Below are positions 1 to 64,000 of a DNA stretch of 64,000 nt, in pieces (position 1 is the stretch's first letter; every line of letters starts with the position of its first letter). The notes below the pieces were generated by a model, which had not been told where the DNA came from, did no database searches, and worked only from the letters and a program-made list of their open reading frames with translations. The position numbers were made by a program, and so were the translations under genes. Origin of the DNA: Clostridiales bacterium (GTDB lineage: Bacteria > Bacillota > Clostridia > Christensenellales > CAG-138); assembly GCA_019416935.1 (NCBI GenBank), contig DXWI01000003.1, positions 60,583-124,582 of the forward strand, in the 5' to 3' direction.

Positions 1-255
1 GCGGCCCTTGAGCAGGTGCTCCTCGACGATCTCCGTCACATCCGCCTCGGTGACGCGGCTGTAGAACGTGCCCTCGGGATACACGATCATGATGGGGCCG
101 AGCGCGCACAGGCCAAAGCAGCCGGTCTGCACAACCTTGATCTCATCGGAGAGGCCCTTTGCCGCCAGCTCCTTTTCCAGATGCGTACGGATGGCGGGGC
201 TTTCCGACGAGGTGCAGCCCGTACCGCCGCAAATCAATACATGTGAACGAATCAT
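1..255 (-). CDS. NuoF/HydB-like flavoprotein subunit of NADH-dependent [FeFe]-hydrogenase, N-terminal fragment (gene runs off the window start)
   Basis: Manual minus-strand translation from ATG at 255 gives MIRSHVLICGGTGCTSSESPAIRTHLEKELAAKGLSDEIKVVQTGCFGLCALGPIMIVYPEGTFYSRV. This is the thioredoxin-like 2Fe-2S N-domain seen in HydB/NuoF proteins. GGGAGG lies 5 nt upstream. No stop occurs before position 1, so the ORF is absent from the track. Confidence 0.7.
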   Translation of the reverse strand, partial: MIRSHVLICGGTGCTSSESPAIRTHLEKELAAKGLSDEIKVVQTGCFGLCALGPIMIVYPEGTFYSRVTEADVTEIVEEHLLKGR

Positions 256-273
256 GTTTACCTCCCGACTCCA

Positions 274-648
274 TTACTTCTGGGCTTCGCCGATGGTGTA
301 GGCATAGACGGGCTTGCCGCCCTTGATATGCTCCTCTACGACGCGCTTCGCCTTCTCCGGCGTCATCTTCACATAGGTGATCTTCTCGTCGCTGCCGTTT
401 TCATACACCTCGACGATGGGCTCGAGCCGGCAGATGCCGATGCAGCCGGTCTGCGTGACCGTCGCGGTATCCGTCAGGCCCAGCCGGTTCACCTCTTCCA
501 CGAGCGTATTGAGCACCGGTCGCGCGCCCGCGGCGATGCCGCAGGTCGCCATGCCGACGACGATGCGAATCGACTGATGCCCCTCGCGCAGAACGACGCG
601 GCTCTTCATCTTCTCGCGGATTGCCTGTAATTCAGCCAAAGATTTCAT
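274..648 (-). CDS. thioredoxin-like [2Fe-2S] ferredoxin
   Basis: 124 aa. Cysteine pattern MATCGIAAGARPV ... GCIGICRLEP. Sits 18 nt upstream of the NuoF-like start on the same strand. Confidence 0.8.
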   Translation of the reverse strand: MKSLAELQAIREKMKSRVVLREGHQSIRIVVGMATCGIAAGARPVLNTLVEEVNRLGLTDTATVTQTGCIGICRLEPIVEVYENGSDEKITYVKMTPEKAKRVVEEHIKGGKPVYAYTIGEAQK

Positions 649-678
649 AAAACGTTCTTCCTTTCGTTTTCATTGTTG

Positions 679-1281
679 CTAAAAACCATCCGTTCCGGTC
701 GTCTCCATCGCCTCCGCAACGCTCTCCTGCAGCCAGCGCAGCACCTCCGGCGCATCGAGCGGCACATCGCCGCCGAGCACCTGCCGCATCTCGGCCGTAT
801 CGAGCCAGAACGGCTCCGCCATACCGGCCAGATCCAGCGACAAAGAAATATCGATATTCGGATTCCCCTGCACGAGCGTCATCATCGTTGCCGGCAGGTC
901 GCCCAGCGGCACGCAGTCGATATGCGCCGTATCAAACGCGGCGGTTACGCGCGTGCCGTGCGCGCTTCCGGCCGCAAACGCTTCCCCCGGCCCCATGCCG
1001 CCCGGTGTGTCCCGGCGCGACGCGATGGTCAGCGCGCCGCCCGTCTGCTCCGCCGCCAGCTTGAGCAGCGGCAGGCCCAGCCCCACCGGCCGGGTCGTCC
1101 GCGTGGTGGCGAACGGGTCGGTCACGCGGCCAAGGAGCGCTTCGTCCATGCCGCAGCCGTCGTCGGTGATCGTGAGGGTTCGCCGCGAGCCGGCATCCGC
1201 AATCGCAATCTCGATGTGCGCCGCACCGGCGCGAACCGAGTTCTCGGCAATATCGAGGATGTTGAGCGCCAGTTCCTTCAT
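679..1281 (-). CDS. GHKL-type ATP-binding protein (histidine-kinase-like ATPase domain only)
   Basis: 200 aa. Bergerat-fold boxes are visible: DIAENSVRAGA (N box), TDDGCGMD (G1), GLGLPLL (G2). No His-box or TM segment. 4-nt overlap with the upstream PHP gene. Confidence 0.75.
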   Translation of the reverse strand: MKELALNILDIAENSVRAGAAHIEIAIADAGSRRTLTITDDGCGMDEALLGRVTDPFATTRTTRPVGLGLPLLKLAAEQTGGALTIASRRDTPGGMGPGEAFAAGSAHGTRVTAAFDTAHIDCVPLGDLPATMMTLVQGNPNIDISLSLDLAGMAEPFWLDTAEMRQVLGGDVPLDAPEVLRWLQESVAEAMETTGTDGF

Positions 1282-2000
1282 CGGCCCCCTCCGTCGAGCA
1301 GTCGAATGAGCGCGCTGCGCACCTGCTGCGCGTCGCCGCCGTGAAGCGGCAGAGTACAGGCCGCGTCCGCAATGTTCCAGAGATGGTGCGCGTCGCTCGC
1401 GGTGATGACCCGTCGGCGGTACCGTTCGGCAAGCGCCCGCGCCCGATCCGGATCCGCGACCTCGAGCGTTGCAAACGCCGGTTCCTCCGGGATCGTACCG
1501 AGAATGGCGAGGATGCCGTTGGCCTCGCGGTCGATGTGCGCCGGGTAGGCGGCGCCGCCGTGGGAGCGGACAAGCCGCACCGCCCGTTCAAGCGGCAGAG
1601 CCGTGGCAAGAATGAGCAGCGTCGCTTCCTCGCCGGCGGGCGTATCCCGTGTATCCATCAAAATCTGATTTCCAAAGATCTCGGGCCGGTTCTTCCGCTG
1701 CATCCGGCACGGCCGCACCGCCGCGTCGAACGCCATGGCCGTTTCCAGCGTCGGAAACAGGCACACCAGATGGATTTCCTCAGCCGTGGTCAGCTCCATC
1801 CCCGCGACCGGCACGACGCCGTGCGCCTCGCAGGCGCAGAAGAACGCCGGGCAGTTGCCGCAGCTGTTGTGGTCGGTCAGCGCAGCGATATCCAAGCCGC
1901 TGAGCATCGCCATGCCGGCGATGTTGGCGGGCGTCATGTCGTCGTCCGCGCAGGGCGACAGGCAGGAATGGATGTGCAGCTCGGCCCTGAGCATGCTCAC
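1278..2000 (-). CDS. PHP-domain phosphoesterase
   Basis: 240 aa. The N-terminal LHIHSCLSPCADDD and TDHNS motifs are typical of PHP metal-dependent phosphoesterases. 4-nt overlaps at both ends. Confidence 0.75.
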   Translation of the reverse strand: MSMLRAELHIHSCLSPCADDDMTPANIAGMAMLSGLDIAALTDHNSCGNCPAFFCACEAHGVVPVAGMELTTAEEIHLVCLFPTLETAMAFDAAVRPCRMQRKNRPEIFGNQILMDTRDTPAGEEATLLILATALPLERAVRLVRSHGGAAYPAHIDREANGILAILGTIPEEPAFATLEVADPDRARALAERYRRRVITASDAHHLWNIADAACTLPLHGGDAQQVRSALIRLLDGGGR

Positions 2001-2326
2001 GTCAGCAGGCCGGCAAGCCCCGCCGCCTGGTAGAACGCGGATTCCTGCGTACCGAGCAGGTTGACGCCGCGTGCCATGGCCAGCTCCGCCACGCCCTCAT
2101 CGGGCACGACATCCTCGCAGAGGAGGATGGCGGCGCAGTCGGTCAGCGCAGCCACCGCAATGATGTTGCGGTTCGACATGATCGTCAGCCACGCCGCGTC
2201 CGCCGGCGCGCGCCCCATGACCCAGCTGAGCAGGTCGCCCGCATATCCGCCGCGCACCTCTCGCTCCGGGTCGGGCAGCGCAAACGCCGTCCATCCAAAC
2301 CGCTCCATCATCTGTTGCACCGTCAT
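1997..2326 (-). CDS. DRTGG-domain-like small protein
   Basis: The track ORF (to 2401) starts at an upstream alternative codon. ATG at 2326 forms an ATGA overlap with the upstream stop and gives a 109-aa protein, MTVQQMMERFGW... The family name is from recall of how these small proteins are annotated in hydrogenase clusters. Confidence 0.55.
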   Translation of the reverse strand: MTVQQMMERFGWTAFALPDPEREVRGGYAGDLLSWVMGRAPADAAWLTIMSNRNIIAVAALTDCAAILLCEDVVPDEGVAELAMARGVNLLGTQESAFYQAAGLAGLLT

Positions 2327-3609
2327 GGCTGTTCGCGCTCCTCCTGATGCAGTTGTTGCACGCGCTCGCGCATGCGCACAATGCACTCCTCCGGCCGGCA
2401 CTCGCCGCGCACGACGTCCTCCGCAAACGCGCGGCAGGTCGGCGCGCCGCAGAACCCGCAGTCGAGTTCCGGCAGCGTCGTGTAAATTTCCTCGATGCGG
2501 GACATCTTTTCGAGCGCGCGCTCCATATCCTCGTCGAGCCTGGCGGCCGGCCGGTACTGGATCATGGAATCATACAAAAATCCGTTCGGCACGAACGACG
2601 CGTCGCCATAGGGCGGGATGCGGTTTTCCGATACCGGCAGATAGCGCCGGATCGACTGCAGGCGCACGCGGGCGATATACGGGTTTTCTACCGTCGCCAC
2701 CCCGCCGACGCAGCCGCCGTCGCAGGCGTTGAGCTCGATGAAATCCAGCATGGGGAAGCTGCCCGTCTCGATCTGGTCGAGCACACGGATCACGTTTTCA
2801 ATGCCGTCCGCGGCCAGATAGCGGTCGCTGTACAGCGCGCCGCCCTCGCCGCCTGTGCTGGCCCAGCTGATGCCGGTGCGCCCCGTGCGGCTCGTGGCCT
2901 CCGGCGCCACGCCCCGGCGCATGACCGGCAAAAGACGAAAATAGATGTCGCTCATGGACACGACATAGTCCACGCTGTCGCTCGGGTTGGACCAGTTTTT
3001 TACAAAGCTCGCCTTGGCCGGACAGGGCGAGATGAACACGGTGCAGATTTCATCCTCGCGCAGCTCCGGATGCTTGCGCAGCGCCTCCGCCTTGGCCAGC
3101 CGGCTCGCGATCTCGATCGGTGGCAGAATCGGCATGATGTGGTCGCACAGGTACGGAAAGCGCAGGCTGATGAGCCGCACAATGGTCGGGCAGGCCGAGT
3201 TGATGACCGGCCGCGGAATGTCCATGCGGCGCATATAGTTGCGCGTATACTCGGAGACCAGCTCCGCCGCCTGCGCCACCTCAAACACCTGATCAAAGCC
3301 GATATCGAGCAGGCCCTGCAATACATAGTCCACATCGTCGAGATGGTCAAACTGACCGTACAGCGACGGCGCGGGCAGGGCGATGCGCCATTTTTTCTTC
3401 TCGGGAATATCCTCCATCCGGTCAAAATTCGCTTTTTTCGCCTTGTGCGGGCAGATGCGGATACACGCGCCGCAATCAATACACAGTCTCGAATTGATTA
3501 CGGCGTGTCCGTCGCGAATGCGTATCGCCTGCGTCGGGCAGCGCTTCAGGCAGTTGGTACAGCCCTTGCACCGGTCGATATCCAGCGAAACCGAATGTTT
3601 GTACTCCAT
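2323..3609 (-). CDS. [FeFe]-hydrogenase-like Fe-S protein (sensory HydS-type candidate)
   Basis: 428 aa. N-terminal two 4Fe-4S ferredoxin motifs (CKGCTNCLKRCP, CIDCGACIRICP). H-cluster-like motifs INSACPTIV, FISPCPAKA and ELNACDGGCVGG. C-terminal CGFCGAPTC..C....C motif. Confidence 0.8.
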   Translation of the reverse strand: MEYKHSVSLDIDRCKGCTNCLKRCPTQAIRIRDGHAVINSRLCIDCGACIRICPHKAKKANFDRMEDIPEKKKWRIALPAPSLYGQFDHLDDVDYVLQGLLDIGFDQVFEVAQAAELVSEYTRNYMRRMDIPRPVINSACPTIVRLISLRFPYLCDHIMPILPPIEIASRLAKAEALRKHPELREDEICTVFISPCPAKASFVKNWSNPSDSVDYVVSMSDIYFRLLPVMRRGVAPEATSRTGRTGISWASTGGEGGALYSDRYLAADGIENVIRVLDQIETGSFPMLDFIELNACDGGCVGGVATVENPYIARVRLQSIRRYLPVSENRIPPYGDASFVPNGFLYDSMIQYRPAARLDEDMERALEKMSRIEEIYTTLPELDCGFCGAPTCRAFAEDVVRGECRPEECIVRMRERVQQLHQEEREQP

Positions 3610-3619
3610 TCTGCGCTCC

Positions 3620-4045
3620 TTATTTGACCAGAACCGTCATCCGGATCGTCGTTCCCACACCGACCGTGGATTCGATCTCCATCTCATCCGTATAGCGTTT
3701 CATGTTGGGCAGCCCCATGCCCGCGCCAAAGCCCAGCATATGGATGGTGTCCGGCGCGGTGGAATACCCCTCCTGCATGGCCAGCGCGATATCCGCGATG
3801 CCGGGGCCGTGGTCGGTCAGCACCAGCTCGATGCGGTCGCGGTAAACGGTCACGTCCGCCTCGCCGCCGCGGGCATGGATGACCATGTTGATCTCACCCT
3901 CGTACATGGCAATGGACACGCAGCGAATCACCTCGGGCGAAAACCCAAGCTGCCGCAGCTTGCGCTTGACCTCGACCGACGCCTCGCCGGCGGAGATGAA
4001 GTTGTCGCCGTCCACATCGAAGTGAAACTGTAACGCCCCGCCCAT
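3620..4045 (-). CDS. anti-sigma-regulatory-factor-type Ser/Thr kinase (GHKL)
   Basis: 141 aa. MYEGEINMVIHA, LTDHGPGI and GFGAGMGLPNM resemble the RsbW/SpoIIAB-like kinase fold. Confidence 0.75.
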   Translation of the reverse strand: MGGALQFHFDVDGDNFISAGEASVEVKRKLRQLGFSPEVIRCVSIAMYEGEINMVIHARGGEADVTVYRDRIELVLTDHGPGIADIALAMQEGYSTAPDTIHMLGFGAGMGLPNMKRYTDEMEIESTVGVGTTIRMTVLVK

Positions 4046-4049
4046 CGGT

Positions 4050-4397
4050 CTAATCCTCTAAGCGGCCGAGGCCGTTCCAATACAGGCGTCCGCACGCCTC
4101 GTACATGCGCAGCGCCGTCGACATCACCGTGATGCCGCTCTCCTCCGCAAACGGCAGCACCTCCGGCAGCGGCCGCTTGTTTCGTACAAATACAACGCAG
4201 TGAATATCCATCATCAGCGCCGTGCGGATGACCTGCGGGTTCACAAGTCCCGTCAGCAGCACGGCCTGGTCTTTGACATATGCAAGCACATCGCTCATCA
4301 TATCGCTTCCGCAGGCCGACACGACCTCTTCATCGAGGCGCGCCTTTCCCGTCAGCACTTCGGCGTTCAACAGGGTTGCGATCTCCCCCAGCTTCAT
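4050..4397 (-). CDS. DRTGG-domain-like small protein (second copy)
   Basis: 115 aa. Similar size and context to 1997-2326. Name from recall only. Confidence 0.55.
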   Translation of the reverse strand: MKLGEIATLLNAEVLTGKARLDEEVVSACGSDMMSDVLAYVKDQAVLLTGLVNPQVIRTALMMDIHCVVFVRNKRPLPEVLPFAEESGITVMSTALRMYEACGRLYWNGLGRLED

Positions 4398-4436
4398 GCG
4401 CTTTGTCCTTCCTTCCGGGTTGATCCGGCTAATCGG

Positions 4437-4934
4437 TTATGAACGGTATTTGTCCAGAATGCCCCGGATATCCGCAGGCGTCAGGCGGCCGTAGACCTCG
4501 TCGCCCACGGTCATAACCGGCGCAAGCCCGCAGCAGCCGAGGCAGCGGGTCGCCTCGAGCGTAAACTGGCCGTCCGGCGTGGTGCCGCCGGCCTTGATGC
4601 CGAGCTGCTTTTCCAACTCGTCCAGAATCGCCTGCGCGCCCTTGACATAGCAGGCCGTGCCGAGGCAGACCGCAACGCGGTGCTTGCCCGTGGGGTTGAG
4701 CGAGAATTGGGCATAAAACGTGACAACCGCGTAGACCTCCTCCAGCGACAGGCCGAGCCCCTCCGCGACCATGATCTGCACTTCAACGGGCAGATAGCCG
4801 TAGATCTCCTGCGCCTTCTGCAGCACCGGCATGAGCGCGCCCGGCACGTTCCGATGTGCGGCGATGGCCTCTTTTAGTTTCGTTTCCTGCTCCGGCGTGC
4901 CGCGAAACGGTACAACGGTTTTCTGTTTCGCCAT
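4437..4934 (-). CDS. NuoE/HydC-like [2Fe-2S] subunit of NADH-dependent hydrogenase
   Basis: 165 aa. LPVLQKAQEIYGYLP ... CLGTACYVKG ... CLGCCGLAP is the classic NuoE 24-kDa subunit signature. AGGAGG RBS. Confidence 0.85.
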   Translation of the reverse strand: MAKQKTVVPFRGTPEQETKLKEAIAAHRNVPGALMPVLQKAQEIYGYLPVEVQIMVAEGLGLSLEEVYAVVTFYAQFSLNPTGKHRVAVCLGTACYVKGAQAILDELEKQLGIKAGGTTPDGQFTLEATRCLGCCGLAPVMTVGDEVYGRLTPADIRGILDKYRS

Positions 4935-5044
4935 ACATTACCTCCTAAGACGATGTCTGTTCTATCCATTTTATACTGTTTATGGGATGTTGAGCGAACC
5001 AGCCGGCACCGCGCCAAAGAAACCGCACACCGACAGGTACTAGT

Positions 5045-5073
5045 ATATTACCATACGGAAATCGATTTTTCAA
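5045..5073 (-). promoter_or_regulatory. candidate sigma-A promoter of the hydrogenase accessory operon
   Basis: Minus strand reads TTGAAA, 17 nt, TAATAT. It lies about 110 nt upstream of the NuoE-like start. Confidence 0.5.
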
Positions 5074-5150
5074 CAGCAGCACGCCGTTTTCTCGCTCCAA
5101 AATTATCGATTTTTTTCGATCGATACTTCGGGAGCGTATGCCGGCCCGTA

Positions 5151-5179
5151 TTGCCTTTTCACGGGGCGTGAGATATAAT
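5151..5179 (+). promoter_or_regulatory. candidate sigma-A promoter of galE
   Basis: TTGCCT (5151-5156), 17 nt, TATAAT (5174-5179). It lies 34 nt upstream of the galE ATG. Confidence 0.6.
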
Positions 5180-5212
5180 ACAGGAAACTTTTATCTGCGG
5201 AGGGCGCCAACC

Positions 5213-6229
5213 ATGTTGATTCTTGTGACCGGCGGCGCCGGGTACATCGGTTCCCACACCGTTCTCTCCCTTCTCGAAGCGGGCTATGATGTTCTGATTG
5301 CGGACAGCTTCATCAACAGCAAGCCGGAGGTCGTGGACCGGCTTCATGCGCTTGCAAACAAACCGTTTCTGTTTGAGCGCTGCGACCTGTGCGACGCGGA
5401 CGCGGCCGAGCGCCTCTTTGCCGCGCAGCCAATCGACGCGGTCATCCACTTCGCCGGCCTCAAGGCCGTCGGCGAATCGGTCGCGCAGCCGCTGCGCTAC
5501 TATGACAACAATCTGCGCTCCACGCTCAACCTGCTCGAATCCATGCGCCGCCACGGCGTCAAGCGGTTTGTTTTCAGTTCAAGCGCAACCGTCTACGGCG
5601 ATCCGGCGCGCGTGCCGATCCGCGAGGACGCGCCGCTGTCCGCCACGAACCCCTACGGCTGGACCAAGCTGATGATCGAGCAGATGCTCCGGGACGCGGC
5701 GCACGCCGATGAAACGCTCTCGGTGTCGCTGCTTCGCTATTTCAACCCGATCGGCGCGCACGAGAGCGGCCTGATCGGCGAGGACCCGAACGGGATTCCG
5801 AACAATCTGCTGCCGTATATCGCGCAGGTGGCGACGGGCAAGCTCCCGTTTTTGCGCGTGTTCGGCAACGACTATCCCACGCACGACGGCACCGGCGTGC
5901 GCGACTATATCCATGTCTCCGATCTGGCGGAGGGGCATGTTGCCGCGCTTGCCGAGCTGGAGAAGAACGGCCCGGGCGTGCGCACGGTCAATCTCGGCAC
6001 GGGCGTGGGCTACTCGGTGTTCGATGTGCTGCACGCGTTTGAAGCGGCATGTGAAAAAACGCTCCCCTACCGGATCGTCGGGCGCCGCAGCGGCGACGTC
6101 GCGGCCTGTTACGCAGACCCGGCCTACGCCAAAGCGCTGCTCGGCTGGGAGGCCAAGCGGGATCTGACCCGCATGTGCGCCGATACCTGGCGCTGGCAGA
6201 AGGCCAACCCGAACGGATACGACGGCTGA
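5213..6229 (+). CDS. galE: UDP-glucose 4-epimerase
   Basis: MLILVTGGAGYIGSH Rossmann start, then the YGWTK catalytic motif and the C-terminal ADTWRWQ. GGAGGG RBS before ATG 5213. The track ORF starts further upstream at 5138. Confidence 0.9.
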   Translation: MLILVTGGAGYIGSHTVLSLLEAGYDVLIADSFINSKPEVVDRLHALANKPFLFERCDLCDADAAERLFAAQPIDAVIHFAGLKAVGESVAQPLRYYDNNLRSTLNLLESMRRHGVKRFVFSSSATVYGDPARVPIREDAPLSATNPYGWTKLMIEQMLRDAAHADETLSVSLLRYFNPIGAHESGLIGEDPNGIPNNLLPYIAQVATGKLPFLRVFGNDYPTHDGTGVRDYIHVSDLAEGHVAALAELEKNGPGVRTVNLGTGVGYSVFDVLHAFEAACEKTLPYRIVGRRSGDVAACYADPAYAKALLGWEAKRDLTRMCADTWRWQKANPNGYDG

Positions 6230-6268
6230 CCGTCAAAACACACTTTTTTGATACAGGAGGCGTATTGT

Positions 6269-7192
6269 ATGCAGAAACCAACGCTGATCGTCATGGCCGC
6301 GGGCATGGGCTCGCGCTACGGCGGGCTCAAGCAGATCGATCCCATCGGCCCGCACGGAGAGATCATCATCGACTATTCGCTCTTCGACGCCATCCGCGCC
6401 GGGTTTGAGCGCGTGGTGTTCATCATCAACCGCCGTATCGCGGATGACTTTCGCGACATCGTGGGCGACCGCATCAAGGCGCACATGCAGGTGGACTATG
6501 TGTATCAGGAGCTCACGGAGCGCCTGCCCGACGGGTTTTCCGTTCCCGAGGGACGCAGGAAACCATGGGGCACGGCGCACGCCATCCTGTGCTGCGCCGG
6601 CCTGATCGACGGCCCCTTCGCCGTGATCAACGCGGATGACTATTACGGCCGCCATGCCTATGCTCTGCTGTACAACCGGCTGTGCCACAGCGCCGACCGG
6701 AACGGGGTCTACGACTACAGCATGGTCGGCTTCCGGTTGGCCAACACGCTGACCGAGCATGGCTCCGTCGCGCGCGGCGTGTGCGAAACCGATGCAGACG
6801 GCCGCCTGACCAACATCATGGAGCGCACGCGCGTCGAGCTGGTCAACGGCAGCCCCGCCTTCACCGAGGATGGCGAGCACTGGACGGCGGTGCCGGCGGA
6901 CAACCTCGTGTCCATGAACATGTGGGGCTTTACGCCCAGTCTGTTTGCCGAGCTGGAAACGCGCTTTCCGCGCTTTCTTGCCGAAACCGTGCCGCAAAAC
7001 CCCGAAAAGTCCGAGATGTACATCCCGATGGAGGTCGGCGCGCTGCTGCGCGAGGGCCGCTGCACCGTGGATGTGCTCTCCTCGCCCGACCGCTGGTACG
7101 GTGTGACCTACCGGGAGGACAAGCCCTCCGTGACCGCGGCGCTGCGCCGCCTCACCGACGAGGGCGTATACCCCGACCGGCCGCTGTTCTGA
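6269..7192 (+). CDS. sugar-phosphate nucleotidyltransferase
   Basis: LIVMAAGMGSRYGGLKQ is a G-rich NTP-transferase loop. AGGAGG precedes ATG 6269. Adjacent to galE. Confidence 0.75.
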   Translation: MQKPTLIVMAAGMGSRYGGLKQIDPIGPHGEIIIDYSLFDAIRAGFERVVFIINRRIADDFRDIVGDRIKAHMQVDYVYQELTERLPDGFSVPEGRRKPWGTAHAILCCAGLIDGPFAVINADDYYGRHAYALLYNRLCHSADRNGVYDYSMVGFRLANTLTEHGSVARGVCETDADGRLTNIMERTRVELVNGSPAFTEDGEHWTAVPADNLVSMNMWGFTPSLFAELETRFPRFLAETVPQNPEKSEMYIPMEVGALLREGRCTVDVLSSPDRWYGVTYREDKPSVTAALRRLTDEGVYPDRPLF

Positions 7193-7205
7193 GCGTGCCG
7201 CATCG

Positions 7206-7955
7206 ATGGAGGAACATCCGCTATCCATGGAACTGACCTATCTGAGCAACAGCGGGTTTCTGCTCTCGGACGGGCGCACGGCCCTCATCTTTGACGATGA
7301 GGGCCGCTGTCCGGACATCATCAACCGCGCGGCGCTTCAGCGCTTTGACGCGGCGGTATTCTTTGTCAGCCACAGTCACGGCGATCACTTCTCCCCCGGC
7401 ATCTTCTCGTTTTCGGATGTGCCGGGCGTTCATTATGTCCTCTCCGACGACGTGCCCACGGCCGGTCTTCCGGAGGGCGTGCGGGCAACGCGCATGCGGC
7501 CGATGCAGCAGACCGCGGCCGCAAACTGCTGCGTGACGGCGTTCGGCTCCACGGATCTGGGCGTGAGCTTTCTCGTCCTGTGGAACGGCGTGCGCATGTT
7601 CCACGCGGGCGATCTCAACAACTGGCACTGGCGCGCCGAATCCACCGACGACGAGGTGCGGGAGGCGCAGCAGGCGTTCGATGCGATCGTCAGCCAAATC
7701 CCGCGCCCGATCGACCTTGCGTTCTTTCCCGTCGACCCCCGCATGGGGCCAGACTATGACTTGGGCGCGCGCCAGTTTGCCGCGCGCATCCGGCCGCGTC
7801 TGTTCGTTCCCATGCATTTTCGGGAGGCGGCATGTGCCGCGATGGATTTTCAGTCCTCGCTCGAAGTGCCGGGCGTGCGGGTGCTGCCGCTCACGGAGAG
7901 CGGGCAGCGCTGCGAGCTTCCGTTCGGCGCGGCGCCCCGCCCCACATCTTTGTAA
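7206..7955 (+). CDS. MBL-fold metallo-hydrolase
   Basis: 249 aa with the HSHGDHF (HxHxDH) motif. The start is uncertain (7206 or 7227). Confidence 0.65.
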   Translation: MEEHPLSMELTYLSNSGFLLSDGRTALIFDDEGRCPDIINRAALQRFDAAVFFVSHSHGDHFSPGIFSFSDVPGVHYVLSDDVPTAGLPEGVRATRMRPMQQTAAANCCVTAFGSTDLGVSFLVLWNGVRMFHAGDLNNWHWRAESTDDEVREAQQAFDAIVSQIPRPIDLAFFPVDPRMGPDYDLGARQFAARIRPRLFVPMHFREAACAAMDFQSSLEVPGVRVLPLTESGQRCELPFGAAPRPTSL

Positions 7956-7967
7956 GGAGACGTCAAT

Positions 7968-8339
7968 ATGCAGTTCAAGATGGACCACAACAATCTGAAC
8001 GTGACCGATATGGAGCGTTCCATCCGCTTTTACAGGGAGGCGCTCGGCCTGTACCCGGTGCGCGATGTGCGGTCGGAGGACGGCTCGTTCCGCATCGTGT
8101 TCCTTGAGGACGGCGTGTCCGGCTGGCGGTTGGAGCTGACATGGCTCAGGGATCACCCGGAGCCCTACGACCTCGGCGAGAATGAGAGTCATCTGGCCCT
8201 GCGCGTGGACGACTTTGAGGCTGCGCACGAAAAGCACAGCCGCATGGGCTGCATCTGCTATGAAAATGCGTCGATGGGCATCTATTTCATTCACGATCCG
8301 GACGACTACTGGCTGGAGATCTGCCCGGTCCGCGATTAG
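7968..8339 (+). CDS. VOC family protein / lactoylglutathione lyase-like
   Basis: 123 aa. HNNLNVTDMERSIRFYREALGL and the HLALRVDD pattern of glyoxalase I-type VOC proteins. AAGGAG RBS. Confidence 0.8.
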   Translation: MQFKMDHNNLNVTDMERSIRFYREALGLYPVRDVRSEDGSFRIVFLEDGVSGWRLELTWLRDHPEPYDLGENESHLALRVDDFEAAHEKHSRMGCICYENASMGIYFIHDPDDYWLEICPVRD

Positions 8340-8528
8340 GTCCGCGGCAGGGCGCCGGCGCCGCGTTCCGTTCGCTCCGCCCGCAACAGGGTTGCAGAAA
8401 GGACAGCGAGTTTACAATTTTTTCTTATATGAAAATTGCGTGAAATCTGCTCATTTGACACCCTTCCCCACTAGGAAAAACGAGCGTTGTGTGCTATGAT
8501 GACTACACAGTAAGCTCTGGAGGTGCGT

Positions 8529-9344
8529 ATGCGCAGGCGAGTACGGTTAACCCCGTTTGGATATCTTGTTGTTGCGATTCTGGTTCTGCTGCTTTTGGGC
8601 GGGATCTATCTCATCATCCGTGGCATCGGCTCCGGTTCTTCGCCCGATGCTACGCCCACGCCGCCGCTCGTTCCCGGCGCGAGCATTTCGCCCGATCCGG
8701 CCGGCAGCGCAGCGCCCAGTCTCTCTCCCGACCCCACGATGAGCGTCGAGCCGAGCATGACGCCGAACGTGACGGCCCCGCCGACGAATTCGCCGACGCC
8801 GACGCCCACGAACTCGCCCGAGCCGGAGACCAGCCGCACGCCCTCGCCCGATGAGGTGAAGAACGCCAAGGATGGTAAACTCACCACCGGCGGCGTTGTG
8901 CTGCGCGCGGCGCCGAACACGGACGGAGAAATCCTCGGCAAGTATGTCGGCGGCACGAACCTGAAGGTCTATGCCGAATCCGGAGACTACTATCTTGTGC
9001 AGGTCGTCAAGGAAGAGAAATACGGCTACATGGCCAAGAAGTTTGTCGAGGTCAATACCGCCACGCCGGAGCCCATCACGACCTCCGTGCCCACCGGCGC
9101 CGTCGGCGGCACGGTGCGCTCGAGCGTCGTTGCCCTGCGCAGCTCGCCCGACCTGTCCGACAGCGGCAATAAGGTCGGCCAGGTGGAGCAGAACGAGCCG
9201 GTATATATCTACTTCAAGCACACCAACGCTGCGGGCGACACGTTTTATTATATCGAGGTCGCGCGCACGGGCAAAAAGGCCTACGCCTTTGCCGAATATA
9301 TCACCGCGGAGTCGAGCGTCCCCACCGGCACGCCCGCACCGTAA
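8529..9344 (+). CDS. membrane-anchored SH3b-domain protein with Pro/Thr/Ser-rich linker
   Basis: MRRRVRL followed by a TM helix. Then a PT-rich linker and two SH3b-like segments (VLRAAPNTDGEILGKY..., VALRSSPDLSDSGNKVGQV...). GGAGG lies 5 nt before ATG 8529. Confidence 0.7.
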   Translation: MRRRVRLTPFGYLVVAILVLLLLGGIYLIIRGIGSGSSPDATPTPPLVPGASISPDPAGSAAPSLSPDPTMSVEPSMTPNVTAPPTNSPTPTPTNSPEPETSRTPSPDEVKNAKDGKLTTGGVVLRAAPNTDGEILGKYVGGTNLKVYAESGDYYLVQVVKEEKYGYMAKKFVEVNTATPEPITTSVPTGAVGGTVRSSVVALRSSPDLSDSGNKVGQVEQNEPVYIYFKHTNAAGDTFYYIEVARTGKKAYAFAEYITAESSVPTGTPAP

Positions 9345-9359
9345 ACCGCTTGTTAACGG

Positions 9360-9396
9360 CAGGAGATGCGCTCACCGCGTCTCCTGCTTTGTTTTC
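9360..9396 (+). terminator. rho-independent terminator
   Basis: GCAGGAGATGCG / CGCGTCTCCTGC stem followed by TTTGTTTT. Confidence 0.6.
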
Positions 9397-9601
9397 GGTG
9401 TGTTTTGTCGCCCCTTGACGCTTGGATGCTGCCATTGCTTCCGTACCGCTGCTTAAAAAGCGGCGCGGTGCAGGCAACGAAGCAAAACGGCTGTGCGGCG
9501 CTCCGCCCGCTTTGGCCGCTTGTTGCTGTGCCGATCCGGGAACGCGCGGCTGCGCTCCCACCCATATCCTATGCCAACCAAACACATAAAGGAGGAACCA
9601 C

Positions 9602-10708
9602 ATGAAACGCCATTCTCTGCTCGCCTGTCTGCTCGCTGCCCTGCTGCTGATGGGCCTGCTCGGCTGCGGCACGCCCACAGCAGCGCCGGAGCCGACTGCC
9701 GCTTTGACCGCAGAACCAACCGCTGCGCCAACGGCGCCGCCCACGCCCGAACCGACACCCGAGCCGACAGCGTCGCCCGCGCCCGCACCAAAGATCATCA
9801 GCTTCTATTTTGACGAGCCGGATGCCTTTGTTGCCAGCCCGGACAATCCGCTCATGCTGGGCGTTGCCGATGACGACAGCGATGATTCCGGCATCCTTGT
9901 GAGCATAACGCCCAAGGACGATGCGGTGCTTTCCGCAACGCAGGCGGACGCCGGCGAAGCCGTTCTCCGAGCGTTTTGGGCTGCCTATCTGCTGCCGGAG
10001 GAGGCGGACGCGTTTACACAAAGCGCCGTGTTCACCATTTCGGAGTGCGAGCGCACCGCCATCGAGGAGGTCCCGGCGCTGCGGATTTGCTATACCGTGC
10101 AGTATCAGGACTTGCCCATGGACGTTTTGCAATACACGGTCGTTTCCGCCGACAGCAACTATACGTTTCTGTTCTGCGACGCTACGGCGGAGCACAGGTG
10201 GCGCGATGCATTCCTCGCGTCCGCCGCTACGATCGACCTATATTTTGAGGGCGAGACGCTCCCCATGGATACCAGTGGCCTCACGCGCTACCAGCACGAT
10301 ACGGGGCTGGCGCTGTACATGCAGGACGGCATGGTGGATGCCGGTGAAATCGAGGGTTTTGTCTGGTTCCTGTGCGACCCCAACGCGGGCGTTCCCGCGC
10401 TCTCCGTCGCGCGGGAGGATGCTGCGAATCTTGCCGTCATCAACGAAACCATGGAAACGCTGACACTGGAGGAATACGCCGCAATTTCCGCCGAGGCCTA
10501 CGGGCTCAACCCCTATGCACTCGATGATTACGGCAACCTGTACAATGTTTTCACCCGGGAGATCGACGGCGCAACGTATTGCTACTATGTGGTTGTCAAA
10601 AAGGGAACGGACGCTTTTTGGACCTGCAACTTTGCCTGTGCTGCTGCGGATTACGAGCAGTACCTGCCGCAGTTCATGGTGTGGGCCGGCTCGATCGAAA
10701 CGCCCTGA
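9602..10708 (+). CDS. hypothetical lipoprotein
   Basis: 368 aa. Signal peptide with lipobox LLGCG, then a PT/PE-rich linker. AAGGAGG RBS. Confidence 0.6.
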   Translation: MKRHSLLACLLAALLLMGLLGCGTPTAAPEPTAALTAEPTAAPTAPPTPEPTPEPTASPAPAPKIISFYFDEPDAFVASPDNPLMLGVADDDSDDSGILVSITPKDDAVLSATQADAGEAVLRAFWAAYLLPEEADAFTQSAVFTISECERTAIEEVPALRICYTVQYQDLPMDVLQYTVVSADSNYTFLFCDATAEHRWRDAFLASAATIDLYFEGETLPMDTSGLTRYQHDTGLALYMQDGMVDAGEIEGFVWFLCDPNAGVPALSVAREDAANLAVINETMETLTLEEYAAISAEAYGLNPYALDDYGNLYNVFTREIDGATYCYYVVVKKGTDAFWTCNFACAAADYEQYLPQFMVWAGSIETP

Positions 10709-10742
10709 CCGGTAGCCGTCAATCGAACAGAAAACAACCGAA

Positions 10743-10765
10743 GGCCCGTCCTGTTTGGACGGGCC
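10743..10765. terminator. hairpin between convergent genes
   Basis: GGCCCGTCC, 5-nt loop, GGACGGGCC. Confidence 0.45.
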
Positions 10766-10802
10766 CCTTCTATATAAAACGGCTATTATTCAAAAAATTG
10801 GT

Positions 10803-11450
10803 TCAGTCCTCGGCGGGCTCGAGCACGTCGAGCAGCGAATGGATGCGGCGGTTGGCCCGGGAGAGATCCTGTTTGCCGGAACCGGGGTTGACAAAGCCAT
10901 AGCAGTACAGCGATGCGGCAAGCGCCGCCTCCACGCCGATGCGGCTGTCCTCGATCGCCGCCGCATCCGCAGCCGGCACGCCGCAGCGCGAAAGCGCCAG
11001 CAGGTATACATCCGGCGCGGGCTTGAGCCGCGCCGCGTCGCTCCCCGTGACCACGGTCTCAAACCGGTCCATGATGCCGTAGAGTCTCAGCACGCCCTCG
11101 ACAAAGCTGCCGGGCGACGAGGTGGCCACCGCCATGCGCACGCCCCGCCGTTCGAGCGCATCCATGAGGCCGAGCAGCTCCGGCTGCGGGTTGGGAACCG
11201 CGCGCCGGATCTCCTCGAGCGTGCACGAAAAATGCTCCGCCGCGAGCTGAACGGGATCGCCCGCCGCGCCGCACATCTCCAGTGCGCGCCGGTACAGCTC
11301 CACGGTGGAAATGCCGACGGTATGCGCCTCCCTTGCGCCGATGCGCCCGCCGGAAATGCGGCGCACAATGCGCTCGCACGATGCGATATGGTGCGGCTCG
11401 CTGTTGACGATCACGCCGTCCATATCAAAGATCATGAGCGGTTTCAGCAT
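10803..11450 (-). CDS. HAD-IA family hydrolase
   Basis: 215 aa. MIFDMDGVIVNSE (DxDG motif I). The C-terminal EDS.IG motif is typical of the beta-phosphoglucomutase-like HAD subfamily. Confidence 0.8.
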   Translation of the reverse strand: MLKPLMIFDMDGVIVNSEPHHIASCERIVRRISGGRIGAREAHTVGISTVELYRRALEMCGAAGDPVQLAAEHFSCTLEEIRRAVPNPQPELLGLMDALERRGVRMAVATSSPGSFVEGVLRLYGIMDRFETVVTGSDAARLKPAPDVYLLALSRCGVPAADAAAIEDSRIGVEAALAASLYCYGFVNPGSGKQDLSRANRRIHSLLDVLEPAED

Positions 11451-11746
11451 GCCGTTCCGCCTCCGTGGCAGTCCTGCCGGCCGGTAGAAAGCGCGAACTG
11501 CCAGCGCTTGTCCTGCGCGGCCAGATCGACGAACAGGCCGACCAGCGGCAGCAGCAGCTCGTTCGGCATACGCTCGGCAAACTCCAGCAGGATGTACCCG
11601 CCGTCCGTGCGCTCGGTGAGCAGATCCCAGAGCGCATCGAGGTTGCTGCCGTAATGCTCCGCCAGATGAAAGCGCTCCTTCAGCTGCGCGTGCATATCGT
11701 CGCGCGTCTGCATGAGCAGGCCGTTGAGCGGATAGATGCGGATCAT
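11444..11746 (-). CDS. barstar (barnase inhibitor)
   Basis: 100 aa from ATG 11746. HYGSNLDALWDLLTE matches the barstar core YYGENLDALWDCLTG. GAGGAGG RBS lies inside the end of the RNase gene. Confidence 0.8.
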   Translation of the reverse strand: MIRIYPLNGLLMQTRDDMHAQLKERFHLAEHYGSNLDALWDLLTERTDGGYILLEFAERMPNELLLPLVGLFVDLAAQDKRWQFALSTGRQDCHGGGTAC

Positions 11747-11748
11747 GG

Positions 11749-12348
11749 TCAGTCCTCCTCGCCGTAGAGCAGCGTAAAGCTCTCGTAATGGTCGTCCGTG
11801 TAATAGATCAGACCGTCGTTGGAATACACGATGCGCTCCGCGCCGCGAAAGCCGCCGGCATAGTTCACATCGCATTCATACCACATGCGCCCGTCCGCCT
11901 CCGGCAGCAGCCCCTCGCGGTTGCTGAAGCGGTCGCCGCCGATGCTCATCTCATCGGTCACATCCCAGAGGTTGCCGTCCGCGCTGTCCCAGCCGAGCGC
12001 TCTGGCGTCTTCCTTTCGGATGAAGTTCGGCGGCAGCTCGCCATAGGCGTGCAAATAGGCGGCCACGCGATCCGGGTCGCTGCACCGCTCACCATAGGCC
12101 GGATCCTGTGCATCCCCGTCAGGGTCGCCATCCGCCGCACCGGCAGCAGCGGCAGCCTCCGCGCCGTTCGACGCGTCCTGTGCGGGCAGGGAACTGCTGC
12201 CGTCGTCCTCGAGCAGTTCTTCGAGTACATCGCCCGCCTGCCGCAGCAGCTCGGTATCGATGTCGCCGCCGGCCGTACAGGCCGTGAGCAGCGGCAGCGT
12301 CAACAGCAGCAGCGCCAGCAGCAGCGCCCAGATTCGTCTTTTCCTCAT
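11749..12348 (-). CDS. barnase-type (N1/T1 family) secreted ribonuclease, lipoprotein form
   Basis: 199 aa from ATG 12348. Signal peptide with lipobox LLTAC, then an acidic Ala/Asp linker. The C-terminal domain FSNREGLLPEADGRMWYECDVNYAGGFRGAERIVYSNDGLIYYTDDHYESF parallels barnase FSNREGKLPGKSGRTWREADINY..RILYSSDWLIYKTTDHYQTF. Confidence 0.85.
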   Translation of the reverse strand: MRKRRIWALLLALLLLTLPLLTACTAGGDIDTELLRQAGDVLEELLEDDGSSSLPAQDASNGAEAAAAAGAADGDPDGDAQDPAYGERCSDPDRVAAYLHAYGELPPNFIRKEDARALGWDSADGNLWDVTDEMSIGGDRFSNREGLLPEADGRMWYECDVNYAGGFRGAERIVYSNDGLIYYTDDHYESFTLLYGEED

Positions 12349-12628
12349 TCCGTTCCTTGCAGCTCCCTTCCGCCATCCTGAAAAACAGCAGGTGCATGCG
12401 GGGCGCTGGCAGCGCCCCTTTGCCTTCTGCATTGTACCATGCGCTTTCGGTTTTCACAAGCGGTGCGCACAGATTGGCGGGGGTTCAAAAAAGGGAGCGA
12501 TCGTCTGTCTGCCCCCCCAGTTATCGCCGCCCGCAGGCAGCGCTGGAGCAGAAATAGCGATCTGCCGTCCGCGCCGGATCGGCTGCGGGGTGTGCAGGCG
12601 CCCACGGTGGGCGTCGCTTTCTTCGCAG

Positions 12629-13357
12629 CTACCGTCCGCGCCGGATCGGCCGCGGGGTACTGCTGTTGGTGGCGTCGCCGTTGCCGGATACCGGGATGAC
12701 GCGGCCGAGATACGTCGGCTTTGGCTCGGCTACCGTATAGAAAAAGTCCTTGCAGCGCGCTGCAATCTCGCGCACGGTATAGATCGGCTGGCGCGCGTAC
12801 CCGCGCGCGTCCGACGCAACGCCGTATGCCTCCAGCCCCAGCTGGTCCGCAATATACAGCGCGCGGTAGAGGTGGTACCGCTGCGTGACGATGATAACGC
12901 GCTCGGCCAGAAACACATCCCGCGCGCGATAGACGCTCTCATAGGTGGAAAAGCCCGCGTGGTCGAGAAAGATATCCGACGAGGCCGCGCCGCGCTCCAT
13001 GGCATACGCTTTCATGGCGGTCACCTCGTCATAGTCGACGCGGCTGTGATCGCCGCTCATGAGCAGCCGGTCGGACGCCCCCGCCTCATACAGCCGGAGC
13101 GCATAATCCAGCCGGTCGGCCAGAATCGTGCTCGGGCGCCCGTTGCCGGAAAGGCCCGCGCCCAGCACGAGGATGCAGTCCGCATCCAGCCCAGCCGCCT
13201 GCTCCTCGGTCAAAATGCGCCCGCGTACCGACAGCACCATGTGCTCGTTGATGCAAAAAACCGCCGCCGCGCCAAGCAGCACGACCAGAAGCACGATTGC
13301 CAACGCGCGCTTTTTGCCGCCGCTCCCTTTGATTTGTGCCGTATTTTGCCGTTCCAT
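12629..13357 (-). CDS. SanA/YdcF (DUF218) family protein
   Basis: 242 aa from ATG 13357, with an N-terminal TM helix. CILVLGAG ... LLMSGDH ... EVTAMKAY are typical DUF218 blocks. The 456-aa track ORF is an artificial upstream extension. Confidence 0.75.
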   Translation of the reverse strand: MERQNTAQIKGSGGKKRALAIVLLVVLLGAAAVFCINEHMVLSVRGRILTEEQAAGLDADCILVLGAGLSGNGRPSTILADRLDYALRLYEAGASDRLLMSGDHSRVDYDEVTAMKAYAMERGAASSDIFLDHAGFSTYESVYRARDVFLAERVIIVTQRYHLYRALYIADQLGLEAYGVASDARGYARQPIYTVREIAARCKDFFYTVAEPKPTYLGRVIPVSGNGDATNSSTPRPIRRGR

Positions 13358-13581
13358 GCTTCCATGGTACGCGCGCGCAGCCGGCGGGTCAATGCGCTCC
13401 GCCGCTTGTTTACGGCGCGGCAACAACTTGTTTCCGGCGCGCAACAACTTGTTTGCAGCAAGTCCACATTGTGCATGCAACCGGTAAAAAGCAAGGGCGG
13501 GCATCGCTGCCCGCCGCTGATCCAACACAAAGCCACAAAATGCCGGCCGTTCCGGCCCCGCCGGTTCGGCTGCCCGCCGGC

Positions 13582-15090
13582 CTAGGCCGCAGACCCCGGC
13601 TTGCGGCGCGTTGACCCGGTTTTCTCCGCCGCTCCGGTCTGTTGCGCCGCCGGAGATGGCGCGGCTGCCGCAGGTGCGTTTGGCGGCGTCGTTTGCGCTG
13701 CCGGCGGTGCTGTCCGTCCCGCTGCGGTCGCCGCTCCGGCCTGCTGCGCCGCCGCATCCGCACACTCCTCCCGGAGCGTCGCATGGTGAAATCCCGCCGT
13801 GCTCGACGGCAGGAGCAGCGCGCGGGCGGTCAAAAACAGCAGCTTGAGATCGAGCAGCATCGAGCTGTTCTCGATATAGAGCAGATCCATCTTCAGCTTT
13901 TCCTCGTAGGAGGTGTTGTAGTGTCCGAAGATCTGCGCATAGCCGGTCAGTCCGGCCTTGACCTTCATCCGGTAACGGAACTCCGGCAGCAGCGCGCAAT
14001 AGTACTCGACGTTTTCAATCCGCTCCGCGCGCGGGCCGACCAGCGACATCTCGCCCCGCAGAATGTTGAAAAACTGCGGCAGCTCGTCGATGCGCGTGCG
14101 GCGCAGCACCCTGCCGACGGGCGTAATGCGCGGATCATTGTCCACGGTAAGCTGCGCTCCGTCCTTCTCCGCGTCCACGATCATGGAGCGGAACTTCACG
14201 AGCAGAAAGCGCTTGCAGTCCTTGGTATACCGCTCCTGCCGGTACAGCACCGGCCCGCCGTCATACGCCTTGACGGCAATAGCCGCCGCCAGCATGATTG
14301 GGCTCGTGAGCACGATGCCGATCACCGAGAAAAGGATGTCCATCAGCCGCTTGACGGCGCGCTGTCCCAGCGGCATCGCACGGTTGCGGCACAGGTATAC
14401 GAGCGAGTCTCCCACGAATGTTTCATGCGCGCCGTGAAACAGGATATCCTGCACGCTCGGAATCAAAAACAGCCGCTTATTGTGTACAAAGCAGGCGTCC
14501 ATAAGGCTGAGCCGGAGCGAAGGCTCCACATGGCCGACGATCACGGTCGAATATGGCGTGAGTTCCTCAAGCAGCCGTTCCACACCGTCCGAAGCATGAA
14601 ACACCGCAGTGATGCGATAGCGCTGGCGCACGGTTTCAAACCGCTGCAGCACCTGCTCTGCGCTCCTCTCCGTACCGACGACCACGGCGGCGTCACGCAC
14701 CTCCCGCAGCCGGTAGGAGAGCCGGTTGCCCAGCAGGAGCAGCAGTATCCCCGCCGCCCACTGTGCGATCACGAGCAGGCACATCGGGCCGGCACGCAGC
14801 ATGGATTTGGCCGTGAGCGCGAGCACCAGATAGGCCAGACAGTTCGTCAGCAGCGTTGCCAGTATAAACGAGAATACGAGTTCCCTGAGGCGCAGCACGC
14901 CGATGAGAAAACAGCGATAGGTATTGGAAAACAGCAGAAACAGCGCAAGGTACAGCGCGCCGAACGCCACAAAGCCCCAGAAATGGAAATCCGTCTCAGG
15001 ATAATACCGCACGGCGACGAACAGGAACGAGACAAGCACTGCCGCCGTCATCGCCGCCTTGATCAAAAAGAGTATGCTGCGTTTGAGCAT
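13582..15090 (-). CDS. polyprenyl-phosphate glycosyl-1-phosphate transferase (exopolysaccharide priming sugar transferase)
   Basis: TM-rich N-terminus. Bacterial sugar transferase core KRLMDILFS...PVLYRQERYTKDCKRFLLVKFRSM...DELPQFFNILRGEMSLVGPRA. Low-complexity Ala/Pro/Gln C-terminal tail. Start at ATG 15090 is favoured because the promoter at 15158-15186 overlaps the longer ORF. Confidence 0.8.
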   Translation of the reverse strand: MLKRSILFLIKAAMTAAVLVSFLFVAVRYYPETDFHFWGFVAFGALYLALFLLFSNTYRCFLIGVLRLRELVFSFILATLLTNCLAYLVLALTAKSMLRAGPMCLLVIAQWAAGILLLLLGNRLSYRLREVRDAAVVVGTERSAEQVLQRFETVRQRYRITAVFHASDGVERLLEELTPYSTVIVGHVEPSLRLSLMDACFVHNKRLFLIPSVQDILFHGAHETFVGDSLVYLCRNRAMPLGQRAVKRLMDILFSVIGIVLTSPIMLAAAIAVKAYDGGPVLYRQERYTKDCKRFLLVKFRSMIVDAEKDGAQLTVDNDPRITPVGRVLRRTRIDELPQFFNILRGEMSLVGPRAERIENVEYYCALLPEFRYRMKVKAGLTGYAQIFGHYNTSYEEKLKMDLLYIENSSMLLDLKLLFLTARALLLPSSTAGFHHATLREECADAAAQQAGAATAAGRTAPPAAQTTPPNAPAAAAPSPAAQQTGAAEKTGSTRRKPGSAA

Positions 15091-15157
15091 GCGTTTTGAA
15101 CCGGTTTCCAAAGCCCGCCTCCTGTCCGCACAACGTTCGGGTATGATAGCATGCATC

Positions 15158-15186
15158 ATTGTAACATGAGTCGTTTTTTGTGTCAA
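15158..15186 (-). promoter_or_regulatory. candidate sigma-A promoter of the sugar transferase gene
   Basis: Minus strand reads TTGACA (15186-15181), 17 nt, TACAAT (15163-15158). Confidence 0.55.
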
Positions 15187-15262
15187 ATCGGCGCGGCGCC
15201 GGCCGCAGCAATTCCGCAGCGAAACGCCCCGCCTTCGTCAAAAGCGCGCTGTTTCCCAATCC

Positions 15263-15291
15263 AAAAAGCCGTTTTATCGACGAAACGGCTT
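15263..15291 (-). terminator. rho-independent terminator (end of the murG/methyltransferase transcript)
   Basis: Minus strand reads AAGCCGTTT, 8-nt loop, AAACGGCTT, followed by TTTTGG. Confidence 0.55.
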
Positions 15292-15491
15292 GAATTTTCA
15301 GGAAAATTCGACTATACTTTTTGAAAGAAAACGATCCTCCGGATACGCTCGGTTTCATCACCGGCGCCGGATTGCGGGAATGCGCTGCTGCTCTGTGAAT
15401 CGCCGTCTATCCATCCCCCAGCGGCGGCACACGAGCACCATTGGATAAGACGCGTTCCCCCGCATAAGCCTGCTGCGCTCCCGCAGCAGAC

Positions 15492-16979
15492 TTATTTGTA
15501 TGCGCGCATGGGGCTTTGGATGTGTTTGCAGAAATACACGCGGGGCGTAAGCCCGCCCGCGTCGGTGCGAATGGAATCAGTGATTCCAAGCGCGCGCTGC
15601 GCCTTGAGGCACCGCTCGAGGAGCCGTCCCTCCATCGTATACAGCACGGCCACCCCGTCTGCCGCCAGCAGCGCCGGCAACCTTTCGATCAGGCCGCGAT
15701 ACAGCGCCTCGTTGCTCTCATGCGAGCCGACGCGGTTGCCAAACGGCAGATTGGCCACGATGAGATCGAACGGCTCGCGCGCCTCAAAGCGCAGGCAGTC
15801 CTTTTGCAGGATGGTCGCGCGGCAGTGCGCGGCCGCCGTGTTTTCCCGCGCGATGCGCACTGCGTTCGGCGCGATATCCGTGCCCATGAGCACCGCGCCG
15901 TCGAAAAGTCTGCCGGTCTCGATGAGCAGCGTGCCGCTGCCGCAGCACGGGTCATACACGCGCACGCGCGCATGCGCGCCGAAGCCGCAGCGCAGCTTGG
16001 CCGCACGGGCGATGGCCGCCGCCGTCACCGGATGGATGGACGCGGGCAGAGCGCCCTTTCGATAGGCAAAGCGCTGGTCGTTCACGGCGCATGGCTTGAC
16101 GAATACCCGCGCGGTCTGATCCGGCAGGCAGTCCACGCGCAGCTCCCACGCATAGCCGGAGGGGTTGTCCGTGCCGCCGACCGCGCGCACAAGGCTCCGG
16201 ATGAACGCGCCGCGGTCGCCCGCATACTGCCTGAGCTCCACGCGGTACGGCAGCGCCGGTTCCTCCCCCGGCGGGCAGAAGCACTGCCAGCCGCGCTTTG
16301 CCGCCGCGGCAATGGCTTCCGGCTCCAGCCGCGCTTCTCCGCACGGAATCAGCGCCTCAAGCAGGCACCGGCAGCGGTACAGTGCGCCGAGATCGCGTTC
16401 CACAACGCACACGCCGCCCAAAGCGGCCTCGCCATGCGCGCCGTGCGCGCGCAGCTCGTCGATGAGCACGTCCGCAAAGCCCACCGGCGGCACAAGCAGC
16501 AGCGGCGCAGGCTCCAACAGGCTGCGAATGGCTGCCGCAGGCTGCGGCGCAAGACGGCCGACCGCTTTTTTATATGCCGTCTGAATCTCGGCGCAGTGTT
16601 TTTCCTGCTCCGGCGATTCGGGCAGGGGCGGCGCATAAGCGGAAAGCGCATCCTCCGCGGCCCGACCGCCGATTGCGCCGAGCGCCAAAAGAATGGAGGG
16701 AACTACAAAGCGCGTCTCCTCGCGCGCGAGCGTCTCCGAAAGCGCCGGCACATCCGACTGCGTGCCGATGGCCGAGAGCAGGCGGGCGGCGTTCTTGCGC
16801 GCCTTTGGTTCGTCCGACCGGAGCGCCGCATGAACGCAAGCGGTATCGCAGGCGGCAAGCGCCTGCCGCGCCGCCTGCTTCTTAGAAAGCTCGCACAGCG
16901 CGGACAGCGCAGCGGCCGCGCCGCTCCAATCCGAGGTCAAGGCGGCCGTTTCCAGCCGCTGCATCCACTGCGCAATCAT
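15492..16979 (-). CDS. class I SAM-dependent methyltransferase (UPF0020/RlmL-like) with N-terminal HEAT-like repeats
   Basis: 495 aa. The C-terminal half has VYDPCCGSGTLLIE (SAM motif I) and IVANLPFG (N/D-PP-F/Y-type motif IV). The N-terminus DEPKARKNAARLLSAIGTQSDVPAL...ILLALGAIGGRAAEDAL looks like PBS-lyase/HEAT repeats. ATGA overlap with murG. Confidence 0.7.
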   Translation of the reverse strand: MIAQWMQRLETAALTSDWSGAAAALSALCELSKKQAARQALAACDTACVHAALRSDEPKARKNAARLLSAIGTQSDVPALSETLAREETRFVVPSILLALGAIGGRAAEDALSAYAPPLPESPEQEKHCAEIQTAYKKAVGRLAPQPAAAIRSLLEPAPLLLVPPVGFADVLIDELRAHGAHGEAALGGVCVVERDLGALYRCRCLLEALIPCGEARLEPEAIAAAAKRGWQCFCPPGEEPALPYRVELRQYAGDRGAFIRSLVRAVGGTDNPSGYAWELRVDCLPDQTARVFVKPCAVNDQRFAYRKGALPASIHPVTAAAIARAAKLRCGFGAHARVRVYDPCCGSGTLLIETGRLFDGAVLMGTDIAPNAVRIARENTAAAHCRATILQKDCLRFEAREPFDLIVANLPFGNRVGSHESNEALYRGLIERLPALLAADGVAVLYTMEGRLLERCLKAQRALGITDSIRTDAGGLTPRVYFCKHIQSPMRAYK

Positions 16980-18046
16980 TCCCGTTCCTCCGCGCCCGCG
17001 GCCCTGCGGATCTCGCGGAGCACCTCGTCGGTGCCATCGAGCAGTCCGTCCTGCATCATGTTGGCGCGGTATTCCATGCGGTTTTCAAACAGGTGCGCCA
17101 CCGCATCGGCCAGCGTGTCCGCCGTGGCGGTATCCTGATCGACCATGATGGCGTAGCCCTTCTTTTCAAAATACTTCGCGTTCTGAATCTGGTCGCCGCG
17201 GCTGGCCGACAGCGGCAGCGGCACGAGCACGGCGGGTTTGGCAAGCGCCAAAAACTCGAACACGGCGTTGGCCCCTGCGCGGGAGAGCACGATATCCGAC
17301 AGGGCAAGCAGATCCGGCAGCTCCTTCCCGATGTATTCATACTGCCGGTAGCCCTCGCGCGCCGCGCTTTCATCGACCTTGCCCCTGCCGCACAGGTGGA
17401 TGACGTCGAACACCGGCGTCAGCCGCGGCAGCGCCTCCCGCACGAGCTCATTGAGCCGCTGCGCGCCCGAGCTGCCGCCCATGATGAGCAGCACCGGCTT
17501 TTTGCCCTCGAGTCCCGTGAAGGCGAGCGCGCGCGCTTCATCGCCGTCGTACAGTTCCGGCCGGATGGGCGTACCCGTGTGCACCGCGCGCCTGCCGGTG
17601 ATGTGCTTTTCGGTATCCGAAAACGTGACGCAGACCGTGTCGGCAAACCGGCAGGCAATGCGGTTCGCCAATCCCGGCGTATAGTCCGACTCGTGCGCGA
17701 CGACCGGCGTTTTGCCCGCCGCCATCACGACCGGCACGGACACAAAGCCGCCCTTGCTGAAGATGACGTCCGGCTTGACGGCCCTGATGATGTGCTTGGC
17801 CTCCACCATGCCGGCGAGCACGCGGAACGGATCGGTAAAATTCTTCCATGAAAAATACCGGCGCAGCTTGCCAGAATCCACGGCATGATAGTCTACGCCC
17901 GGCAGCGCGCCGATCAGTTCGCGTTCGATGCCGGTCTTGGAACCGATGTAATCGATCTGCCAGCCCTCCTCCTGCAAACGCCGGATGAGCGCGATGTTCG
18001 GCGTCACATGTCCGGCCGTGCCGCCGCCGGTAAACAGAATGCGCAT
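16976..18046 (-). CDS. murG: undecaprenyldiphospho-muramoylpentapeptide beta-N-acetylglucosaminyltransferase
   Basis: 356 aa from ATG 18046 with a GGAGG RBS. MRILFTGGGTAGHVTPNIAL ... VAHESDYTPGLANR ... GGSSGAQRLN are classic MurG blocks. The 461-aa track ORF is an upstream extension. Confidence 0.9.
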   Translation of the reverse strand: MRILFTGGGTAGHVTPNIALIRRLQEEGWQIDYIGSKTGIERELIGALPGVDYHAVDSGKLRRYFSWKNFTDPFRVLAGMVEAKHIIRAVKPDVIFSKGGFVSVPVVMAAGKTPVVAHESDYTPGLANRIACRFADTVCVTFSDTEKHITGRRAVHTGTPIRPELYDGDEARALAFTGLEGKKPVLLIMGGSSGAQRLNELVREALPRLTPVFDVIHLCGRGKVDESAAREGYRQYEYIGKELPDLLALSDIVLSRAGANAVFEFLALAKPAVLVPLPLSASRGDQIQNAKYFEKKGYAIMVDQDTATADTLADAVAHLFENRMEYRANMMQDGLLDGTDEVLREIRRAAGAEERE

Positions 18047-18168
18047 ACAACCTCCATCATGAAGGGCGGTTTTGGGCCGCCCTTGTCTTTCTGTTTCTAT
18101 TATACGCCGTTTCGCTCCCGTTTTCTTGCAAAAAAGCGATATGGCGTTTGTTGTCCTGTCGATGGAGC

Positions 18169-20895
18169 TCATTCCTCCACGGTCAGCTTGAGCTCCTCGT
18201 TGAGCTCGTCCTTCATCAGCATCGCGCGCGCGATGTCGAACTTCATCTGGTTGATCTCCGTATCGGACGGAATCTTCTGGTTGACGAGATCGAGCTCGAG
18301 CATCACGCAGACGAGCCGCGCCTCCTCGCTCGGCACGCCGTCGCGCCAGCAGACGAACCACGCCAGCTCCTCCTTCTTGTCGTTACCGATCTCGGCCGTG
18401 CCCGTTTTGCCGGCCATCGTGTAGCCGAGTTTGAAGAAGGAACCCGTCACGATAAAGCTCTCGGTCAGCGTTCTGGCGGTGCCGTTGGGCACGTATGGGC
18501 TGCTCGTACCGCGCTTGCACACGCCCTGCAGCGCCGGACGAAGCTGCTCCACGGTGCTCTGCTGGAAAGCGTGCTTCCACACGCGCGGCTCGGTGCGCGA
18601 AATCTCGGTATAGTCCGTACCGTTCGCGTGCCAGATGGAGTCCACCACATGCGGCACCATGATGTCGCCGCCGTTGGCGAACGCCGATAGGAAGCAGGCC
18701 ATTTGCAGCGGGGAAACGAGGAGCTGTCCCTGCCCGTAGCCCGTCACCGCGAGGTCGTACACGGTCTGTTCGCGCTGCGGCTTGGCCTTGCCGTTTTCAT
18801 CGAGCACGAGGTTGCGGCGGCGGTTTTCATAGTCGATGGACTCGGTGCCGTCCTCATTGGTGTACACCTTTTCCGAATAGATCTGCGGCACCGCCACCTG
18901 CTCCTGCAGCTCAAACTCGATGGCCTCGCGCCAGCCGATGCGGTCGAGATAATCGTAAAACCGCTGCCAGCCCAGCCGGAGCGCGCCATAGGCAAAATAG
19001 ATATTGTCCGATGTGATGATCGAATTCTGCATGTTCATCACATAGCGGTCGTTGTTGCTTCTGGTGGTGTTCTCGGTTCTGCGGATCGGCCGGCCGCCCG
19101 ACACATCGGGATTGGAATAGTCCGGCGCAACGGCTTCCGACGGCGTCCATTCATCGACGTCGACATTCGCCTTTTCCGACTCGGGGAACACATCGTTCAT
19201 GGTCATCGTACCCGTTTCGAGCAGCGCGGCGGCGGTCATGAGCTTGAAGGTCGAGCCCGGAGGATACAGGCCCTGCGTCGCGCGGTTGAACAGCGGCATG
19301 AGATCCGCGCCGTGGGCGTCCTTCTGCTTCAGATACGCCTGCCACTCCTCCTCTGGCATACCGCGGGCAACGTAGTTCAGGTCAAAATCCGGGAACGAGC
19401 TGATCGCCTGAATCGCGCCGTTCGTCGGATTCATCACGACCACCGCGCCATGGATCGTATCGTCGTATACGATCGTGTCGATCACATCCTCCAGCCGCTC
19501 CTGCAATTCCGGAATGATCGTCAGGTGCAGATCCTTTCCGTCCACGGCTTCCGTGCGGTACAGCACGCCGTTCGATGCGCCCGTCACGTCCTGAATATAG
19601 GTGAAGCGGCCGTTCGTGCCGGTGAGCTCGTCCTCATATTCGAGCTCGAGACCGTACTTACCGACCCAGCTGTCGCCGTTGTATCGCGTATCGCCGATCG
19701 TCTCGTAATAGATCTGCTCCTTCTTCGTGATGATCGAGGAATAGCCGATGATATGCGAGAGCGACGAGCCGTACGGATAGTAGCGCGTGGTGCCGTAGTT
19801 GGCCGTATCAAGGCCCAGGCCCTTGATGTCGAGAATGGTCTGGGTCAGCGTTTCGGAAACCTCGTCCGGGAAGAAGGTTTGCAGCTTTGCAAAGTCGTTT
19901 CGCTGGTTGTTCAGCGCCTTCATCACGTCGTCGTACGTCAGCTCCAGCTCCGGAATATTGGCCACGATCTGGGCAAATTCCTCGCGGCTGTTATACCGAA
20001 GGTACGTCTCGTCCTTGGCCGCCGCATCCACCGAGGACGGCACGGCATAAACGGTATAGATGTTCACGTTCTGGGCGTAGGGCACGCCGTCGCAAAGAAT
20101 CTCGCCGCGCTTGGATTGCAGCACGCCAACGCGCACATTGTCGCCCCAGTCCATCATGGGGAAGATGAGCTTTGGCGACCAGTCGATCGTCCAGCGGCCG
20201 CCGTTGCGATTGGCCGTGATCTCCATGTCGTCATAGATCAGGTCGTTGCCGGTCTCCGTTTCATGGCCGGTATGGTAGGTGAGCGTATAGCGGACGATGG
20301 CGATGATGTCGCCGTCCTCCACATCGGACACGCTGTACTCCATGCCCTTGAGCTGCAGTTCCTCGAAAATGCTCTTGTATTTGTTGATAAACTCGGTGCG
20401 GGAGATGGCCTTTTCCACATAAGGGTTGCCCTCGGCGTCCGGCGTGGGCGACGGGGTCGGCACCTCGGTCGGCTCCGGTTCGTCCGTCGGCGCGGCGGTC
20501 GGCGTTGCGTCCGGATCGGGCGTATCGGCTGCGTCCTGCGTTTCCTCCGGGTTCGGCGTTGCATTCGGATCCACCGTCGCGTTCGGGTCTGGCGTGTCCG
20601 TCGGCGCGGGCGTATCCGTGGCGTCCGGGTCGGGCGTATCGGTCACGGCCGGCGTTGCGGTCGCATTCGGGTCCGGCGTGGGCGTCGGGTTGGGAATGAC
20701 CGTCACGCTCGGATCGTCCGCCTTCTTCAGGCTGTCGTCAAGCATATCGTACGCCTGCTCATAGTTGCCCTGCTCGATCAGCTTGAGGAACCGCAGGCAA
20801 TAGTCGCTGCCCGAGGAGATCACCGCGCAGCCACACAGCAGCAGCGGCGTCAGCGCGGTTAGAAGCGCCATGAGCAGCGCGGTCAAACGTTTCAT
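18169..20895 (-). CDS. penicillin-binding protein (class B transpeptidase) with lipoprotein signal and Pro/Thr/Asp-rich spacer
   Basis: Start at ATG 20895 (AGGAGAG RBS). Lipobox LLLCGC. SxxK (GSTFK), SxN (TSDN) and KTG (GKTGTAE) motifs are present. Confidence 0.85.
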   Translation of the reverse strand: MKRLTALLMALLTALTPLLLCGCAVISSGSDYCLRFLKLIEQGNYEQAYDMLDDSLKKADDPSVTVIPNPTPTPDPNATATPAVTDTPDPDATDTPAPTDTPDPNATVDPNATPNPEETQDAADTPDPDATPTAAPTDEPEPTEVPTPSPTPDAEGNPYVEKAISRTEFINKYKSIFEELQLKGMEYSVSDVEDGDIIAIVRYTLTYHTGHETETGNDLIYDDMEITANRNGGRWTIDWSPKLIFPMMDWGDNVRVGVLQSKRGEILCDGVPYAQNVNIYTVYAVPSSVDAAAKDETYLRYNSREEFAQIVANIPELELTYDDVMKALNNQRNDFAKLQTFFPDEVSETLTQTILDIKGLGLDTANYGTTRYYPYGSSLSHIIGYSSIITKKEQIYYETIGDTRYNGDSWVGKYGLELEYEDELTGTNGRFTYIQDVTGASNGVLYRTEAVDGKDLHLTIIPELQERLEDVIDTIVYDDTIHGAVVVMNPTNGAIQAISSFPDFDLNYVARGMPEEEWQAYLKQKDAHGADLMPLFNRATQGLYPPGSTFKLMTAAALLETGTMTMNDVFPESEKANVDVDEWTPSEAVAPDYSNPDVSGGRPIRRTENTTRSNNDRYVMNMQNSIITSDNIYFAYGALRLGWQRFYDYLDRIGWREAIEFELQEQVAVPQIYSEKVYTNEDGTESIDYENRRRNLVLDENGKAKPQREQTVYDLAVTGYGQGQLLVSPLQMACFLSAFANGGDIMVPHVVDSIWHANGTDYTEISRTEPRVWKHAFQQSTVEQLRPALQGVCKRGTSSPYVPNGTARTLTESFIVTGSFFKLGYTMAGKTGTAEIGNDKKEELAWFVCWRDGVPSEEARLVCVMLELDLVNQKIPSDTEINQMKFDIARAMLMKDELNEELKLTVEE

Positions 20896-20936
20896 AAACA
20901 TCTCTCCTGACAATGCGATATTCCCCAACTTGGCTT

Positions 20937-20966
20937 ATTATAACAAACCGGCTCACGGCTTGTCCC
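20937..20966 (-). promoter_or_regulatory. candidate promoter of the PBP gene
   Basis: Minus strand reads GGGACA, 18 nt, TATAAT (20942-20937). Confidence 0.4.
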
Positions 20967-21019
20967 GCGAACCGAAAAAAGTTTATAAAAGTGCCATAGT
21001 TTCCAGTGGCCGCCGCGCC

Positions 21020-21047
21020 AAAAGCCGAAAAACCGCGCCGTGCGCGG
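21020..21047 (-). terminator. rho-independent terminator after the ABC importer operon
   Basis: Minus strand reads CCGCGC ACG GCGCGG followed by TTTTTCGGCTTTT. Confidence 0.5.
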
Positions 21048-21055
21048 CAAATCCG

Positions 21056-21925
21056 CTATGCGCGCACCATCACAAAGCCCTGTGGGCAGGGCAGCACGTC
21101 CACCGGACCGTAGATGCGGGAGAGCGACGCGCGGATCTGCTCGGGCGAGGCGGTGCCAAGCCGGATCTCATCCGCAATCACGCCGTCCTGCAACAGCAGA
21201 ATGCGGTCGCAATAGGCGAGCGCAAAATTCGGGTCGTGCAGCGTAATGAGCCCCGCACACCGTGCGCCGGCAAGCTGCTCGCGCACACGCATGAGCACCT
21301 GATGGCGATTCACAAAGTCGAGCGCGCTGTCCGGCTCGTCCATGAGCATGACCGGCGCATCCTGCAAAATCGCCCGCGCGAGAATGACGAGCTGCTTTTG
21401 CCCCTCGCTGAGCGTGAGAAAATCCTCCCCCGAACGGTCCGGCAGTCCCAGCCGCTCCAGCGTATCGACCGCCTGCTCGCGCATGCGCTGCGTCGGCTGC
21501 GAGAGCAGCGGCAGATGCGCGTTGAAGCCCATGAGCGCCACATCCAGCACGGAGGTGTTGTAGATCGTGCTGTGGCGTTGTGGGATATAGGAGAGATAGC
21601 GCGCGCGGCGGTACTCGTTGAGGCTCGTCACATCCGTCCCGTTCACGCGTACGCGCCCCGCGCCGAGGCGCTTGAGGCCGGCGATGGCGCGCAGCAGCGT
21701 CGTCTTGCCCGAGCCGTTCAGTCCCAGTAGCGCGCAAAACTCGCCCGCGTGCAGGCAGAACGACGCATCGCGAATCACCTGCCGGCTGCCGTAGGCCACC
21801 GCCGCGCCCTCGACCCGAAGCAGCGGCTCCGCGCCGGCGCTTTCCGTTTGCTGTTGTTCCCGCTCCGCGCCGGCAATCTGCTGCCATCCCGTTTCGGCCC
21901 GGTTCTGCCGTCTGCATCCGCTCAT
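21056..21925 (-). CDS. ABC transporter ATP-binding protein (iron-siderophore/cobalamin type)
   Basis: Walker A GLNGSGKTT, signature LSEGQKQ and Walker B VMLMDEP. ATG 21925 forms an ATGA overlap with the permease stop. Confidence 0.85.
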   Translation of the reverse strand: MSGCRRQNRAETGWQQIAGAEREQQQTESAGAEPLLRVEGAAVAYGSRQVIRDASFCLHAGEFCALLGLNGSGKTTLLRAIAGLKRLGAGRVRVNGTDVTSLNEYRRARYLSYIPQRHSTIYNTSVLDVALMGFNAHLPLLSQPTQRMREQAVDTLERLGLPDRSGEDFLTLSEGQKQLVILARAILQDAPVMLMDEPDSALDFVNRHQVLMRVREQLAGARCAGLITLHDPNFALAYCDRILLLQDGVIADEIRLGTASPEQIRASLSRIYGPVDVLPCPQGFVMVRA

Positions 21926-22929
21926 ATCCGCCCCCGCTTTCTGTTGCACATGAAATAGACCAGAAACGGCACGCCCACGAACGTGGTCAGAATGCTGATC
22001 GGCAGCTCCGCGCTGTAGAGCACGCGCGCCAGACAGTCGGCGTACAGCAGCACCGTGCCGCCGATGATTGCGGCGAGCACCGTGGCCGTAAAGCTGTTTC
22101 GCCGGAGGATCAGCCGCGCGATGTGCGGCGCGATCAGCCCAATGAACGTGATCAGACCCGTGACCGAAATCACCGCCGCCACCATGAGCGTCGAGAGCGC
22201 CAGCACCGCCGCGCGCACGGGAACGATGCGCAGGCCGAGCATCCGGCTCTCATCCTCGTCCAGCGCGAGCAGCGCAACCTGCCGCCGGAGCAGGCACAGC
22301 CCGGCCATGGCGAAAAGCACCACGGGCAGCACGGTCAAAAACTTATCGAGCGTAACGCCGCCGAAGCTCCCCATCGACCAGAATTCGATGGCAGCCAGCT
22401 CCTTTTCCGGATCGGCAAAAAACTTGAGCGTCATGATCAGCGCCTGTGCGACCGCGCTGATGACGATGCCGGCGAGCACATACGTCGCGGTGCTGCGGCT
22501 GTTGGTCACCCGCACGAGCAGCATCACAAACAGAACCGCAAGAATGCCGCCGCCAAACGCGCCAAGCGCCACCGTCATGGCCGCGCTGCCCGCCAGCACG
22601 ATCGCGCAGGCCGCGCCCAGATTCGCGCCGCTGGCCATGCCGATAATATCCGGCGCGGCGAGCGGGTTTTTGAAGATCGTCTGGTAGACGCTGCCGGCCA
22701 TGCCGAGCGCCAGCCCCGAAAGCAGCGCCATGAGCGTGCGCGGCAGGCGCAGGGTAAAGAACACGTCGCGCGTGAGCGCCTTCACCTCGCGGCCGGCCAG
22801 CAGATCGATGATCTCCCGCACGGAGATCGGATATTTGCCCACGCAGACGGACAGCAAAAGCGCGGCCCCCATCAGGATGAGGGCCGCTGTCAGAGCGATC
22901 TTCGTTCGTTTTCTTTCCGCGGCTTCCAT
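21922..22929 (-). CDS. FecCD-family ABC permease
   Basis: 335 aa, multi-TM. LRLPRTLMALLSGLALGMAGSVYQTIFKNPLAAPDIIG is the FecCD/BtuC signature region. Confidence 0.85.
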   Translation of the reverse strand: MEAAERKRTKIALTAALILMGAALLLSVCVGKYPISVREIIDLLAGREVKALTRDVFFTLRLPRTLMALLSGLALGMAGSVYQTIFKNPLAAPDIIGMASGANLGAACAIVLAGSAAMTVALGAFGGGILAVLFVMLLVRVTNSRSTATYVLAGIVISAVAQALIMTLKFFADPEKELAAIEFWSMGSFGGVTLDKFLTVLPVVLFAMAGLCLLRRQVALLALDEDESRMLGLRIVPVRAAVLALSTLMVAAVISVTGLITFIGLIAPHIARLILRRNSFTATVLAAIIGGTVLLYADCLARVLYSAELPISILTTFVGVPFLVYFMCNRKRGRI

Positions 22930-22940
22930 ATACGGAGAGT

Positions 22941-24035
22941 TTACTTCGTTACCAGCGCCGCGTCAACCTCTGCACCATAGAATTCACGGTAAAATGCCTG
23001 CACCTCCGCTTGGAACGCGTCAAACGGCGCAACATCCTCGTGCAGTACGGAAAGCAGCCAGCCGGTGCCGAGAATGCCGGACGGCACGGGCGAATCCCAC
23101 GCCTCAAAGCCGGTCGGCATCGCGTAGACCGCGCCGTTCTGAACGGCGGGTAGCTGAGAAAGCTGCGCATCGGCAAGCAGCTCGTCCTTCGTATAGCTCG
23201 CCTCAGCCGGAATGACGATCACGTCCGGCTGCATGGCGAGGAGCTGCTCATAGGAAACCTCCGTCCAACTGTCGCCCTCGATACCGGCGGCCGCGTTCAT
23301 GCCGCCGGCCGCTTCGATCAGCGACGCCTGATACATATCCTTCGGCGCGGTGGAGAGATACGACGAATTGCCCGCCATATACACCACCGGCTTGTCCAGC
23401 CCCTCGGTCAGCTTTGCCGCGTCGGCGAGCGCCGCATCATAATAGACGACGAGCGCCTCCGCACGCTTCTGTGTTCCGGTTGCGGCGGCGATGAGGCTCA
23501 GCATCTCCACGAGCTGCGTATGGCTTTCCGGGTTCACGAGCAGCACCGGAATGCCAAGGCCGCCGAGCGTTTCTGCGGCGTCCTTGAGCTTCTTCGGCAG
23601 GATGACCAGATCCGGCTCGAGCGCGATGCAGCCCTCGAGATCGAATTCCTTCGCGGTGCCGACATTGGGCAGCTCGATGAGCGCGGGCGCGGCCATGGCA
23701 TAGATCGGGCGGGACTTCGCCTTTGCCTCGATGCCGACCAGCCGGTCGGTCAGGCCGAGCGCAATGCAGGCCGAGCTCGAGATATAATAGCCGCTTACGA
23801 TGCGCTGCGGCTCGCCCTCGATCGTCACCTCGCGGCCGGCCTGATCCGTCACGGTGACGGCGGCCGCCGGCTGTGTGGTCGGTTCCGGCTGTGCGGTCGG
23901 TTCCGCAGTCGCCTGCGGTTCTGCGGTGGGCGCCTCGGTCGCGGACGGTTTCACGGCGGGCGCGCACGCCATGACGCCGAGGAGCATCAGGGCGACAAGC
24001 AGCGCGGACAGCGCGCTGAATAAACGCTTTTTCAT
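22941..24035 (-). CDS. ABC substrate-binding lipoprotein (periplasmic-binding-protein type 2, iron/B12 family)
   Basis: Start at ATG 24035 (GGAAAGGAAG RBS). Lipobox VMAC, then a PT/PE-rich linker. PDLVILP and PDVIVIPAE blocks are typical of FhuD/BtuF-like binders. Confidence 0.8.
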   Translation of the reverse strand: MKKRLFSALSALLVALMLLGVMACAPAVKPSATEAPTAEPQATAEPTAQPEPTTQPAAAVTVTDQAGREVTIEGEPQRIVSGYYISSSACIALGLTDRLVGIEAKAKSRPIYAMAAPALIELPNVGTAKEFDLEGCIALEPDLVILPKKLKDAAETLGGLGIPVLLVNPESHTQLVEMLSLIAAATGTQKRAEALVVYYDAALADAAKLTEGLDKPVVYMAGNSSYLSTAPKDMYQASLIEAAGGMNAAAGIEGDSWTEVSYEQLLAMQPDVIVIPAEASYTKDELLADAQLSQLPAVQNGAVYAMPTGFEAWDSPVPSGILGTGWLLSVLHEDVAPFDAFQAEVQAFYREFYGAEVDAALVTK

Positions 24036-24071
24036 ATTCGTTCTTCCTTTCCGTGTATAACGCTTTTCTTT

Positions 24072-24100
24072 AGAATACCGCTTTTCGCCGTGCCTGTCAA
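24072..24100 (-). promoter_or_regulatory. candidate promoter of the ABC importer operon
   Basis: Minus strand reads TTGACA (24100-24095), 17 nt, TATTCT (24077-24072). Confidence 0.4.
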
Positions 24101-24212
24101 CCGGTACACGCGCAAGAAGACCGCCGCCGCCGCATAGAATAGAGCGGCGCCGGTATAGATCGGCAGCCGGATGGTTCATTCATTTGTGCGGATACGAAGG
24201 GGGATACCGTAT

Positions 24213-24815
24213 ATGTCGTATATCTTTTCCGTCATGCTCGTGAGCGGCGTGCTCACGCTCCTCGTGCGCGCGGGCGGCGACGCGGTCACCGCCTCGATGC
24301 TTGCCGGCGCGGGGGAGGCCGTTTCACTGTGCCTCGAGCTGGCCGGGGCTTACCTGTTGTTCATGGGTATGCTCGGCATCGCGCGGCGCGCCGGGCTCAT
24401 GGAGGCCATGTCGCGGCGGCTCGCGCCCGCCATACGGTGGCTGTTTCCGAACGCGCGGGATGCGTCCGGCCCGATCACGCTGTGCTTTGCGGCTAATATG
24501 CTCGGCATGGGCAATGCGGCCACGCCATTCGGGCTCGAGGCCATGCGCGCGCTCGAGCGGTACAACCCGCACCCCGGCGTTGCGACCGTGGAGATGTGCG
24601 TGCTCATTGCGGTCAACGGCTCGGCGCTGCAGCTCCTTCCGACCGGGCTGCTCGCGCTCCGGCAGGCGGCGGGCAGCGCTGCGCCCGCGGTGGTCGTGCT
24701 GCCGTCATTGATCGCCTCCGCCGTGAGTACGGCCGTGGCCATCGTTCTCTGCCGGTTTTATATGCGAAGGGAATCCGCCAGGCGTGTCCGCCACGCTGCG
24801 GGCGTGCGCGTATGA
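24213..24815 (+). CDS. spmA: spore maturation protein A (nucleoside-recognition-domain membrane protein)
   Basis: MSYIFSVMLVSGVL... multi-TM protein. FAANMLGMGNAATPFGL motif. GGGGGA RBS. Paired with spmB through an ATGA overlap. Confidence 0.75.
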   Translation: MSYIFSVMLVSGVLTLLVRAGGDAVTASMLAGAGEAVSLCLELAGAYLLFMGMLGIARRAGLMEAMSRRLAPAIRWLFPNARDASGPITLCFAANMLGMGNAATPFGLEAMRALERYNPHPGVATVEMCVLIAVNGSALQLLPTGLLALRQAAGSAAPAVVVLPSLIASAVSTAVAIVLCRFYMRRESARRVRHAAGVRV

Positions 24816-25330
24816 GCGTGAGTGCGGCCATTCTGCCGCTGTTGTTCGTGGCGCTCATCGTGTATGCGCTCATCCGGCGCGTGGACGTGTATGAAGCGTT
24901 CGTCGAGGGCGTGGCCGAGGGTCTGCCGGTGCTTCTCAAAATCCTGCCCTATCTGGCCGGAATGCTCATCGCCATCCGCACGCTGCGCGACAGCGGCCTG
25001 ATCGACCGGCTGGTATCGCTGCTCGCGCCCGCCAGCAGCCGAATCGGGCTCGACGCGGCGCTCCTGCCGCTGCTGCTGCTGCGCCCGTTTTCCGGCAGCG
25101 CGGCAATGGCGTCGCTCGCGGATATCTTCAACCAATATGGCGTGGACTCCATGATCGGCTATACCGCAAGCGTGCTCATGGGCAGTTCGGAAACGATCTT
25201 CTATGAGGTGGCGCTCTATTTCGGGGCCATCGGGGTCAAAAAAACGCGCTTCGCGATTCCGGTCTCGCTGGCGGCCATGGCCGCGGGTGTGATTGCCTCG
25301 CTCATCATCTGCTCGGTGTTCTTCTCGTAG
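24812..25330 (+). CDS. spmB: spore maturation protein B
   Basis: 172 aa from ATG 24812. LLRPFSGSAAMA ... MGSSETIFYEVALYFG are typical SpmB blocks. Confidence 0.75.
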   Translation: MSVSAAILPLLFVALIVYALIRRVDVYEAFVEGVAEGLPVLLKILPYLAGMLIAIRTLRDSGLIDRLVSLLAPASSRIGLDAALLPLLLLRPFSGSAAMASLADIFNQYGVDSMIGYTASVLMGSSETIFYEVALYFGAIGVKKTRFAIPVSLAAMAAGVIASLIICSVFFS

Positions 25331-25336
25331 CGCGCC

Positions 25337-25600
25337 TCACCGTCCGGCTTTGATGCGCTCGATCTCGCTTTGCAGCGCCTCTCCCATCCGCTCCAGCGCG
25401 GCGGCCATTTCAAGGATGTCCGCATCGGCAAGGCTGCCGCCCGCGTCAAGCCGCGCCAGCGCCAAATCGCCCAGCTGCTCCCGCGCGGCCAGATATTCCC
25501 TGCAAATTTCGGTTTCGCTTAGGCGCGCCCGCTGCGCCCTGGTCAGCTTGGCGTCAAAATCTTCGACGTGGATGAATGGCAGGATCTTCGACATGGGCAT
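25337..25600 (-). CDS. hypothetical small protein
   Basis: 85-87 aa. AAGGAG RBS (the second ATG at 25594 has better spacing). Helical, charged sequence with no family recognised. Divergent from the XRE gene. Confidence 0.4.
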   Translation of the reverse strand: MPMSKILPFIHVEDFDAKLTRAQRARLSETEICREYLAAREQLGDLALARLDAGGSLADADILEMAAALERMGEALQSEIERIKAGR

Positions 25601-25612
25601 ACTCCTTTATGC

Positions 25613-25705
25613 GATATATCCCGTATTATATCACATTTTCGATTGTGCGATATATCCCATGCAAGCGGATGCAATTCCATCTACACTGAATTTGTGTGAT
25701 ATATC
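25613..25705. promoter_or_regulatory. three copies of the palindrome GATATATC (candidate XRE operator set)
   Basis: G(C/T)GATATATCC(C/G) occurs at 25613-25620, 25649-25656 and 25698-25705. All lie in the 123-bp divergent intergenic region. Confidence 0.4.
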
Positions 25706-25723
25706 CGCAATCGGGGAGAGGCC

Positions 25724-25966
25724 ATGAACGCAAAGGACGCCGTTGGTTTGAGAATATTGGAGTTATGCCGTGAGCGCGATCTTGCGGTGAACGGCCTCGC
25801 CAATCTGGCCGGTATTGCCCCGTCCACCGTTTACAGCATGCTGAACAGCAAGAGCCAGAATCCCGGCGTCGTGTCCATTCAGAAGATTTGTGACGGGCTG
25901 GACATCTCCGTGCGCGCCTTTTTCGACTCGCCGCTCTTTGAGGGGCTTGAGCAGGAGATACGCTAA
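25724..25966 (+). CDS. XRE-family helix-turn-helix regulator (paralog 1)
   Basis: 80 aa. RILELCRERDLAVNGLANLAGIAPSTVYSML is a Cro/C1-type HTH. Confidence 0.8.
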   Translation: MNAKDAVGLRILELCRERDLAVNGLANLAGIAPSTVYSMLNSKSQNPGVVSIQKICDGLDISVRAFFDSPLFEGLEQEIR

Positions 25967-26139
25967 TCGCCTTTTCTTTCCTTCCTTTTCTATAGAAAAA
26001 TAAGGAAGCGAAAAGAGACCACGCAAATCTTTGCGCATCGGGGCTTTGACAATTGGTCGATGTTCGCCGGTTTGCCGCACATATGGGTGCGCCAAACGGG
26101 TATTTTTGTTTGTCCGCAACCTTCCGTAACGCATTTTGC

Positions 26140-26167
26140 CATATATGGTCCAAAAAGTCCATATATA
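26140..26167. promoter_or_regulatory. two copies of CATATAT(G/A) upstream of the second XRE paralog
   Basis: CATATATG at 26140-26147 (a perfect palindrome) and CATATATA at 26160-26167. Both lie in an AT-rich spacer. Confidence 0.3.
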
Positions 26168-26233
26168 GACCTCATTCCGTTTAAGGAAACGATACACTTT
26201 CATTGATATCGCTTCATCAATAGAGGTGTAGGA

Positions 26234-26476
26234 ATGGATGCAAGAGGTGCGGTCGTGCAGCGGATTCTTGAATTGTGTCATAAGCGCAACCTGTCCATCA
26301 ACGGGCTTGCCGCGCTTGCCGCAGTTCCACCCTCCACTCTGAAGAACATTATATACGGCGTCAGTCACAACCCCGGTATTGTCACGATCAAATTGTTATG
26401 CGATGGACTGGATATTTCATTGGCGGAGTTCTTTGATACGGAAGTGTTTCATCAGCTGGAACAGGAAATGCGATAG
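26234..26476 (+). CDS. XRE-family helix-turn-helix regulator (paralog 2)
   Basis: 80 aa, collinear with paralog 1. Roughly half the positions are identical by eye, and the C-terminal CDGLDIS..FFD...LEQE.R block is shared. Confidence 0.8.
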   Translation: MDARGAVVQRILELCHKRNLSINGLAALAAVPPSTLKNIIYGVSHNPGIVTIKLLCDGLDISLAEFFDTEVFHQLEQEMR

Positions 26477-26490
26477 TTTCCTTAATAAAT

Positions 26491-26518
26491 AGCGTCGAAC
26501 CATACATGGTTCGACGCT
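26491..26518. terminator. hairpin between convergent XRE gene and deoD
   Basis: AGCGTCGAACCAT AC ATGGTTCGACGCT, perfect 13-nt arms. There is no clear U-tract. Confidence 0.45.
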
Positions 26519-26554
26519 GTAGTATGAAAACGAAGTTTTTTGACGGCCTGCGCC

Positions 26555-27271
26555 CTACGCGATGGTCAGGGCGACCTGCATCATATCATGGAACGCGGTC
26601 TGGCGCTGCTCCGGCGTGGTGATCGAGCCGGTTTCGAGCAGGTCGGAGATCGTGCAGATGCACAGCGCCTTCTTGTGCGCGCGCGCCGCATTGGCGTACA
26701 GCGCCGCGGACTCCATCTCCACCGCGAGCGCGCCCAGCTTGCGCCACTCGAGCGTGCCGGGGATGCCGCTCTCGCCATAGAACACATCGGAGGAGAGCAG
26801 GTTGCCGACCTTGTAGCGAAGGCCGCGCTTTTCGCACTCGTCTGCGGCGGCGCGCAGCAGCCCAAAGTCCGCGATCGGCGCATAGGTGCCGCGGCTGATG
26901 AACTGCGACGTATAGTTGGAATCGGTGCACGCGCCCTGCCCGAGCACGATGTCAAACAACTGCAGATCGGGGTCAATCGCGCCGGCGGAGCCGATGCGGA
27001 TGATCTGCTCCACGCCAAAGAAGTGGAACAGCTCGTACGAATAGATGCCGATGGACGGCATGCCCATGCCGCTGGCCATCACGGACACGCGCTTGCCCTC
27101 AAAATAACCGGTATAGCCCTGCACGCCGCGGATATTATTGACCAGTTCGCGGTCGGTCAGGTAGGTTTCTGCGATAAATTTTGCGCGCAGCGGGTCGCCG
27201 GGCATCAGAACGGTTTTGGCAAAGTCCTCCGGCGCACAGGCGATGTGCGGGGTCAGGTTGGCGTTGGTCAC
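26555..27271 (-). CDS. deoD: purine nucleoside phosphorylase DeoD-type
   Basis: 238 aa from GTG 27271 (GGAGGA 6 nt upstream). TPHI...VLMPGDPLRAKFIAETYL...MASGMGMPSIGIYSYEL...VEMESAALY...ICTISD aligns along its whole length with E. coli DeoD from memory. The 663-aa track ORF is a read-through artefact. Confidence 0.9.
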   Translation of the reverse strand: MTNANLTPHIACAPEDFAKTVLMPGDPLRAKFIAETYLTDRELVNNIRGVQGYTGYFEGKRVSVMASGMGMPSIGIYSYELFHFFGVEQIIRIGSAGAIDPDLQLFDIVLGQGACTDSNYTSQFISRGTYAPIADFGLLRAAADECEKRGLRYKVGNLLSSDVFYGESGIPGTLEWRKLGALAVEMESAALYANAARAHKKALCICTISDLLETGSITTPEQRQTAFHDMMQVALTIA

Positions 27272-27350
27272 TGCAATTCCTCCATCCATTTTTGTTGGCA
27301 TGTTTTTTGCATGCGTGCATATTTTCTTGTTCAGTATACCAAAAATGGCC

Positions 27351-27379
27351 TTGACAGGCAATCGGACTTGCTTTATATT
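27351..27379 (+). promoter_or_regulatory. candidate sigma-A promoter of asnA
   Basis: TTGACA (27351-27356), 17 nt, TATATT (27374-27379). Confidence 0.55.
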
Positions 27380-27412
27380 AAAAAAATATATTATATAATC
27401 GTGGAGGTAACT

Positions 27413-28417
27413 ATGGAGACCAAAATTCCAACTGGTTATGCGTCCAAGCTCGGTCTGTACGAAACGCAGAGCGCCATCACTCTGATCAAGAGCACCTTTC
27501 AGGATGCGCTTGCCGCCGTGCTGAATCTCAAGCGCGTGTCCGCGCCCCTGTTCGTCAATCCTGCCGCCGGTCTCAACGATAATCTCAACGGTTATGAACG
27601 CCCCGTCCGCTTCGATATTCCCGCCGCCGGCGTTGACGCCGAGGTGGTGCATTCGCTGGCCAAGTGGAAACGGTTCGCGCTCCACCGCTATGGATTCCAT
27701 GCCGGCCGCGGCCTGTATACCGATATGAACGCCATTCGCCGCGATGAAGAGCTCGACAATCTGCACTCGGTCTACGTCGATCAGTGGGACTGGGAAAAGG
27801 TCATCACGCGCGAGGAGCGCGGCGAGGCGCTGCTCAGGCGCACGGTGGAATCGATCGTCGAGGCCATCAGCTATACGCTGGCGGTCGTGCAGGCCAAGTA
27901 CCCCGTGCTGTCGCTCTCGCTCAGGCGCGACGTCACGTTCATCACTTCGCAGGAATTGCTCGACCGCTATCCGGACAAAACTGCCAAGGAGCGCGAGTAC
28001 CTGTTTGCGAAGGAGCACGGCACGGTCTTTGTCATGCAGATCGGCGACAAGCTCTCGAACGGGGAACCGCACGACGGCCGCGCCCCCGATTATGACGACT
28101 GGGCGCTCAACGGCGATATTCTGTTCTATTACCCGGTGCTCGACTGCGCGTTTGAGATCTCGAGCATGGGCATCCGCGTGGACGAAGTCTCGCTTGCCGC
28201 GCAGCTTCGGAAAGCGGGCTGCGAGGAGCGCGCCGCGCTGCCGTTCCACCACGCGCTGCTGGGCGGCGAATTGCCGCTCACAATCGGCGGCGGCATCGGT
28301 CAGTCGCGCCTGTGCATGATGATGCTCGAAAAGGCGCACATCGGCGAGGTACAGTCCTCGATCTGGGACGCGGCCACGCTCGAAGCCTGCGCCAAGGCCG
28401 GCGTCACGCTGCTGTAG
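27413..28417 (+). CDS. asnA: aspartate--ammonia ligase
   Basis: 334 aa from ATG 27413 (GGAGG RBS). DNLHSVYVDQWDWEKVI and GGGIGQSRLCMMML match AsnA. It ends ...LL then TAG, at the same point as E. coli AsnA. Confidence 0.9.
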   Translation: METKIPTGYASKLGLYETQSAITLIKSTFQDALAAVLNLKRVSAPLFVNPAAGLNDNLNGYERPVRFDIPAAGVDAEVVHSLAKWKRFALHRYGFHAGRGLYTDMNAIRRDEELDNLHSVYVDQWDWEKVITREERGEALLRRTVESIVEAISYTLAVVQAKYPVLSLSLRRDVTFITSQELLDRYPDKTAKEREYLFAKEHGTVFVMQIGDKLSNGEPHDGRAPDYDDWALNGDILFYYPVLDCAFEISSMGIRVDEVSLAAQLRKAGCEERAALPFHHALLGGELPLTIGGGIGQSRLCMMMLEKAHIGEVQSSIWDAATLEACAKAGVTLL

Positions 28418-28434
28418 GCGCTTTTTGTGTTTCT

Positions 28435-28466
28435 GTACTTTTCTTTTTCTAGAAAAAGAAAAGTAC
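28435..28466. terminator. perfect 32-nt palindrome (bidirectional terminator candidate)
   Basis: GTACTTTTCTTTTTCTAGAAAAAGAAAAGTAC. It lies between convergent asnA and the DUF4956 gene. A second hairpin, GGCCGGAGA..TCTCCGGCC, sits at 28513-28544. Confidence 0.5.
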
Positions 28467-28601
28467 CAAAAGAAAAAGTCACCACGGTAGAATATCCCAC
28501 CGAAAAGCATATGGCCGGAGAACGCATAGAGGCGCTCTCCGGCCATTTCACAATTACTGGCTTTCTTTTTGGTTGTTTCCTTTCCAGAAGGGAGAGAAAG
28601 G

Positions 28602-29264
28602 TTACGAAATCAAGTCGCCCTGATGCGCCACAAGCGTCGCGTCGAACACGCCCTGCACGCGCAGGAACTTGTCCACAAAATCAACGTCCGACTCGCGGAT
28701 GCGCAGCTCAACCGTCAGCTCAATGCCGTCGCGCTGCACGGTCTTGCTCTTGATGCGGGCGCGGGGCAGCTGCTTGATCATGCCCTTGATCTGCTGGGAC
28801 GCGCGATCGTCATAGTGCAGGATCAGCAAAAACGGCGACGCCTGACTGCCCTTGATGCCCGTCACGATGAGCAGCAGCAATCCGATCACCAGCACGCCGA
28901 TAAAGCCGACGTCGAGAAATCCCGCGCCGACGGCGAGGCCCTCGCCGACCGCCCAGAACATGAACACCGTATCGATCGGGTCCTTGATCGCGGTGCGGAA
29001 ACGCACGATGGACAGTGCGCCGACCATGCCGAGCGAGAGCGCCATGTTGGACGAGATCATCATCAGCACGAGCGCGGACACCATGGTCAGCATGACGAGA
29101 CTCAGATTAAACGAGCGGGAATAGACCACACCGGCGAACGTCTTGCGATAGACGAAGTAGATGATGAGGCCGATCACCAGCGACGCGACGAGCGAGATGA
29201 CCACGCGCAGCGGGTTCAGCGTTCCCTGAAACAGATCCCCAATGTTGAAAGTCGATGCTCCCAT
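28602..29264 (-). CDS. DUF4956-family membrane protein
   Basis: 220 aa with 4-5 TM segments. It contains the SIVRFRTAIKDPIDTVFMFWAV block that I associate with DUF4956, followed by a soluble C-terminal domain. Confidence 0.7.
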   Translation of the reverse strand: MGASTFNIGDLFQGTLNPLRVVISLVASLVIGLIIYFVYRKTFAGVVYSRSFNLSLVMLTMVSALVLMMISSNMALSLGMVGALSIVRFRTAIKDPIDTVFMFWAVGEGLAVGAGFLDVGFIGVLVIGLLLLIVTGIKGSQASPFLLILHYDDRASQQIKGMIKQLPRARIKSKTVQRDGIELTVELRIRESDVDFVDKFLRVQGVFDATLVAHQGDLIS

Positions 29265-29380
29265 TTGCTTCTAAATCCTCCTTACGGTTCTTTCAAACAA
29301 ACGAATACGGTACAAAACCGGTCTATACAGGCCGGCCCGCTGCGGCAGGCCGGGAAAAACGTGGGTCGCCGGAGCGCGCG

Positions 29381-30109
29381 TCAAAACTCGAACTGCCGGC
29401 AGAACAGGTACTTGCTCGCCGCCGTGCGCTGCGCCGCGCCGAGTTGGATGAGCATGCGGATATAATCCGGCAGGCTCTCATTGAACTTGACCTCAAGGAT
29501 CATGCAGTTTTTGAGCTCCGTCACCGGGTACATGGGCACGTTCGGATTGAACAGATCCGTGGAGCGCAGTCCGGTGCGCACATCCTTGTCGAACGTGATG
29601 CGCACATCCTCCGCCGGAAACACATACGGCTCGCGGTCGTAATCGACGAGCACCTTGGGGCGGAGCTGCTTGAGCTTCATGATACCGAACATCTGGCCCG
29701 CAAACGGCTCCGGCCTGCCGAGCAGAAACCCGTAATCGCCCCTGAGCAGCGCGTCGCACTCGGCGCGCGAGAGGCGCAGGCTGCTCTTTTGGATGTACGG
29801 CCCGTTCTTGTGCTTGCGCTCCAGCTTGATGCTGCTGTCGGAATGGTTGTAGATGCGGATGCGGAACTTGTCGCGCACCTCAATGCCGTCCGCCTTTTCC
29901 TGCACCGCGGAATCCCAGGGATCGTCGAAGTACAGGCTGCGGATGTGGTACTCGCCGCCGTTCTGCGCGGCATACGCATCCTGCGCCATGGTCATCTGCA
30001 AGCGGCGCGAAAGAATCGCGTGGTCGCCGGCATGGATGATATACTTGAGCTCGTGCCGGTAGGGCCGCGTGTTGGCCGCGCCCGCCGCCTTGCCCCTGCG
30101 TCCGCTCAT
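29381..30109 (-). CDS. VTC-domain (polyphosphate-polymerase-like, triphosphate-tunnel) protein
   Basis: 242 aa from ATG 30109. HELKYII, IRSLYFDD, KFRIRIYN, IKLERKHK and VDYDREPY form the alternating charged beta-strand pattern of CYTH/VTC tunnel enzymes. The start overlaps the CotH stop by 1 nt (TGATG). Confidence 0.75.
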   Translation of the reverse strand: MSGRRGKAAGAANTRPYRHELKYIIHAGDHAILSRRLQMTMAQDAYAAQNGGEYHIRSLYFDDPWDSAVQEKADGIEVRDKFRIRIYNHSDSSIKLERKHKNGPYIQKSSLRLSRAECDALLRGDYGFLLGRPEPFAGQMFGIMKLKQLRPKVLVDYDREPYVFPAEDVRITFDKDVRTGLRSTDLFNPNVPMYPVTELKNCMILEVKFNESLPDYIRMLIQLGAAQRTAASKYLFCRQFEF

Positions 30110-33100
30110 CAGCTCACCCCCGTCAGGCTGCTCTTGCGCCCGAATATCTCGTTCATTTCCGCGTCCGACAGGCTGAAGTACTGCTGCACATAGTAGAGAA
30201 AATGCTCCGGCACCTGCTTGGCGGACTCCCGCAGCCGCTCGACGCGGGTCTGCCACGTCGTGTAGCGGATGCTGCCCCAGCGCTTGGTATCGTAGACCAT
30301 CTCGTCGGTGATGTTGGCCTCCAGCTCGTTGATGCGGGCGATCATCCTATCGGTATCGAAGATCTCCACCATCAGCGCACACTTTTCAAGGAACAGCGCG
30401 CGGAAGCTGCTGTTCTTGAGCAGCGCGCGGGAGAGCACCGTCGAAAAGCCCTTGCCCGCGCCGTGACCCGTCTCATGGAAATACTTGGAGAAGAAGTCGC
30501 GCCGCCAACCGGTCGAATACGCCTTGTCCTTCGTGCCGTCGTCATAGTTGAGCGCCCAGTCGAAATCGTACGGAATCCAGCGCCACTTGTTGTCGAGCTG
30601 CTTCGAGCGCCAATACTTGATGTTGCCGGTGTCCGTATTGCCGACATAGATCTCCATGGCACAATACTCGGCAAAGTTCTCCACGTCCATCAGCGAGCAT
30701 ACATAAGCGTAGTTGGACGCGTCCGACAGGTCGTGCTCCTTGGCGTAGCTCACGAGCGCCTGATAATCGAGGTAGCCGTTGCCGGAGATCTCTGCCGCCG
30801 GCCCGTTGCCGTTGCCCACGAGGATGTCGATCTGCTCCGGATCGGGCAGGTTGTACTGCTGCGCGAGGAAATATTTGTTGACCTTCTCCCGCAGGTTGTA
30901 CACGCCCCAGTATTGTCCGTTGATGTACAGCACGACCTGCCGATAGGCCTGCGTGGGCAGGGTGCTCCCGCCATCCTCGAGCAAGCCCTGAATCAGGATG
31001 TCGCGCATCCGTGTAAACATCCAGTCCATGGCGGAGGGCCGCAGCGTCAGGGACTTGTATTCGCTGTAATCGCGGTTTTCAAAAAACGGGTAATTCATAC
31101 TCGTGGAACCGTAGCCAGAGCGGGATACGAGCGCGATGCCCTTCATCTTCTCATAGCGCGAAAACGCGCCGAAGATGCGGCTGAGCACATCGTCCTCGAA
31201 CGCGAGCGAGCCGTTTACGATATAGTCGATGTGCGTTTCCCGCTCCCACTCCATGTCCATCGGATCGGGATGGGTCAGGTGCTGCGCGTTAAAATTGGCG
31301 TACTTGGCAAAATCGCTGTTTGGGCCATGCTCGATGGTATAGCTGCCCGCCGAGTCGCGGCCGCCGCTCTTTTCATAGTAGGTGCTGCCGGCCACATAGA
31401 TGCCGTTTTCCGCGCCGAAATAGTAGTCCGGATCGGAAACGAGGCTCACGATGGGGAGCGTGGTGAGGTGGTTTTCCTCCGTCGCCTCGCCCTGATTGAT
31501 GAAATAGGACGCGGTTGCCACATCGCTGTCGAAACGGCCGCCCTGAAACGCGCGCGCGCGCAGCACCGTCACGCCGGAACCGAGCGTGATCGGCGCGGTA
31601 TAGGCGTTGGATGCCGCCGTCGGGATGCTGCCGTCGGTCGTATAGCGCACGGTCGCGCCCGCGGGGATGCCGATCTCCACGGTCTGTCCGCTCGTATATA
31701 CGCCGGACGGGATGGAGAACGCCGGTTTTTCGGCGTAGGCGCTCATGCCCTCGCCGTTGGCCGTGCCGGGCGTGGGCGTTTTGTAATACATGGTCTTTCC
31801 ATCCATGCCGCGGCCGTACGACACATCCGCGTGTCCTTCGCCGATCTGGAGCTTATCGAGGATGACCGCTTCCGGCGTAAACAAAAAAACCGTGTCCCCA
31901 TCGCCGGAAATGCCGAAATTTGTTTCGAGCGTTTTGGACGGATCGGTCACGTTTTTGCCGGAGGCGAGCACCACAAGGTATTGCCCCGCCCCGATCGTCA
32001 CATCCGGAAACACCCATTTGGCCGGATTCTTGGCGTTGTTGGACAGCGCATAGCCGGACAGATTGATCGGCGCGCCGGAACGGTTGTACAGTTCGATCCA
32101 GTCATAATAACCGCCGTCCGGCTGCAAGAGGTAGCTCTTGTTGGCGTTGATGACCTCGCTGATCATCAGCTCGCCCGTGCCGTAGGGCAGCGCGGCCTGA
32201 TAGGCGGCCGCGCCGGCGGAGGTATTGTTGTAACCGGGCGACGGCTGCGCGGTCTGCTGCCACTCACCCGTTCCGTCCGGCACGCGCGCCATGGACTGAT
32301 CCGTCTCCTGACGACTGTACTCATAGCTGTCGAGGATGCGGCCCGCGGGCGTCGAGAACACGACCGCCTCCTTGTAGGCGGCCAGACCGAACGGCGCCTC
32401 GATCGGATCGACGGCGGTGCCGGTGCGGCCGTTGCAATAAATCAGCAGCGTGCCGTACGCCTCAATGCTCGTGCCCTCGGGCAGCGTATACTTGAGCGGC
32501 TGCGCCGGGTTGTCCGAAATGCCATAGCCGGACAGGTTGATCTCGTTGCCGGTGGTGTTGTACAGCTCGATCCAGTCGCAGTAGGTACCGTCCGGGCCGA
32601 GCAGCGTCGATGCGTTCGACGCCATGAATTCGTTCAGATACACGCCGATGCTTTCGCCCTCGGTGGCGGTGAGCGTCGCAAGAAACGCATCGATGCCGGC
32701 CTGATCGTTCGGGTAGCCGGGACTCGGCAGCGTCTCCACCCACGCGCCGCTCGCATCGCGCGAGAGCGTATAGCCGGAGGAGGCGCTTCGAAGCGCCAGA
32801 CTGTCGATGATCGCGCCCGCCTCGGTCGAGAGCACCAGCTCGTCGTCCGCGGACAGCTTGAACGGCGCGTGCATGCCGCCCTTCGACGTGTCGCCGGAAC
32901 AATAGACGATGACATAGCCGTTCGCCGGAATTCTGGTTCCGGCCGGAAACGTCCACTTGGCGGCGATGAGCTTGTCGTCGGACAGGCCGTATCCGCCGAT
33001 CTCGACCTCCTGATCGGAGGCGTTGTGGAGCTCCACCCAATCCGGATAGTCGCCGGTGTTGTCCGGCACGGTGCCCTTATTGCTCGTCATCACTTCGCTG

Positions 33101-33219
33101 ATCTGAATCGTATGTGTAGACAGGTTTTGGGACGAACCGCTCCTGGTCAGATACACGATGAGCGCGACCAATAAAATCAGCGCCATCGGCACGACCAAAA
33201 CCAATCGCCTGCGTCTCAA
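30109..33219 (-). CDS. CotH-family kinase with N-terminal TM anchor, three lamin-tail domains and a CHB_HEX_C-like domain
   Basis: Three LTD-like units: IQISEVMTSN..DWVELHN, VYLNEFMASN..DWIELYN, LMISEVINAN..DWIELYN. Then VRYTTDGSIPT. The C-terminal CotH blocks are LTLRPSAMDW...VVLYINGQYWGVYNLREK...WIPYDFDWAL. Start proposed at TTG 33219 (GGAAGGAG 9 nt upstream, giving M-RRRR-TM); the track ORF extends to 33357. Confidence 0.8.
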   Translation of the reverse strand: MRRRRLVLVVPMALILLVALIVYLTRSGSSQNLSTHTIQISEVMTSNKGTVPDNTGDYPDWVELHNASDQEVEIGGYGLSDDKLIAAKWTFPAGTRIPANGYVIVYCSGDTSKGGMHAPFKLSADDELVLSTEAGAIIDSLALRSASSGYTLSRDASGAWVETLPSPGYPNDQAGIDAFLATLTATEGESIGVYLNEFMASNASTLLGPDGTYCDWIELYNTTGNEINLSGYGISDNPAQPLKYTLPEGTSIEAYGTLLIYCNGRTGTAVDPIEAPFGLAAYKEAVVFSTPAGRILDSYEYSRQETDQSMARVPDGTGEWQQTAQPSPGYNNTSAGAAAYQAALPYGTGELMISEVINANKSYLLQPDGGYYDWIELYNRSGAPINLSGYALSNNAKNPAKWVFPDVTIGAGQYLVVLASGKNVTDPSKTLETNFGISGDGDTVFLFTPEAVILDKLQIGEGHADVSYGRGMDGKTMYYKTPTPGTANGEGMSAYAEKPAFSIPSGVYTSGQTVEIGIPAGATVRYTTDGSIPTAASNAYTAPITLGSGVTVLRARAFQGGRFDSDVATASYFINQGEATEENHLTTLPIVSLVSDPDYYFGAENGIYVAGSTYYEKSGGRDSAGSYTIEHGPNSDFAKYANFNAQHLTHPDPMDMEWERETHIDYIVNGSLAFEDDVLSRIFGAFSRYEKMKGIALVSRSGYGSTSMNYPFFENRDYSEYKSLTLRPSAMDWMFTRMRDILIQGLLEDGGSTLPTQAYRQVVLYINGQYWGVYNLREKVNKYFLAQQYNLPDPEQIDILVGNGNGPAAEISGNGYLDYQALVSYAKEHDLSDASNYAYVCSLMDVENFAEYCAMEIYVGNTDTGNIKYWRSKQLDNKWRWIPYDFDWALNYDDGTKDKAYSTGWRRDFFSKYFHETGHGAGKGFSTVLSRALLKNSSFRALFLEKCALMVEIFDTDRMIARINELEANITDEMVYDTKRWGSIRYTTWQTRVERLRESAKQVPEHFLYYVQQYFSLSDAEMNEIFGRKSSLTGVS

Positions 33220-33384
33220 AGCTTCAATCTCCTTCCGGTGTTCCCTGCCGCCGGGCGCTCCCAAAGAAGCGCCGGCGCGACGCGAGCCATGCCGCCGCCA
33301 AAAGCGGTACACGAAGCAAGCCGCGCTCAGACGGACACCCTGCATAGCATACCACAAGGCGCCGCATATTCCTATCCCCCAATA

Positions 33385-33636
33385 TCAGAAATTTACAGTT
33401 TCTTCTCGATTATCGGGCAAAAACCGGCCACTCGGCCCATCCGGCGCGCCGCGCCGCCCGCGCATCGAACCGGCAAGGCGCGCTTTGACCCCCGAGCAAG
33501 GCAGGGATTCGGACAGGCGCTTTCTCTCATGCGACAGGAACGCGCGCATCTGCTCGAGCTGCGCCTCGGTCACCCCATGGTCGGAGAAACGCGCCTCCAG
33601 CGCGATGTCCGTGAGCGTCTGCGTCCTCCATTTCAT
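33385..33636 (-). pseudogene. duplicated 3'-end fragment of the transglutaminase gene (DUF4129-like tail)
   Basis: The 83-aa ORF contains LTDIALEARFSDHGVTEAQLEQMRAFLSHERKRLSESLP. This is nearly identical to the last ~45 aa of the 33667-35967 protein. There is no convincing RBS. Confidence 0.45.
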
Positions 33637-33836
33637 GTGCTTGGCAGCGTCCCGGCCGCGCCTCCTTTACAGCACGGCATGGAGATACCGCGCCGCCAGC
33701 CGCTTGAGCGGCGGCAGGGATTCGGACAGGCGCTTTCTTTCATGCGAAAGGAACGCGCGCATCTGCTCGAGCTGCGCCTCGGTCATCCCATGGTCGGAGA
33801 AGCGCGCCTCCAGCGCGATGTCCGTGAGCGCCTGCG
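33500..33836. repeat. 124-bp direct repeat, two copies (33500-33623 and 33713-33836)
   Basis: Aligned by eye: 5 mismatches in 124 nt, with an offset of 213 bp. Confidence 0.85.
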
Positions 33837-35967
33837 GAACTTCCGTTCCGTAACGGCACAGCCGCTGCAGCTCCCGCCATGCGGCCAGAATCCGCTTTTT
33901 GCAGCTTCCCTGCCGGAGCAGCGCCGCCCGTCTCGAGCGCAGTACTCGCCGCCGGAGCACGAGCAGCCCGGCCGCCGCCGGCAGCAGCAGCACGAGCAGC
34001 CATATCGCGCCGCCCGTGTGATTCCGTGCCGGCGGGCTGTCGGAAGATGCGCTCCCCGGTTCCGGTTCGCCGCCTGTCCCCGCGGAGTCGGGCGGCAGCA
34101 CGTCCGGCGTTTGCTGTCCCGCCGTTTCCCCGTGCGCCGGCTCGGCCGTAGTCTGCGGCGGCTCCGTGCCGTCCGGCTCTGTCGTTGCTTCCGGTTCAAG
34201 GTTGGCCGGCGTCTGTTCTTCCGGTTCGGTTGTCGGCTCGGCCGAGGGTTCGGCCGTCGGTTCGGCGGTCGGCGCCGGAGTCGGCACTGGCGTGCTGCCG
34301 GTCACCTCCACGGGCATCCAGCCAAAGCCGTCGAGATAGACCTCCGTCCACGCGTGCGCATCCTCATCGGTCACGCGCGTCCACGCGCCCGCTTCCGCGT
34401 CCACCAGATAGCCGCTCACATACCGGGCCGGTACGCCGAGCGATTGCAGCATGGCGGTGGCGGCGCTGGCAAAGTGCACGCAGTAGCCGCGATGGCTCTC
34501 GGTCAGAAAATACCGGATGAAATCCGCGCCGTTGGGCGCGCGCTCGGCCTCAAGATCATAATAGCCCGCCTGGCGGATATAGGCCGCCACCCGGCTGACG
34601 ATCTCCGCGCGCGGCATGGCGCCGTCGATTCCGGCTGCGGCCGCCAGTCCACGGAGCGTACCGGCAAGCGGCTCCGGCACGCCGGTATACGCCGTTTGCG
34701 CCCATGCGCGATAGGCCGGCTCCTGCGCAGCGCCGCTTTGGAGCGCCGCCGGATTGTCAGCGGGGCGGTAAACCCATGTATACGCCTCCGTGTCCCGGTC
34801 GACGGGCCTTGCGTAGACCTCGCCGGTTTCAGCATCGCCCGCGACGGCATAGTACGGCACATAGGCAAGCTGCGTCGCACCGGAGAGATGCCGGATCTGC
34901 ACGGTTCTCTCCTCGCTGCCGGGCGCGGCCAGAACGGCCGCCGCCGTGACGTCCGCAATCGAAATCTCCTTTGGCGCGCCATCCGCCTGCCGCCACGACG
35001 CGCCGTCATACACGCCCAGCGCCGCGCCGCGAAGATAGAGCTCGCCCGAAACGGAGGCTTTCACCTCGAGCACGGGCGTGCCGGTCGTCCGGCGCGGGCC
35101 GAGCGTGCGCACGTTCACATCGGTATCCGGCCGGCTGGCCGTGATCTGCTGCACCGTCTCCATCAGGGAGGGCGCCTCCGCATCTTCCTCCGACAGGCTG
35201 CTGCGCAGGCTGATGAGCTGCTCGCGCAGCACGTCCGGCCATGCGGCGCGCACGTAGGTTTCGCGCGGCGAGAGCAGCAGCACCGCGCCGCACAGGACAG
35301 CGAGCACCGGCAGATATAAAAACGTCAGCGCCGCGCCGCGCCGGGGCGATGCGCGCCGAACGCTCTGCGGCAGAAGCAGCAGCATCCAGAACAGCAGCGT
35401 GCACAGCACCGCATACAGCGCCGGCGGCTCGTCCATCAGGATCATCGTGACCGCGAAGAACGGCAGTGAAACGACCATGCACGGCGCCGCGGCCGAAAAA
35501 TAGACGATGGACCAGCCGTACAGCAGCAGCACCGGCGCCGCCAGCATGGCGAAGAACAGCGTGCAGCCGGCGAGCTGTTCGGAAGCGGTCATCCCCGTGG
35601 GCAGCGCAATTTCGGAGACGAAATCCACCCCGAGCGCAATGTCGTTGACCACGCCGGAAACCGCAACCTGCGCGCCCACGCGCAGCATGTCCCGCCACTG
35701 GACGCAGACAAAAATCCACGCCGCGGCGAGCAGGAGCAGCATGAACACGCCGATGCGGCGCCCCGCCGTACCCGAAACGGCGAACATCGTCGTCACATAG
35801 ACGGAGAGCAGCGCGCCGATGATGAGCAGCAGCGGCAGCCGCACCGGCAGCGAAAACGCCGTGATGACCGGCAAAAATGTGCCCAGCAGGCCCAAAAAGA
35901 CGAGCAGGCAGCCGGCAGCGAGCGGCGAGGCGAACCATTCGCGCTTTTTCCGTTTTCCTCCGCTCAT
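33667..35967 (-). CDS. transglutaminase-domain membrane protein (TgpA-like) with C-terminal DUF4129-like tail
   Basis: 766 aa with about 6 N-terminal TM helices. Cys-His-Asp core region GYCVHFASAATAMLQSLGVPARYVSGY ... HAWTEVY. Then a PT/PE-rich spacer, a TM helix and the tail. Confidence 0.8.
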   Translation of the reverse strand: MSGGKRKKREWFASPLAAGCLLVFLGLLGTFLPVITAFSLPVRLPLLLIIGALLSVYVTTMFAVSGTAGRRIGVFMLLLLAAAWIFVCVQWRDMLRVGAQVAVSGVVNDIALGVDFVSEIALPTGMTASEQLAGCTLFFAMLAAPVLLLYGWSIVYFSAAAPCMVVSLPFFAVTMILMDEPPALYAVLCTLLFWMLLLLPQSVRRASPRRGAALTFLYLPVLAVLCGAVLLLSPRETYVRAAWPDVLREQLISLRSSLSEEDAEAPSLMETVQQITASRPDTDVNVRTLGPRRTTGTPVLEVKASVSGELYLRGAALGVYDGASWRQADGAPKEISIADVTAAAVLAAPGSEERTVQIRHLSGATQLAYVPYYAVAGDAETGEVYARPVDRDTEAYTWVYRPADNPAALQSGAAQEPAYRAWAQTAYTGVPEPLAGTLRGLAAAAGIDGAMPRAEIVSRVAAYIRQAGYYDLEAERAPNGADFIRYFLTESHRGYCVHFASAATAMLQSLGVPARYVSGYLVDAEAGAWTRVTDEDAHAWTEVYLDGFGWMPVEVTGSTPVPTPAPTAEPTAEPSAEPTTEPEEQTPANLEPEATTEPDGTEPPQTTAEPAHGETAGQQTPDVLPPDSAGTGGEPEPGSASSDSPPARNHTGGAIWLLVLLLPAAAGLLVLRRRVLRSRRAALLRQGSCKKRILAAWRELQRLCRYGTEVPQALTDIALEARFSDHGMTEAQLEQMRAFLSHERKRLSESLPPLKRLAARYLHAVL

Positions 35968-36956
35968 GCGCGCGCCTCCCCTGCGGCGGGCCGTTTCCCA
36001 CCGACATGATAATACGCGCCCGCCGTGGGCGGCACGGACGCCGGCGGCAGCGCGTGCGCCGCGGCCGGACCTGCGAGGAGCCTCCTGAGCAGCGTTTCAA
36101 GCGTCCTTTCGTCCGTCACCCGTTCGGTGTGAATCCTGCCCGCGCCGTCGCGCCACTCGAGCATATGGGCAAGGCCATGCGCGCTGAGCCGGTTGGAGAG
36201 CCAGCTAAGCTCCGACAGCATGGCGTCGAGCGCCGTCGGCGTGCCGGAGAGTTCAAACGTCAGCAGCACCGGCTTGATGCGCGGTTCCATCGGCTCGCGC
36301 ACGATCAGCGAATCCAGCTTGCTCGAGAGCTTCCAGTGCACGCTCACGATCGCGTCGCCCTCGCGGTAGGGCCGCAGCTCGTGCTCCTCGGAAAAACCGC
36401 CGCCCGGCTTCGGCCGAAGGTCGTAGGCCGCGTAGTCGAACAGCTTCGGAACCGGGTCCGGCGGCGCGGCCGCCGGCAGCACCGTCGTGGCTGCTGCCGC
36501 GCACCGGCGCACCGGCAGCGCGATCAGGCCGAGATGGTCGAGCACGCGCACATGCGCCGCCGCATGCAGGATGCAGCCGCAGTGCGCCGTATCGATCGGA
36601 ATGCGGATCGTCTGCGCGCTGCCCGCAGCCAGATAGACGCGCGCGGGGTACGGCTCCGCCCCGGTGAACCGGTTGTGGCTGACGAGCCGAAAGCGCGCAC
36701 CACCGACGGGCAGCGACCCGCGGCCGCCGCTGGTGAGCTGCACGGTCAGTTCCGCCTTTCTGCCGCGCTGCACCATGGCCGGCGCGCTCAGCGTGATGCG
36801 CGCCCCGAGCATGGCGGGCAGGCTGACGGCAAGCGAAATCGCCGGCAGCGCCAGTAGCGCTGCCAGCAGCAGGTAGGAATCGAACTCGGTATAGAACAAA
36901 TGGAAAGCGACCACGCCGATCAGCGTGGCCAGATACAGCATTCTGCGCGCAAACAT
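35964..36956 (-). CDS. DUF58-domain protein
   Basis: 330 aa with two N-terminal TM helices. LRPYREGDAIVSVHWKLSSKLDSLIVREP is the DUF58 signature. 4-nt overlap with the transglutaminase gene. Confidence 0.8.
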   Translation of the reverse strand: MFARRMLYLATLIGVVAFHLFYTEFDSYLLLAALLALPAISLAVSLPAMLGARITLSAPAMVQRGRKAELTVQLTSGGRGSLPVGGARFRLVSHNRFTGAEPYPARVYLAAGSAQTIRIPIDTAHCGCILHAAAHVRVLDHLGLIALPVRRCAAAATTVLPAAAPPDPVPKLFDYAAYDLRPKPGGGFSEEHELRPYREGDAIVSVHWKLSSKLDSLIVREPMEPRIKPVLLTFELSGTPTALDAMLSELSWLSNRLSAHGLAHMLEWRDGAGRIHTERVTDERTLETLLRRLLAGPAAAHALPPASVPPTAGAYYHVGGKRPAAGEARA

Positions 36957-36958
36957 GG

Positions 36959-37936
36959 TTATGCGATGCGCGGCGCGCTCGTGCTCTTGAGCAGCTCATC
37001 GAGCACCGCCGTCGCCGTCGCGCCCGCGCTCTCCGCCTCGGGCGTGAGCAGCAGCCGGTGCGCCACCGTTTCGCGATAGATCAGCTTCACGTCGGCCGGC
37101 AGCACATAGTCGCGCCCCTGCACATAGGCCACGGCGCGCGCCATGGCCGTCACCGCCAGCGACGCGCGCGGGCTTGCGCCCTGCATCACCTTTGGGTGTG
37201 CGCGCGTGCCGCCGTTGAGGCGGATGATATAGTCGAGCACCGCGTCGTCCACAAACACCGCGTCCACGCGCTCGCGCATAGCCATCAGGCCGCCCGGGCC
37301 GACGACCTCGCGCACGCTGTCGAGCGGATTGACCGCACCCTGCCGGCGGCGCAGCATCTCGCGCTCATCTTCCGCGCGCGGATAGCCGATCGACAGGCGC
37401 ACCATAAAGCGGTCCATCTGCGAATCGGGCAGAAGCTGCGTACCGGAAGCGCCGACCGGATTCTGCGTGGCGATGACCACGAACGGCTGCGGCACGGCAT
37501 GGGTCACGCCGTCCACCGTCACCTGCCCCTCCTCCATGGCCTCGAGCAGCGCGGACTGCGTGCGGCTCGTCGCGCGGTTGAGCTCATCCGCGAGAAACAG
37601 GTTGCACAGCACCGCGCCCTCGTGGTATTTCATGGAGTCGGTGGTCTTGTCGTACACGGAAAAGCCGAGAATATCCGATGGCAGCACGTCCGGCGTGAAC
37701 TGCACGCGGTTATAATGGAGCGCCAGCGCCTTGGAAAAGGCGAGCGCCATGGTCGTCTTGCCGACGCCGGGCATGTCCTCGAGCAGGATATGGCCGCGCG
37801 CCAAAATGGCCAGCAATACCCGCACCAACACGGATTCCTTGCCGACGACAGCCTTCCGAACCTCTTCAATGATCGTTTCAACGCCGCTGATTGGAGCGCA
37901 CCTCCCCTTTCGGACGCTGCGCGCGGCAGCGCCCAA
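36959..37936 (-). CDS. MoxR-family AAA+ ATPase
   Basis: LLEDMPGVGKTT (Walker A), LFLADELNRA (Walker B) and VIATQNP. The start is uncertain: TTG 37936 from the track, while a GGGGAGG at about 37905-37912 suggests a shorter N-terminus. Confidence 0.85.
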   Translation of the reverse strand: MGAAARSVRKGRCAPISGVETIIEEVRKAVVGKESVLVRVLLAILARGHILLEDMPGVGKTTMALAFSKALALHYNRVQFTPDVLPSDILGFSVYDKTTDSMKYHEGAVLCNLFLADELNRATSRTQSALLEAMEEGQVTVDGVTHAVPQPFVVIATQNPVGASGTQLLPDSQMDRFMVRLSIGYPRAEDEREMLRRRQGAVNPLDSVREVVGPGGLMAMRERVDAVFVDDAVLDYIIRLNGGTRAHPKVMQGASPRASLAVTAMARAVAYVQGRDYVLPADVKLIYRETVAHRLLLTPEAESAGATATAVLDELLKSTSAPRIA

Positions 37937-37962
37937 TGATACCGTAATATGGGAACAGTATC

Positions 37963-37992
37963 ATTATAGCGCCCTCCCCGCCGCAGCGGCAA
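37963..37992 (-). promoter_or_regulatory. candidate promoter of the MoxR operon
   Basis: Minus strand reads TTGCCG, 18 nt, TATAAT (37968-37963). Confidence 0.4.
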
Positions 37993-38081
37993 GCCGCCGC
38001 CGGTAGGGATTCTGTAAACAAACTCCAAACAATACCCCAGCGTGAGCCTTGCCGCCGTTTCGTCCGCCGTCTGCTGTTATG

Positions 38082-38118
38082 CAAAAAATCACGCCCCGCC
38101 GCAGTCGCCGGGGGGCGT
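38082..38118 (-). terminator. rho-independent terminator
   Basis: Minus strand reads CACGCCCC ... GGGGCGTG followed by ATTTTTT. Confidence 0.6.
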
Positions 38119-38168
38119 GCCAATCCTGTCATTCGTTTCAGGCTGCTCAGGCGTGCCGGACTTTGCGC

Positions 38169-39086
38169 TTATGCCGGGCCGTTCTGTCCGTTTACCGCAT
38201 CCTCCGCATCCGTCCGGCCATCCTCTGGGGCTTCCCCGTCCGGAGCTTTGGGCTGCGCGCCGCTCTGCTCCGACTCCGGCACGGTCGGGATGAACCGCCG
38301 CGCAAACCGGCCGCGGCCGCGGTTTTTGACGTAGAAGAAGCCGATCACGCTGAACACGACCGCACCGACCAGATTCACGAACAAATCCTTCATCGTATCA
38401 TGCAGGCCGATGTCCAGATAGCCGCCGAGCCCCAGCGGTTCGCCGTTGATGTATACCTCCTCAATGCCGGAGATGGTGACCGCCGTGTTGGCGCCGCTCG
38501 GATTGAGCATGACCGAGGAGATGGAATGCAGAATGGTGTCCTTCTGCATATCCATGTTCAAGACCTGATCGCCCGCATACTCCAAAAATTCCCACAGCAC
38601 GCCGATCGTCATCGAGAAGCAGAACGCCACGACCGCCATGAACAGCGGCGAAAGCTCAAACGTGAACCGCCTGTTGCGATTGAAGATATCGACCAGCGCA
38701 AAGCCCACCGCCGCGCACAAAAAGCCGTTGACCGTGTGGAGCATGGTATCCCAGCCGGTCACGCGCAGATAATAGCTTTGCAGCTCTCCGAGAATCTCCG
38801 CCGCGAATATGAACAGCAAAATGATGATTTCCAGCGTGCTCGGCAGTTCGATGCCGAAGTTTGCCTGCACAAACATGGGCAGTTGGAACAGCACCAGCGT
38901 GAGCAGGCAGTAGAACACGCTCTCATAGTGCCCGCGCAGCAGCGACGCCGCCAGCGCCACCAGCACGAACACGCGCAGCACGACATAGACAAAAAACGTG
39001 CTCTTGTTCTCGTGCATCTGGGCCCGCATCCGCTGCCAGAGATCCCCGCGCTTTGCCGGTTTTTCCCGCTTCATAGCGTCCTCCAT
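38169..39086 (-). CDS. hypothetical multi-pass membrane protein
   Basis: 305 aa from ATG 39086 (GAGGGGGA RBS) with about 6 TM helices. Charged C-terminal tail. No family recognised with confidence. Confidence 0.55.
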   Translation of the reverse strand: MEDAMKREKPAKRGDLWQRMRAQMHENKSTFFVYVVLRVFVLVALAASLLRGHYESVFYCLLTLVLFQLPMFVQANFGIELPSTLEIIILLFIFAAEILGELQSYYLRVTGWDTMLHTVNGFLCAAVGFALVDIFNRNRRFTFELSPLFMAVVAFCFSMTIGVLWEFLEYAGDQVLNMDMQKDTILHSISSVMLNPSGANTAVTISGIEEVYINGEPLGLGGYLDIGLHDTMKDLFVNLVGAVVFSVIGFFYVKNRGRGRFARRFIPTVPESEQSGAQPKAPDGEAPEDGRTDAEDAVNGQNGPA

Positions 39087-39103
39087 CCCTCTGTCCCCCT
39101 CGG

Positions 39104-39712
39104 TCACAGTCCCAGCGCCTCGTCCACGAGCAGCACATGGAATTCCTGGGCCACGCGCGTGGGATACTCGTGGATGGCCACGACGTTGCACATGCGCGCG
39201 CGCGTGCGGCAGTCGGCGCATATGCCGGTCTGTGCGCACGGCGTGTTCAGGCCAAGCCGGCGCGCATTTTCGGGGCAGCAGTCGCGCCGGATGCGCTTGA
39301 TCGCCTCATCCAGTCCGCCGTCCACGATCTTGTTCCTGCCGACGATCACGATGACCACCGGAGGCCCGAAGATCAGGCCGGCAACGCGGTTGCCCGTGCC
39401 GTCGATGTTGACGATGCGGCCGTCCGTCAGCACAGCGTTGGAGGAGGAAACGAACACCTCGGCCGCCTGCGCGGCCCGCTCGACGGCGATCCTGTCCTCC
39501 GTTGGCGCGTGCCAGTGCCAGTACAGCGTGTTGTTCTGCGCAGAGAGCGCCTCATACAGGCCGATATCGCGCACGGTCGCGCTGCCGCCGAATCCCACGC
39601 TCCGGCTGCCGATGATGGCGAGCGCCGCATCGCGCGCGGCAGCCGCGTCCGGCAGAAGCTGCGGCAAAAAGCCGCGTCCCTTCAGATTTTTCAACAGCGC
39701 ATCGTATTCCAT
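39104..39712 (-). CDS. LUD-domain (lactate-utilisation LutC/YkgG-like) protein
   Basis: 202 aa with a GGGAGGA RBS. SRSVGFGGSATV ... SSSNAVLTDGRIVNIDGTGNRV ... VVIVIVGRNKIV are typical LUD blocks. A Cys-rich C-terminal segment follows. Confidence 0.65.
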   Translation of the reverse strand: MEYDALLKNLKGRGFLPQLLPDAAAARDAALAIIGSRSVGFGGSATVRDIGLYEALSAQNNTLYWHWHAPTEDRIAVERAAQAAEVFVSSSNAVLTDGRIVNIDGTGNRVAGLIFGPPVVIVIVGRNKIVDGGLDEAIKRIRRDCCPENARRLGLNTPCAQTGICADCRTRARMCNVVAIHEYPTRVAQEFHVLLVDEALGL

Positions 39713-39775
39713 CGTTCCTCCCGACTCGACCGCTGCGGCCGATTGTCCATAGCGGCGATATTGATATTCCCTTCT

Positions 39776-39804
39776 ATTTTATGGGCGCTCGTTCCATCTG
39801 TCAA
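39776..39804 (-). promoter_or_regulatory. candidate sigma-A promoter of the LUD-domain gene
   Basis: Minus strand reads TTGACA (39804-39799), 17 nt, TAAAAT (39781-39776). Confidence 0.5.
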
Positions 39805-39865
39805 CCGACAGCCTCATTTCCGTTTTGCCGCGCTGGGAACGCGCCTGTCATTTTTGTTGCTGATA

Positions 39866-39904
39866 CCGCAAACAGTCGAGCGCCCTCAACGGGACGCTCG
39901 ACTG
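39866..39904 (-). terminator. candidate terminator closing the 40-50 kb cluster
   Basis: Minus strand reads CAGTCGAGCG, 12-nt loop, CGCTCGACTG, followed by TTTGCGG. Confidence 0.4.
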
Positions 39905-40061
39905 CGGTCGTCATCACAGACACAAGTTGGGGATTGCTCGGCGGCGGGAGCTTCCCGTTCCAATCGGTACAGAGTATTGCCCCGCAGCTTGCAATCGGTT
40001 TAACAATGCGCCGCTGAGAAAGCGCGCCCGCAAAGGTCGGGACGGTTTGTTGCCGCGTCGG

Positions 40062-40925
40062 TCAGCGGACGGGGCTTCCGCAGTATTCGCAGCAGCCGCT
40101 TGCATCCGGCATGGTCGTCGCGCCGCAGGCAGGGCAGACGACCGCCGTTTTGGGAGCGTTCGCTGCGTTGATTTCTTCCCGTACCTGCGTGCGGATTTGC
40201 GTGAGCGCCGCCTTGATCTCCTGCCCCATGTTGTAGTACTCGGCATAGTCCGGGTTCTGCATTCTCGGGTCGGTCATTGCCGCGGGATTGGCGGCCTGAT
40301 TGAGCGCGTTGTTGAGCCCCTGCAGCACGCTGCCCAAGATGTCCGCGCCCGGAATCGGTCTCATCATCGGACGGTTCGCGGCGCCAGGATTGTGGATCTC
40401 GACGCTGGAGCTGTTGAGCCTGAACCGGATTTCATCGAAGTAGGGATGGTTGACGCGGATGATCATATAGAAATCATACTCATATTCATAGCGGGGCGGG
40501 TTGTAGCTCACATGCTCCGTCCTTCCCTCGCTGTCCCTGACCTCGCGTTTGAGCTCGTTTTTGTTCTCCTGAATATCCAGATCGCAGCCGGTCACCTGTG
40601 CATAGGAAATCACATCCGGATTGGCCTGCGAAAGATCGCGTGCGGACGTCACCATGAACATGCCGGCGTCCTCATCCAAAAGCACCTTGGTGTTTCGGCC
40701 CAGCGTTCTGGTGGTATGGAATGCCGCCACCGCTCCGCGATTCGCCTCGCGGTAATCGAGCTGTGCCTTGATCTCCTCGACGGTCGAGCGCCTTCTGTCG
40801 GAAAACCACGGAGAGAGCTTTGCGGCGCACGTCTTGCAGAGGTTTCCGTCCTCCAGCTTTCGGTTGCCCAGCAACCCGATCTTCTCCCCGCACACATCGC
40901 AGTATTTCTTATCAAACAGTCCCAT
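40062..40925 (-). CDS. DUF4428-like zinc-ribbon protein with second C-terminal zinc ribbon
   Basis: 287 aa from ATG 40925 (AAGGAG RBS). N-terminal MGLFDKKYCDVCGEKIG...LCKTCAAKL. C-terminal VVCPACGATTMPDASGCCEYCGSPV. Confidence 0.65.
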   Translation of the reverse strand: MGLFDKKYCDVCGEKIGLLGNRKLEDGNLCKTCAAKLSPWFSDRRRSTVEEIKAQLDYREANRGAVAAFHTTRTLGRNTKVLLDEDAGMFMVTSARDLSQANPDVISYAQVTGCDLDIQENKNELKREVRDSEGRTEHVSYNPPRYEYEYDFYMIIRVNHPYFDEIRFRLNSSSVEIHNPGAANRPMMRPIPGADILGSVLQGLNNALNQAANPAAMTDPRMQNPDYAEYYNMGQEIKAALTQIRTQVREEINAANAPKTAVVCPACGATTMPDASGCCEYCGSPVR

Positions 40926-40954
40926 ATTGCATCTCCTTTCCAAGCATAGCGGCC

Positions 40955-42373
40955 TTACTGCTGTACATCGCCATCGTCAAAGGGATCACCGCATTCCGGG
41001 CAGAACTTGGGCGGGTGTGCCCTGTCCTCCGGCTCCCAGCCGCATTTGTCGCACCGGTATTGGGGAACGCCCGCAGATTTCTTTGCCCCGCACTCGGCGC
41101 AGAATTTTCCCTTGTTCACCGCGCCGCAGGCGCATACCCAGCCGTCCGCGGTCTGCGCGGGCATCGGCTTGCCGCACTCCATGCAGAACTTTCCGGTGTT
41201 GACCGCGCCGCAGGCGCACCACCAGCCGCTGGCGGCGGGCTTGGGCGCGGGCTTCGGTTGACCGCACGCATTGCAGAACCGCCCGGTATTGACTGCGCCG
41301 CAGGCGCACGTCCAACCGTCCGCCGGCGCGGCCTGCTGCGACTCCGGCCGCGGGTATTGGGCTTGCTGTCCCATCTGGAACAGGTTCTGGGCGTTCATGC
41401 CGCCCGCGCCCTGCGCCATGTTCATCCCCATAAAGCCCATAAACGCGCCGGCGTTTTCGTTGGCGGCCGCGGATTTCATGGCCGCTGCCTGCGCGCCCAC
41501 CAGATGCGCTGCCGCCATGTTGGGATTGCGGAACACGGCGCTCTTTTGCAGCTCCTTAATGGTGTTCTCATCCTCTTCGTTCGCCGTGATGGAACTGACA
41601 CCGAAGGATGCGACGGAAATGCCGCGCAGCGCGCCCCACCGCTGGGACAGCACGTCGTTGAGCGCCTCCCCCAATTCCTGCGTGTGGCCGGGAACCGCGC
41701 TGTAACGGATGCCCATGGCGGAGATTTTTGCAAAGGCGGGCTGCAGCGCGGTCAGCAGCTCGGTCTTTAGCTGACTGTCGATCCTGTCGCGGGTGTAGTC
41801 CGTGCTGACATTGCCGCACACGTTTTTATAGAACAGCATGGGATCGGTGAGCTTGTAGGAATACTCGCCAAAGCACTTCACGCCGATGTCCATGTCAAGG
41901 CCGATGTTCTGATCGACCACGCGGAAGGGCACGGGGCTTGCGGTACCGTACTTGTTGCCGAGGATCTCCTTGACATTGAAAAAATACACCCGCTGATCCT
42001 TGCCGGTATCGCCGCCCATGGTAAAGCGCTTTTTGAGCGTTTCCCACGAGCCCTTGATCCCCTGGCCCAGTCCCCCATAAAGGATGGTGGGCTCCGTGGA
42101 GCTGTCCCACACGAACTCGCCGGCCTCGGCCGAGAACTCGACGATAGCGCCCTGCTCAACGATCATCATGCACTGCCCCTCGTTGACGGCGATGATGGAG
42201 CCGTTGGAGATGATGTTGTCCTCGCCCCTGGTATTGCTGCTGCGGCCGGAGGTGCGCTTCACGCCCTTTGTGACCAGCACGTTCTCCGGCATGGCGTCAC
42301 AGTAGAAGAACTCCCGCCACTGATCCGCCAGCACGCCGCCGAGCGCACCGATGCCCGCTTTCAAAAGTCCCAT
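40955..42373 (-). CDS. SPFH/Band-7-like protein (YdjI/COG4260-like) with four C-terminal zinc ribbons
   Basis: 472 aa. The N-terminal ~330 aa resemble the 'virion core protein/SPFH' family. Then a Gln/Ala/Met-rich linker. Then GWTCACGAVNTGRFCNACG, GWWCACGAVNTGKFCMECG and GWVCACGAVNKGKFCAECG, plus YRCDKCGW...FCPECG. Confidence 0.7.
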   Translation of the reverse strand: MGLLKAGIGALGGVLADQWREFFYCDAMPENVLVTKGVKRTSGRSSNTRGEDNIISNGSIIAVNEGQCMMIVEQGAIVEFSAEAGEFVWDSSTEPTILYGGLGQGIKGSWETLKKRFTMGGDTGKDQRVYFFNVKEILGNKYGTASPVPFRVVDQNIGLDMDIGVKCFGEYSYKLTDPMLFYKNVCGNVSTDYTRDRIDSQLKTELLTALQPAFAKISAMGIRYSAVPGHTQELGEALNDVLSQRWGALRGISVASFGVSSITANEEDENTIKELQKSAVFRNPNMAAAHLVGAQAAAMKSAAANENAGAFMGFMGMNMAQGAGGMNAQNLFQMGQQAQYPRPESQQAAPADGWTCACGAVNTGRFCNACGQPKPAPKPAASGWWCACGAVNTGKFCMECGKPMPAQTADGWVCACGAVNKGKFCAECGAKKSAGVPQYRCDKCGWEPEDRAHPPKFCPECGDPFDDGDVQQ

Positions 42374-42463
42374 AAACGATTTCTCCCTCTATTTGATGTT
42401 CAATTGCGTAACCTTTCATAAAAAGCCCGCCGGCATCCGGCGCAGATGCCGGCGGGAGTCGGA

Positions 42464-42859
42464 TTACCCGATGGCCTTTTTGTTCTGAATACCGCCGATC
42501 AGGTAGAGCACAGGGATGACCAGACCGGTCAGCAGATTGACGATACTGAACTCGCCGCCGCCGACCACGGTAAGGATATTGGAAATGATGCAGAGCGCGA
42601 TGACGATGATGCCCCACGCAATGCAGGTGCCTGCCTTCTCCAGCTTGTTCCAGTTTTTCACGCCGATGATACCGGCGACCAATTCCAAAACCGCGCCCAC
42701 GAGCGCAATGATAACGGAAACTGTAAGCAGAGCGCTGGAAGCGCCCATGGCCGCCAGCACGCCGATGCCCGCAAATGCGATGATTGCCACAACCAGCGCT
42801 ATTGCACCGAAGACGATCATCAGAATACCCGTCACCTTTAAGAACTTTGAACCTTGCAT
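42464..42859 (-). CDS. small 4-TM membrane protein
   Basis: 131 aa from ATG 42859 (GGGAGGA RBS). Almost entirely hydrophobic helices. Confidence 0.6.
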   Translation of the reverse strand: MQGSKFLKVTGILMIVFGAIALVVAIIAFAGIGVLAAMGASSALLTVSVIIALVGAVLELVAGIIGVKNWNKLEKAGTCIAWGIIVIALCIISNILTVVGGGEFSIVNLLTGLVIPVLYLIGGIQNKKAIG

Positions 42860-42934
42860 TGAATTTTTCCTCCCAGAATTGGATTTTCTATTTGTAAATG
42901 CGCCGTACAAATCTAGGTTTCATGGTTGCGGCCC

Positions 42935-43171
42935 TTACCAGTCGCTGTCCCAATCGGTATCGCTGCTGTCCCAGTCGGAGCCGCTGTCCCAGTCAAAATC
43001 ATCGTCGTCCCAGTCGTCCGACCAATCCTGCTCGTCGGTAACGGAGTAGTATTCGCTCTGGGTAAAATCCGTCGTTTCCGAGCCGCGATGCGCCTCGCCC
43101 TCCCAGTAGTCGGCATAATGATCGGAAAGCGCTTCATCGACCGCCGTTTCCGGCTGCCACTGCTGCCGCAC
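42935..43171 (-). other. acidic Asp/Trp-rich ORF lying in frame with the upstream gene across a single TAG
   Basis: 78 codons from GTG 43171. Ends DEQDWSDDWDDDDFDWDSGSDWDSSDTDWDSDW. Same reading frame as 43187-43729 (795 nt in total). No RBS of its own was seen. Confidence 0.4.
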
Positions 43172-43186
43172 ATCGTCGAATCGATA

Positions 43187-43729
43187 CTATGAGCCCATGT
43201 TGTAGTAATAGTTCGCATCCTGATACCGATAGTACCCGTTGTCCGGCGTACCGGCCACCAGAATGGCGAGCAGACCGACCACGACCACCGCGATCAGAAT
43301 CAGGCCGCCGAGACCCTTGAAAAGGTTCCGCCACATATGCCCGTTCTGCTTTTTGCCAGCGCCGGCGCTCTTACGCAGCAGCACCTCTGACTTCAGCTTC
43401 TGGTAGATTTCATTGACGGCATAGGCCTCGTCGCTTCCGCGATAGCGGATAACCCGGGTGCCATCGGCCTTGTTCTTGTATACGACAAACTCGCCGGCCT
43501 CATCCGGATAGATGCCAAAGGCCCGCGGCTCCTGATAGTCGATGCCGATAAAGAAGCGCGCCTGCTCCAGCGGCAGATGATGTTCGCGACAAAATGCCAG
43601 GAGCCGTTCTATGGTTTTCGGTACGCCGATGCCGCCGCGGATCATCCGGCTGTTCGGCGCGCCACAGTTTGGGCAAATCTCTTCGGTATCCTGTATGTAA
43701 TTGTCGCAATACTCACACTTGACCTTCAT
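43187..43729 (-). CDS. zinc-ribbon / single-TM protein
   Basis: 180 aa with an AAGGAG RBS. MKVKCEYCDNYIQDTEEICPNCGAPN, then a cytoplasmic domain and a TM helix LGGLILIAVVVVGLLAILVA. Tyr-rich end, terminated by TAG at 43187-43189. Confidence 0.65.
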   Translation of the reverse strand: MKVKCEYCDNYIQDTEEICPNCGAPNSRMIRGGIGVPKTIERLLAFCREHHLPLEQARFFIGIDYQEPRAFGIYPDEAGEFVVYKNKADGTRVIRYRGSDEAYAVNEIYQKLKSEVLLRKSAGAGKKQNGHMWRNLFKGLGGLILIAVVVVGLLAILVAGTPDNGYYRYQDANYYYNMGS

Positions 43730-43794
43730 TCAAAAGCTCCTTTGCAATTGTCTCAAGAGCCGCCTCTCCCTTGCAAAACACGGTCGCCGGCTGC

Positions 43795-44622
43795 TCAGGC
43801 CTGCGGCTCCTCGCCTTCGCCTTCCGTCCTGTCGAACGCAATCAGCCGCGCATTTCCACCGTCCGCATCGGTCAGGGTCATGCATACGCGCCCATCCTCG
43901 TACCAGAAGTCCGCGATTGAAGCAAAGCGCTCGCCGTCCTTGACAATCTCTTTGGCATATCCGAGCAGATCGATACGCGCGTTTTCAGCGTCCCCTGCGC
44001 CGTAATGATAGTAGCCGCCCGCCTCGGGCGCGATGCACTGCTCCCCATCGATGAAAAGCGCGCAGTCAAACCAGGTGAACGAGAGTGCATACCGCCCGTC
44101 CTCACTGACCCAGTCGCCGGCGAGCGCCGCATCCAGAGGATCGCCCTCGAACACCGAGCCGGAGCCGTCGAGCATAAATAGGCTCGGCTCCAAAACCACC
44201 TGTTCTTCCGTTTCGTCGGCCATGGTCAGTCGGAGCGTGATCTGTCCCGGCCCGGCATAGGCTTCGCCGATAACGGCAAATATCGTTCCGCTCACATCCG
44301 TCAGCGCATTGGGCTCGATGGACAACGCATGGCAGGCGTCCGGGTCCGCACTGTCCGCATGCAGCAGCAGCTTCGCGTCCCGCAGGACGACCGTCCCCTG
44401 ATAATAGAGACTGATCGTGTAATCCCCGAGTTCTGCTCGGTACTGCGCATCCGCACTGCTCCAATCGCCGCTGAGCGCGTCCATCAGGATACCGTCGGCA
44501 TTGACCATGCCGGGACCGTCCACAACGAATTGGGTGCAGCCTGCCGCAAAGCCGCACAGCAGTCCCGGCAGCACGAACAATGCTAATGCTTGTATCAGTC
44601 TTCGCTTTGCCAAATCGCTCAT
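43795..44622 (-). CDS. hypothetical lipoprotein
   Basis: 275 aa. Signal peptide with lipobox AAGC. No family recognised. Confidence 0.55.
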   Translation of the reverse strand: MSDLAKRRLIQALALFVLPGLLCGFAAGCTQFVVDGPGMVNADGILMDALSGDWSSADAQYRAELGDYTISLYYQGTVVLRDAKLLLHADSADPDACHALSIEPNALTDVSGTIFAVIGEAYAGPGQITLRLTMADETEEQVVLEPSLFMLDGSGSVFEGDPLDAALAGDWVSEDGRYALSFTWFDCALFIDGEQCIAPEAGGYYHYGAGDAENARIDLLGYAKEIVKDGERFASIADFWYEDGRVCMTLTDADGGNARLIAFDRTEGEGEEPQA

Positions 44623-44641
44623 TTGTCCGAAGTCCGGCGCG

Positions 44642-45705
44642 TCAGTTCACGATTGCTAAGCACACGAAACTGCAATCACCGTTCATGGTATAGGTGAAGG
44701 ACTTCGGTGCAGGATTATACCGATCACCCGCAGCATGACTTCCCTCCCAGTACACGGAGCTACTGCTCGACGTACTCGTCACCGTAATCTTCGTACCCGC
44801 CGGCACACTGCCGCTGCTTGCGCCGGAGTATCCGCCGCCGGAGAAAACGCACCACTTGCAGCTCACGCTATAGTAGACGGGCTCCGGCGTCGGCGCCGGT
44901 GTTGCGGAGGGCTGCTGCGCGGTGGGCGCGGCCGTGGGCTTTGGCGTGGAGGCGGCCTCCCCCCTTCTTCTTCAGCACGACCTCATAGACCGTGCTTTCA
45001 CTCAAATCAAAAGCGCGAAAACTCGTGATCGTGCGGTTATAATGATATGGCACATGGTTGATCAGCCAGTAATCCACCTCGTAGCCGCGCAGAATATCCG
45101 CCTCCACATAGACCGAGATTGTGCCGCCCGGAACCGTCCCTCCCGTGGCGGCGTTCACATAGTCCTCTTCAAACACGAATTCGGTGAACGGATCGCCGCC
45201 GGCCTTGTTCTTCGCGTTAAGGAACCGCATTTCGGCGTTGATGGCGGTAATGGTCTTGACCGGGCGCAGCACCGCCTCGATCACGGTGTCGTCCTGCGCG
45301 GAGAAGGCACAGCTCTCTCCCGTTTGATCCGCCAGCCGTTCGCCGTTGAGCGCCCAGTAATCCAGCGCCATGCCCTCGGGAATGACCGCCGTCGCCGTGA
45401 GCGCAGCCATCTCTCCAACCGGAGCATCAGCGCTCGGCTCCCCATCGATGGCCGCGTTGAGCGCAAAAACCGAAAACATCTCGGGGCGCGGCCGCGGCTG
45501 TCGGTTCCGGCTCCGCAAGCAGCACCGTTTCGGCTTCGCCTCCCTTTTCGGCCGCGGCAAGCGCCGCGTTCGCCTCGTCGAGCTGCTGCTGCAAAAGCTG
45601 TGCTTGTACCTTGACGGCCTCAAGCTCTGCGGAATTGCCGCTCTGGCAGCCGGTCAGGGTCAGCAGCATCAGCGCTGCCAGTATCAAAGAGAAAACTTTC
45701 TTCAT
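44642..45705 (-). pseudogene. lipoprotein gene interrupted by two +1 frameshifts
   Basis: Three track ORFs (45427-46035 part, 44868-45623 part, 44642-44866) join into one lipoprotein (MKKVFSLILAALMLLTLTGC...). This requires removing one base from G4 (45483-45486) and one from C6 (44959-44964). Total length is 1064 nt, which is 3n+2. Confidence 0.55.
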
Positions 45706-45833
45706 TTTATTCTTCTCACAGAATGGATATGGTCGGCCGCCCCGAACGGGTCGGATCCGCCGCATGGAAAAAGCCAAACACAGCCCGCCGCCGACATTGG
45801 TCGCCTGCGGCGAGCCATGCAGGGCATCGTTCG

Positions 45834-46511
45834 CTATTTTTTGAACGGCAGGTAGGGAATCATCTGGGTTGCCAGTTTGGGAACGGTCATGGTCTGCAAG
45901 AACACCTTGCCCGGGCCGGTCACGACCGTATCGAACAGCCCTTCGCCGCCGAGCAGCATGTTCTTGGCGCCCTTGACCATCTGTACGTCCATGGTGCAGG
46001 TCGCATCCATGATCGCCAACACGCCGGTATCGCACACGAGCCGTTCGCCGGGCTGAAGATCGTATTCCTGACAGTAGCCGTCCACCTCAAGGAACACAAG
46101 GCCCGGGCCGGTGATGCGCTGCATGATAAACCCTTCGCCGCCCACAAAGCCGGCACCCAGCTTTTTTTGGAAGTGGATCGCCAGTTCCACGCCATAGGTG
46201 GCGCACAGGAATGCGCGTTTCTGGCAGACGATACTCTCGCCCGGCTGCAGCACCCGCGCCACGATCCTGCCGGGGAAGGAGGAGGCAAATGCAATCTCCG
46301 CCGCGCCCTGCGCGGTGTAGGTGTTCATGAACAGGCTTTCGCCCATAAACATCCGGCCAAGCGCCTTGCCCACGCCGCCCTCGGCCTTCGTTTCGGTCAG
46401 CACCGGACCGCGGGCCCATGTGCGCCCCCCGACCTCGCTCAAAAGCTTTTCGCCGGGATCGAGCTGGATGATGACGGCGGGCAGACTGCCGCCCTCGATG
46501 GAATAGCGCAT
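45834..46511 (-). CDS. AIM24/TIGR00266-family (DUF124) protein
   Basis: 225 aa with an AGGAAAGGAG RBS. SLFMNTYTA, GGEGFIMQRITGPGLVFLE and LLGGEGLFDTVVTGPGKVFLQTM are the repeated beta-rich blocks of this family. Confidence 0.8.
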   Translation of the reverse strand: MRYSIEGGSLPAVIIQLDPGEKLLSEVGGRTWARGPVLTETKAEGGVGKALGRMFMGESLFMNTYTAQGAAEIAFASSFPGRIVARVLQPGESIVCQKRAFLCATYGVELAIHFQKKLGAGFVGGEGFIMQRITGPGLVFLEVDGYCQEYDLQPGERLVCDTGVLAIMDATCTMDVQMVKGAKNMLLGGEGLFDTVVTGPGKVFLQTMTVPKLATQMIPYLPFKK

Positions 46512-46559
46512 GTGTGTTCTCCTTTCCTGTTGGTTCGTGGTTTGTTCCGCCGCTTTGCC

Positions 46560-47510
46560 TCAGCCGACCGCGCCCGCCTGATGTTCCGCATAGTGGGGCG
46601 GAAGCGTATCGTTCTTCTCGTCCCATGCGGCACCCTCCTTGCGCAGGAAAATCTCCACGAGGCAGCCGGATGCGCTGCTGTCATCGGTGCATTCATAGGA
46701 AAAGTAGAGGCTTCCGTCGTCGCTGATTCTGGTTTCAAACAGGCTTTCCTCGTCCTCGGTCAGATAGGTATCCAGCAGCCATGCATCCTGCTCGCCAATG
46801 TCGGGCAGGAGCGTCACATCGCCCTCGGACTCTTCCAGCCACATGGAAAATTCGGGATACGAGGTGTTCCCGTCCTTGTAGAGATCGATGTACTTACGGC
46901 CCGTATCGGTGTTGTTGCCGATCTGCCCGTACATGTCCTGAAAGTCCTCCGCATGGCCGCCCCAGCACTGGCTTTCGCGGATCCAGCCATACCAGCTGCC
47001 GGTGAGCACCTCGTCCGGCACGCCGACAAACGTGTTTACACCCTGAAATGCTTCCTCAATGGAACCCGCGACCACCACGCCGTCGTTGACTCCGACGAGT
47101 CCGGAACCGACGCCATCGGATGCTGCGTTGCCGCCCGTACCGTCAGCTGAGGGGGCACTTTGTCCCTCCTTGACAAAGCGGATGTTCATATCGCCGTATT
47201 TCACGTCGATCACGCCGTTCTTAAGCGTGCCCTCCATGGCGTTCTCCATGCCCAGGAAGCTCACGGTGCCGCTGAAGTTCTCACCGTCAAGCTTCCACTT
47301 GAGGTCAAACTCAAAGCCGGAATAGTATGTGCCCTTGCCGCCCTTTTTCAGCTCCAGCCAGCTCTCCTCCGCCGGCGCCTGCAATTCTCCGTCAAAGTAG
47401 CTTTCGCCCGTGCAGAGGTACTTGCCGGTTACATCCTCGCCCTTGTCGCCGCAGGCGGTCAGGGTCAGCAGCATCAACAGCGCCAGCAGCGCGGCAATCA
47501 TTTTTTTCAT
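46560..47510 (-). CDS. hypothetical lipoprotein
   Basis: 316 aa from ATG 47510 (AGAGGAG RBS). MKKMIAALLALLMLLTLTAC lipobox. Confidence 0.6.
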   Translation of the reverse strand: MKKMIAALLALLMLLTLTACGDKGEDVTGKYLCTGESYFDGELQAPAEESWLELKKGGKGTYYSGFEFDLKWKLDGENFSGTVSFLGMENAMEGTLKNGVIDVKYGDMNIRFVKEGQSAPSADGTGGNAASDGVGSGLVGVNDGVVVAGSIEEAFQGVNTFVGVPDEVLTGSWYGWIRESQCWGGHAEDFQDMYGQIGNNTDTGRKYIDLYKDGNTSYPEFSMWLEESEGDVTLLPDIGEQDAWLLDTYLTEDEESLFETRISDDGSLYFSYECTDDSSASGCLVEIFLRKEGAAWDEKNDTLPPHYAEHQAGAVG

Positions 47511-47617
47511 ATCTGTACTCCTCTTTTTTGAAATAATTCGTTTGGGTCGTGGAAGCAAATTTTTCTGCGTCACAGGCTCACACGTCGCGGCCCTGATTGC
47601 TTCTGTCGACCGGGTTG

Positions 47618-49477
47618 CTATTTGAGCAGGCCAGAGGTATACGACATACTGCTCCAGTATTCATAGCCGTTGTCCGCAACTTTGAAGTTGATGGCAATAT
47701 ACTCGCCTGTCGGGGCAGACCACTGATACATGTGTCCGTTCCCTTCTCGCCAGTTGGCGCTGTCCGTCATCGGAAGACCGTGCACATAGCCCATCATGTC
47801 GTAAACATCGCCGTAGGTGACCTCGGTACGATGCTCATCGCAGTATTTTCCCGTAGCGATCAGGGTATCCAGCGACACGATGCCGTCCGCATCTGCTTCG
47901 GATTGACCGTAATCGCTCGCAGCCTCCTGCGGTTCCGCCTGACCGTCCGTTGATGCGCCTTCTCCGCCGGCTTCGGGCTCTGCTACGTCCGCATAGCCGA
48001 CGGGGGCAAACCCGTAGGGGGGCAGCTCGCCGTTCGCAACCGCTTCGTTATAGCGGTCAATTGCGGGCGGGACGATCGCGAAATCGCTGTCGATCTCCTT
48101 CTGCCAGCTTGCGCCCCACGGCTTCATGAACAGCGAATAGCTGAACGTGCCGTTGTCTGTTTGAATTTCATCGCCCATCACATACTGATCCGGGTAATCG
48201 GGCATGGGCAGGAACATCCAGTTGTAAGCGTACATATCCATGCCCGCAACATTGCCGTCAACGGCGTTCAGACCGGTCTCAGTGGCCTCGCAGTTGGCGA
48301 GCGCAAATGCCGTTTCGCTGCCGTCAAGATACACGGCAAAGGTGCCCTTGCCCTCCGCGTCCACATCAACCACCATGTAGGCGTTATAAAAATCGCACGG
48401 CACCGTCTCAAACTCCCCGGTCGCCTCGCTCACATACATGCAGCCATACCAGGTGCCGGTCCACTGCCGCTGCAGTTCGCTTGCCGCGCCGCTACCGGCA
48501 CTGCCCTCCGGCAGACCGTCCGTGCCGGCGGAGCCGGGATTCGCGGGCGTGAAGCCGCCCTCTTTTTCAAACGTCATTGCAACGCCCATATCCAGCATGT
48601 TTTCAAGCGTCATGACGCCGTTTGCGAGCGTGCCGTCGCAGTCGAGGCCGCCGCCCTTGACGTGGAACACGCCGTTCTCCAGCGTCCATTTTCCGCTGCC
48701 CTTCGTGCCGTCTACGTTCATGGTGCATTTGCCGTTGCTCTTGAGTTCGATTGTCACGCCGTTCTCAAACAGATCGGTAATATCCATCTCTATGCCCAGC
48801 ATCTCCGCCGTGGTGGCGGTATACAGGCCGAGGTTGGGATCGTCCGCCGCGTCGCCGCCGCCCTTTCCACCGAGAACACAGATCAGCACGATGGCAAGGA
48901 TCACGGCCAGCACCGCGCCGCCGATGATGAACAGCAGCTTTTTGTTCATGGGCTTTTTCTGCTTGGGCGCCGTAAAAACGGGCTGGGCCTTGGGCCGCCC
49001 GGCGCCGCCCTGCACCGCATCGCTCTGCTGCGCCGGGGGCGTGTAGGTCTGTTGATTCCCCTGCGGTGCATAGTCCTGCTGCGCCGGGGGCGTATAGGTC
49101 TGCTGATTCCCCTGCGGTGCATAGTCCTGCTGCGCCGGGGGCGTATAGGTCTGCTGATTCCCCTGCGGTGCATAGTCCTGCTGCACCGGGGGCGTATAGG
49201 TCTGTTGATTCCCCTGCGGTGCGTAGCCCTGCTGCACCGGGGGCGTGTAGGTCTGCTGATTCCCCTGCGGTGCATGGTCCTGCTGCACCGGGGGCGTATA
49301 CCCTCCCTGCTGTTGCAGCACTTGGGGCGCCTTGATCGGCTCCTGAACGGGGATCTCCGGTTCCGGCGCTATGGGCGAAGCCGCGGCTGGCTTGGGCGTT
49401 TCATACTTTGTTCCGCAATTCGTGCAGAACTTAGAGCCTTCCTGTAGCTGCGCACCGCAGTTTGAGCAAAAAGCCAT
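47618..49477 (-). CDS. zinc-ribbon / repeat / single-TM protein with large extracytoplasmic domain
   Basis: 619 aa with an AAGGAGG RBS. MAFCSNCGAQLQEGSKFCTNCG, then five 17-aa Q/P/Y-rich repeats and a TM helix LLFIIGGAVLAVILAIVLICVLGG. About 400 aa follow with no family recognised. Confidence 0.7.
   Translation of the reverse strand: MAFCSNCGAQLQEGSKFCTNCGTKYETPKPAAASPIAPEPEIPVQEPIKAPQVLQQQGGYTPPVQQDHAPQGNQQTYTPPVQQGYAPQGNQQTYTPPVQQDYAPQGNQQTYTPPAQQDYAPQGNQQTYTPPAQQDYAPQGNQQTYTPPAQQSDAVQGGAGRPKAQPVFTAPKQKKPMNKKLLFIIGGAVLAVILAIVLICVLGGKGGGDAADDPNLGLYTATTAEMLGIEMDITDLFENGVTIELKSNGKCTMNVDGTKGSGKWTLENGVFHVKGGGLDCDGTLANGVMTLENMLDMGVAMTFEKEGGFTPANPGSAGTDGLPEGSAGSGAASELQRQWTGTWYGCMYVSEATGEFETVPCDFYNAYMVVDVDAEGKGTFAVYLDGSETAFALANCEATETGLNAVDGNVAGMDMYAYNWMFLPMPDYPDQYVMGDEIQTDNGTFSYSLFMKPWGASWQKEIDSDFAIVPPAIDRYNEAVANGELPPYGFAPVGYADVAEPEAGGEGASTDGQAEPQEAASDYGQSEADADGIVSLDTLIATGKYCDEHRTEVTYGDVYDMMGYVHGLPMTDSANWREGNGHMYQWSAPTGEYIAINFKVADNGYEYWSSMSYTSGLLK
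49025..49300. repeat. 51-bp tandem repeat, about 5.4 copies, inside the zinc-ribbon gene
   Basis: The unit CTGCTGC(G/A)CCGGGGGCGT(G/A)TAGGTCTG(T/C)TGATTCCCCTGCGGTGCATAGTC starts at 49025, 49076, 49127, 49178 and 49229, with a partial copy at 49280. It encodes YAPQGNQQTYTPP(V/A)QQ(D/G). Confidence 0.85.
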
Positions 49478-49502
49478 GTGGGAGTTCCTCCTTTATGATG
49501 CT

Positions 49503-49958
49503 TCATTTCTTGATTTGACGAAATAACCGTGCAGGCGGGCATCCGTTGACGGCACGGATATGGAGCTGCCGCTTCCCCGCCGCGCCGTTGGAAACGGGAT
49601 CGCGGCAGGCGCTTACTGGCTCCCCTAGCTCCTTCAGCCGCCCGGCACAGCCGCAGCACATATCCAGATCGCTGCAAATGAGAAAGCAACGATCGCAGAC
49701 CAGCCGTTTGCAAATCGGGCAGAGGTTGAAGTGCTCCAGCGCCTGCTTCACCGCGAGCATTTTCGCCCACGCTCTCTCCCTTTGGTACATCGCCTCGTAG
49801 ACGATGCGCTTTTCTTCCGTTGAGGGCGAGTCTCCTGCCTTTGAAAAAGCGATGGGCTTGCTCTTCCAGAGCTCCCCGCACTGCCCACATTGCAGAGAAT
49901 AGCAAAACGCACGCTCGGTGGAGCGGTCCACGAGCGCTTGTTCCAATAGCTGCTTCAA
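49503..49958 (-). CDS. Cys-rich hypothetical protein
   Basis: Start proposed at TTG 49958 (GGGGGGAGGAA 6 nt upstream), giving 151 aa. Contains CYSLQCGQCG and CPICKRLVCDRCFLICSDLDMCCGC. The track ORF extends to 50033. Confidence 0.5.
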   Translation of the reverse strand: MKQLLEQALVDRSTERAFCYSLQCGQCGELWKSKPIAFSKAGDSPSTEEKRIVYEAMYQRERAWAKMLAVKQALEHFNLCPICKRLVCDRCFLICSDLDMCCGCAGRLKELGEPVSACRDPVSNGAAGKRQLHIRAVNGCPPARLFRQIKK

Positions 49959-50134
49959 ACCAAATTCCTCCCCCCTCGACAGGCCTGCCGGCAGAATGGA
50001 TGCATAGAACAGACAGGATTCTCTATGACACAATGGGATTCATCATTTCAATTAAACATAAATACGGGGTGAAATCCTAGTAGCGCGTGACTACTCTTTG
50101 CGCCAAACGGCAAATGGTATCCTATGACTACCAT

Positions 50135-50172
50135 ATAAAAAACCGCCGGAATTCAAACGAATTTCGGCGGTT
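50135..50172 (-). terminator. strong rho-independent terminator after the LuxR-type gene
   Basis: Minus strand reads AACCGCCGAAATTC GTTT GAATTCCGGCGGTT (one mismatch), followed by TTTTTTAT. Confidence 0.7.
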
Positions 50173-50186
50173 CAAGATGTCCAACT

Positions 50187-51788
50187 CTATTTTTTGATGT
50201 CATCGAGGCAATCGCAGCGCCGGAACAAATCGATATAGAGCATCAATTCATCCCGGGAGGCGACGTGGAGCTTCCGGTACAGGTTGCCGTTGTGCTTGCG
50301 CACCGTCGCCATGCTGATATAGGCAAGGCCGGGAATCTCCTCAATCTCATGCCCATCGATATAATAGTGTAATATCCCCCGTTCGGAGGCGGTCAGCGTC
50401 CCTATACGCTCGGCAAAATCCCGGAACAGCACGGCGATGCCCGGCGGCAGCGTTTCCTTTCCGATGGCATGCTCCTGTGTTTTGGATTGTACAAAGGCGA
50501 TGAGTTCATCGATCTCGCAAATGCCGGAGCGCTGTCCGGCAAACGGCTGTTCGGTCTGGATGGCCTCCAGACTCTGGGTGATCGGGCGCACAAACCGGCT
50601 CGACAGGAGCAGGGACAACCCGATCATCAGCAGCAGAATAACGAGCGAAACCAGCACCAGACGCGCCCTGCTTTGGGCTGCGGCCTGATGGACGCCGGCG
50701 GCGGGAACGAGCGTTACCAGTTGGAACGGCAGGCCGTCCGCATCCGCTATCTCCACCGACTGGTGCATGCCGACATAGGATTCGCCCCCCACTGTGTATA
50801 TATTGTATCGGTTGCCGCGCTCCACCGCAAGGGAACCGCTTGCCTCCAGATAGCTTCCGTCGGTGCCGCCCAGCATCGCTTGATCGAGCGCGATCTCGTC
50901 CGTTCCGGCCGGCGCGATCAGCGTCATCATATTTCCATAGGGACTGCTCAGGCCGGGGTACAGCAGTTTGAAGTACAGCTCGCTGATCTCAACGCCACAC
51001 AACCCGCACACCCTGCCTCCGCCATCCAGTATGGGCACGCACAGCAGCATGGCGCTTTCCCATGTGTCCTTCAGCGGTATCTTTTCGGTCCAGTAGGACG
51101 CAGCGGCAAGCCGGCTGACGGTCTGCCCCATGCGCTCCGCATAGCCGGGAATGAGCGCGCTGTCAAACTCCAGATTCCAGCGGTTGTGCAGTTGGACGCC
51201 ATCGGTGCGGGCGATATCCGGGATGCCGCGATAGTAGGTGAGCTCCTGTCCCGGCCGGCTCTGCGCACTAATGTTCGCAGCCCGGAGGTAGACGCCGCTG
51301 CGGGAAACCGGGGCGGTTTTTGCGCGGGTATTGGTCGTGGCGTCCAGCACGGCGAACGCTCCGCTGCAGCGGCTGACCAGCATGGTGGCGTTGAGCGGCG
51401 CGTACAAATCCTCCTGTATTTCCAGCAGCGCGTCGGGGTTGTCGTTCAGCTCCGCAAAGGTGATGCCGCGCGCCTGCAGCGACGTTTGGAGGCTCCGGGA
51501 AATCTCCTCCGACATCGCGATCGAACGCGCCGCCAGTTCATCCGTCTTTACCGCGAGCGCCGCAGCGCTGCCGGCCTGCTGCACGGACAGCAGATCGCCC
51601 ACGCGCCGCTCAGCGTCCGAAAACACGCCGAGCAGGCTGAAAACCAGCAAAAAGCCCGCAAACACGGACAGCGCCATACAGGCCCAGTAGAGCGTCAGCC
51701 TGCGCTGCATGCCCACGCCCTGCTCTTTCGCAGCGAGCCGCATTTCCCTCAGCTTTGCAATCAAAGGCGTTTCACCTCCCCGGCCCAT
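50187..51788 (-). CDS. membrane-anchored LuxR-family one-component regulator with extracytoplasmic sensor domain
   Basis: Two TM helices (LYWACMALSVFAGFLLVF and LVLVSLVILLLMIGLSLLL) flank a domain of about 300 aa. C-terminal LuxR HTH: LTASERGILHYYIDGHEIEEIPGLAYISMATVRKHNGNLYRKL. Start is uncertain (51788, 51743 or 51710). Confidence 0.7.
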   Translation of the reverse strand: MGRGGETPLIAKLREMRLAAKEQGVGMQRRLTLYWACMALSVFAGFLLVFSLLGVFSDAERRVGDLLSVQQAGSAAALAVKTDELAARSIAMSEEISRSLQTSLQARGITFAELNDNPDALLEIQEDLYAPLNATMLVSRCSGAFAVLDATTNTRAKTAPVSRSGVYLRAANISAQSRPGQELTYYRGIPDIARTDGVQLHNRWNLEFDSALIPGYAERMGQTVSRLAAASYWTEKIPLKDTWESAMLLCVPILDGGGRVCGLCGVEISELYFKLLYPGLSSPYGNMMTLIAPAGTDEIALDQAMLGGTDGSYLEASGSLAVERGNRYNIYTVGGESYVGMHQSVEIADADGLPFQLVTLVPAAGVHQAAAQSRARLVLVSLVILLLMIGLSLLLSSRFVRPITQSLEAIQTEQPFAGQRSGICEIDELIAFVQSKTQEHAIGKETLPPGIAVLFRDFAERIGTLTASERGILHYYIDGHEIEEIPGLAYISMATVRKHNGNLYRKLHVASRDELMLYIDLFRRCDCLDDIKK

Positions 51789-53178
51789 GCGAAAAACCTT
51801 CCTTGAGCGCGTCCTTTAAGCGTTCCGACGCGCGCTCCATGGTATCATCGTCCCGGACATACTGGCTCCGACCGGAGAGCAGGATGCTCCGCACCAGATC
51901 TTCAAAGCGCTCCTCGTGATCGAGATAGGTTTCGAGCTGCGGCGGGGTATAGAACGCATATTCCTGCTGGGTTTTGACAAAGGTCTCATAGAGCTGGATA
52001 TATTTGTCGCTGTCCAGCGCCCGGATGGCGGTCGGCAGATAGACGTCAAAGGACGCCTGCTTGACCGGCATATAGCCCATCCGCGTTACAAACTCCACGT
52101 TCCGCTGCGCGTCCGTCAGCCATTCGAGGAACGTCATGCAGGCGCGCTCCCGCTCCGGGGTGGATTTTACGGTGCAGATTCCCGCGCCCCGCTGCATGAC
52201 CAACCACGCGCCGCCGGCAAATACGGGGCACGGGCGCACCAGCCACTCCACGTCCTCGGACGTGTTGTCGGAATAGGTTACGACGTCCGAAAAGTACAGT
52301 ACACTGGCGGAGGAGGCAATGGAGACGATGGCGTCCGCCGTGCGCAGCGGCTCCGTGGCATAGCCGCCCTTGAGCCAGAGCCCGCCGGACAGCGCCGCCT
52401 CGGCGTAGGGCGCCCACACCCGGTCAAAGGCTGGGCCGAAGGCAATGGAGTCGCCGTCAAAGAAGGATTCGCCGAGCGATTCGACCCCCACCTGAAAATA
52501 GTTGAAGTGGAAATCGTGTACCAGCATTGCCTTTGCGTCATCCGCAATATCCGGGGTTTTGGCATCCGTCCATTCTGCATACCGAACGGCAGCGGCAAAC
52601 AGTCCCTCCCATGTATCCAGATCGCTGATCGCTATGCCCGTATCCGCGCTGAATCGATCGAATATGGTCTTGTTGATGTACATGACCTCCGTGGATTTCG
52701 CCACGGGCAGTACGGCGAGACGACCGTTCACCATGCCCTCCTCCAGAAAGGAGGGCACAAAGCCGGAGAGCGACTGCTCCGACAGGGTATCCCTGTAATC
52801 CACAAGCACGCCGTCGTCCGGCATGGCCAGCACGGTTTTGGGATATGCCACGAACATATCCGGCAGCGCCGACGCACCGGGATCGCCGTAGGCCGAGGCA
52901 AGGATGAATTCATGGATGGTCTTGTTGTTGGATACGAGCGGAACCTCCACCCGGATACCCTGCTCTTTGCCGGTGGTCTGATTGAAGACGTCGATCATAT
53001 CGTTGAGCGGCGAATCCGTCTGCCCGCCGTAAACATGCCACAGCGTGATCGTTACGGGCTGCTCCTTCGCTTTTTCGCTGCCCGCGCAGGCGCCGAAAGC
53101 CGGCAGCAGGCACAGCAGCAGACACAGGCACAAAAGCGCCGTTTTGGGCGCGGTTTTCTTTTTATTTATTGCAGGCAT
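51772..53178 (-). CDS. extracellular solute-binding lipoprotein (family 1)
   Basis: 468 aa with lipobox FGAC. VTITLWHVYGG ... PDMFVAYP are typical of sugar-type SBPs. No permease or ATPase lies next to it. Confidence 0.75.
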   Translation of the reverse strand: MPAINKKKTAPKTALLCLCLLLCLLPAFGACAGSEKAKEQPVTITLWHVYGGQTDSPLNDMIDVFNQTTGKEQGIRVEVPLVSNNKTIHEFILASAYGDPGASALPDMFVAYPKTVLAMPDDGVLVDYRDTLSEQSLSGFVPSFLEEGMVNGRLAVLPVAKSTEVMYINKTIFDRFSADTGIAISDLDTWEGLFAAAVRYAEWTDAKTPDIADDAKAMLVHDFHFNYFQVGVESLGESFFDGDSIAFGPAFDRVWAPYAEAALSGGLWLKGGYATEPLRTADAIVSIASSASVLYFSDVVTYSDNTSEDVEWLVRPCPVFAGGAWLVMQRGAGICTVKSTPERERACMTFLEWLTDAQRNVEFVTRMGYMPVKQASFDVYLPTAIRALDSDKYIQLYETFVKTQQEYAFYTPPQLETYLDHEERFEDLVRSILLSGRSQYVRDDDTMERASERLKDALKEGFSHGPGR

Positions 53179-53190
53179 CGGCCGTCCCTC

Positions 53191-53577
53191 CTACAGTGCG
53201 TCCATCATGGCCACCAGGAAGCTCGCGCTCGTGGAGCCATAGATAAATTGGTCGATCAGTCCTTCCTTTTTTGCGCGGCGCACCTGCTTTGCCAGCTCTT
53301 TCTCAGAGTTCTCGTCCACTAAAAGAACGACCTTGCATGTCGGAACCGCGCGCTTTACAGCGTTGCCGATGCTGAGCCGTTCGTCCAGCGTATACGGTCC
53401 ATATCGCGTGACCTCCATCAGCAGCGCATACGCGGAGAGGATGTTGCAATACCGGAGAATCTCCCCGGGCCGGCTGATGTTTTGTACCGCAAAGTCGCTC
53501 CCGCTGTCGCTGCGCAGTGCCTGCGCCACGGCGTCGGCGAAAACAAAATCCTTCATGTTCACAATCACTTGCCGCAT
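53191..53577 (-). CDS. receiver-like (pseudo-receiver) small protein
   Basis: 128 aa. Alternating beta/alpha pattern VIVNM..., ALLMEV, KVVLLVDE. Glu sits where a phospho-accepting Asp is expected (my alignment by eye). Confidence 0.45.
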   Translation of the reverse strand: MRQVIVNMKDFVFADAVAQALRSDSGSDFAVQNISRPGEILRYCNILSAYALLMEVTRYGPYTLDERLSIGNAVKRAVPTCKVVLLVDENSEKELAKQVRRAKKEGLIDQFIYGSTSASFLVAMMDAL

Positions 53578-53719
53578 AATATTCCGCCCGCTTTTCGCAA
53601 GATTGGACGTTCTACCCCATCCTTACCGTCATTATGACCGACAGTGCGGCGCTTCGCCCTATCAGAAATGATAGTTTTATGGTTAAAACCGTTGCCGCCC
53701 CGGGCGCAATATGCGCCTT

Positions 53720-54343
53720 CTAAAACCCCGGCACGATCAAATCCTTGTTGATGACGTCGCAGGCGAGACTCACGCGGTTGGTATAGCCCGTTTTTTCAAA
53801 CAGCTCCTTGATGTGCCAGCGCACGGCGGATACGCTGATATGCAGCTCGCCGGCTATGGCCGCATCCGGCAATCCACGCACGAGCAGCCGCAGCACCGCA
53901 AGATCTCCGGGCGTGAATGCGGCCGATGTGGTGTTGCCGATCCGTACCTCGGGCGCTTTATCGGGATAGACGGATTCGCCCCGCATGGTGCGGTCCATCA
54001 CCGCCAGCAGATCCTCCGGGCTGCTCTCCTTGTACCAGAAGCTCTCCGCGCCCGCCTGCCTCGCCTTTTGCAGAAACCCGGCGTCCGCCATGGAGGTGAC
54101 GATGACGATCTTGATATTCGGCATATGGCGCTTGATCTCTGCCGCCGCGTCCAGCCCGCTCTCGTTGTTTTCGGTGCACACGTCCATCAAAATGATATCC
54201 ACGGGACAGCGCATACATGTCATTTCCGCCATGCCCGCGTTTGCAATGGACGCCGCGAGCCGGTAGCGTCCGCTTGCGGCGATATATCCCTCAAGGCATT
54301 CGCGCGACATCTTTTTATCCTCTACCAGCAGTACATTGCGCAT
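53720..54343 (-). CDS. NarL/LuxR-family response regulator
   Basis: 207 aa. VLLVEDKK, IILMDV (acceptor Asp) and IVIVTS. C-terminal LTPGDLAVLRLLVRGLPDAAIAGELHISVSAVRWHIKELFEK. Confidence 0.85.
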   Translation of the reverse strand: MRNVLLVEDKKMSRECLEGYIAASGRYRLAASIANAGMAEMTCMRCPVDIILMDVCTENNESGLDAAAEIKRHMPNIKIVIVTSMADAGFLQKARQAGAESFWYKESSPEDLLAVMDRTMRGESVYPDKAPEVRIGNTTSAAFTPGDLAVLRLLVRGLPDAAIAGELHISVSAVRWHIKELFEKTGYTNRVSLACDVINKDLIVPGF

Positions 54344-54346
54344 GGA

Positions 54347-55348
54347 TCAGCCCTCCTTTGGCAGCATAAGCGTCAGTCGAAAGCCCGGAAGGCTGTTGAC
54401 CAGCATCACGCCTCCCGCTCTCTCCGTTCGGCGGCGCAGATCGGACAGCCCGCCGCCCTCGGTGATTTCCTGCCCCGGCGCGTCGCCGCTGTTCTCTATC
54501 GTGACCAAGATCGCGCCGCCGCTTTCGCAGATTTTCACAAACAGTTGATCCGCGCGGGCGTGCCGCACGGCGTTCGTCGCGCAGACGCGCATGGCGGTGA
54601 TGATGAGATATGCCGCTGCCTCGCTCTTTGGCAGCGTGCCCTCTATCGCAATGCGGATGCCAATGCCGGCAGCGGCGCGTATCAGCTCCTCCAGTTCCTT
54701 CCGACAGGATGCCGGCACGCCCGCCTCCCCGCCGCCCGTTTCCGCGGCGCGGAATATGCCGGCAATCGCCGCCCACGCCGCGCCGCACCGTTGCAGCGCC
54801 GCAAGCGGCGCTCCCTCTTCCAGCGCCTTCCTTGCGGAAAGCAGACCGACGCCGATCTCGTCGTGCAAGCGCATCTTCATGGCGAGCGTTTCTTCCTCGC
54901 GAACCATATCGTCCAGCTCATGATAGAGCTTTCGCGCCCGCGCATTCGCATCGAGCAGGGCGGCATTCTCCCGTTCGAGCCGCGCTCTCCTGTCCGCCAG
55001 TTCCGTGATGTCCTGCGCCAACGCCTGCGTATAGCGGCGGCCGTACGCATCCGTCACCATGCTTTCGGTAAATTGCCACACCCGCCCCTCCGGAAAGCGG
55101 AGAATGTGCGCGCCGGCATCCAGCACCGAAATGTCGCCGCCCGGCCGGACGACCGCCCGCCGCAACTCGGACAGGTGCTGCAAATCCGTGCCGGCAAGCC
55201 GCCGGTACAGACGCTGCATCTGCCTGTTGCACAGGATCAGCGTTCCGTTTTCCCTTGCAAAGCAAACGCCGGGCGGAAGGTTGTCCAGGCTCTCCTTGAT
55301 CGACATGCGGTTGATCCTTGCCCTTTTGCAGAACGGCTTCATTTGCAT
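54347..55348 (-). CDS. soluble HisKA_3-type sensor histidine kinase
   Basis: H-box MRLHDEIG, N-box ATNAVRHA and G-boxes ENSGDAP/EGGGL. The N-terminal PAS-like region has no TM helix. Start at 55348 or 55342, overlapping the upstream stop. Confidence 0.8.
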   Translation of the reverse strand: MQMKPFCKRARINRMSIKESLDNLPPGVCFARENGTLILCNRQMQRLYRRLAGTDLQHLSELRRAVVRPGGDISVLDAGAHILRFPEGRVWQFTESMVTDAYGRRYTQALAQDITELADRRARLERENAALLDANARARKLYHELDDMVREEETLAMKMRLHDEIGVGLLSARKALEEGAPLAALQRCGAAWAAIAGIFRAAETGGGEAGVPASCRKELEELIRAAAGIGIRIAIEGTLPKSEAAAYLIITAMRVCATNAVRHARADQLFVKICESGGAILVTIENSGDAPGQEITEGGGLSDLRRRTERAGGVMLVNSLPGFRLTLMLPKEG

Positions 55349-57006
55349 ACCCTCCCCTCCGCAACGGACAGCAAGCAGAACCATACGCCATCCTGCCGGG
55401 TGATTTCGGCATCCGGAAAGTGCGCCTTGACCGCGTCCGCCATATCCTCCTCACAGTCCATCATCAGAAAGACGGCGCATTGGCCGCTCGTGCGACGAAC
55501 CGATATCGTAAGCGCGCGAAGCGTATGGAACGCTTGCTCTACGGCCGTCTCATAAAAATCAAACACCGCCGCGGCACATCCGGCGTCCACGCTTCCCGAA
55601 ACGTCCAGCGTGCAGGCGCATTTTATGCCGAGAAGCCGCAGATTGGCCAGAGATTCATTCAGGCAGAGCAGCAACTCGTTTGCCGGAACCGCATCGGCCG
55701 CGTCGGCAAGGAAGATCAGGTTGCTGCGCCGCTTGATGTATGCGCCCACCACCAAAATCTGCGCCAAAAGCGCTCTTGCCTCGCCGATATCCTCGGTCCT
55801 TTCCAGTTGAATGCCCAGCCCTTCCATGAGCGCCGCGTGCCGCGCGGTCGTTTCCTGCACCGCCGCATAGAGCCGCTTTTGTTCGGCGAGCTTTTGCGCG
55901 CGGGCCTTTTTCTTGTTCTCCTCCATTAAAAGCGAACCGTAGCTTTGCAGCTCCTCCCTTGTGCCAAAAAGCTGCTCTATCGTGTCCAGCAGGTCGGCAA
56001 TATCCTCCTGCCAAAAGACATAGCCGCCCCGGATGGGCGCCGACGAGAGGCGCACGCCGCCCTGCAGAACAATGGTAGCCGATGCGGCGCTTTCCAAAAC
56101 CGCCTTGCCGACAAGGCGCATGTTTTCCGCGCTGTAGCACACGTTGAACGCGTCGTCCGTGATCTGCGCGCCAAGCGTGGATATGCGGAACAATTCCGCA
56201 TAATTGGTATTGGATTGTATCAGCCCGCACTGGATGCAGCTTTCCAGTACAGCGGTATACAGCAGGCATTGAAACACCGTGATGTCGCCCGCGATCACAC
56301 GCAGCCAGCCGACGCCGGAAACATATAGCAGCCCGTATGCAATGGATAGAAGCAGCGGCACGATGGGCAGATAGAGCATTCCTCGTCCATCGGGCATGCG
56401 GCACTTATGAATGACCAAGGCGAGCGCGCTGAGCGCACAGCCGATTTCCCAGCCGATCACCGGCCAGTACAGCGCGGCGTAATGATAATCCGAGTCCGTA
56501 AATACGGCTGCGCCTGCCGGAAAGCGGAACACCAGTTGATGCAGATCGTTTGTGAGCACCAGCACCAGGAGGGCCAATGTGGGCAGATACAGCAGCTTCG
56601 TCCATTTCGGCAGGCGATAGTTCTCCGCCTTTCCCAGCGACAGGCTCACAAACAGTGCCATCAGCGGAATCAGCAGCATGCCAACATAGAACAGATACCA
56701 CAGGTACCTGTCCGTGTTCGGTTCTGCAACAAACAAATACTTGATGGTACGCACCGTCAGCCAAAACACCGTGAGCACGGAAACGGCGGTCAAATACCTG
56801 CGCACCTGTGGATGGATGATGCGTCGGCGGATGGATATGCCCCATGCGGCGAACAACCCAATATAGATCACGCTGCGCAGATAGCCGAAAACGGGGATTG
56901 CGGGGATGAGTACAAATCGGTTAGCAAAACGGCAGGCGACGGCGGCCGCGATCAGCAGCGCCACGCCGGCCGCCGTATAGACGTTTCTCCTGTTGACCCC
57001 CGCCAT
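55339..57006 (-). CDS. 7-TM sensor protein with degenerate kinase-like C-terminal domain
   Basis: 555 aa. About 7 TM helices occupy the first ~270 aa. A coiled segment and an alpha/beta domain follow (LLLCLNESLANL resembles an N box). No H-box or G-boxes could be found. Confidence 0.6.
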   Translation of the reverse strand: MAGVNRRNVYTAAGVALLIAAAVACRFANRFVLIPAIPVFGYLRSVIYIGLFAAWGISIRRRIIHPQVRRYLTAVSVLTVFWLTVRTIKYLFVAEPNTDRYLWYLFYVGMLLIPLMALFVSLSLGKAENYRLPKWTKLLYLPTLALLVLVLTNDLHQLVFRFPAGAAVFTDSDYHYAALYWPVIGWEIGCALSALALVIHKCRMPDGRGMLYLPIVPLLLSIAYGLLYVSGVGWLRVIAGDITVFQCLLYTAVLESCIQCGLIQSNTNYAELFRISTLGAQITDDAFNVCYSAENMRLVGKAVLESAASATIVLQGGVRLSSAPIRGGYVFWQEDIADLLDTIEQLFGTREELQSYGSLLMEENKKKARAQKLAEQKRLYAAVQETTARHAALMEGLGIQLERTEDIGEARALLAQILVVGAYIKRRSNLIFLADAADAVPANELLLCLNESLANLRLLGIKCACTLDVSGSVDAGCAAAVFDFYETAVEQAFHTLRALTISVRRTSGQCAVFLMMDCEEDMADAVKAHFPDAEITRQDGVWFCLLSVAEGRVCK

Positions 57007-57045
57007 CCCATCACCCCGCTTTGGATAAGGCTTTTGCTATAGTAT

Positions 57046-57080
57046 CGCATATTTGCACGCATATTTCCACCATATATGCG
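57046..57080. promoter_or_regulatory. repeated CGCATAT motif upstream of the 7-TM/HK/RR operon
   Basis: CGCATATTT at 57046-57054 and 57058-57066. An inverted ATATGCG lies at 57074-57080, 40-75 nt upstream of start 57006. Confidence 0.3.
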
Positions 57081-57195
57081 TCTTTCGGACGCCGCAGCCC
57101 TAAGCCGCGCCCCTCCGCCCCGGCGCCCTGCCGCCCGAAAAGCGGCGAGCGCCTGTCGCTATTGCAAAATTTCCGGCGCAAAAAGGCGCCCCGTG

Positions 57196-57204
57196 TGATA
57201 TGAT
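57196..57204 (+). promoter_or_regulatory. extended -10 element (TGaTATGAT)
   Basis: TG at 57196-57197 and TATGAT at 57199-57204, 35 nt upstream of ATG 57239. Confidence 0.35.
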
Positions 57205-57238
57205 ATCGTTAGAAAAATGAAAAGCTGTGGGGACGCAT

Positions 57239-57943
57239 ATGTATCAATACCTGTTGTGGGATATCGATGGCACCGTGCTGGATTTTCTTTCATCGGAGGA
57301 GCACGCCGTTCGCGCGCTGTTTCAAAAGTACCGGCTCGGCGCATGCAGCGACGATATGCTGCGGCTGTACTCCGAAATCAATGTGCGGTATTGGGAGGCG
57401 CTGGAGCGGAACGAAATGACCAAGCCCGAGATCCTGGTCGGCCGTTTCCGAACGTTTTTTGAACAGATCGGCGTCGATCCGGCGTTGGCCGAAGCCTTTA
57501 ACCGCGATTATCAGGTCGCGCTCGGCGACCATCTGGCGTTTGTCGAGCATGCGGAGGAAATGCTCCGTGCGGAGAAGGGCGTCTATACGCTCATCGCCGT
57601 GACGAACGGAACGAAGGTCGCGCAGACAAAAAAGCTCCGCCGATCCGGGCTTGACCGCGTCTTTGACGCGGTGTTCATCTCCGAGGACGTGGGCTATGAA
57701 AAGCCCAATCTGGCCTATTTTGAGCGGGTGTTTTCCGAAGCCGGTATCGCGGACAAAAGCCGGGCGCTGCTCATCGGCGATTCCCTGACCAGCGACATGA
57801 AGGGCGGCTGGATCGCCGGCATAGACACCTGCTGGTACAACCCAAAGCACAGCCCCAATCCGCTGCGCATCCCCGTGACCTATGAGATCGACGACCTCAG
57901 CCGGCTTGCGGAGATTCTGGATGCGGCGCAGGGCGGCGCCTGA
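57239..57943 (+). CDS. YjjG-type HAD-IA nucleotidase
   Basis: MYQYLLWDIDGTVLDF (motif I), AVTNG (motif II) and LLIGDSLTSDMKGG (motif IV). Confidence 0.8.
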   Translation: MYQYLLWDIDGTVLDFLSSEEHAVRALFQKYRLGACSDDMLRLYSEINVRYWEALERNEMTKPEILVGRFRTFFEQIGVDPALAEAFNRDYQVALGDHLAFVEHAEEMLRAEKGVYTLIAVTNGTKVAQTKKLRRSGLDRVFDAVFISEDVGYEKPNLAYFERVFSEAGIADKSRALLIGDSLTSDMKGGWIAGIDTCWYNPKHSPNPLRIPVTYEIDDLSRLAEILDAAQGGA

Positions 57944-57965
57944 GCGCGCATGGGGGGAAATCGCA

Positions 57966-58793
57966 ATGAACACGCTAAAAAAGTATTGCCTGCCCGCTCT
58001 CCTGTTCCTCGCGTTTGAGACGGTCGCCGTGACGCTGTGGCTGACGAAGGACAACCCGTTCTATCTGCTGAATTTCAGCTATATCGGCTGCTCCATTGCG
58101 CTCGGCGTCTTTTTGTTCATCCGGGGCTACCGGCACGCGCGCCGGGTGGTGCAGTTCCTCGTAGGCGCCTACATGCTGGTTTATCTCGGGCTGATCTCCA
58201 ACGAGAACATGCAGCTCGAGGGCTTTTGGTATTACCTGTTCAACGGCGTCTTTGAAGCGGCGACCATCCACTATGCCGTTGCAAAGATCTTCGGGCCGCT
58301 GCTCTTTGGCCGCGGCTGGTGCGGGTATGCCTGCTGGACGGCTATGGTGCTCGACCTGCTGCCCTACAAAATACCGGAACGGCCGCGCAAGAAGCTCGGC
58401 TTCCTCCGCTATATCCATTTTGCAGCGTCGCTCCTGTTTGTTTCCGCCCTGTTCCTCTTTCATGCGCAGGATATGGAGCGCATCATGTTCTGGTGTTTTC
58501 TCATCGGCAACCTCCTGTATTACGGCACGGGCGTCGCGCTTGCATATGCGTTCCGGGACAACCGCGCCTTCTGCAAATACCTCTGCCCCGTCACGGTCTT
58601 TTTGAAGCCCATGAGCTATTTCTCGCTGCTGCGCGTCCGGTGCGATACGGAGAAATGCGTCTCCTGCGGGAAATGCAAGCAGGTTTGCCCCATGGATGTG
58701 GATGTAACGGATAACACGTATCGGCGCAAAAACGGAACGGAGTGCATACTCTGCCTGGAATGCGTCAAGGCCTGCCCCAAAAAGGCGCTGTAG
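57966..58793 (+). CDS. membrane-bound 4Fe-4S binding protein (NapH/MauN-like)
   Basis: 275 aa from ATG 57966. TM helices with GWCGYACW and FCKYLCP. The C-terminus has CVSCGKCKQVCP and CILCLECVKACP. Confidence 0.75.
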   Translation: MNTLKKYCLPALLFLAFETVAVTLWLTKDNPFYLLNFSYIGCSIALGVFLFIRGYRHARRVVQFLVGAYMLVYLGLISNENMQLEGFWYYLFNGVFEAATIHYAVAKIFGPLLFGRGWCGYACWTAMVLDLLPYKIPERPRKKLGFLRYIHFAASLLFVSALFLFHAQDMERIMFWCFLIGNLLYYGTGVALAYAFRDNRAFCKYLCPVTVFLKPMSYFSLLRVRCDTEKCVSCGKCKQVCPMDVDVTDNTYRRKNGTECILCLECVKACPKKAL

Positions 58794-58824
58794 CGCCGTC
58801 CCCGGCAGGGCTGCCGGATATAAG

Positions 58825-58851
58825 AAAAAGTCCCTGAATTAGGGACTTTTT
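58825..58851 (+). terminator. rho-independent terminator
   Basis: AAAAAGTCCC TGAATT AGGGACTTTTT. Confidence 0.7.
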
Positions 58852-59169
58852 CGTGGCAAAAAACGCTGATTTTGATAAAAATGCCCCACTCGTATTTAGG
58901 GGGTACAACTTACGTCAAGGGGGTGCAGCGCAACAAATATGCGGCTTTACCCACGTCATATCCTGCTTTCCGTGCAACCGGTGCAAGTTTGCCGGTTCAT
59001 TGACTTTGCTGCGGTCTTTATTTCTACGCTGATAAGACAAACGGGAAGTTGATTTTTGCCCGCTCCTACAATGGACGCTTTCAAATATGGTTGCTTTGCG
59101 GCTTGAAAAGCTATAAATATTTGTACACAATATAAACTGTAATTTTATGTTTACGGGGAAGCGAAGCGC

Positions 59170-59363
59170 ATGACCGGCATTTCAGGCTACCTTTCCATAC
59201 GGGAAATATCCTACAAATGGGGCGTGTCGGAACGGCGCGTGCCGAGGGGCGCATCCCCGGCCTTTCCCGCTTTCGGCGGTCTTGGGCGATACCGGAGGGC
59301 GCGGAAAAGCCCACCGACCCGCGCAGAGAAAAGCAAACGGGAGACGGCTATGATAACCGATGA
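59170..59363 (+). pseudogene. HTH_17-like DNA-binding gene with internal deletion/frameshift
   Basis: Frame 1 gives MTGISGYLSIREISYKWGVSERRV. From 59241 the -1 frame gives AEGRIPGLSRFRRSWAIPEGAEKPTDPRREKQTGDGYDNR*, with the stop at 59361-59363. The recognition-helix residues between the two parts appear to be missing. Confidence 0.55.
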
Positions 59364-59900
59364 AACGCTATACCGCCGCTATGTAGGCGGCGACGACAAG
59401 GGCTTGAACGGCCTGATGGGGCGTTACGGCGACAGCCTGACCTTTTACATAAACGGCTATCTTCACGATTTGCACGAATCGGAAGATTTGATGGTGGAAG
59501 CCTTTTCGTATCTGATTGCAAAAAAACCAAAAATGAGGGACGAAGGATTTCGCAGCTACCTATACAAAACCGCCCGCCATTTGGCGCTGCGGCATAAGGC
59601 ACGAAACCGCCTGCGGCAGGCGTTCAACTTTGACGATTTAGAAGCGGACGCGGAAAGTCAGGGCTTTTCGGAAGAAGTCATACAAACCAAGGAACGAAAC
59701 CGCATTTTGCACCTTTGCATGGAGCAGCTTTCTCCGGATTACAGAGAAGCCTTGTATCTCGTTTATTTTGAAAACATGAGCCATACCGAGGCGGGCGTCG
59801 TCATGGGGAAGAGCCAAAAACAGGTATCCAACCTGGCTGCCGCGACAAAGAGGCGTTACGACAGAAGGTGGAAAAGGAGGGTATATACAGTGCGGAGTAA
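59350..59900 (+). pseudogene. sigma-70 family (ECF-like) sigma factor with 1-nt frameshift near its 3' end
   Basis: MITDETLYRRYVGGDD...MVEAFSYLI (region 2) ... SPDYREALYLVYFENMSHTEAGVVMGKSQKQVSNL (region 4). After about 59840 the family-typical ending RDKEALRQKVEKEGIYSAE* lies in another frame, with TAA at 59898-59900. Length is 551 nt, which is 3n+2. Confidence 0.6.
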
Positions 59901-60249
59901 TGAAAAACGGGTTGCCGCCGTGAAACGGCGGTCAAAGGAGCTGAAACGGGAAAGCGGGAAGCGCCGGGAGCGCATTGTCCTCCTGTCCTCTATTGCCGCC
60001 TGTCTTGTGCTCATTGTCGCTCTGTCCCTTGCCATGCCCGGCATCGTGGAAAACTTTTCGAACGACGCCCTCGGCTACTCCGCCATGACCGCAAGCGTTT
60101 TTCACGGCAGCGGCGCCTTCGGCTATATCGTAATCGGACTGCTGGCTTTTGCTCTGGGCGTGTGTGTGACGGTGCTGTGCTATCTGGCGAGGCGCTCCGA
60201 GCATGAGGAAAAAGCGGAGGAAACACAGCGGGCGAATGACGATGATTGA
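59890..60249 (+). CDS. small two-TM membrane protein (paralog A; anti-sigma-like position)
   Basis: GTG 59890 lies 8 nt after AAGGAGGG. MRSNEKRVAAVKRRSKELKRE...LLSSIAACLVLIVALS...GYIVIGLLAFALGVCVTVLCYL. Collinear with the product of 61644-61943. Confidence 0.5.
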   Translation: MRSNEKRVAAVKRRSKELKRESGKRRERIVLLSSIAACLVLIVALSLAMPGIVENFSNDALGYSAMTASVFHGSGAFGYIVIGLLAFALGVCVTVLCYLARRSEHEEKAEETQRANDDD

Positions 60250-60858
60250 GCTGATCGATAATTTTATACAATTTCTGGTAACATCCATCTCCTGCGTTTG
60301 GGCAGGTGTGCCCTTTTCCAAAAACCGCAAACAGCCGCTTTTTCTGCCGACCTGTTTTTACGGCGTCTATGCGCTCGGTACACTCTACTGGACGCTCCGC
60401 CTCCTGCTTCTCGATGAAACGCCACCGGTGTTTTATGTATCTGATATTGGGTGGGTTGCAAGCTACGTCTTTCTGCTGACGCTGCTTTACACCATGCGCT
60501 CCGAGGAGCGTATACGCTCTGCGCAGCGGCAGCGAAAAACAGCCTTTTGCTATCTTGCGCCCGCCTTCTGCCTCCCGCAGTTTATTTTATTCAATCTGCT
60601 GATGTGCGTACCCACCATGTTGATCGCGTGGCTTGCCATCGACGGGCTGGTGTCCAGCTTGCGAAGTTTGGGCGAGAAAAACGCCGTGCCGTTCTATATC
60701 TCGGCGCTGTGCTTTGTAGTATCGGAGTACTGCCTGTGGACATCCTCCTGTTTTTGGATGGGCGACACCCTGTTAAACCCCTATTCTGGTTCGACTTCCT
60801 GTTGTCGGCTTCCATGCTGTCGCTGCTGCCGTCGCTGAAAAAGGCGGTGGCGAAATGA
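60236..60858 (+). pseudogene. multi-TM membrane protein with frameshift at a C4 run
   Basis: The frame of 60236 has high GC3 up to about 60780. The high-GC3 frame then switches and ends ...FWFDFLLSASMLSLLPSLKKAVAK*, with an ATGA overlap onto the next gene. Length is 623 nt, which is 3n+2. Confidence 0.5.
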
Positions 60859-61485
60859 CTTACATTGAAAACATTTTTGTGTGCATGGCCGCGCCGCTGA
60901 TGATGGCGATGCTGTGCCTGGGGAAAAAGCACCGCCGTCCGCTATACTTTTGCATTGCCGGTATGGGAATGTGCCTGCTCTCAGCGTATCTCAATACCTT
61001 TTTTGCCGGGCTTTACGGAGTCAACGCCCTGAACGCCACCACGCAGATCGCTCCGGTGGTGGAGGAAATTCTGAAGTTGCTGCCGCTGCTGTTTTATCTT
61101 GCGATTTTCCAGCCGGACAGCAAGCAGTTTCAAATTGCCGCCGTGGTGGTGGGAGCCAGCTTCGCCACCTTTAAAAATGTTTGCTACCTGACGCAAAACG
61201 GTGCGGAGAATTTTCTGTTTCTGCTCATTCGCGGCTTCGGTACGGGGGACGATGCACGTCGTCTGCGGCGCCGGTTACGGCCGCTGGATTCAATACGTTT
61301 GGGAAAAAAGAGGGCTGCGCGCGGTCTGCCTGTTCGGCCTTCTGTGCCTCGTCATCACCTATCACGCCATCTATAATATGCTGGTGAGCGTGGGGGGTGC
61401 GCTGCAATATATCGCCTACTTCCTCCCGATTTTCACCGTTGCCTGCGGCTGGGGCGGCTATCTGCTGCGGCGGCGCGGGCGATAA
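60855..61485 (+). pseudogene. PrsW-family intramembrane protease with frameshift at a G5 run
   Basis: VVEEILKLLPL (EExxK) lies in the first ORF and YHAIYNML (HxxxN) in the second (61201-61485). The frames join at GGGGG 61244-61248. Length is 631 nt, which is 3n+1. Confidence 0.6.
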
Positions 61486-61643
61486 TCTGTCCAAATACAA
61501 GCATAAGAGCTTCCTGCGGGCGGCTTTTTTTGCGCCCAAAGATCATTCTTAATTCTCTTTATTTTGGGTGAGTAATTTGACGAGTTCATGTACCTATATA
61601 AGTAAAAGGCTTTTTAAGACTATTTTGGAAGGGAGTGACTGTG

Positions 61644-61943
61644 ATGATGGATACCGGACAGCGCGTGGAGTGTGTCAAGCGGCGGGTGCTGGAAAAAGGC
61701 CGAAACTGGGAAAAGTGCATGATACAGCGACTATCGCTGTCGTTCGTTGCGCTTTGCTGCTGCCTTATTTATTCAGTGGGGCATTTTTCCGGCAGATCAC
61801 CGGGTTCAGTGCAGGGTCTAAGCGGCGCAACGATGCTGTTTGAAAATGCGGGCGGCTATGTGCTGGTGGGCGTCGTATGCTTTATTGCGGCGGCAGTCAT
61901 TACCGTGCTTTGCCTGCGTTCGCGAGGCAAAAACAACAAATAG
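61644..61943 (+). CDS. small two-TM membrane protein (paralog B)
   Basis: ATG 61644 lies 9 nt after GGAAGGGAG. MMDTGQRVECVKRRVLEKG...LSLSFVALCCCLIY...GYVLVGVVCFIAAAVITVLCL. Confidence 0.5.
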   Translation: MMDTGQRVECVKRRVLEKGRNWEKCMIQRLSLSFVALCCCLIYSVGHFSGRSPGSVQGLSGATMLFENAGGYVLVGVVCFIAAAVITVLCLRSRGKNNK

Positions 61944-61972
61944 ACTGAACAAACCAAGGAGGATGGGGAAAT

Positions 61973-64000
61973 ATGAGGAAAAGATTTTTGGCAATGCTGC
62001 TGTGCCTGTGCATGGTGGTTACGCTACTGCCAACGACGGCGTTTGCGTCAGGAACGGACACAGGCAAGGCAATACAGCTTGTGAATAGCGGAACTGCCGC
62101 AAATATCAGCGGCGGACAGGCCGGCAGTATTTATTTCGGCACCTATCAGCAAAGCCACGTCGCGTGGGGCAGATACAACATCGACCCCATCAAATGGCGT
62201 GTGCTGTCCAATGCGGATGGAAAGCTGTTTTTGCTCTCCGACCAAACCCTTGATGCATTTAAATACCACAGTAATTTAGAGAGCGTGGCATGGGGAACCA
62301 GCACCATGCGTTCTTGGCTGAATGGCTACGATGCATCTTCTAATACCGGTGGCAACGATGGAATGGATTACAGCACAGATAACTTCGTGGATACCGCCTT
62401 TTCAGAAAAGGAACAGGGTTCTATCTTCACAACGACAGTAATCAATGCCGACAATCCCTCTTATTCCACCGAAGGCGGCATTGATACACGGGATAAGGTG
62501 TTCTTGCTTTCTCTTGCTGAAGCAACAAATACTGCTTACGGATTTACAGATTCAAACAGCGACACAGATACCCGAAAAGCAACCAATACAGCTTATGTAG
62601 CAAATGGCGGCAAGTCAGGTACAAACCAAATGCGCGGTGCCGGCGTAGCCGACCGCTGGTGGCTGCGCTCCCCCGGCGACGATGCGCACGACGCAGCGCT
62701 CGTGCTTGGCAAGGGCAGTGTTGCCGATTCTGGGGCTTACGTGTCCAACGCTTACGGCGTTCGCCCCGCTTTTAACCTAAATCTGAATTCTGTTCTCTTC
62801 ACATCTGCCGCCGCAGGCGGCAAGAACGGAACACTTGGTACTGTTTCTGAAATTCCAACTACCACCACATCGGAATGGAAATTGACGTTGAAAGACAGCA
62901 GCCGCAATTTTGCCGTAACAGAAACCGCCGCAACAGCACCCCCCCGGAGGTACAGTCACGCTGAACTATACCGGGGCGACCACAGGGGAAAATGAATATC
63001 TCTCCGTAATGATTGTGAACAGCACCGGTGCTGCGACACATTACGGCAGAGTAACACAGCCCGCAAACGAAAGCGGTGAGGTTGATGTTACAATCCCCGC
63101 AGGGCTTGCCGATGGCAGCTATACGCTGAAAGTGTTCAACGAGCAGTACAATGGCAGCGCGAACGATGATACGAAGAAAACAGACTACGCCAGTGCATTT
63201 GATGAAGTAGCCCTTACCGTTGGAAACACCCCCGCACCCATTGACGCTTCCGTAACTCCGACTACGGCAAGCTATGATAAGTACACAGCGACAAGCGGCT
63301 TGACCTTTACCTTGTCGCCGGGAAGCTACAGCCTTTCCGCTATCAAAAATGGTGAGACTGCATTGACAAGCGGAACAGATTACACCACTGACGGCAACAG
63401 CTACACCATTACGGAAAGCTATCTTGACGCACAGGCAGTGGGCAATTTGACGCTGACCTTTGACATGGACGGCGGCACCGCTCCAACTGCGACAATTACG
63501 ATTTCGGACAGTAGACCTGCACCCACACATACCCATGATTGGGCTGAGGGCTGGTCTAAGAACGACACCCACCACTGGCATGAGTGCGAGGCGGCTGGCT
63601 GTACCATAACGGAAAACAGCACAAAGGACGGCTACGGCGCTCACGTTTATGACGATGACACGGACATCTTCTGCAATACCTGTGATTATAAGCGGACGAT
63701 CACGCCGCCTGCACATACCCATTCGTGGGCGGCAGCGTGGACAACAAACGTCACCCACCATTGGCATGAGCGTACCGCCACCGGCTGTACCGTAACCGAA
63801 AACAGCGCAAAGGACGGCTACGGCGCTCACGTTTATGACGATGACACGGACATCTTCTGCAATACCCGTGATTATAAGCGGACGATCACGCCGCCGTCCG
63901 GACCGACTGTTGCGCCTACGGTAGAGCCTCCCGACACCGCACCGGACAGGACGATTACGGTTGTCGCGGGTGATACGGCGACCCTGTCCGTTACGGCAAC
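61973..64000 (+). pseudogene. secreted DUF6273-domain surface protein, frameshifted at a C7 tract and continuing past the window end
   Basis: Signal peptide MRKRFLAMLLCLCMVVTLLPTTAFA. DUF6273-like blocks IKWRVL, LFLLSD, STMRSWLNG, KVFLLSL, WWLRSPG and GVRPAFNL. After CCCCCCC (62939-62945) the +1 frame stays open to position 64000 (GGTVTLNYTGATTGENEYL...). Confidence 0.6.
63528..63899 (+). repeat. 186-bp tandem duplication (2 copies) encoding a His/Cys/Trp-rich 62-aa module
   Basis: Copy 1 starts at 63528 and copy 2 at 63714. The 3' ~90 nt of the copies differ at a single base. Confidence 0.85.

Follow-up and report, generated by a model that had tools for sequence, protein, structure and literature searches.

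Genes of the CotH, VTC and DUF4956 families have been described together in several bacterial settings. In Gram-positive pel loci, cotH, a poly-phosphate polymerase (PPP) gene and a DUF4956 gene are accessory genes, together with a DUF4832 gene (Whitfield et al., 2020, PMC7112168). In Streptococcus intermedius, the trio corresponds to SIR_1594-1592, and deletions of these genes were made in 2025 (PMC12345266). Deletion of the VTC gene (SIR_1593) gave no aggregation or Pel phenotype, deletions of the CotH and DUF4956 genes altered Pel-dependent aggregation, and the Pel signal went up in the DUF4956 deletion and down in the CotH deletion (PMC12345266). The trio is not new, and the statement of an earlier note on the present DNA, that no experimental description of it was known, is outdated by these two studies. 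The 2025 paper did not find the trio arrangement outside the Pel locus, and a pel-independent arrangement with a long CotH that contains lamin-tail domains (LTDs) is not reported there (PMC12345266).

The same trio is found in Clostridium perfringens NELoc-2, which encodes a VTC domain, a "tubulin/FtsZ" membrane protein, CotH, a HEAT-repeat protein and a chitin-synthase-like glycosyltransferase (PMC2879425), and in a plasmid locus of Planococcus maritimus, where the membrane protein, of 226 aa, carries a DUF4956 annotation. In both loci the VTC gene comes first, then DUF4956 and CotH, and after these come a 685-689-aa protein, the HEAT-repeat protein and a processive GT2.

Two of the families have well-studied relatives. 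The yeast VTC complex, made up of catalytic Vtc4 and of a transmembrane (TM) channel of Vtc1 and Vtc2/Vtc3, links the synthesis of polyP to its translocation, which follows a positively charged path, and the triple mutation of Vtc4 R264, R266 and E426 inactivates the enzyme. Bacillus CotH (B. cereus 5JD9/5JDA; B. subtilis) is a kinase of about 360 aa that acts on CotB and CotG while the coat is being assembled in the mother cell; the B. subtilis mutants D228Q and D251A are catalytically inactive. Here we describe a cotH-VTC-DUF4956 operon in a 64-kb stretch of DNA (the window) from a gut Clostridia bacterium close to Candidatus Aphodomorpha.

Organization of the operon

The three genes are collinear on the minus strand (Table 1), and the layout proposed in the earlier note, with the CotH stop overlapping the VTC start, is confirmed to the base. 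The TGA of cotH (30111..30109) and the ATG of the VTC gene (30109..30107) have one A in common, which suggests that their translation may be coupled. All three reading frames have a coding-type GC3 (0.78-0.85). The TTG start of cotH was also chosen by a gene caller in a contig of the same species, giving a 1036-aa product, and a ribosome-binding site, AAGGAGG, precedes the DUF4956 gene. The predicted 3' end of the operon is a strong terminator-like hairpin after the DUF4956 gene (fold z-score of -6.8 for region 28405-28605).

The operon is self-contained. Gram-positive pel loci likewise combine the three families on a single strand, for the most part in this order, and their CotH is exported too. 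In contrast to those loci, it stands alone: neither pel genes nor DUF4832 are present within the 64 kb. The additional genes of NELoc-2 and of the Planococcus locus are also missing from the window, and no substrate candidate is visible in it.

Table 1. Positions of the operon features in the window
Feature	Positions	Strand	Basis
Shine-Dalgarno GGAAGGAG, 9 nt upstream of cotH TTG start	33229..33236	-	direct sequence reading
cotH-family gene, 1036 aa	30109..33219	-	ORF, TTG start + Shine-Dalgarno, Pfam
N-terminal signal anchor (predicted), residues 6-24, LVLVVPMALILLVALIVYL, preceded by RRRR	33148..33204	-	Kyte-Doolittle
LTD 1, residues ~33-150	32770..33123	-	Pfam LTD; bounds estimated
LTD 2, residues ~188-312	32284..32658	-	Pfam LTD; bounds estimated
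LTD 3, residues 347-458	31846..32181	-	best Pfam LTD stretch (393-504 of the 1082-aa ORF)
CHB_HEX_C_1 / Fn3_assoc domain, residues 504-569	31513..31710	-	Pfam
CotH kinase domain, residues 641-1036 (Pfam core 713-1002)	30112..31299	-	Pfam, profile match
TGATG stop/start overlap, cotH / VTC gene	30107..30111	-	direct sequence reading
VTC-domain (triphosphate tunnel) gene, 242 aa	29381..30109	-	Pfam VTC
DUF4956 membrane protein gene, 220 aa	28602..29264	-	Pfam DUF4956, hydropathy, AlphaFold
Intrinsic-terminator-like hairpin, 15 bp, 10 G-C pairs, + U-tract	28511..28546	-	fold z-score

Domains and predicted topology of the three proteins

CotH has a single hydrophobic segment (Kyte-Doolittle 3.12), and the predicted N-in/C-out orientation of this signal anchor would place the whole ectodomain, kinase included, outside the cell. 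The Pfam domains of the three proteins lie well above their cut-offs. In CotH, Pfam finds the LTD in three stretches (2e-48), with the motifs IQISEV...DWVELHN at residue 38 of the first domain and VYLNEF...DWIELYN in the second, followed by CHB_HEX_C_1 (1e-16; a carbohydrate-binding type of domain), Fn3_assoc (1.6e-11) and the CotH kinase domain (1e-41), whose profile also matches B. cereus CotH (5jd9, 9e-30). Both catalytic aspartates of the Bacillus enzymes are present in this homologous domain: D863 and D885, the counterparts of B. subtilis D228 and D251 in the alignment, do not vary among 33 aligned CotH sequences. Further conserved kinase residues are K693 and E778. Unlike Bacillus CotH, the protein is membrane-anchored, predicted to be extracytoplasmic, extended by 640 residues and linked to VTC-DUF4956. 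It also exceeds the pel-linked forms by about 440 residues and carries a signal anchor, three LTDs and CHB_HEX_C where these have a lipoprotein signal. Among the homologues, most long forms with a complete N-terminus have an equivalent signal anchor and most short forms have lipoprotein signals.

The VTC protein (Pfam VTC, 4.3e-36) matches yeast Vtc4 in profile comparison (3g3q, 3e-11). No hydrophobic or TM segment was found in it or in any of 83 homologues, and the protein is predicted to be soluble and cytoplasmic. Its tunnel residues are K22, R83, R85, E97, K99, Y157, R159, R170, E206, K208, S232 and K233. R83, R85 and E206 correspond to the residues of the inactivating Vtc4 triple mutation, R264, R266 and E426, and equivalents of Vtc4 K200, K281, Y359, R361, R373, K428, S457 and K458 are also kept. 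Among 48 sequences, whose identity goes as low as 35%, these residues are invariant or nearly so. However, strand 1 of the bacterial family reads RHELK, with its Glu kept, vs. RQTTK in Vtc4, and the chemistry may differ from that of Vtc4 because this Glu is nearer to hydrolytic triphosphate-tunnel enzymes.

The DUF4956 protein (Pfam 1.6e-8; 34.9 bits vs. a cut-off of 30.6) has five predicted TM helices between residues 18 and 137, followed by a C-terminal ACT/ferredoxin-like domain (143-213; beta-alpha-beta-beta-alpha-beta in AlphaFold secondary structure). The AlphaFold model of the TM part is of low confidence (pLDDT ~50-60). According to the positive-inside rule, the protein is predicted to be N-out/C-in, with the ACT-like domain and the RFRTAxK loop in the cytoplasm; this loop belongs to a motif invariant in 70 sequences, S77-x-GMVGALSIVRFRTAxKDPxD98. 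MgtC/SapB/YhiD proteins are also predicted to have about five TM helices and a C-terminal ACT-like domain. The likeness in sequence and fold is weak: four of five DUF4956 proteins give MgtC matches below the Pfam threshold, and the collinear hhalign match to E. coli YhiD (E 1e-3) has a probability of only 22%. The GMVGALSIVRFRTAxKDP motif is DUF4956's own, and MgtC proteins show no linkage to VTC or CotH.

Like the yeast VTC complex, the system of the window has the triphosphate-tunnel domain with its catalytic residues, an enzyme obligatorily paired with a membrane component and, by prediction, a product destined for the non-cytosolic side. In contrast to yeast, an SPX domain is missing, the catalytic domain forms a soluble protein by itself, an exported kinase accompanies the system, and the membrane partner is a five-TM, ACT-bearing protein that is unrelated to the three-TM, DUF202-type domain of the yeast channel. 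At the level of single proteins, the assignments of the earlier note were borne out: HMM searches recovered CotH, VTC, DUF4956, LTD and CHB_HEX_C_1, hydropathy supported the CotH anchor and a polytopic DUF4956 protein, topology prediction agreed with an extracellular kinase, and the retained Vtc4 residues agreed with a triphosphate-tunnel enzyme.

Gene linkage and classes of loci

Linkage was evaluated in 160 related loci, of which 139 were informative for DUF4956-VTC and 98 for CotH. DUF4956 and VTC were adjacent in all 139, and CotH adjoined them in 92/98. These counts confirm the co-occurrence stated in the earlier note, and the trio is a real, conserved and widespread module that holds together as a unit across many taxa. 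The pel-linked layout accounts for 64 of the 98 loci and the trio without pel for 27 (24 with a long CotH, three with a short one). Its long LTD-CotH and the lack of pel genes place the window in a class that makes up roughly a quarter of the sampled loci. Several exopolysaccharide systems recur beside the trio. VTC-DUF4956 lacks CotH in six of the 98 loci, one of which has only an LTD protein. Where CotH is missing, its place is usually taken by another exported protein: an LTD-only protein, a Cthe_2159 carbohydrate-binding protein or a phosphate-selective porin O/P, the last in a single diderm contig. Conversely, Deinococcus has an exported CotH without an adjacent VTC.

A proposed polyP-fed surface kinase and alternative roles

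We propose, with a probability of roughly 0.45, that the module is split across the cytoplasmic membrane and that VTC-DUF4956 feeds the exported CotH kinase. The cytoplasmic VTC enzyme would most likely extend a phosphate chain with the gamma-phosphate of ATP, and DUF4956, whose invariant basic loop VRFRTAxKDP is predicted on the cytoplasmic face, would most likely dock the enzyme and pass the anionic product outward. The pair would then provide a phosphoryl donor in a compartment without ATP, and the anchored CotH would most likely phosphorylate a surface or matrix polymer; we infer the nature of this substrate, like polyP synthesis, its translocation by DUF4956 and its use by CotH. For the sister loci, an exopolysaccharide is a plausible candidate, whether Pel, the product of a chitin-synthase-like GT2 or a heteropolysaccharide. 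The idea is partly supported, in that it fits topology, residues and context, and the context supports it through an obligate VTC-DUF4956 pair that usually lies beside an exported partner, once a phosphate-selective porin. Nevertheless, a simple linear supply chain fits poorly with S. intermedius, because the VTC deletion is silent and the DUF4956 and CotH deletions change Pel in opposite directions. As Deinococcus shows, with an exported CotH but no VTC beside it, such a kinase does not always depend on this supply. The MgtC-like rather than yeast channel-like appearance of DUF4956 also argues for caution. To our knowledge, no MgtC family protein is a channel and no enzyme of the protein-kinase fold uses polyP.

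Alternatively, the export of polyP or another VTC product might be the purpose of the machine: the polymer would form an anionic part of the matrix or envelope and might, for example, neutralise or cross-link Pel and other cationic polysaccharides, and LTD-CotH would be a co-worker that binds or organises this polymer or uses a different donor to phosphorylate other targets. This is an unlikely reading, in spite of the invariance of the VTC-DUF4956 core, the loci that replace CotH by an LTD protein only or by a porin only, and the strong Pel association. Indeed, the retention of the catalytic aspartates in 33/33 sequences argues for an enzymatic role of CotH tightly tied to VTC-DUF4956, and the silent VTC deletion also counts against it. 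We consider it quite unlikely that VTC and DUF4956 serve regulation or sensing and transport nothing. In such a device, an MgtC-like membrane protein with a ligand-binding ACT domain and a VTC enzyme that makes or hydrolyses a small phosphate compound would together adjust exopolymer production or membrane energetics from within the cell, and CotH would work separately outside. MgtC has been described as a regulator of ATP synthase and PhoR, and the repeated MgtC and YhiD matches, the ACT-like fold, the opposite Pel changes and the hydrolase-type Glu of the VTC protein all point this way. However, the 22% probability of the MgtC relationship, the conservation of the full Vtc4 polymerase residue set, and the exported and porin neighbours, which such a device leaves unexplained, speak against it.

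Phosphate scavenging and storage, in which a surface protein would capture phosphate polymers, phosphate would enter via DUF4956 and VTC would store it as polyP, is very improbable. Bacterial LTDs are often found with extracellular phosphoesterases, and the porin neighbour of the diderm locus would suit such a role, but Vtc4-type enzymes use ATP rather than imported Pi, scavenging is not the task of a kinase, neither Pho-type transport genes nor phosphatase genes are linked, and the association with exopolysaccharide loci would be unexplained. Family membership and conserved catalytic residues recall the spore-coat system of Bacillus subtilis, and the earlier note had raised sporulation; this angle is not supported and such a role is close to refuted. 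No cotG- or cotB-like genes for Ser-rich substrates and no sporulation genes adjoin the operon, the window CotH carries a signal anchor and an ectodomain extended by 640 residues, and non-sporulating Collinsella commonly have the trio, as do streptococci and bifidobacteria according to the literature.

Layout and occurrence of the operon

The genes for a CotH-type kinase, a protein with a VTC domain (a polyphosphate-polymerase-like domain) and a DUF4956 protein form a real, well-delimited, and strongly conserved operon. The earlier note had described three genes on one strand with an overlap between the first two; the open reading frames, which have a coding-type composition (GC3 0.78-0.85), the TGATG overlap, and the hairpin that closes the unit all bear this description out (see the table). 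The TTG start codon of cotH is also the one chosen by the gene caller in a contig of the same species (L003, 1036 aa). On the trio's strand, a scan with the sigma-70 consensus gave no promoter. Upstream of cotH, Rfam revealed no riboswitch (for c-di-GMP, for example) or other regulatory RNA. A search of positions 28300-34200 at E values up to 1 returned nothing beyond hairpin noise at the terminator palindrome, and no Rfam match in the whole window reached the gathering thresholds.

Features of the cotH-VTC-DUF4956 operon and of the operon that precedes it
Feature	Position	Strand	Remarks
Operon directly upstream of cotH	33667-37936	minus	MoxR-type AAA+ ATPase (AAA_3), 330-aa protein, TgpA-like membrane transglutaminase
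cotH	33219..30109	minus	first ORF of the trio
cotH start codon (TTG)	33219	minus	GGAAGGAG Shine-Dalgarno sequence 9 nt upstream
cotH stop/VTC ATG overlap	30111..30107	minus	TGATG, A common to both codons
VTC-domain gene	30109..29381	minus	
Spacer between VTC and DUF4956 genes		minus	116 nt, contains AAGGAGG
DUF4956 gene	29264..28602	minus	
Operon-closing hairpin	28546..28511	minus	15 bp, G+C-rich, with U-tract

The trio is followed by asnA and a gene for a purine nucleoside phosphorylase (deoD). In the upstream operon, the 330-aa protein has no Pfam match and occupies the slot usual for DUF58. Neighbor clustering found this MoxR/DUF58-like/transglutaminase operon beside the trio in contigs of the same species only, not in other genera.

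As a gene set, the trio is already published. Its genes were listed, without interpretation, in the description of the NELoc-2 locus (2010; PMC2879425). Later, an accessory group contiguous with Gram-positive pel operons was described, made up of cotH, DUF4956, DUF4832, and a gene for a poly-phosphate polymerase, and regulation by phosphorylation was put forward as speculation (Whitfield et al., 2020; PMC7112168). The earlier note knew of no experimental description of the trio; this no longer holds, since deletions in Streptococcus intermedius were published in 2025 (mBio; PMC12345266). Loss of SIR_1594 (CotH) or SIR_1592 (DUF4956) halves aggregation in sputum medium, and the two deletions shift the Pel signal in opposite directions, while loss of SIR_1593 (VTC) has no measurable effect. 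The novelty is therefore below what had been assumed. The window carries the same contiguous trio on one strand as the Pel accessory module (cotH-PPP-DUF4956-DUF4832), but it is devoid of pelDEA(DA)FG and of a downstream DUF4832 gene. Indeed, tblastn searches of the 64 kb with PelD, PelE, PelA(DA), PelF, and PelG representatives gave no match at E 1e-3. DUF4832 likewise gave no tblastn match in the window, though 33 related loci carry it, and no GT4 homolog was detectable within the 64 kb.

Conservation was examined in 80 species-level genome loci around VTC homologs and in 80 more divergent metagenome loci (GC 31 to 66%), whose ORFs were searched with HMMs that started from the window proteins and were refined by iteration. 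A metagenome scan with a single distant protein (P0256) as query gave no match, and an alignment was used as query for the locus set. VTC is adjoined by DUF4956 in all 139 loci with enough flanking sequence to be evaluated, and by a same-strand adjacent CotH gene in 92 of 98, in agreement with the co-occurrence stated in the earlier note. Among these 98 loci, a short CotH (~590 aa) lies directly downstream of pelD-E-A(DA)-F-G in 64, and a long CotH (~1000-1100 aa) bearing lamin-tail domains (LTDs) occurs without pel in 24. A short CotH without pel (three loci), a long CotH with pel (one), and loci devoid of CotH (six) make up the rest; pel genes were confirmed by Pfam on cluster representatives. 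The locus in the window is of the long-CotH type without pel, and clustering of flanking genes revealed no conserved neighbor for this class. Thus, the trio occurs without pel in about a quarter of the sampled loci, which corrects the published statement that the arrangement is absent outside the Pel locus (PMC12345266). As far as the searchable literature shows, the pel-independent LTD-CotH form is undescribed.

The surroundings of the module vary. On a Pseudobutyrivibrio plasmid, the trio lies within a large heteropolysaccharide cluster. On a Planococcus plasmid the order is VTC-DUF4956-CotH-X-HEAT-GT2, with a chitin-synthase-like transferase, a layout that agrees with NELoc-2 of Clostridium perfringens. 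Two low-GC loci (L101, 5722-7836; L122, 4183-6344) have the order VTC-DUF4956-CotH with genes for an OmpR-type response regulator and a histidine kinase immediately upstream; in the former, a DUF3160 protein is encoded downstream. In CotH-less loci, another exported protein is often found beside VTC-DUF4956: a Cthe_2159 carbohydrate-binding lipoprotein in L030 or, directly upstream of the pair in L017 (8374-11385), an anchored 358-aa protein with two LTDs only and no kinase domain. Since this LTD-only protein takes the place of CotH, the LTDs may themselves have to do with what the VTC-DUF4956 pair makes. In Deinococcus, conversely, an exported CotH occurs with no VTC gene next to it. The dependence is thus one-sided, in that VTC-DUF4956 is nearly always accompanied by CotH, but not vice versa.

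Predicted properties of the three proteins

None of the three proteins has a model in NCBIfam. The VTC protein (242 aa) consists of a single VTC domain (PF09359; 125 bits for a cut-off of 23, E 4.3e-36). Eukaryotic Vtc2/3/4 carry an SPX domain and a covalent C-terminal transmembrane (TM) domain; the window protein has neither, and no hydrophobic segment was found in it or in any of 83 VTC ORFs. By phmmer, the single sequence matched nothing in the PDB. However, a profile built from 48 diverse homologs, whose identity goes as low as 35%, found the yeast Vtc4 catalytic domain (3g3q, E 3e-11); phmmer and profile searches found no bacterial member of the family in the PDB. Residues were counted along the profile alignment, the register being validated by recovery of R264-L-R266 and E426. 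Vtc4 K200, R264/R266, E279/K281, Y359/R361, R373, E426/K428, and S457/K458 correspond to K22, R83/R85, E97/K99, Y157/R159, R170, E206/K208, and S232/K233 of the window protein, respectively. All mapped tunnel residues are thus present, and they are invariant or nearly so across the family; they include those changed in R264A/R266A/E426N, the standard catalytically impaired Vtc4. The assignment to triphosphate-tunnel enzymes made in the earlier note is upheld by these residues and by the Pfam match. One difference concerns strand 1, which reads R-H-E-L-K with an invariant glutamate where Vtc4 has R-Q-T-T-K. The ExExK motif is a mark of hydrolytic tunnel enzymes, and since this glutamate brings strand 1 nearer to it, the chemistry may differ from that of Vtc4. 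Many of the closest 50%-cluster representatives (P0121-P0156, P0183) are extended at the N-terminus by about 90-390 residues. The extensions inspected, among them the long ones of 180-390 aa, are low-complexity, charged, and rich in Pro/Ala or Lys/Glu, with no Pfam domain.

CotH begins M-RRRR-LVLVVPMALILLVALIVYL, where LVLVVPMALILLVALIVYL is the sole hydrophobic segment (Kyte-Doolittle 3.1). With a basic RRRR stretch preceding a single anchor, the positive-inside rule predicts that the remaining ~1010 residues, including the kinase domain, lie outside the membrane, as had been proposed. Pfam also recovers the domains named in the earlier note, namely three LTDs (2e-48) and CHB_HEX_C_1 (1e-16), together with Fn3_assoc (1.6e-11). 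The kinase domain (PF08757) is C-terminal, with 144 bits for a cut-off of 23.8 and E 1e-41. A phmmer search of the PDB with the single protein gave no match; the profile search alone, using 33 VTC-linked kinase domains, found the Bacillus cereus CotH structure (5jd9, 9e-30). D863 and D885 are invariant in the 33-sequence alignment; the former falls at the position of B. cereus D224 (D228 in B. subtilis), the latter at that of B. cereus D247 (D251 in B. subtilis). Because mutation of either D228 or D251 inactivates the B. subtilis kinase, the window CotH is predicted to be an active-type kinase and not a pseudokinase. Export signals are also found in related loci. Most long CotHs with a complete N-terminus begin with a basic stretch and a hydrophobic anchor of ~20 residues, and most short CotHs bear lipoprotein signals (LLLSGC or LILSGC, for example). 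Short CotH lipoproteins of Collinsella (L036, L041, L064, and others) begin MSRRRLFEAAAGALLLSGC, with a twin-arginine-like motif before the lipobox; judging from this motif, they may be exported folded via the Tat pathway.

The DUF4956 protein (PF16316; 220 aa) scores 34.9 bits for a cut-off of 30.6, and its precomputed Pfam assignment is common to thousands of homologs. Proteins 99-100% identical to it are found on more than 100 gut-metagenome contigs, one of them from Candidatus Aphodomorpha sp., a genus of Clostridia. Consistent with the polytopic membrane protein first proposed, five TM helices (18-42, 50-71, 74-92, 96-113, and 117-137) are predicted alike by hydropathy and by two AlphaFold runs, and an N-out/C-in topology is expected from the distribution of charges. 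Among 70 sequences (identity down to 33%), hardly any variation is seen in the block S77-x-GMVGALSIVRFRTAxKDPxD98...FW104, which with this topology would lie on the cytoplasmic face. After the helices, residues 143-213 form a beta-alpha-beta-beta-alpha-beta domain, the only part modeled with moderate confidence (pLDDT about 80). Its Foldseek matches are to an ACT domain and to the C-terminal domain of MgtC, all with E >0.01. The family has been described as MgtC-like TM plus ACT (PMC12345266). Here, the window protein does not match MgtC (PF02308) at E values up to 10, and four of five homologs reach 10-16 bits, all below the cut-off of 31.4. Alignment to Escherichia coli YhiD by hhalign gives 22% probability and E 1e-3 over 137 collinear columns. 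Natural VTC-DUF4956 fusions were sought as Rosetta-stone evidence, with P0436 (354 aa) as the sole candidate. Its VTC part lacks both ends and is linked through unrelated residues, so that a frameshift or deletion artifact is likely. A DUF4956-DUF4832 read-through in L087 also looks like a frameshift.

Possible functions of the module

The interpretation of the earlier note, a polymer-exporting machine next to an exported kinase, is plausible and partly supported. In the reading that we favor, an ATP-using VTC tunnel enzyme would act inside the cell together with its obligate polytopic DUF4956 partner in the membrane. The pair would bring a phosphate polymer to the outer face, where a tethered, active CotH kinase would use or handle it to alter a polymer of the surface or matrix, in very many cases an exopolysaccharide. 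CotH would stand outside a Gram-positive cell without an obvious ATP supply, and in yeast VTC the synthesis of polyP is coupled with its passage along a basic path; this is why we regard the reading as the most economical one, with a probability of about 0.45 as a whole. That polyP serves CotH as phosphoryl donor, the most specific element of this reading, is unlikely. A CotH-less diderm locus (L090, 6531-10401; Ga0078972_1001143) lends independent support, though as a single case, to the passage of a phosphate anion through the envelope: there, a phosphate-selective porin O/P homolog (Pfam 2.7e-45) is encoded upstream of VTC-DUF4956 and a secreted SdiA-regulated-type propeller protein downstream. 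This arrangement may be a Gram-negative version of the module. In a published table, the DUF4956 gene of Bacteroides thetaiotaomicron (BT3498) adjoins that of a DUF2490 protein (BT3499).

Against the favored reading stand the silent VTC mutant of S. intermedius, the opposite effects of the DUF4956 and CotH mutants on the Pel signal, the possibly MgtC-like rather than channel-like character of DUF4956, and the glutamate in strand 1 of the VTC tunnel. Moreover, we know of no kinase of the CotH fold that uses polyP. Among the alternatives, polyP could be exported as an end in itself, which is doubtful. Next in order, and also improbable, VTC-DUF4956 could be a regulatory device acting inside the cell. 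Far less probable is phosphate scavenging by the trio. The least probable of all is a classical spore-coat role for CotH: Bacillus-type spore-coat CotH is cytoplasmic, lacks an export signal, and is encoded near cotG/cotB, whereas the window protein has a signal anchor and its gene neighbors are the MoxR/transglutaminase operon and asnA/deoD.

Some consequences hold whatever the mechanism. The obligate VTC-DUF4956 pair (139/139) and the existence of a pel-independent trio show the module to be a general-purpose unit plugged into different surface-polymer systems, a view that narrows the range of worthwhile experiments. Bacterial polyP is at present attributed to PPK1 and PPK2 and regarded as intracellular. 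If the module works as proposed, bacteria would also have a membrane-coupled polymerase of eukaryotic type and an export route dedicated to polyP. The module would further account for a kinase acting outside the cell without extracellular ATP. It would reveal a new step in the chemical modification of polymers of the biofilm matrix, among them streptococcal Pel and the NELoc-2 product of C. perfringens, associated with necrotic enteritis. In its fullest form, a third bacterial polyP route, beside PPK1 and PPK2, would combine a VTC-type polymerase, DUF4956-coupled secretion, and surface CotH kinases using polyP instead of ATP on exopolysaccharides or surface proteins. This is improbable; if true, ATP-independent extracellular phosphorylation would be common among gut Firmicutes and Actinobacteria, and diderms would have a porin-linked form of it.

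Minor features of the flanks

A direct repeat of 124 nt (96% identical) occupies 33500-33623 and 33713-33836. Of the two copies, the upstream one codes for the last ~40 residues of the transglutaminase (33667..35967, minus). The second copy is intergenic, before cotH, and makes up most of an 83-aa ORF (33385..33636, minus) that repeats the TDIALEARFSDHG.TEAQLEQMRAFLSHERKRLSESLP segment and is called in same-species contigs too. Between the convergent asnA and the trio, positions 28413-28486 form an AT-rich near-perfect palindrome with a 14-bp stem (...GGUACUUUUCUUUUUCUAGAAAAAGAAAAGUAC...), which gives spurious microRNA-family matches on both strands and is probably the asnA terminator or a bidirectional terminator. 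Finally, a zinc-ribbon protein of the DUF4428 family and a zinc-ribbon-bearing SPFH/Band-7 protein are the products of adjacent minus-strand genes at 40062-42373, with no apparent relation to the trio.

Follow-up and report, generated by a model that had tools for sequence, protein, structure and literature searches.

A probable horizontally acquired, recombinase-less islet with a decayed sigma factor, PrsW and surface protein module at a tRNA-Met gene of a Clostridiales bacterium

Introduction

Genomic islands and prophages linked to tRNA or tmRNA genes enter at the tRNA 3' end through site-specific recombinases, among them large serine recombinases; they leave the tRNA intact and combine a foreign composition with a direct repeat. 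The attP sites of large serine recombinases are laid out as imperfect palindromes of ~50 bp around a 2-3-nt centre. There are also att-flanked cassettes that carry no recombinase, and pseudo-SCC elements are one example. Another is the CIMEs (cis-mobilizable elements), which are defined as decayed elements (PMC5704250).

The closest described regulatory systems are SigW-RsiW-PrsW of Bacillus subtilis and the PrsW-dependent ECF sigma factors of Clostridioides difficile. In its prototype role, PrsW cuts an anti-sigma factor at site 1 (PMC3482391), and PrsW-dependent sigma release is attributed to Ho & Ellermeier 2011 in the passage of PMC9044953 that cites it. Another role described for PrsW domains is that of peptidases that process secreted toxins (PMC3482391).

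Here we analyse a 64,000-nt stretch of a Clostridiales contig (the window; DXWI01000003.1), which ends inside a 5,610-bp island. We conclude that the island is very probably a horizontally acquired, recombinase-less, att-flanked islet resembling a CIME, whose regulatory cassette is inactivated and decaying. The original prediction was made from the window alone; the analysis extends it by fixing the boundaries exactly, identifying tRNA-Met as the target, describing the att-like ends, recognising the cargo as a single conserved regulatory module and characterising each lesion.

Results and discussion

Composition of the island

GC content in 1-kb windows is 0.58-0.69 before the island and 0.52-0.55 past 59 kb. 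The island has a GC content of 0.528, compared with 0.616 ± 0.022 (minimum 0.573) in 267 equally sized host windows. Its tetranucleotide distance to the host is 0.382, ~10 sd above the host windows (0.148 ± 0.022, maximum 0.215). Under a host-trained codon model, the island ORFs reach log-odds of 19-78, against ~100-200 for host ORFs of similar length. The DNA from 58857 on is compositionally foreign. The original prediction had placed an AT-richer stretch from ~58.86 kb and proposed GC and k-mer profiling, which indeed uncovers the discontinuity.

Insertion site, boundaries and ends

The Fer4-type gene to the left ends in a bidirectional terminator hairpin (58824-58851, unstranded; RNA fold -17.9 kcal/mol, z = -5.1, 13-bp stem and U-run), the strong terminator already suspected before the island. 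The hairpin is also present in an empty site (L090), where it faces the tRNA-Met gene. In the empty sites of sister lineages (L090, L091, L096), Fer4 is followed directly by tRNA-Met and the 9-bp sequence TTTTCGTGG occurs once. In L002, TTTTCGTGG occurs twice and brackets 5,610 bp. The window is identical to L002, from which positions beyond 64000 are given as virtual window positions. The left copy (58848-58856, unstranded) is the attL core. The right copy (virtual 64467-64475) overlaps the CCA end of tRNA-Met, which a tRNA scan places on the minus strand at virtual 64473-64549, just past the island. The island itself (58857-64000 and on to virtual 64466, plus strand) was delimited by blastn of L002 against L090, L091 and L096, the tRNA scan and composition. 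The tRNA-Met gene is identical at 77/77 positions in the occupied and empty states.

Extending the sequence downstream, as had been proposed, yields the direct repeat and att-like ends but no recombinase, which is absent from the full 5,610-bp island and from the DNA adjoining it. The original prediction reported no recombinase, tRNA or flanking direct repeat in the window, and for that missing recombinase it stopped short of calling a mobile element. It was right on the recombinase and on this caution; the tRNA and the right repeat copy do exist, 466-550 nt past the window end. The horizontal origin that it considered plausible is supported by the empty sites in sister lineages, the precise insertion bounded by a direct repeat and the foreign composition.

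The left inverted-repeat arm (58857-58882, unstranded) has the core AACGCTGATTTTGATAAAAA at 58862-58881, which matches the right end at 18/20 positions, and is followed by GGGGGT(A/G)CA repeats to ~58935. The reconstructed junction consists of 26-nt inverted arms, complementary at 22/26 positions, around the direct repeat. This forms a ~50-bp imperfect palindrome with a 2-3-nt centre. The same type of left terminus occurs in L117, L119, L133, L140, L162, L190, L199 and L210, with large serine recombinase genes 2-5 kb away only in L140 and L210. The right-end hairpin motif also lies 3' of tRNA and tmRNA genes near ordinary core genes, where no left end was seen, so instead of an att arm it may represent a scar or a terminator typical of the lineage. 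Site-specific recombination would have placed the islet exactly at the CCA end of tRNA-Met, behind the Fer4 terminator. With att-like ends and no recombinase, the islet would be mobile only if a recombinase were supplied in trans. Neither an excised form nor a cognate autonomous element sharing these ends was found.

We regard it as improbable that the island is instead a non-autonomous DDE-type transposon (mobile insertion cassette), with the 9-bp repeat as target-site duplication, the arms as terminal inverted repeats and the transposase encoded elsewhere. The 9-bp direct repeat, the ~20-nt inverted repeats and the lack of an internal recombinase would suit such an element. However, the inverted repeats are offset from the termini, by distances that differ by 4 nt, and TGG/CCA is kept at the junction in all family members. 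The sister islet L117, which shares both ends but differs in cargo, likewise occupies the CCA end of tRNA-Met. L133 presents a joined, attP-like configuration of two 26-nt arms and a 2-nt centre, as expected of a recombinase att site, and there is no transposase near any family member examined.

It is comparably improbable that no insertion took place, the block being either ancestral here, with precise loss from the sister lineages, or exchanged at a hot spot through homologous recombination. Among close relatives, the stretch 3' of Fer4 has at least four different contents, and the flanks of the empty sites are unequally diverged (94.9% and 97.8% identical), as such a history might leave them. 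The foreign composition argues against it, as do the precise edges at a direct repeat that is single-copy in the empty site and the occurrence of the same module elsewhere, in unrelated contexts and prophage-like contigs.

The recombinase-less islet shares with CIMEs the att-like direct repeats and inverted arms at a conserved gene 3' end, the lack of integration and transfer genes, and decay. It differs from them in its cargo, a regulatory and surface module rather than transfer-gene remnants. No ICE, IME or prophage with its att was identified, and the site bears no sign of accretion. Insertion at a tRNA 3' end with the tRNA left intact, foreign composition and a direct repeat are features of tRNA- or tmRNA-linked islands and prophages. 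Unlike these, it has no recombinase gene, and its identity with the tRNA covers only CCA and six downstream bases, with no duplicated tRNA 3' half.

Genes of the island and their lesions

The island encodes seven genes, all on the plus strand. The predicted gene content is corroborated by Pfam matches (Sigma70_r2/r4_2, PrsW-protease, DUF6273 and CBM_X2), HTH_17 homologues and tblastn-supported paralogy. Five of the genes are frameshifted relative to full-length homologues, as had been claimed, and a sixth has a premature stop.

The HTH_17 pseudogene (59170-59363) carries a 13-nt deletion at 59241/59242. In alignment with nine homologues of 57-69 aa, this deletion takes out the invariant NQYC segment and causes a frameshift. 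An intact HTH_17 gene lies upstream of sigma in L235 and L236. The ECF-type sigma factor pseudogene (59350-59900; Pfam Sigma70_r2 and r4_2) has lost 1 nt at ~59836/59837, changing NLVCRGKEAL... to NLAAATK..., and tblastn splits its 183-aa homologues between frames 1 and 3 at 59838-59850. The shifted frame continues into the next gene as a 299/359-aa fusion ORF. That gene (59890-60249) encodes a 119-aa two-TM protein, a candidate anti-sigma factor, and is the sole one with an undamaged reading frame. The protein aligns along 100% of its length with 119-aa homologues at 81% identity, and its start overlaps the end of the sigma gene in all modules.

A 207-aa polytopic membrane protein pseudogene (60242-60858) lacks 1 nt (TTT to TT) at ~60785, within a conserved ...NPYFWFDF... 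motif. Its 207/208-aa homologues stop at 60784 in frame 2 and continue in frame 1 (tblastn). The PrsW-family intramembrane protease pseudogene (60855-61485; Pfam PF13367) has a 1-nt insertion at ~61249 that turns GTGAMHVV into GTGDDAR... and splits the tblastn match at 61246/61247. Its two catalytic motifs thereby fall in different frames. Once repaired, PrsW is 81-86% identical to 209-aa homologues over 100% of the length, and its E107K change alters a residue shared by 116/116 homologues.

A ~100-aa two-TM protein (61641-61943) is a paralogue of the 119-aa protein (tblastn cross-matches at 28-32% identity). It ends at a premature TAG (61941-61943), 11 codons short of the ancestral stop; the latter, at 61974-61976, shared bases with the ATG of the next gene. 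Homologues of 110/111 aa read through to 61964-61973 (tblastn), and the exact truncated protein is present in four assemblies.

The surface protein pseudogene (61973-64000, ending at virtual 64322; Pfam, C-terminus from L002) is frameshifted in a C7 run at 62939-62945. It combines a signal peptide, DUF6273, CBM_X2, 186-nt repeats, an Ig-like region and an IPATG tail resembling a sorting signal. The 186-nt tandem repeat spans 1.8 copies (63561-63895, plus strand; TRF). In the second copy, Arg replaces two conserved Cys.

Reality and consequence of the lesions

The same 12 kb is 100% identical in four assemblies whose contig-naming styles differ (k141_, NODE_, scaffold, Logan), and the lesions are therefore not assembly errors. 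That the frameshifts arose in sequencing or assembly, by multi-copy collapse or homopolymer errors, with the genes really intact, is extremely improbable. Two sites do touch short runs (C7 at 62939-62945; TTT to TT at ~60785), and the four assemblies may come from one sample. Against this, one lesion is a 13-nt deletion, two of the indels lie outside short runs, and E107K and the premature TAG are not indels. Across the remaining 58 kb, a crude gene map with Pfam spot checks reveals no gene that is split. Correction of the frameshifts by reads was rejected as an outcome.

It is very improbable that the frameshifts are functional, through phase variation, programmed frameshifting or a useful sigma/anti-sigma fusion, and that the island is still active. 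The C7 tract has an in-frame C6 allele in other samples (L104 and L105, 99.65% identical to the island), and the sigma deletion does yield an open 299-aa sigma-TM fusion ORF. Yet just one of the five sites could plausibly serve as a contingency tract, the HTH gene lacks its recognition segment, and PrsW has lost its invariant Glu with its catalytic motifs split across frames. Broken alleles are rare (only 2-3 contigs), and an unrelated lineage (L098-L103) carries a copy decayed differently. Read from its sequence, the module is dead in this genome. The decay suggested by the original prediction agrees with the identical lesions in four assemblies and the intact gene block in other Clostridia.

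A conserved regulatory module

The same gene order and overlapping start and stop codons occur in L085, L087, L088, L235, L236 and L245-L248. The module is intact in other Clostridia and gut bacteria, often in mobile or prophage-like contexts, with 1,992 relatives for PrsW and 2,215 for the 119-aa protein. A variant without the 119-aa gene is prevalent, which counts against an anti-sigma role for the small proteins.

A consensus scan places a sigma-70-like promoter, TTGAAA-17-CACAAT, before the first operon (59103-59131, plus strand). TTGAxx-N17-TATAAT sites occupy the equivalent place in L235 and L088 (read by eye). A terminator-like hairpin 3' of PrsW is followed by an invariant promoter-like motif, GTGAGTAATTT-N10-TGTACCTATATAAGT (61568-61603, plus strand; five-module alignment), ahead of the last two genes. 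Each module has a single copy of this motif, which is absent elsewhere in the window and in other loci and is presumably the target of the module's own sigma. Position and topology make the small two-TM proteins candidate anti-sigma factors; Pfam gave nothing significant on them (DUF4179, E = 1.1).

In an intact module, the housekeeping-type promoter would drive the first five genes, and one of the small two-TM proteins would hold sigma at the membrane. An envelope signal may then lead the PrsW-type protease to cut this anti-sigma factor. The released sigma would fire the invariant internal promoter before the 110-aa and surface protein genes.

The module resembles SigW-RsiW-PrsW and the C. 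difficile systems in its ECF-type sigma, which is limited to regions 2 and 4, in the membrane proteins encoded right after it and in its glutamic-type intramembrane protease of the PrsW family. The same logic is expected, in which proteolysis of a membrane anti-sigma factor frees sigma (PMC3482391; Ho & Ellermeier 2011, as relayed in PMC9044953). In contrast to these systems, the island protease is encoded within the sigma operon, and it scores 34 vs 225 bits, far under the NCBIfam PrsW equivalog cut-off. The candidate anti-sigma factors are two tiny two-TM paralogues in which no anti-sigma domain is recognisable, the sigma gene is preceded by an HTH_17 gene, and the output is one adjacent, exchangeable surface protein gene behind an invariant promoter. 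The whole system is also pseudogenised in the window.

PrsW could alternatively act on the co-encoded surface protein, processing or releasing it in the way proposed for toxins linked to PrsW, with no sigma control, which we consider unlikely. The description of PrsW domains as toxin processing peptidases (PMC3482391) is in its favour, and in every case the payload, otherwise variable, is large and secreted and has a conserved signal peptide. However, the sigma operon encodes PrsW (209 aa) as a protein of its own rather than as a fusion with the payload, and the payload itself combines an ordinary signal peptide with an anchor of the sortase-like or SLH type. Site-1 anti-sigma cleavage by the prototype (PMC3482391) likewise favours control of sigma.

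Decay of the islet

Six to seven lesions fall within 5.1 kb, and the neighbouring core genes are intact. This density is high but expected after loss of the regulator: the regulator was likely inactivated first, and the remaining genes would then have decayed neutrally. Bacterial pseudogene clusters of decaying accessory operons likewise combine, within one operon, several independent frameshifts with a nonsense mutation and the missense change of an invariant residue, and the island shows no notable difference from them. The islet thus appears to be an acquired island in decay, and a fairly ordinary one.

Acquisition of an islet beside a tRNA-Met gene

The GC content of 1-kb windows lies between 0.58 and 0.69 and falls to 0.52-0.55 past 59 kb. 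The complete island has a GC content of 0.528 versus 0.616 ± 0.022 (minimum 0.573) for 267 host windows of equal length, which places it 4 sd below them. Its tetranucleotide distance to the host mean is 0.382 versus 0.148 ± 0.022 (maximum 0.215) for the host windows, about 10 sd above, and on a codon log-odds scale trained on the long ORFs of the window its ORFs score 19-78, with host ORFs of comparable length at about 100-200. All three measures confirm the AT-richer stretch that the original prediction placed from about 58.86 kb, and both the GC and the k-mer profile register a discontinuity. The strong terminator proposed to precede it consists of a 13-bp hairpin and a U-run (58824-58851, -17.9 kcal/mol, z = -5.1).

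The exact 99-aa small protein of the islet is recorded in four metagenome assemblies (L001-L004), which are 100% identical to the window across their common 12 kb; the window corresponds to L002, and the sequence past the window end was taken from these contigs. Sister lineages with an empty site (L090, L091 and L096) were reached via cluster members of the Fer4-type protein, the 4Fe-4S protein encoded to the left of the islet. They carry Fer4, 60 nt, a convergent tRNA-Met gene and then HTH_3-cupin, P5CR and M24 genes, the same ones that lie downstream of the island in L002. In blastn alignments, the left flank (L002 1-7213) matches L090 3642-10891 at 94.9% and the right flank (L002 12824-16857) matches L090 10883-14916 at 97.8%, and the island therefore spans L002 7214-12823, which is window position 58857 to virtual position 64466 with numbering carried past the window end. 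Exactly these 5,610 bp are absent from all three sister lineages. The sequence TTTTCGTGG occurs as a single copy in the empty site and once at each junction of the occupied site, where its right copy overlaps the CCA end of tRNA-Met. The tRNA-Met gene is identical at 77 of 77 positions between the occupied and the empty state. The excision junction of the islet is expected to read ...TTAGCGTTCTTTTCGTGGCAAAAAACGCTG..., and the restored empty site would read ...GGGACTTTTTCGTGGTAGCGGCG....

An empty site in relatives, flanking direct repeats with an adjacent tRNA gene and atypical composition together identify a genomic island. The original prediction saw no tRNA and no direct repeat within the window; the right repeat and tRNA-Met are found just past its end. 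It also saw no integrase or recombinase, and this extends to the complete 5,610-bp island, where none of the seven genes carries such a domain. A search of both island ends against Rfam returned the tRNA as sole match. Ancestral presence of the island was considered and ranked low. An extra 100 nt in L001, at first a candidate repeat variant, is a scaffold gap of Ns.

Close relatives carry two more unrelated gene sets downstream of Fer4, and the locus is therefore a hot spot. The site (window 58794-58856 and its equivalents in L090-L097 and L239-L241) has at least four alternative contents among close relatives: tRNA-Met with the cupin regulator, a TetR/FAD-oxidoreductase block, a 204-aa/OYE/TetR block, and the island. 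The Fer4 membrane 4Fe-4S protein itself (window 57921-58793; loci L005-L084) is about 75% identical across many Clostridia families. In a scan of genome contigs, its neighborhoods among these loci were unrelated, with synteny common to one 2.6-kb contig only.

Lesions in the islet genes

The predicted gene list proved correct, and Pfam assigns Sigma70_r2/r4_2, PrsW-protease, DUF6273 and CBM_X2 domains. The first island gene belongs to a family annotated in part as HTH_17 (PF12728), and the two small membrane proteins match each other at 28-32% identity and are thus the paralogues that had been proposed. Lesions were positioned against full-length homologues from intact modules, and as anticipated five of the seven genes need a frame change relative to these.

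The HTH_17 gene has lost 13 nt at 59241/59242 and with them the NQYC segment, whose Q and C are nearly invariant (at least 90% of aligned sequences), and its frame is shifted. The sigma factor gene lacks one base at about 59836, within ...QVSNLVCRGKEALRQKVEKEG..., so that the last ~20 residues are out of frame and the true C-terminus lies in another frame with its stop at 59898-59900. No stop interrupts the shifted frame before it enters the next gene, and the result is the 299/359-aa ORF reported by gene callers. In the 207-aa membrane protein gene, TTT has become TT at about 60785, within ...NPYFWFDF.... The PrsW gene has one extra base at about 61249, within ...GFGTGAMHVVCG..., which puts the EExxK and HxxxN motifs in different frames; in addition, residue 107 is Lys, a position that is Glu in 116 of 116 homologues. 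The 110-aa paralogue gene ends in a TAG 11 codons ahead of the ancestral stop, a codon that had overlapped the next gene at its ATG. Finally, the surface protein gene is frameshifted in a C7 run (62939-62945). The gene for the 119-aa two-TM protein is the sole undamaged gene of the island.

An in-frame C6 allele of the surface protein gene occurs on two short contigs from other samples that are 99.65% identical to the island. Its presence in a sister strain suggests a recent date for at least the last step of the decay, that of the surface-protein gene. The same gene contains a 186-nt tandem repeat (63561-63895), in which Arg stands in the second copy in place of two conserved Cys of the first (HECEAAGC to HERTATGC and CNTCDY to CNTRDY), possibly a further sign of decay. 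A deletion of about 205 nt is present in L104 and L105, both low-coverage 1.5-kb contigs that end within the repeat.

Sequencing error could produce a cluster of frameshifts, and the four assemblies may share one source sample. They agree base for base under contig-name styles that differ (k141_, NODE_, scaffold and Logan). The lesions include a 13-nt deletion and two single-base changes outside runs, and on a crude map of the remaining 58.8 kb the genes are long and uninterrupted. Suspicious gene pairs outside the island turned out on spot checks to be separate families (HAD, barstar, ribonuclease, DUF218 and AIM24). By our arithmetic, five indels scattered randomly over 64 kb would all land inside the 5.1 kb of island with a probability of about (0.08)^5, or ~3e-6. 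We rank sequencing error low given the four-assembly identity, the 13-nt deletion and the uninterrupted genes mapped elsewhere. Phase variation at contingency loci is also ranked low: only the C7/C6 tract fits it, and of the other four frame lesions one is the 13-nt deletion and the rest are indels that lie outside tracts or within runs of 2-3 nt. With intact full-length homologues and a frame change that recurs in four assemblies, the five genes are frameshifted pseudogenes.

The sole spot outside the island where a gene may be split is on the minus strand at 44642-45705, where three oddly overlapping short ORFs (74, 203 and 92 aa, one overlap of 53 nt) have weak coding scores and no Pfam matches. 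The minus strand at 11444-12432 encodes a secreted barnase-like ribonuclease (Pfam Ribonuclease) and its inhibitor Barstar, beside the HAD hydrolase.

Intact relatives of the cargo module

Relatives of the repaired PrsW number 1,992, and those closest to it are 209 aa long and 81-86% identical over the full length. Contigs with these relatives carry a conserved block that encodes a sigma factor (183 aa), the 119-aa protein, a 207/208-aa membrane protein, PrsW (209 aa), the 110/111-aa paralogue and a very large secreted protein. From sigma to PrsW, the first four genes overlap start to stop. The sigma start is overlapped in L235 and L236 by an intact HTH_17 gene of 68 aa, so that the seven genes are ordered as in the window; GCA_028704435.1 has an intact module too. 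Another, more distantly related variant (P0051-type), which is very prevalent, lacks the 119-aa gene and has several surface-protein genes.

The payload of the module is exchangeable. In the window it combines DUF6273, CBM_X2, repeats and an IPATG-type anchor; elsewhere it is a protein of 1,705-2,340 aa with FG-GAP, fn3, Flg_new_2 or SLH domains, and the signal peptide is the only part common to the modules. In the DGR literature, DUF6273 is described as part of phage receptor-binding proteins and as hypermutable by DGR systems. Around the DUF6273 region of the window (62200-62800), the 5.6-kb island encodes no reverse transcriptase and no extra gene of RT size.

Between PrsW and the 110-aa gene, a terminator-like hairpin and, after it, an invariant GTGAGTAATTT-N10-12-TGTACCTATATAAGT were present in all modules covered by alignment or pattern search. 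The invariant element is found a single time in each module and is absent from the rest of the 64 kb and from the other fetched loci. The first operon is preceded by a sigma-70-like TTGAAA-17-CACAAT.

Module GC ranges from 0.38 to 0.56 and that of hosts or flanks from 0.34 to 0.53. The genomic context is different in each lineage and includes AbiE, primase-helicase, DUF6076/HTH_36 and partial tRNA-like sequences. Four IMG/VR contigs classed as viral (L245-L248) contain the five-gene regulatory core at 55-60% identity, in L246 next to genes for a phage minor capsid protein, a macro domain, an ADP-ribosylglycohydrolase and a WapI-like immunity protein. A copy that decayed independently is found in an unrelated lineage (L098-L103), with sigma split into 134 + 32 aa and PrsW cut at 44 aa and followed by unrelated glycoside-utilization genes. 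Judged from these varied contexts, the copies on viral contigs and the decayed copy, the module is mobile cargo that is often lost. The original prediction had cautiously proposed horizontal origin followed by decay, and this is supported by the empty site, the foreign composition, the lesions and the intact module elsewhere.

At about 650-700 nt upstream of the intact HTH_17 gene, L235 (6100-6180) and L236 (3110-3160) have differing partial tRNA-like 3' halves, located on the reverse strand, and from about these halves onward the two contigs are identical. This suggests that their module copy lies at the edge of a tRNA-integrated element. Compared with L243 and L244, contig L242 has several split genes, among them glutamine synthetase (174 + 220 aa) and sigma (162 versus 206 aa); it looks like an error-prone long-read assembly and would be unfit as evidence of decay. 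PADLOC returned no defense-system matches for six module proteins, and full-text literature searches did not turn up a description of the module.

A predicted sigma-protease circuit

The window sigma factor matches Pfam r2 at 30.1 bits and r4_2 at 40.7 bits, both above the cut-off, and an intact homologue reaches 80 bits on TIGR02937 (cut-off 42.9). With regions 2 and 4 only and a length of about 180 aa, it is an ECF (group 4) sigma factor. In most modules, the gene for the 119-aa two-TM protein overlaps the sigma stop codon. No anti-sigma domain was detected in this protein, for which DUF4179 reached only E = 1.1; one homologue is named DUF4179 by NCBI. By position and topology, the 119-aa protein is a weak candidate for the anti-sigma factor.

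The window PrsW matches PF13367 at 31.7 bits (cut-off 23.5), and its repaired form contains VVEEILK and YHAIYN, which correspond to the EExxK and HxxxN motifs. It scores 34 bits against the 225 required by the NCBIfam equivalog NF033739, and by sequence it is thus classed as a family member, not as an equivalog of B. subtilis PrsW. In B. subtilis, PrsW acts on an anti-sigma factor as its site-1 protease (PMC3482391); expression of an ECF sigma factor in C. difficile needs PrsW according to Ho & Ellermeier 2011, as cited in PMC9044953.

We infer a circuit for the module that is modelled on SigW-RsiW-PrsW. A housekeeping promoter would drive the HTH protein, sigma, the membrane proteins and PrsW, and the small two-TM protein would hold sigma. 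An envelope cue could then cause PrsW to remove the two-TM protein, and freed sigma would fire the invariant internal promoter to produce the second two-TM protein and the surface protein. Alternatively, the surface protein itself may be processed by PrsW (PMC3482391). Whichever form the SigW-like circuit takes, it is inoperable in the source genome. The most economical history would be that a regulator was lost first and that the other lesions then accumulated neutrally.

Islet ends and candidate recombination sites

The ends of the islet are related by inversion. A sequence at 58862-58881, AACGCTGATTTTGATAAAAA, matches the inverted right end at 18 of 20 positions, and when the right end, the repeat and the left end are joined they form two 26-nt arms that are complementary at 22 of 26 positions and centred on GTG. 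A pattern scan of metagenome and viral collections for the inverted-repeat core gave 129 matches, mostly those expected by chance for an AT-rich 18-mer; filtering by blast and regex left about 18 relatives of the right end and 8 of the left end. Among these, L117 is a one-gene islet of 2.1 kb (GC 0.42 in a 0.61 host) at a tRNA-Met CCA end with both end types, and L133 has both end types joined head-to-head, with arms matching at 24 of 26 positions and a 2-nt centre. The left-end consensus TGGCAAAGAACGCTAATTTTGATAGAAATG followed by GGGGGTGCA repeats is found in seven further contigs.

The right-end motif comprises two hairpins, the first with a stem of -18 kcal/mol. It directly follows the CCA of tRNA-Met (three loci), tmRNA (five loci), tRNA-Leu, tRNA-Ser and tRNA-Trp. 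As a ~90-nt sequence, AAGAACGCTAATTTTGATAnAAAGTTAGCGTTCTT..GCCCGAAAAGCC..GGGCTTTTT, it is present on 14 metagenome contigs (L121, L122, L149, L159, L161, L179, L185, L200, L205, L206, L222, L230, L232 and L234). Some contigs have core genes within 4 kb after the tRNA-linked motif (rpsP/ffh in L121, proS in L234) and no left end, so there the motif may be a persisting scar or an ordinary, shared terminator. L157 (2866-2940) and L145 carry the same hairpin behind a tRNA-like 3' end, but its 13-nt loop runs opposite to the flanks, as though the loop had been inverted.

All junctions examined have a common centre, the CA/TG of the CCA end. Large serine recombinases use an imperfect palindrome of about 50 bp with a 2-nt centre. 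The layout of the ends, a ~50-bp palindrome with such a centre, fits the att site of a site-specific recombinase and not a DDE transposon. A DDE transposon or mobile insertion cassette would also have inverted ends, but here the arms are offset by 4 nt and the target is always the CCA/TGG junction; no transposase was seen near family members.

In L140, two large serine recombinase genes (Resolvase + Recombinase + Zn_ribbon_recom) sit 2 kb away from the left end and adjoin phage lysis and tail genes, and L210 has a recombinase fragment 5.4 kb inside its left end. Apart from these, a search for integrases beside the motif in related loci found none. The relatives from the metagenome and viral scan include no element with both ends and a recombinase, and IMG/VR yielded no joined attP-type site.

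By the definition in PMC5704250, the recombinase-less islet behaves like a CIME: it has a direct repeat and inverted arms (22/26), carries no integration or transfer genes, and its competence for recombination is putative. No autonomous counterpart with both of its ends is among the elements found; related left ends lie 2-5 kb from large serine recombinase genes (L140 and L210).

Implications for gut Clostridia

A small acquired islet that decays beside a tRNA gene is ordinary. For the source genome, it should be annotated as a pseudogenized accessory islet rather than as seven or more odd ORFs or a sigma-membrane fusion protein. What goes beyond ordinary decay is the widespread, mobile sigma/PrsW/surface-protein cassette with its invariant promoter, whose function is putative, together with the hint of a CCA-targeting family of recombinase-less units. 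Ends that are conserved at the CCA terminus of both tRNA and tmRNA genes hint at a mode of targeting.

We speculate, with considerable doubt about the combination as a whole, that the islet belongs to an undescribed family of mobile units in gut Clostridia that includes small recombinase-less cassettes and some prophages. In this unlikely joint scenario, a ~50-bp palindromic att would recombine at the CA of the encoded CCA in many tRNA and tmRNA genes, probably through large serine recombinases acting in trans, and the right arm would also supply the RNA gene with a new terminator hairpin. In the present islet the cargo would be a plug-in regulatory cassette (HTH, ECF sigma, two-TM proteins and PrsW), which controls an exchangeable surface protein through an invariant promoter.

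The analysis defines a widespread module, with about 2,000 relatives each for two of its proteins in public data, that moves among gut Clostridia of very different GC and is repeatedly lost. It ties an ECF sigma factor and a PrsW-type protease to one swappable surface protein behind an invariant promoter. If the proposed circuit is true, the module would provide a compact, testable case of protease-gated surface-protein display in gut commensals.
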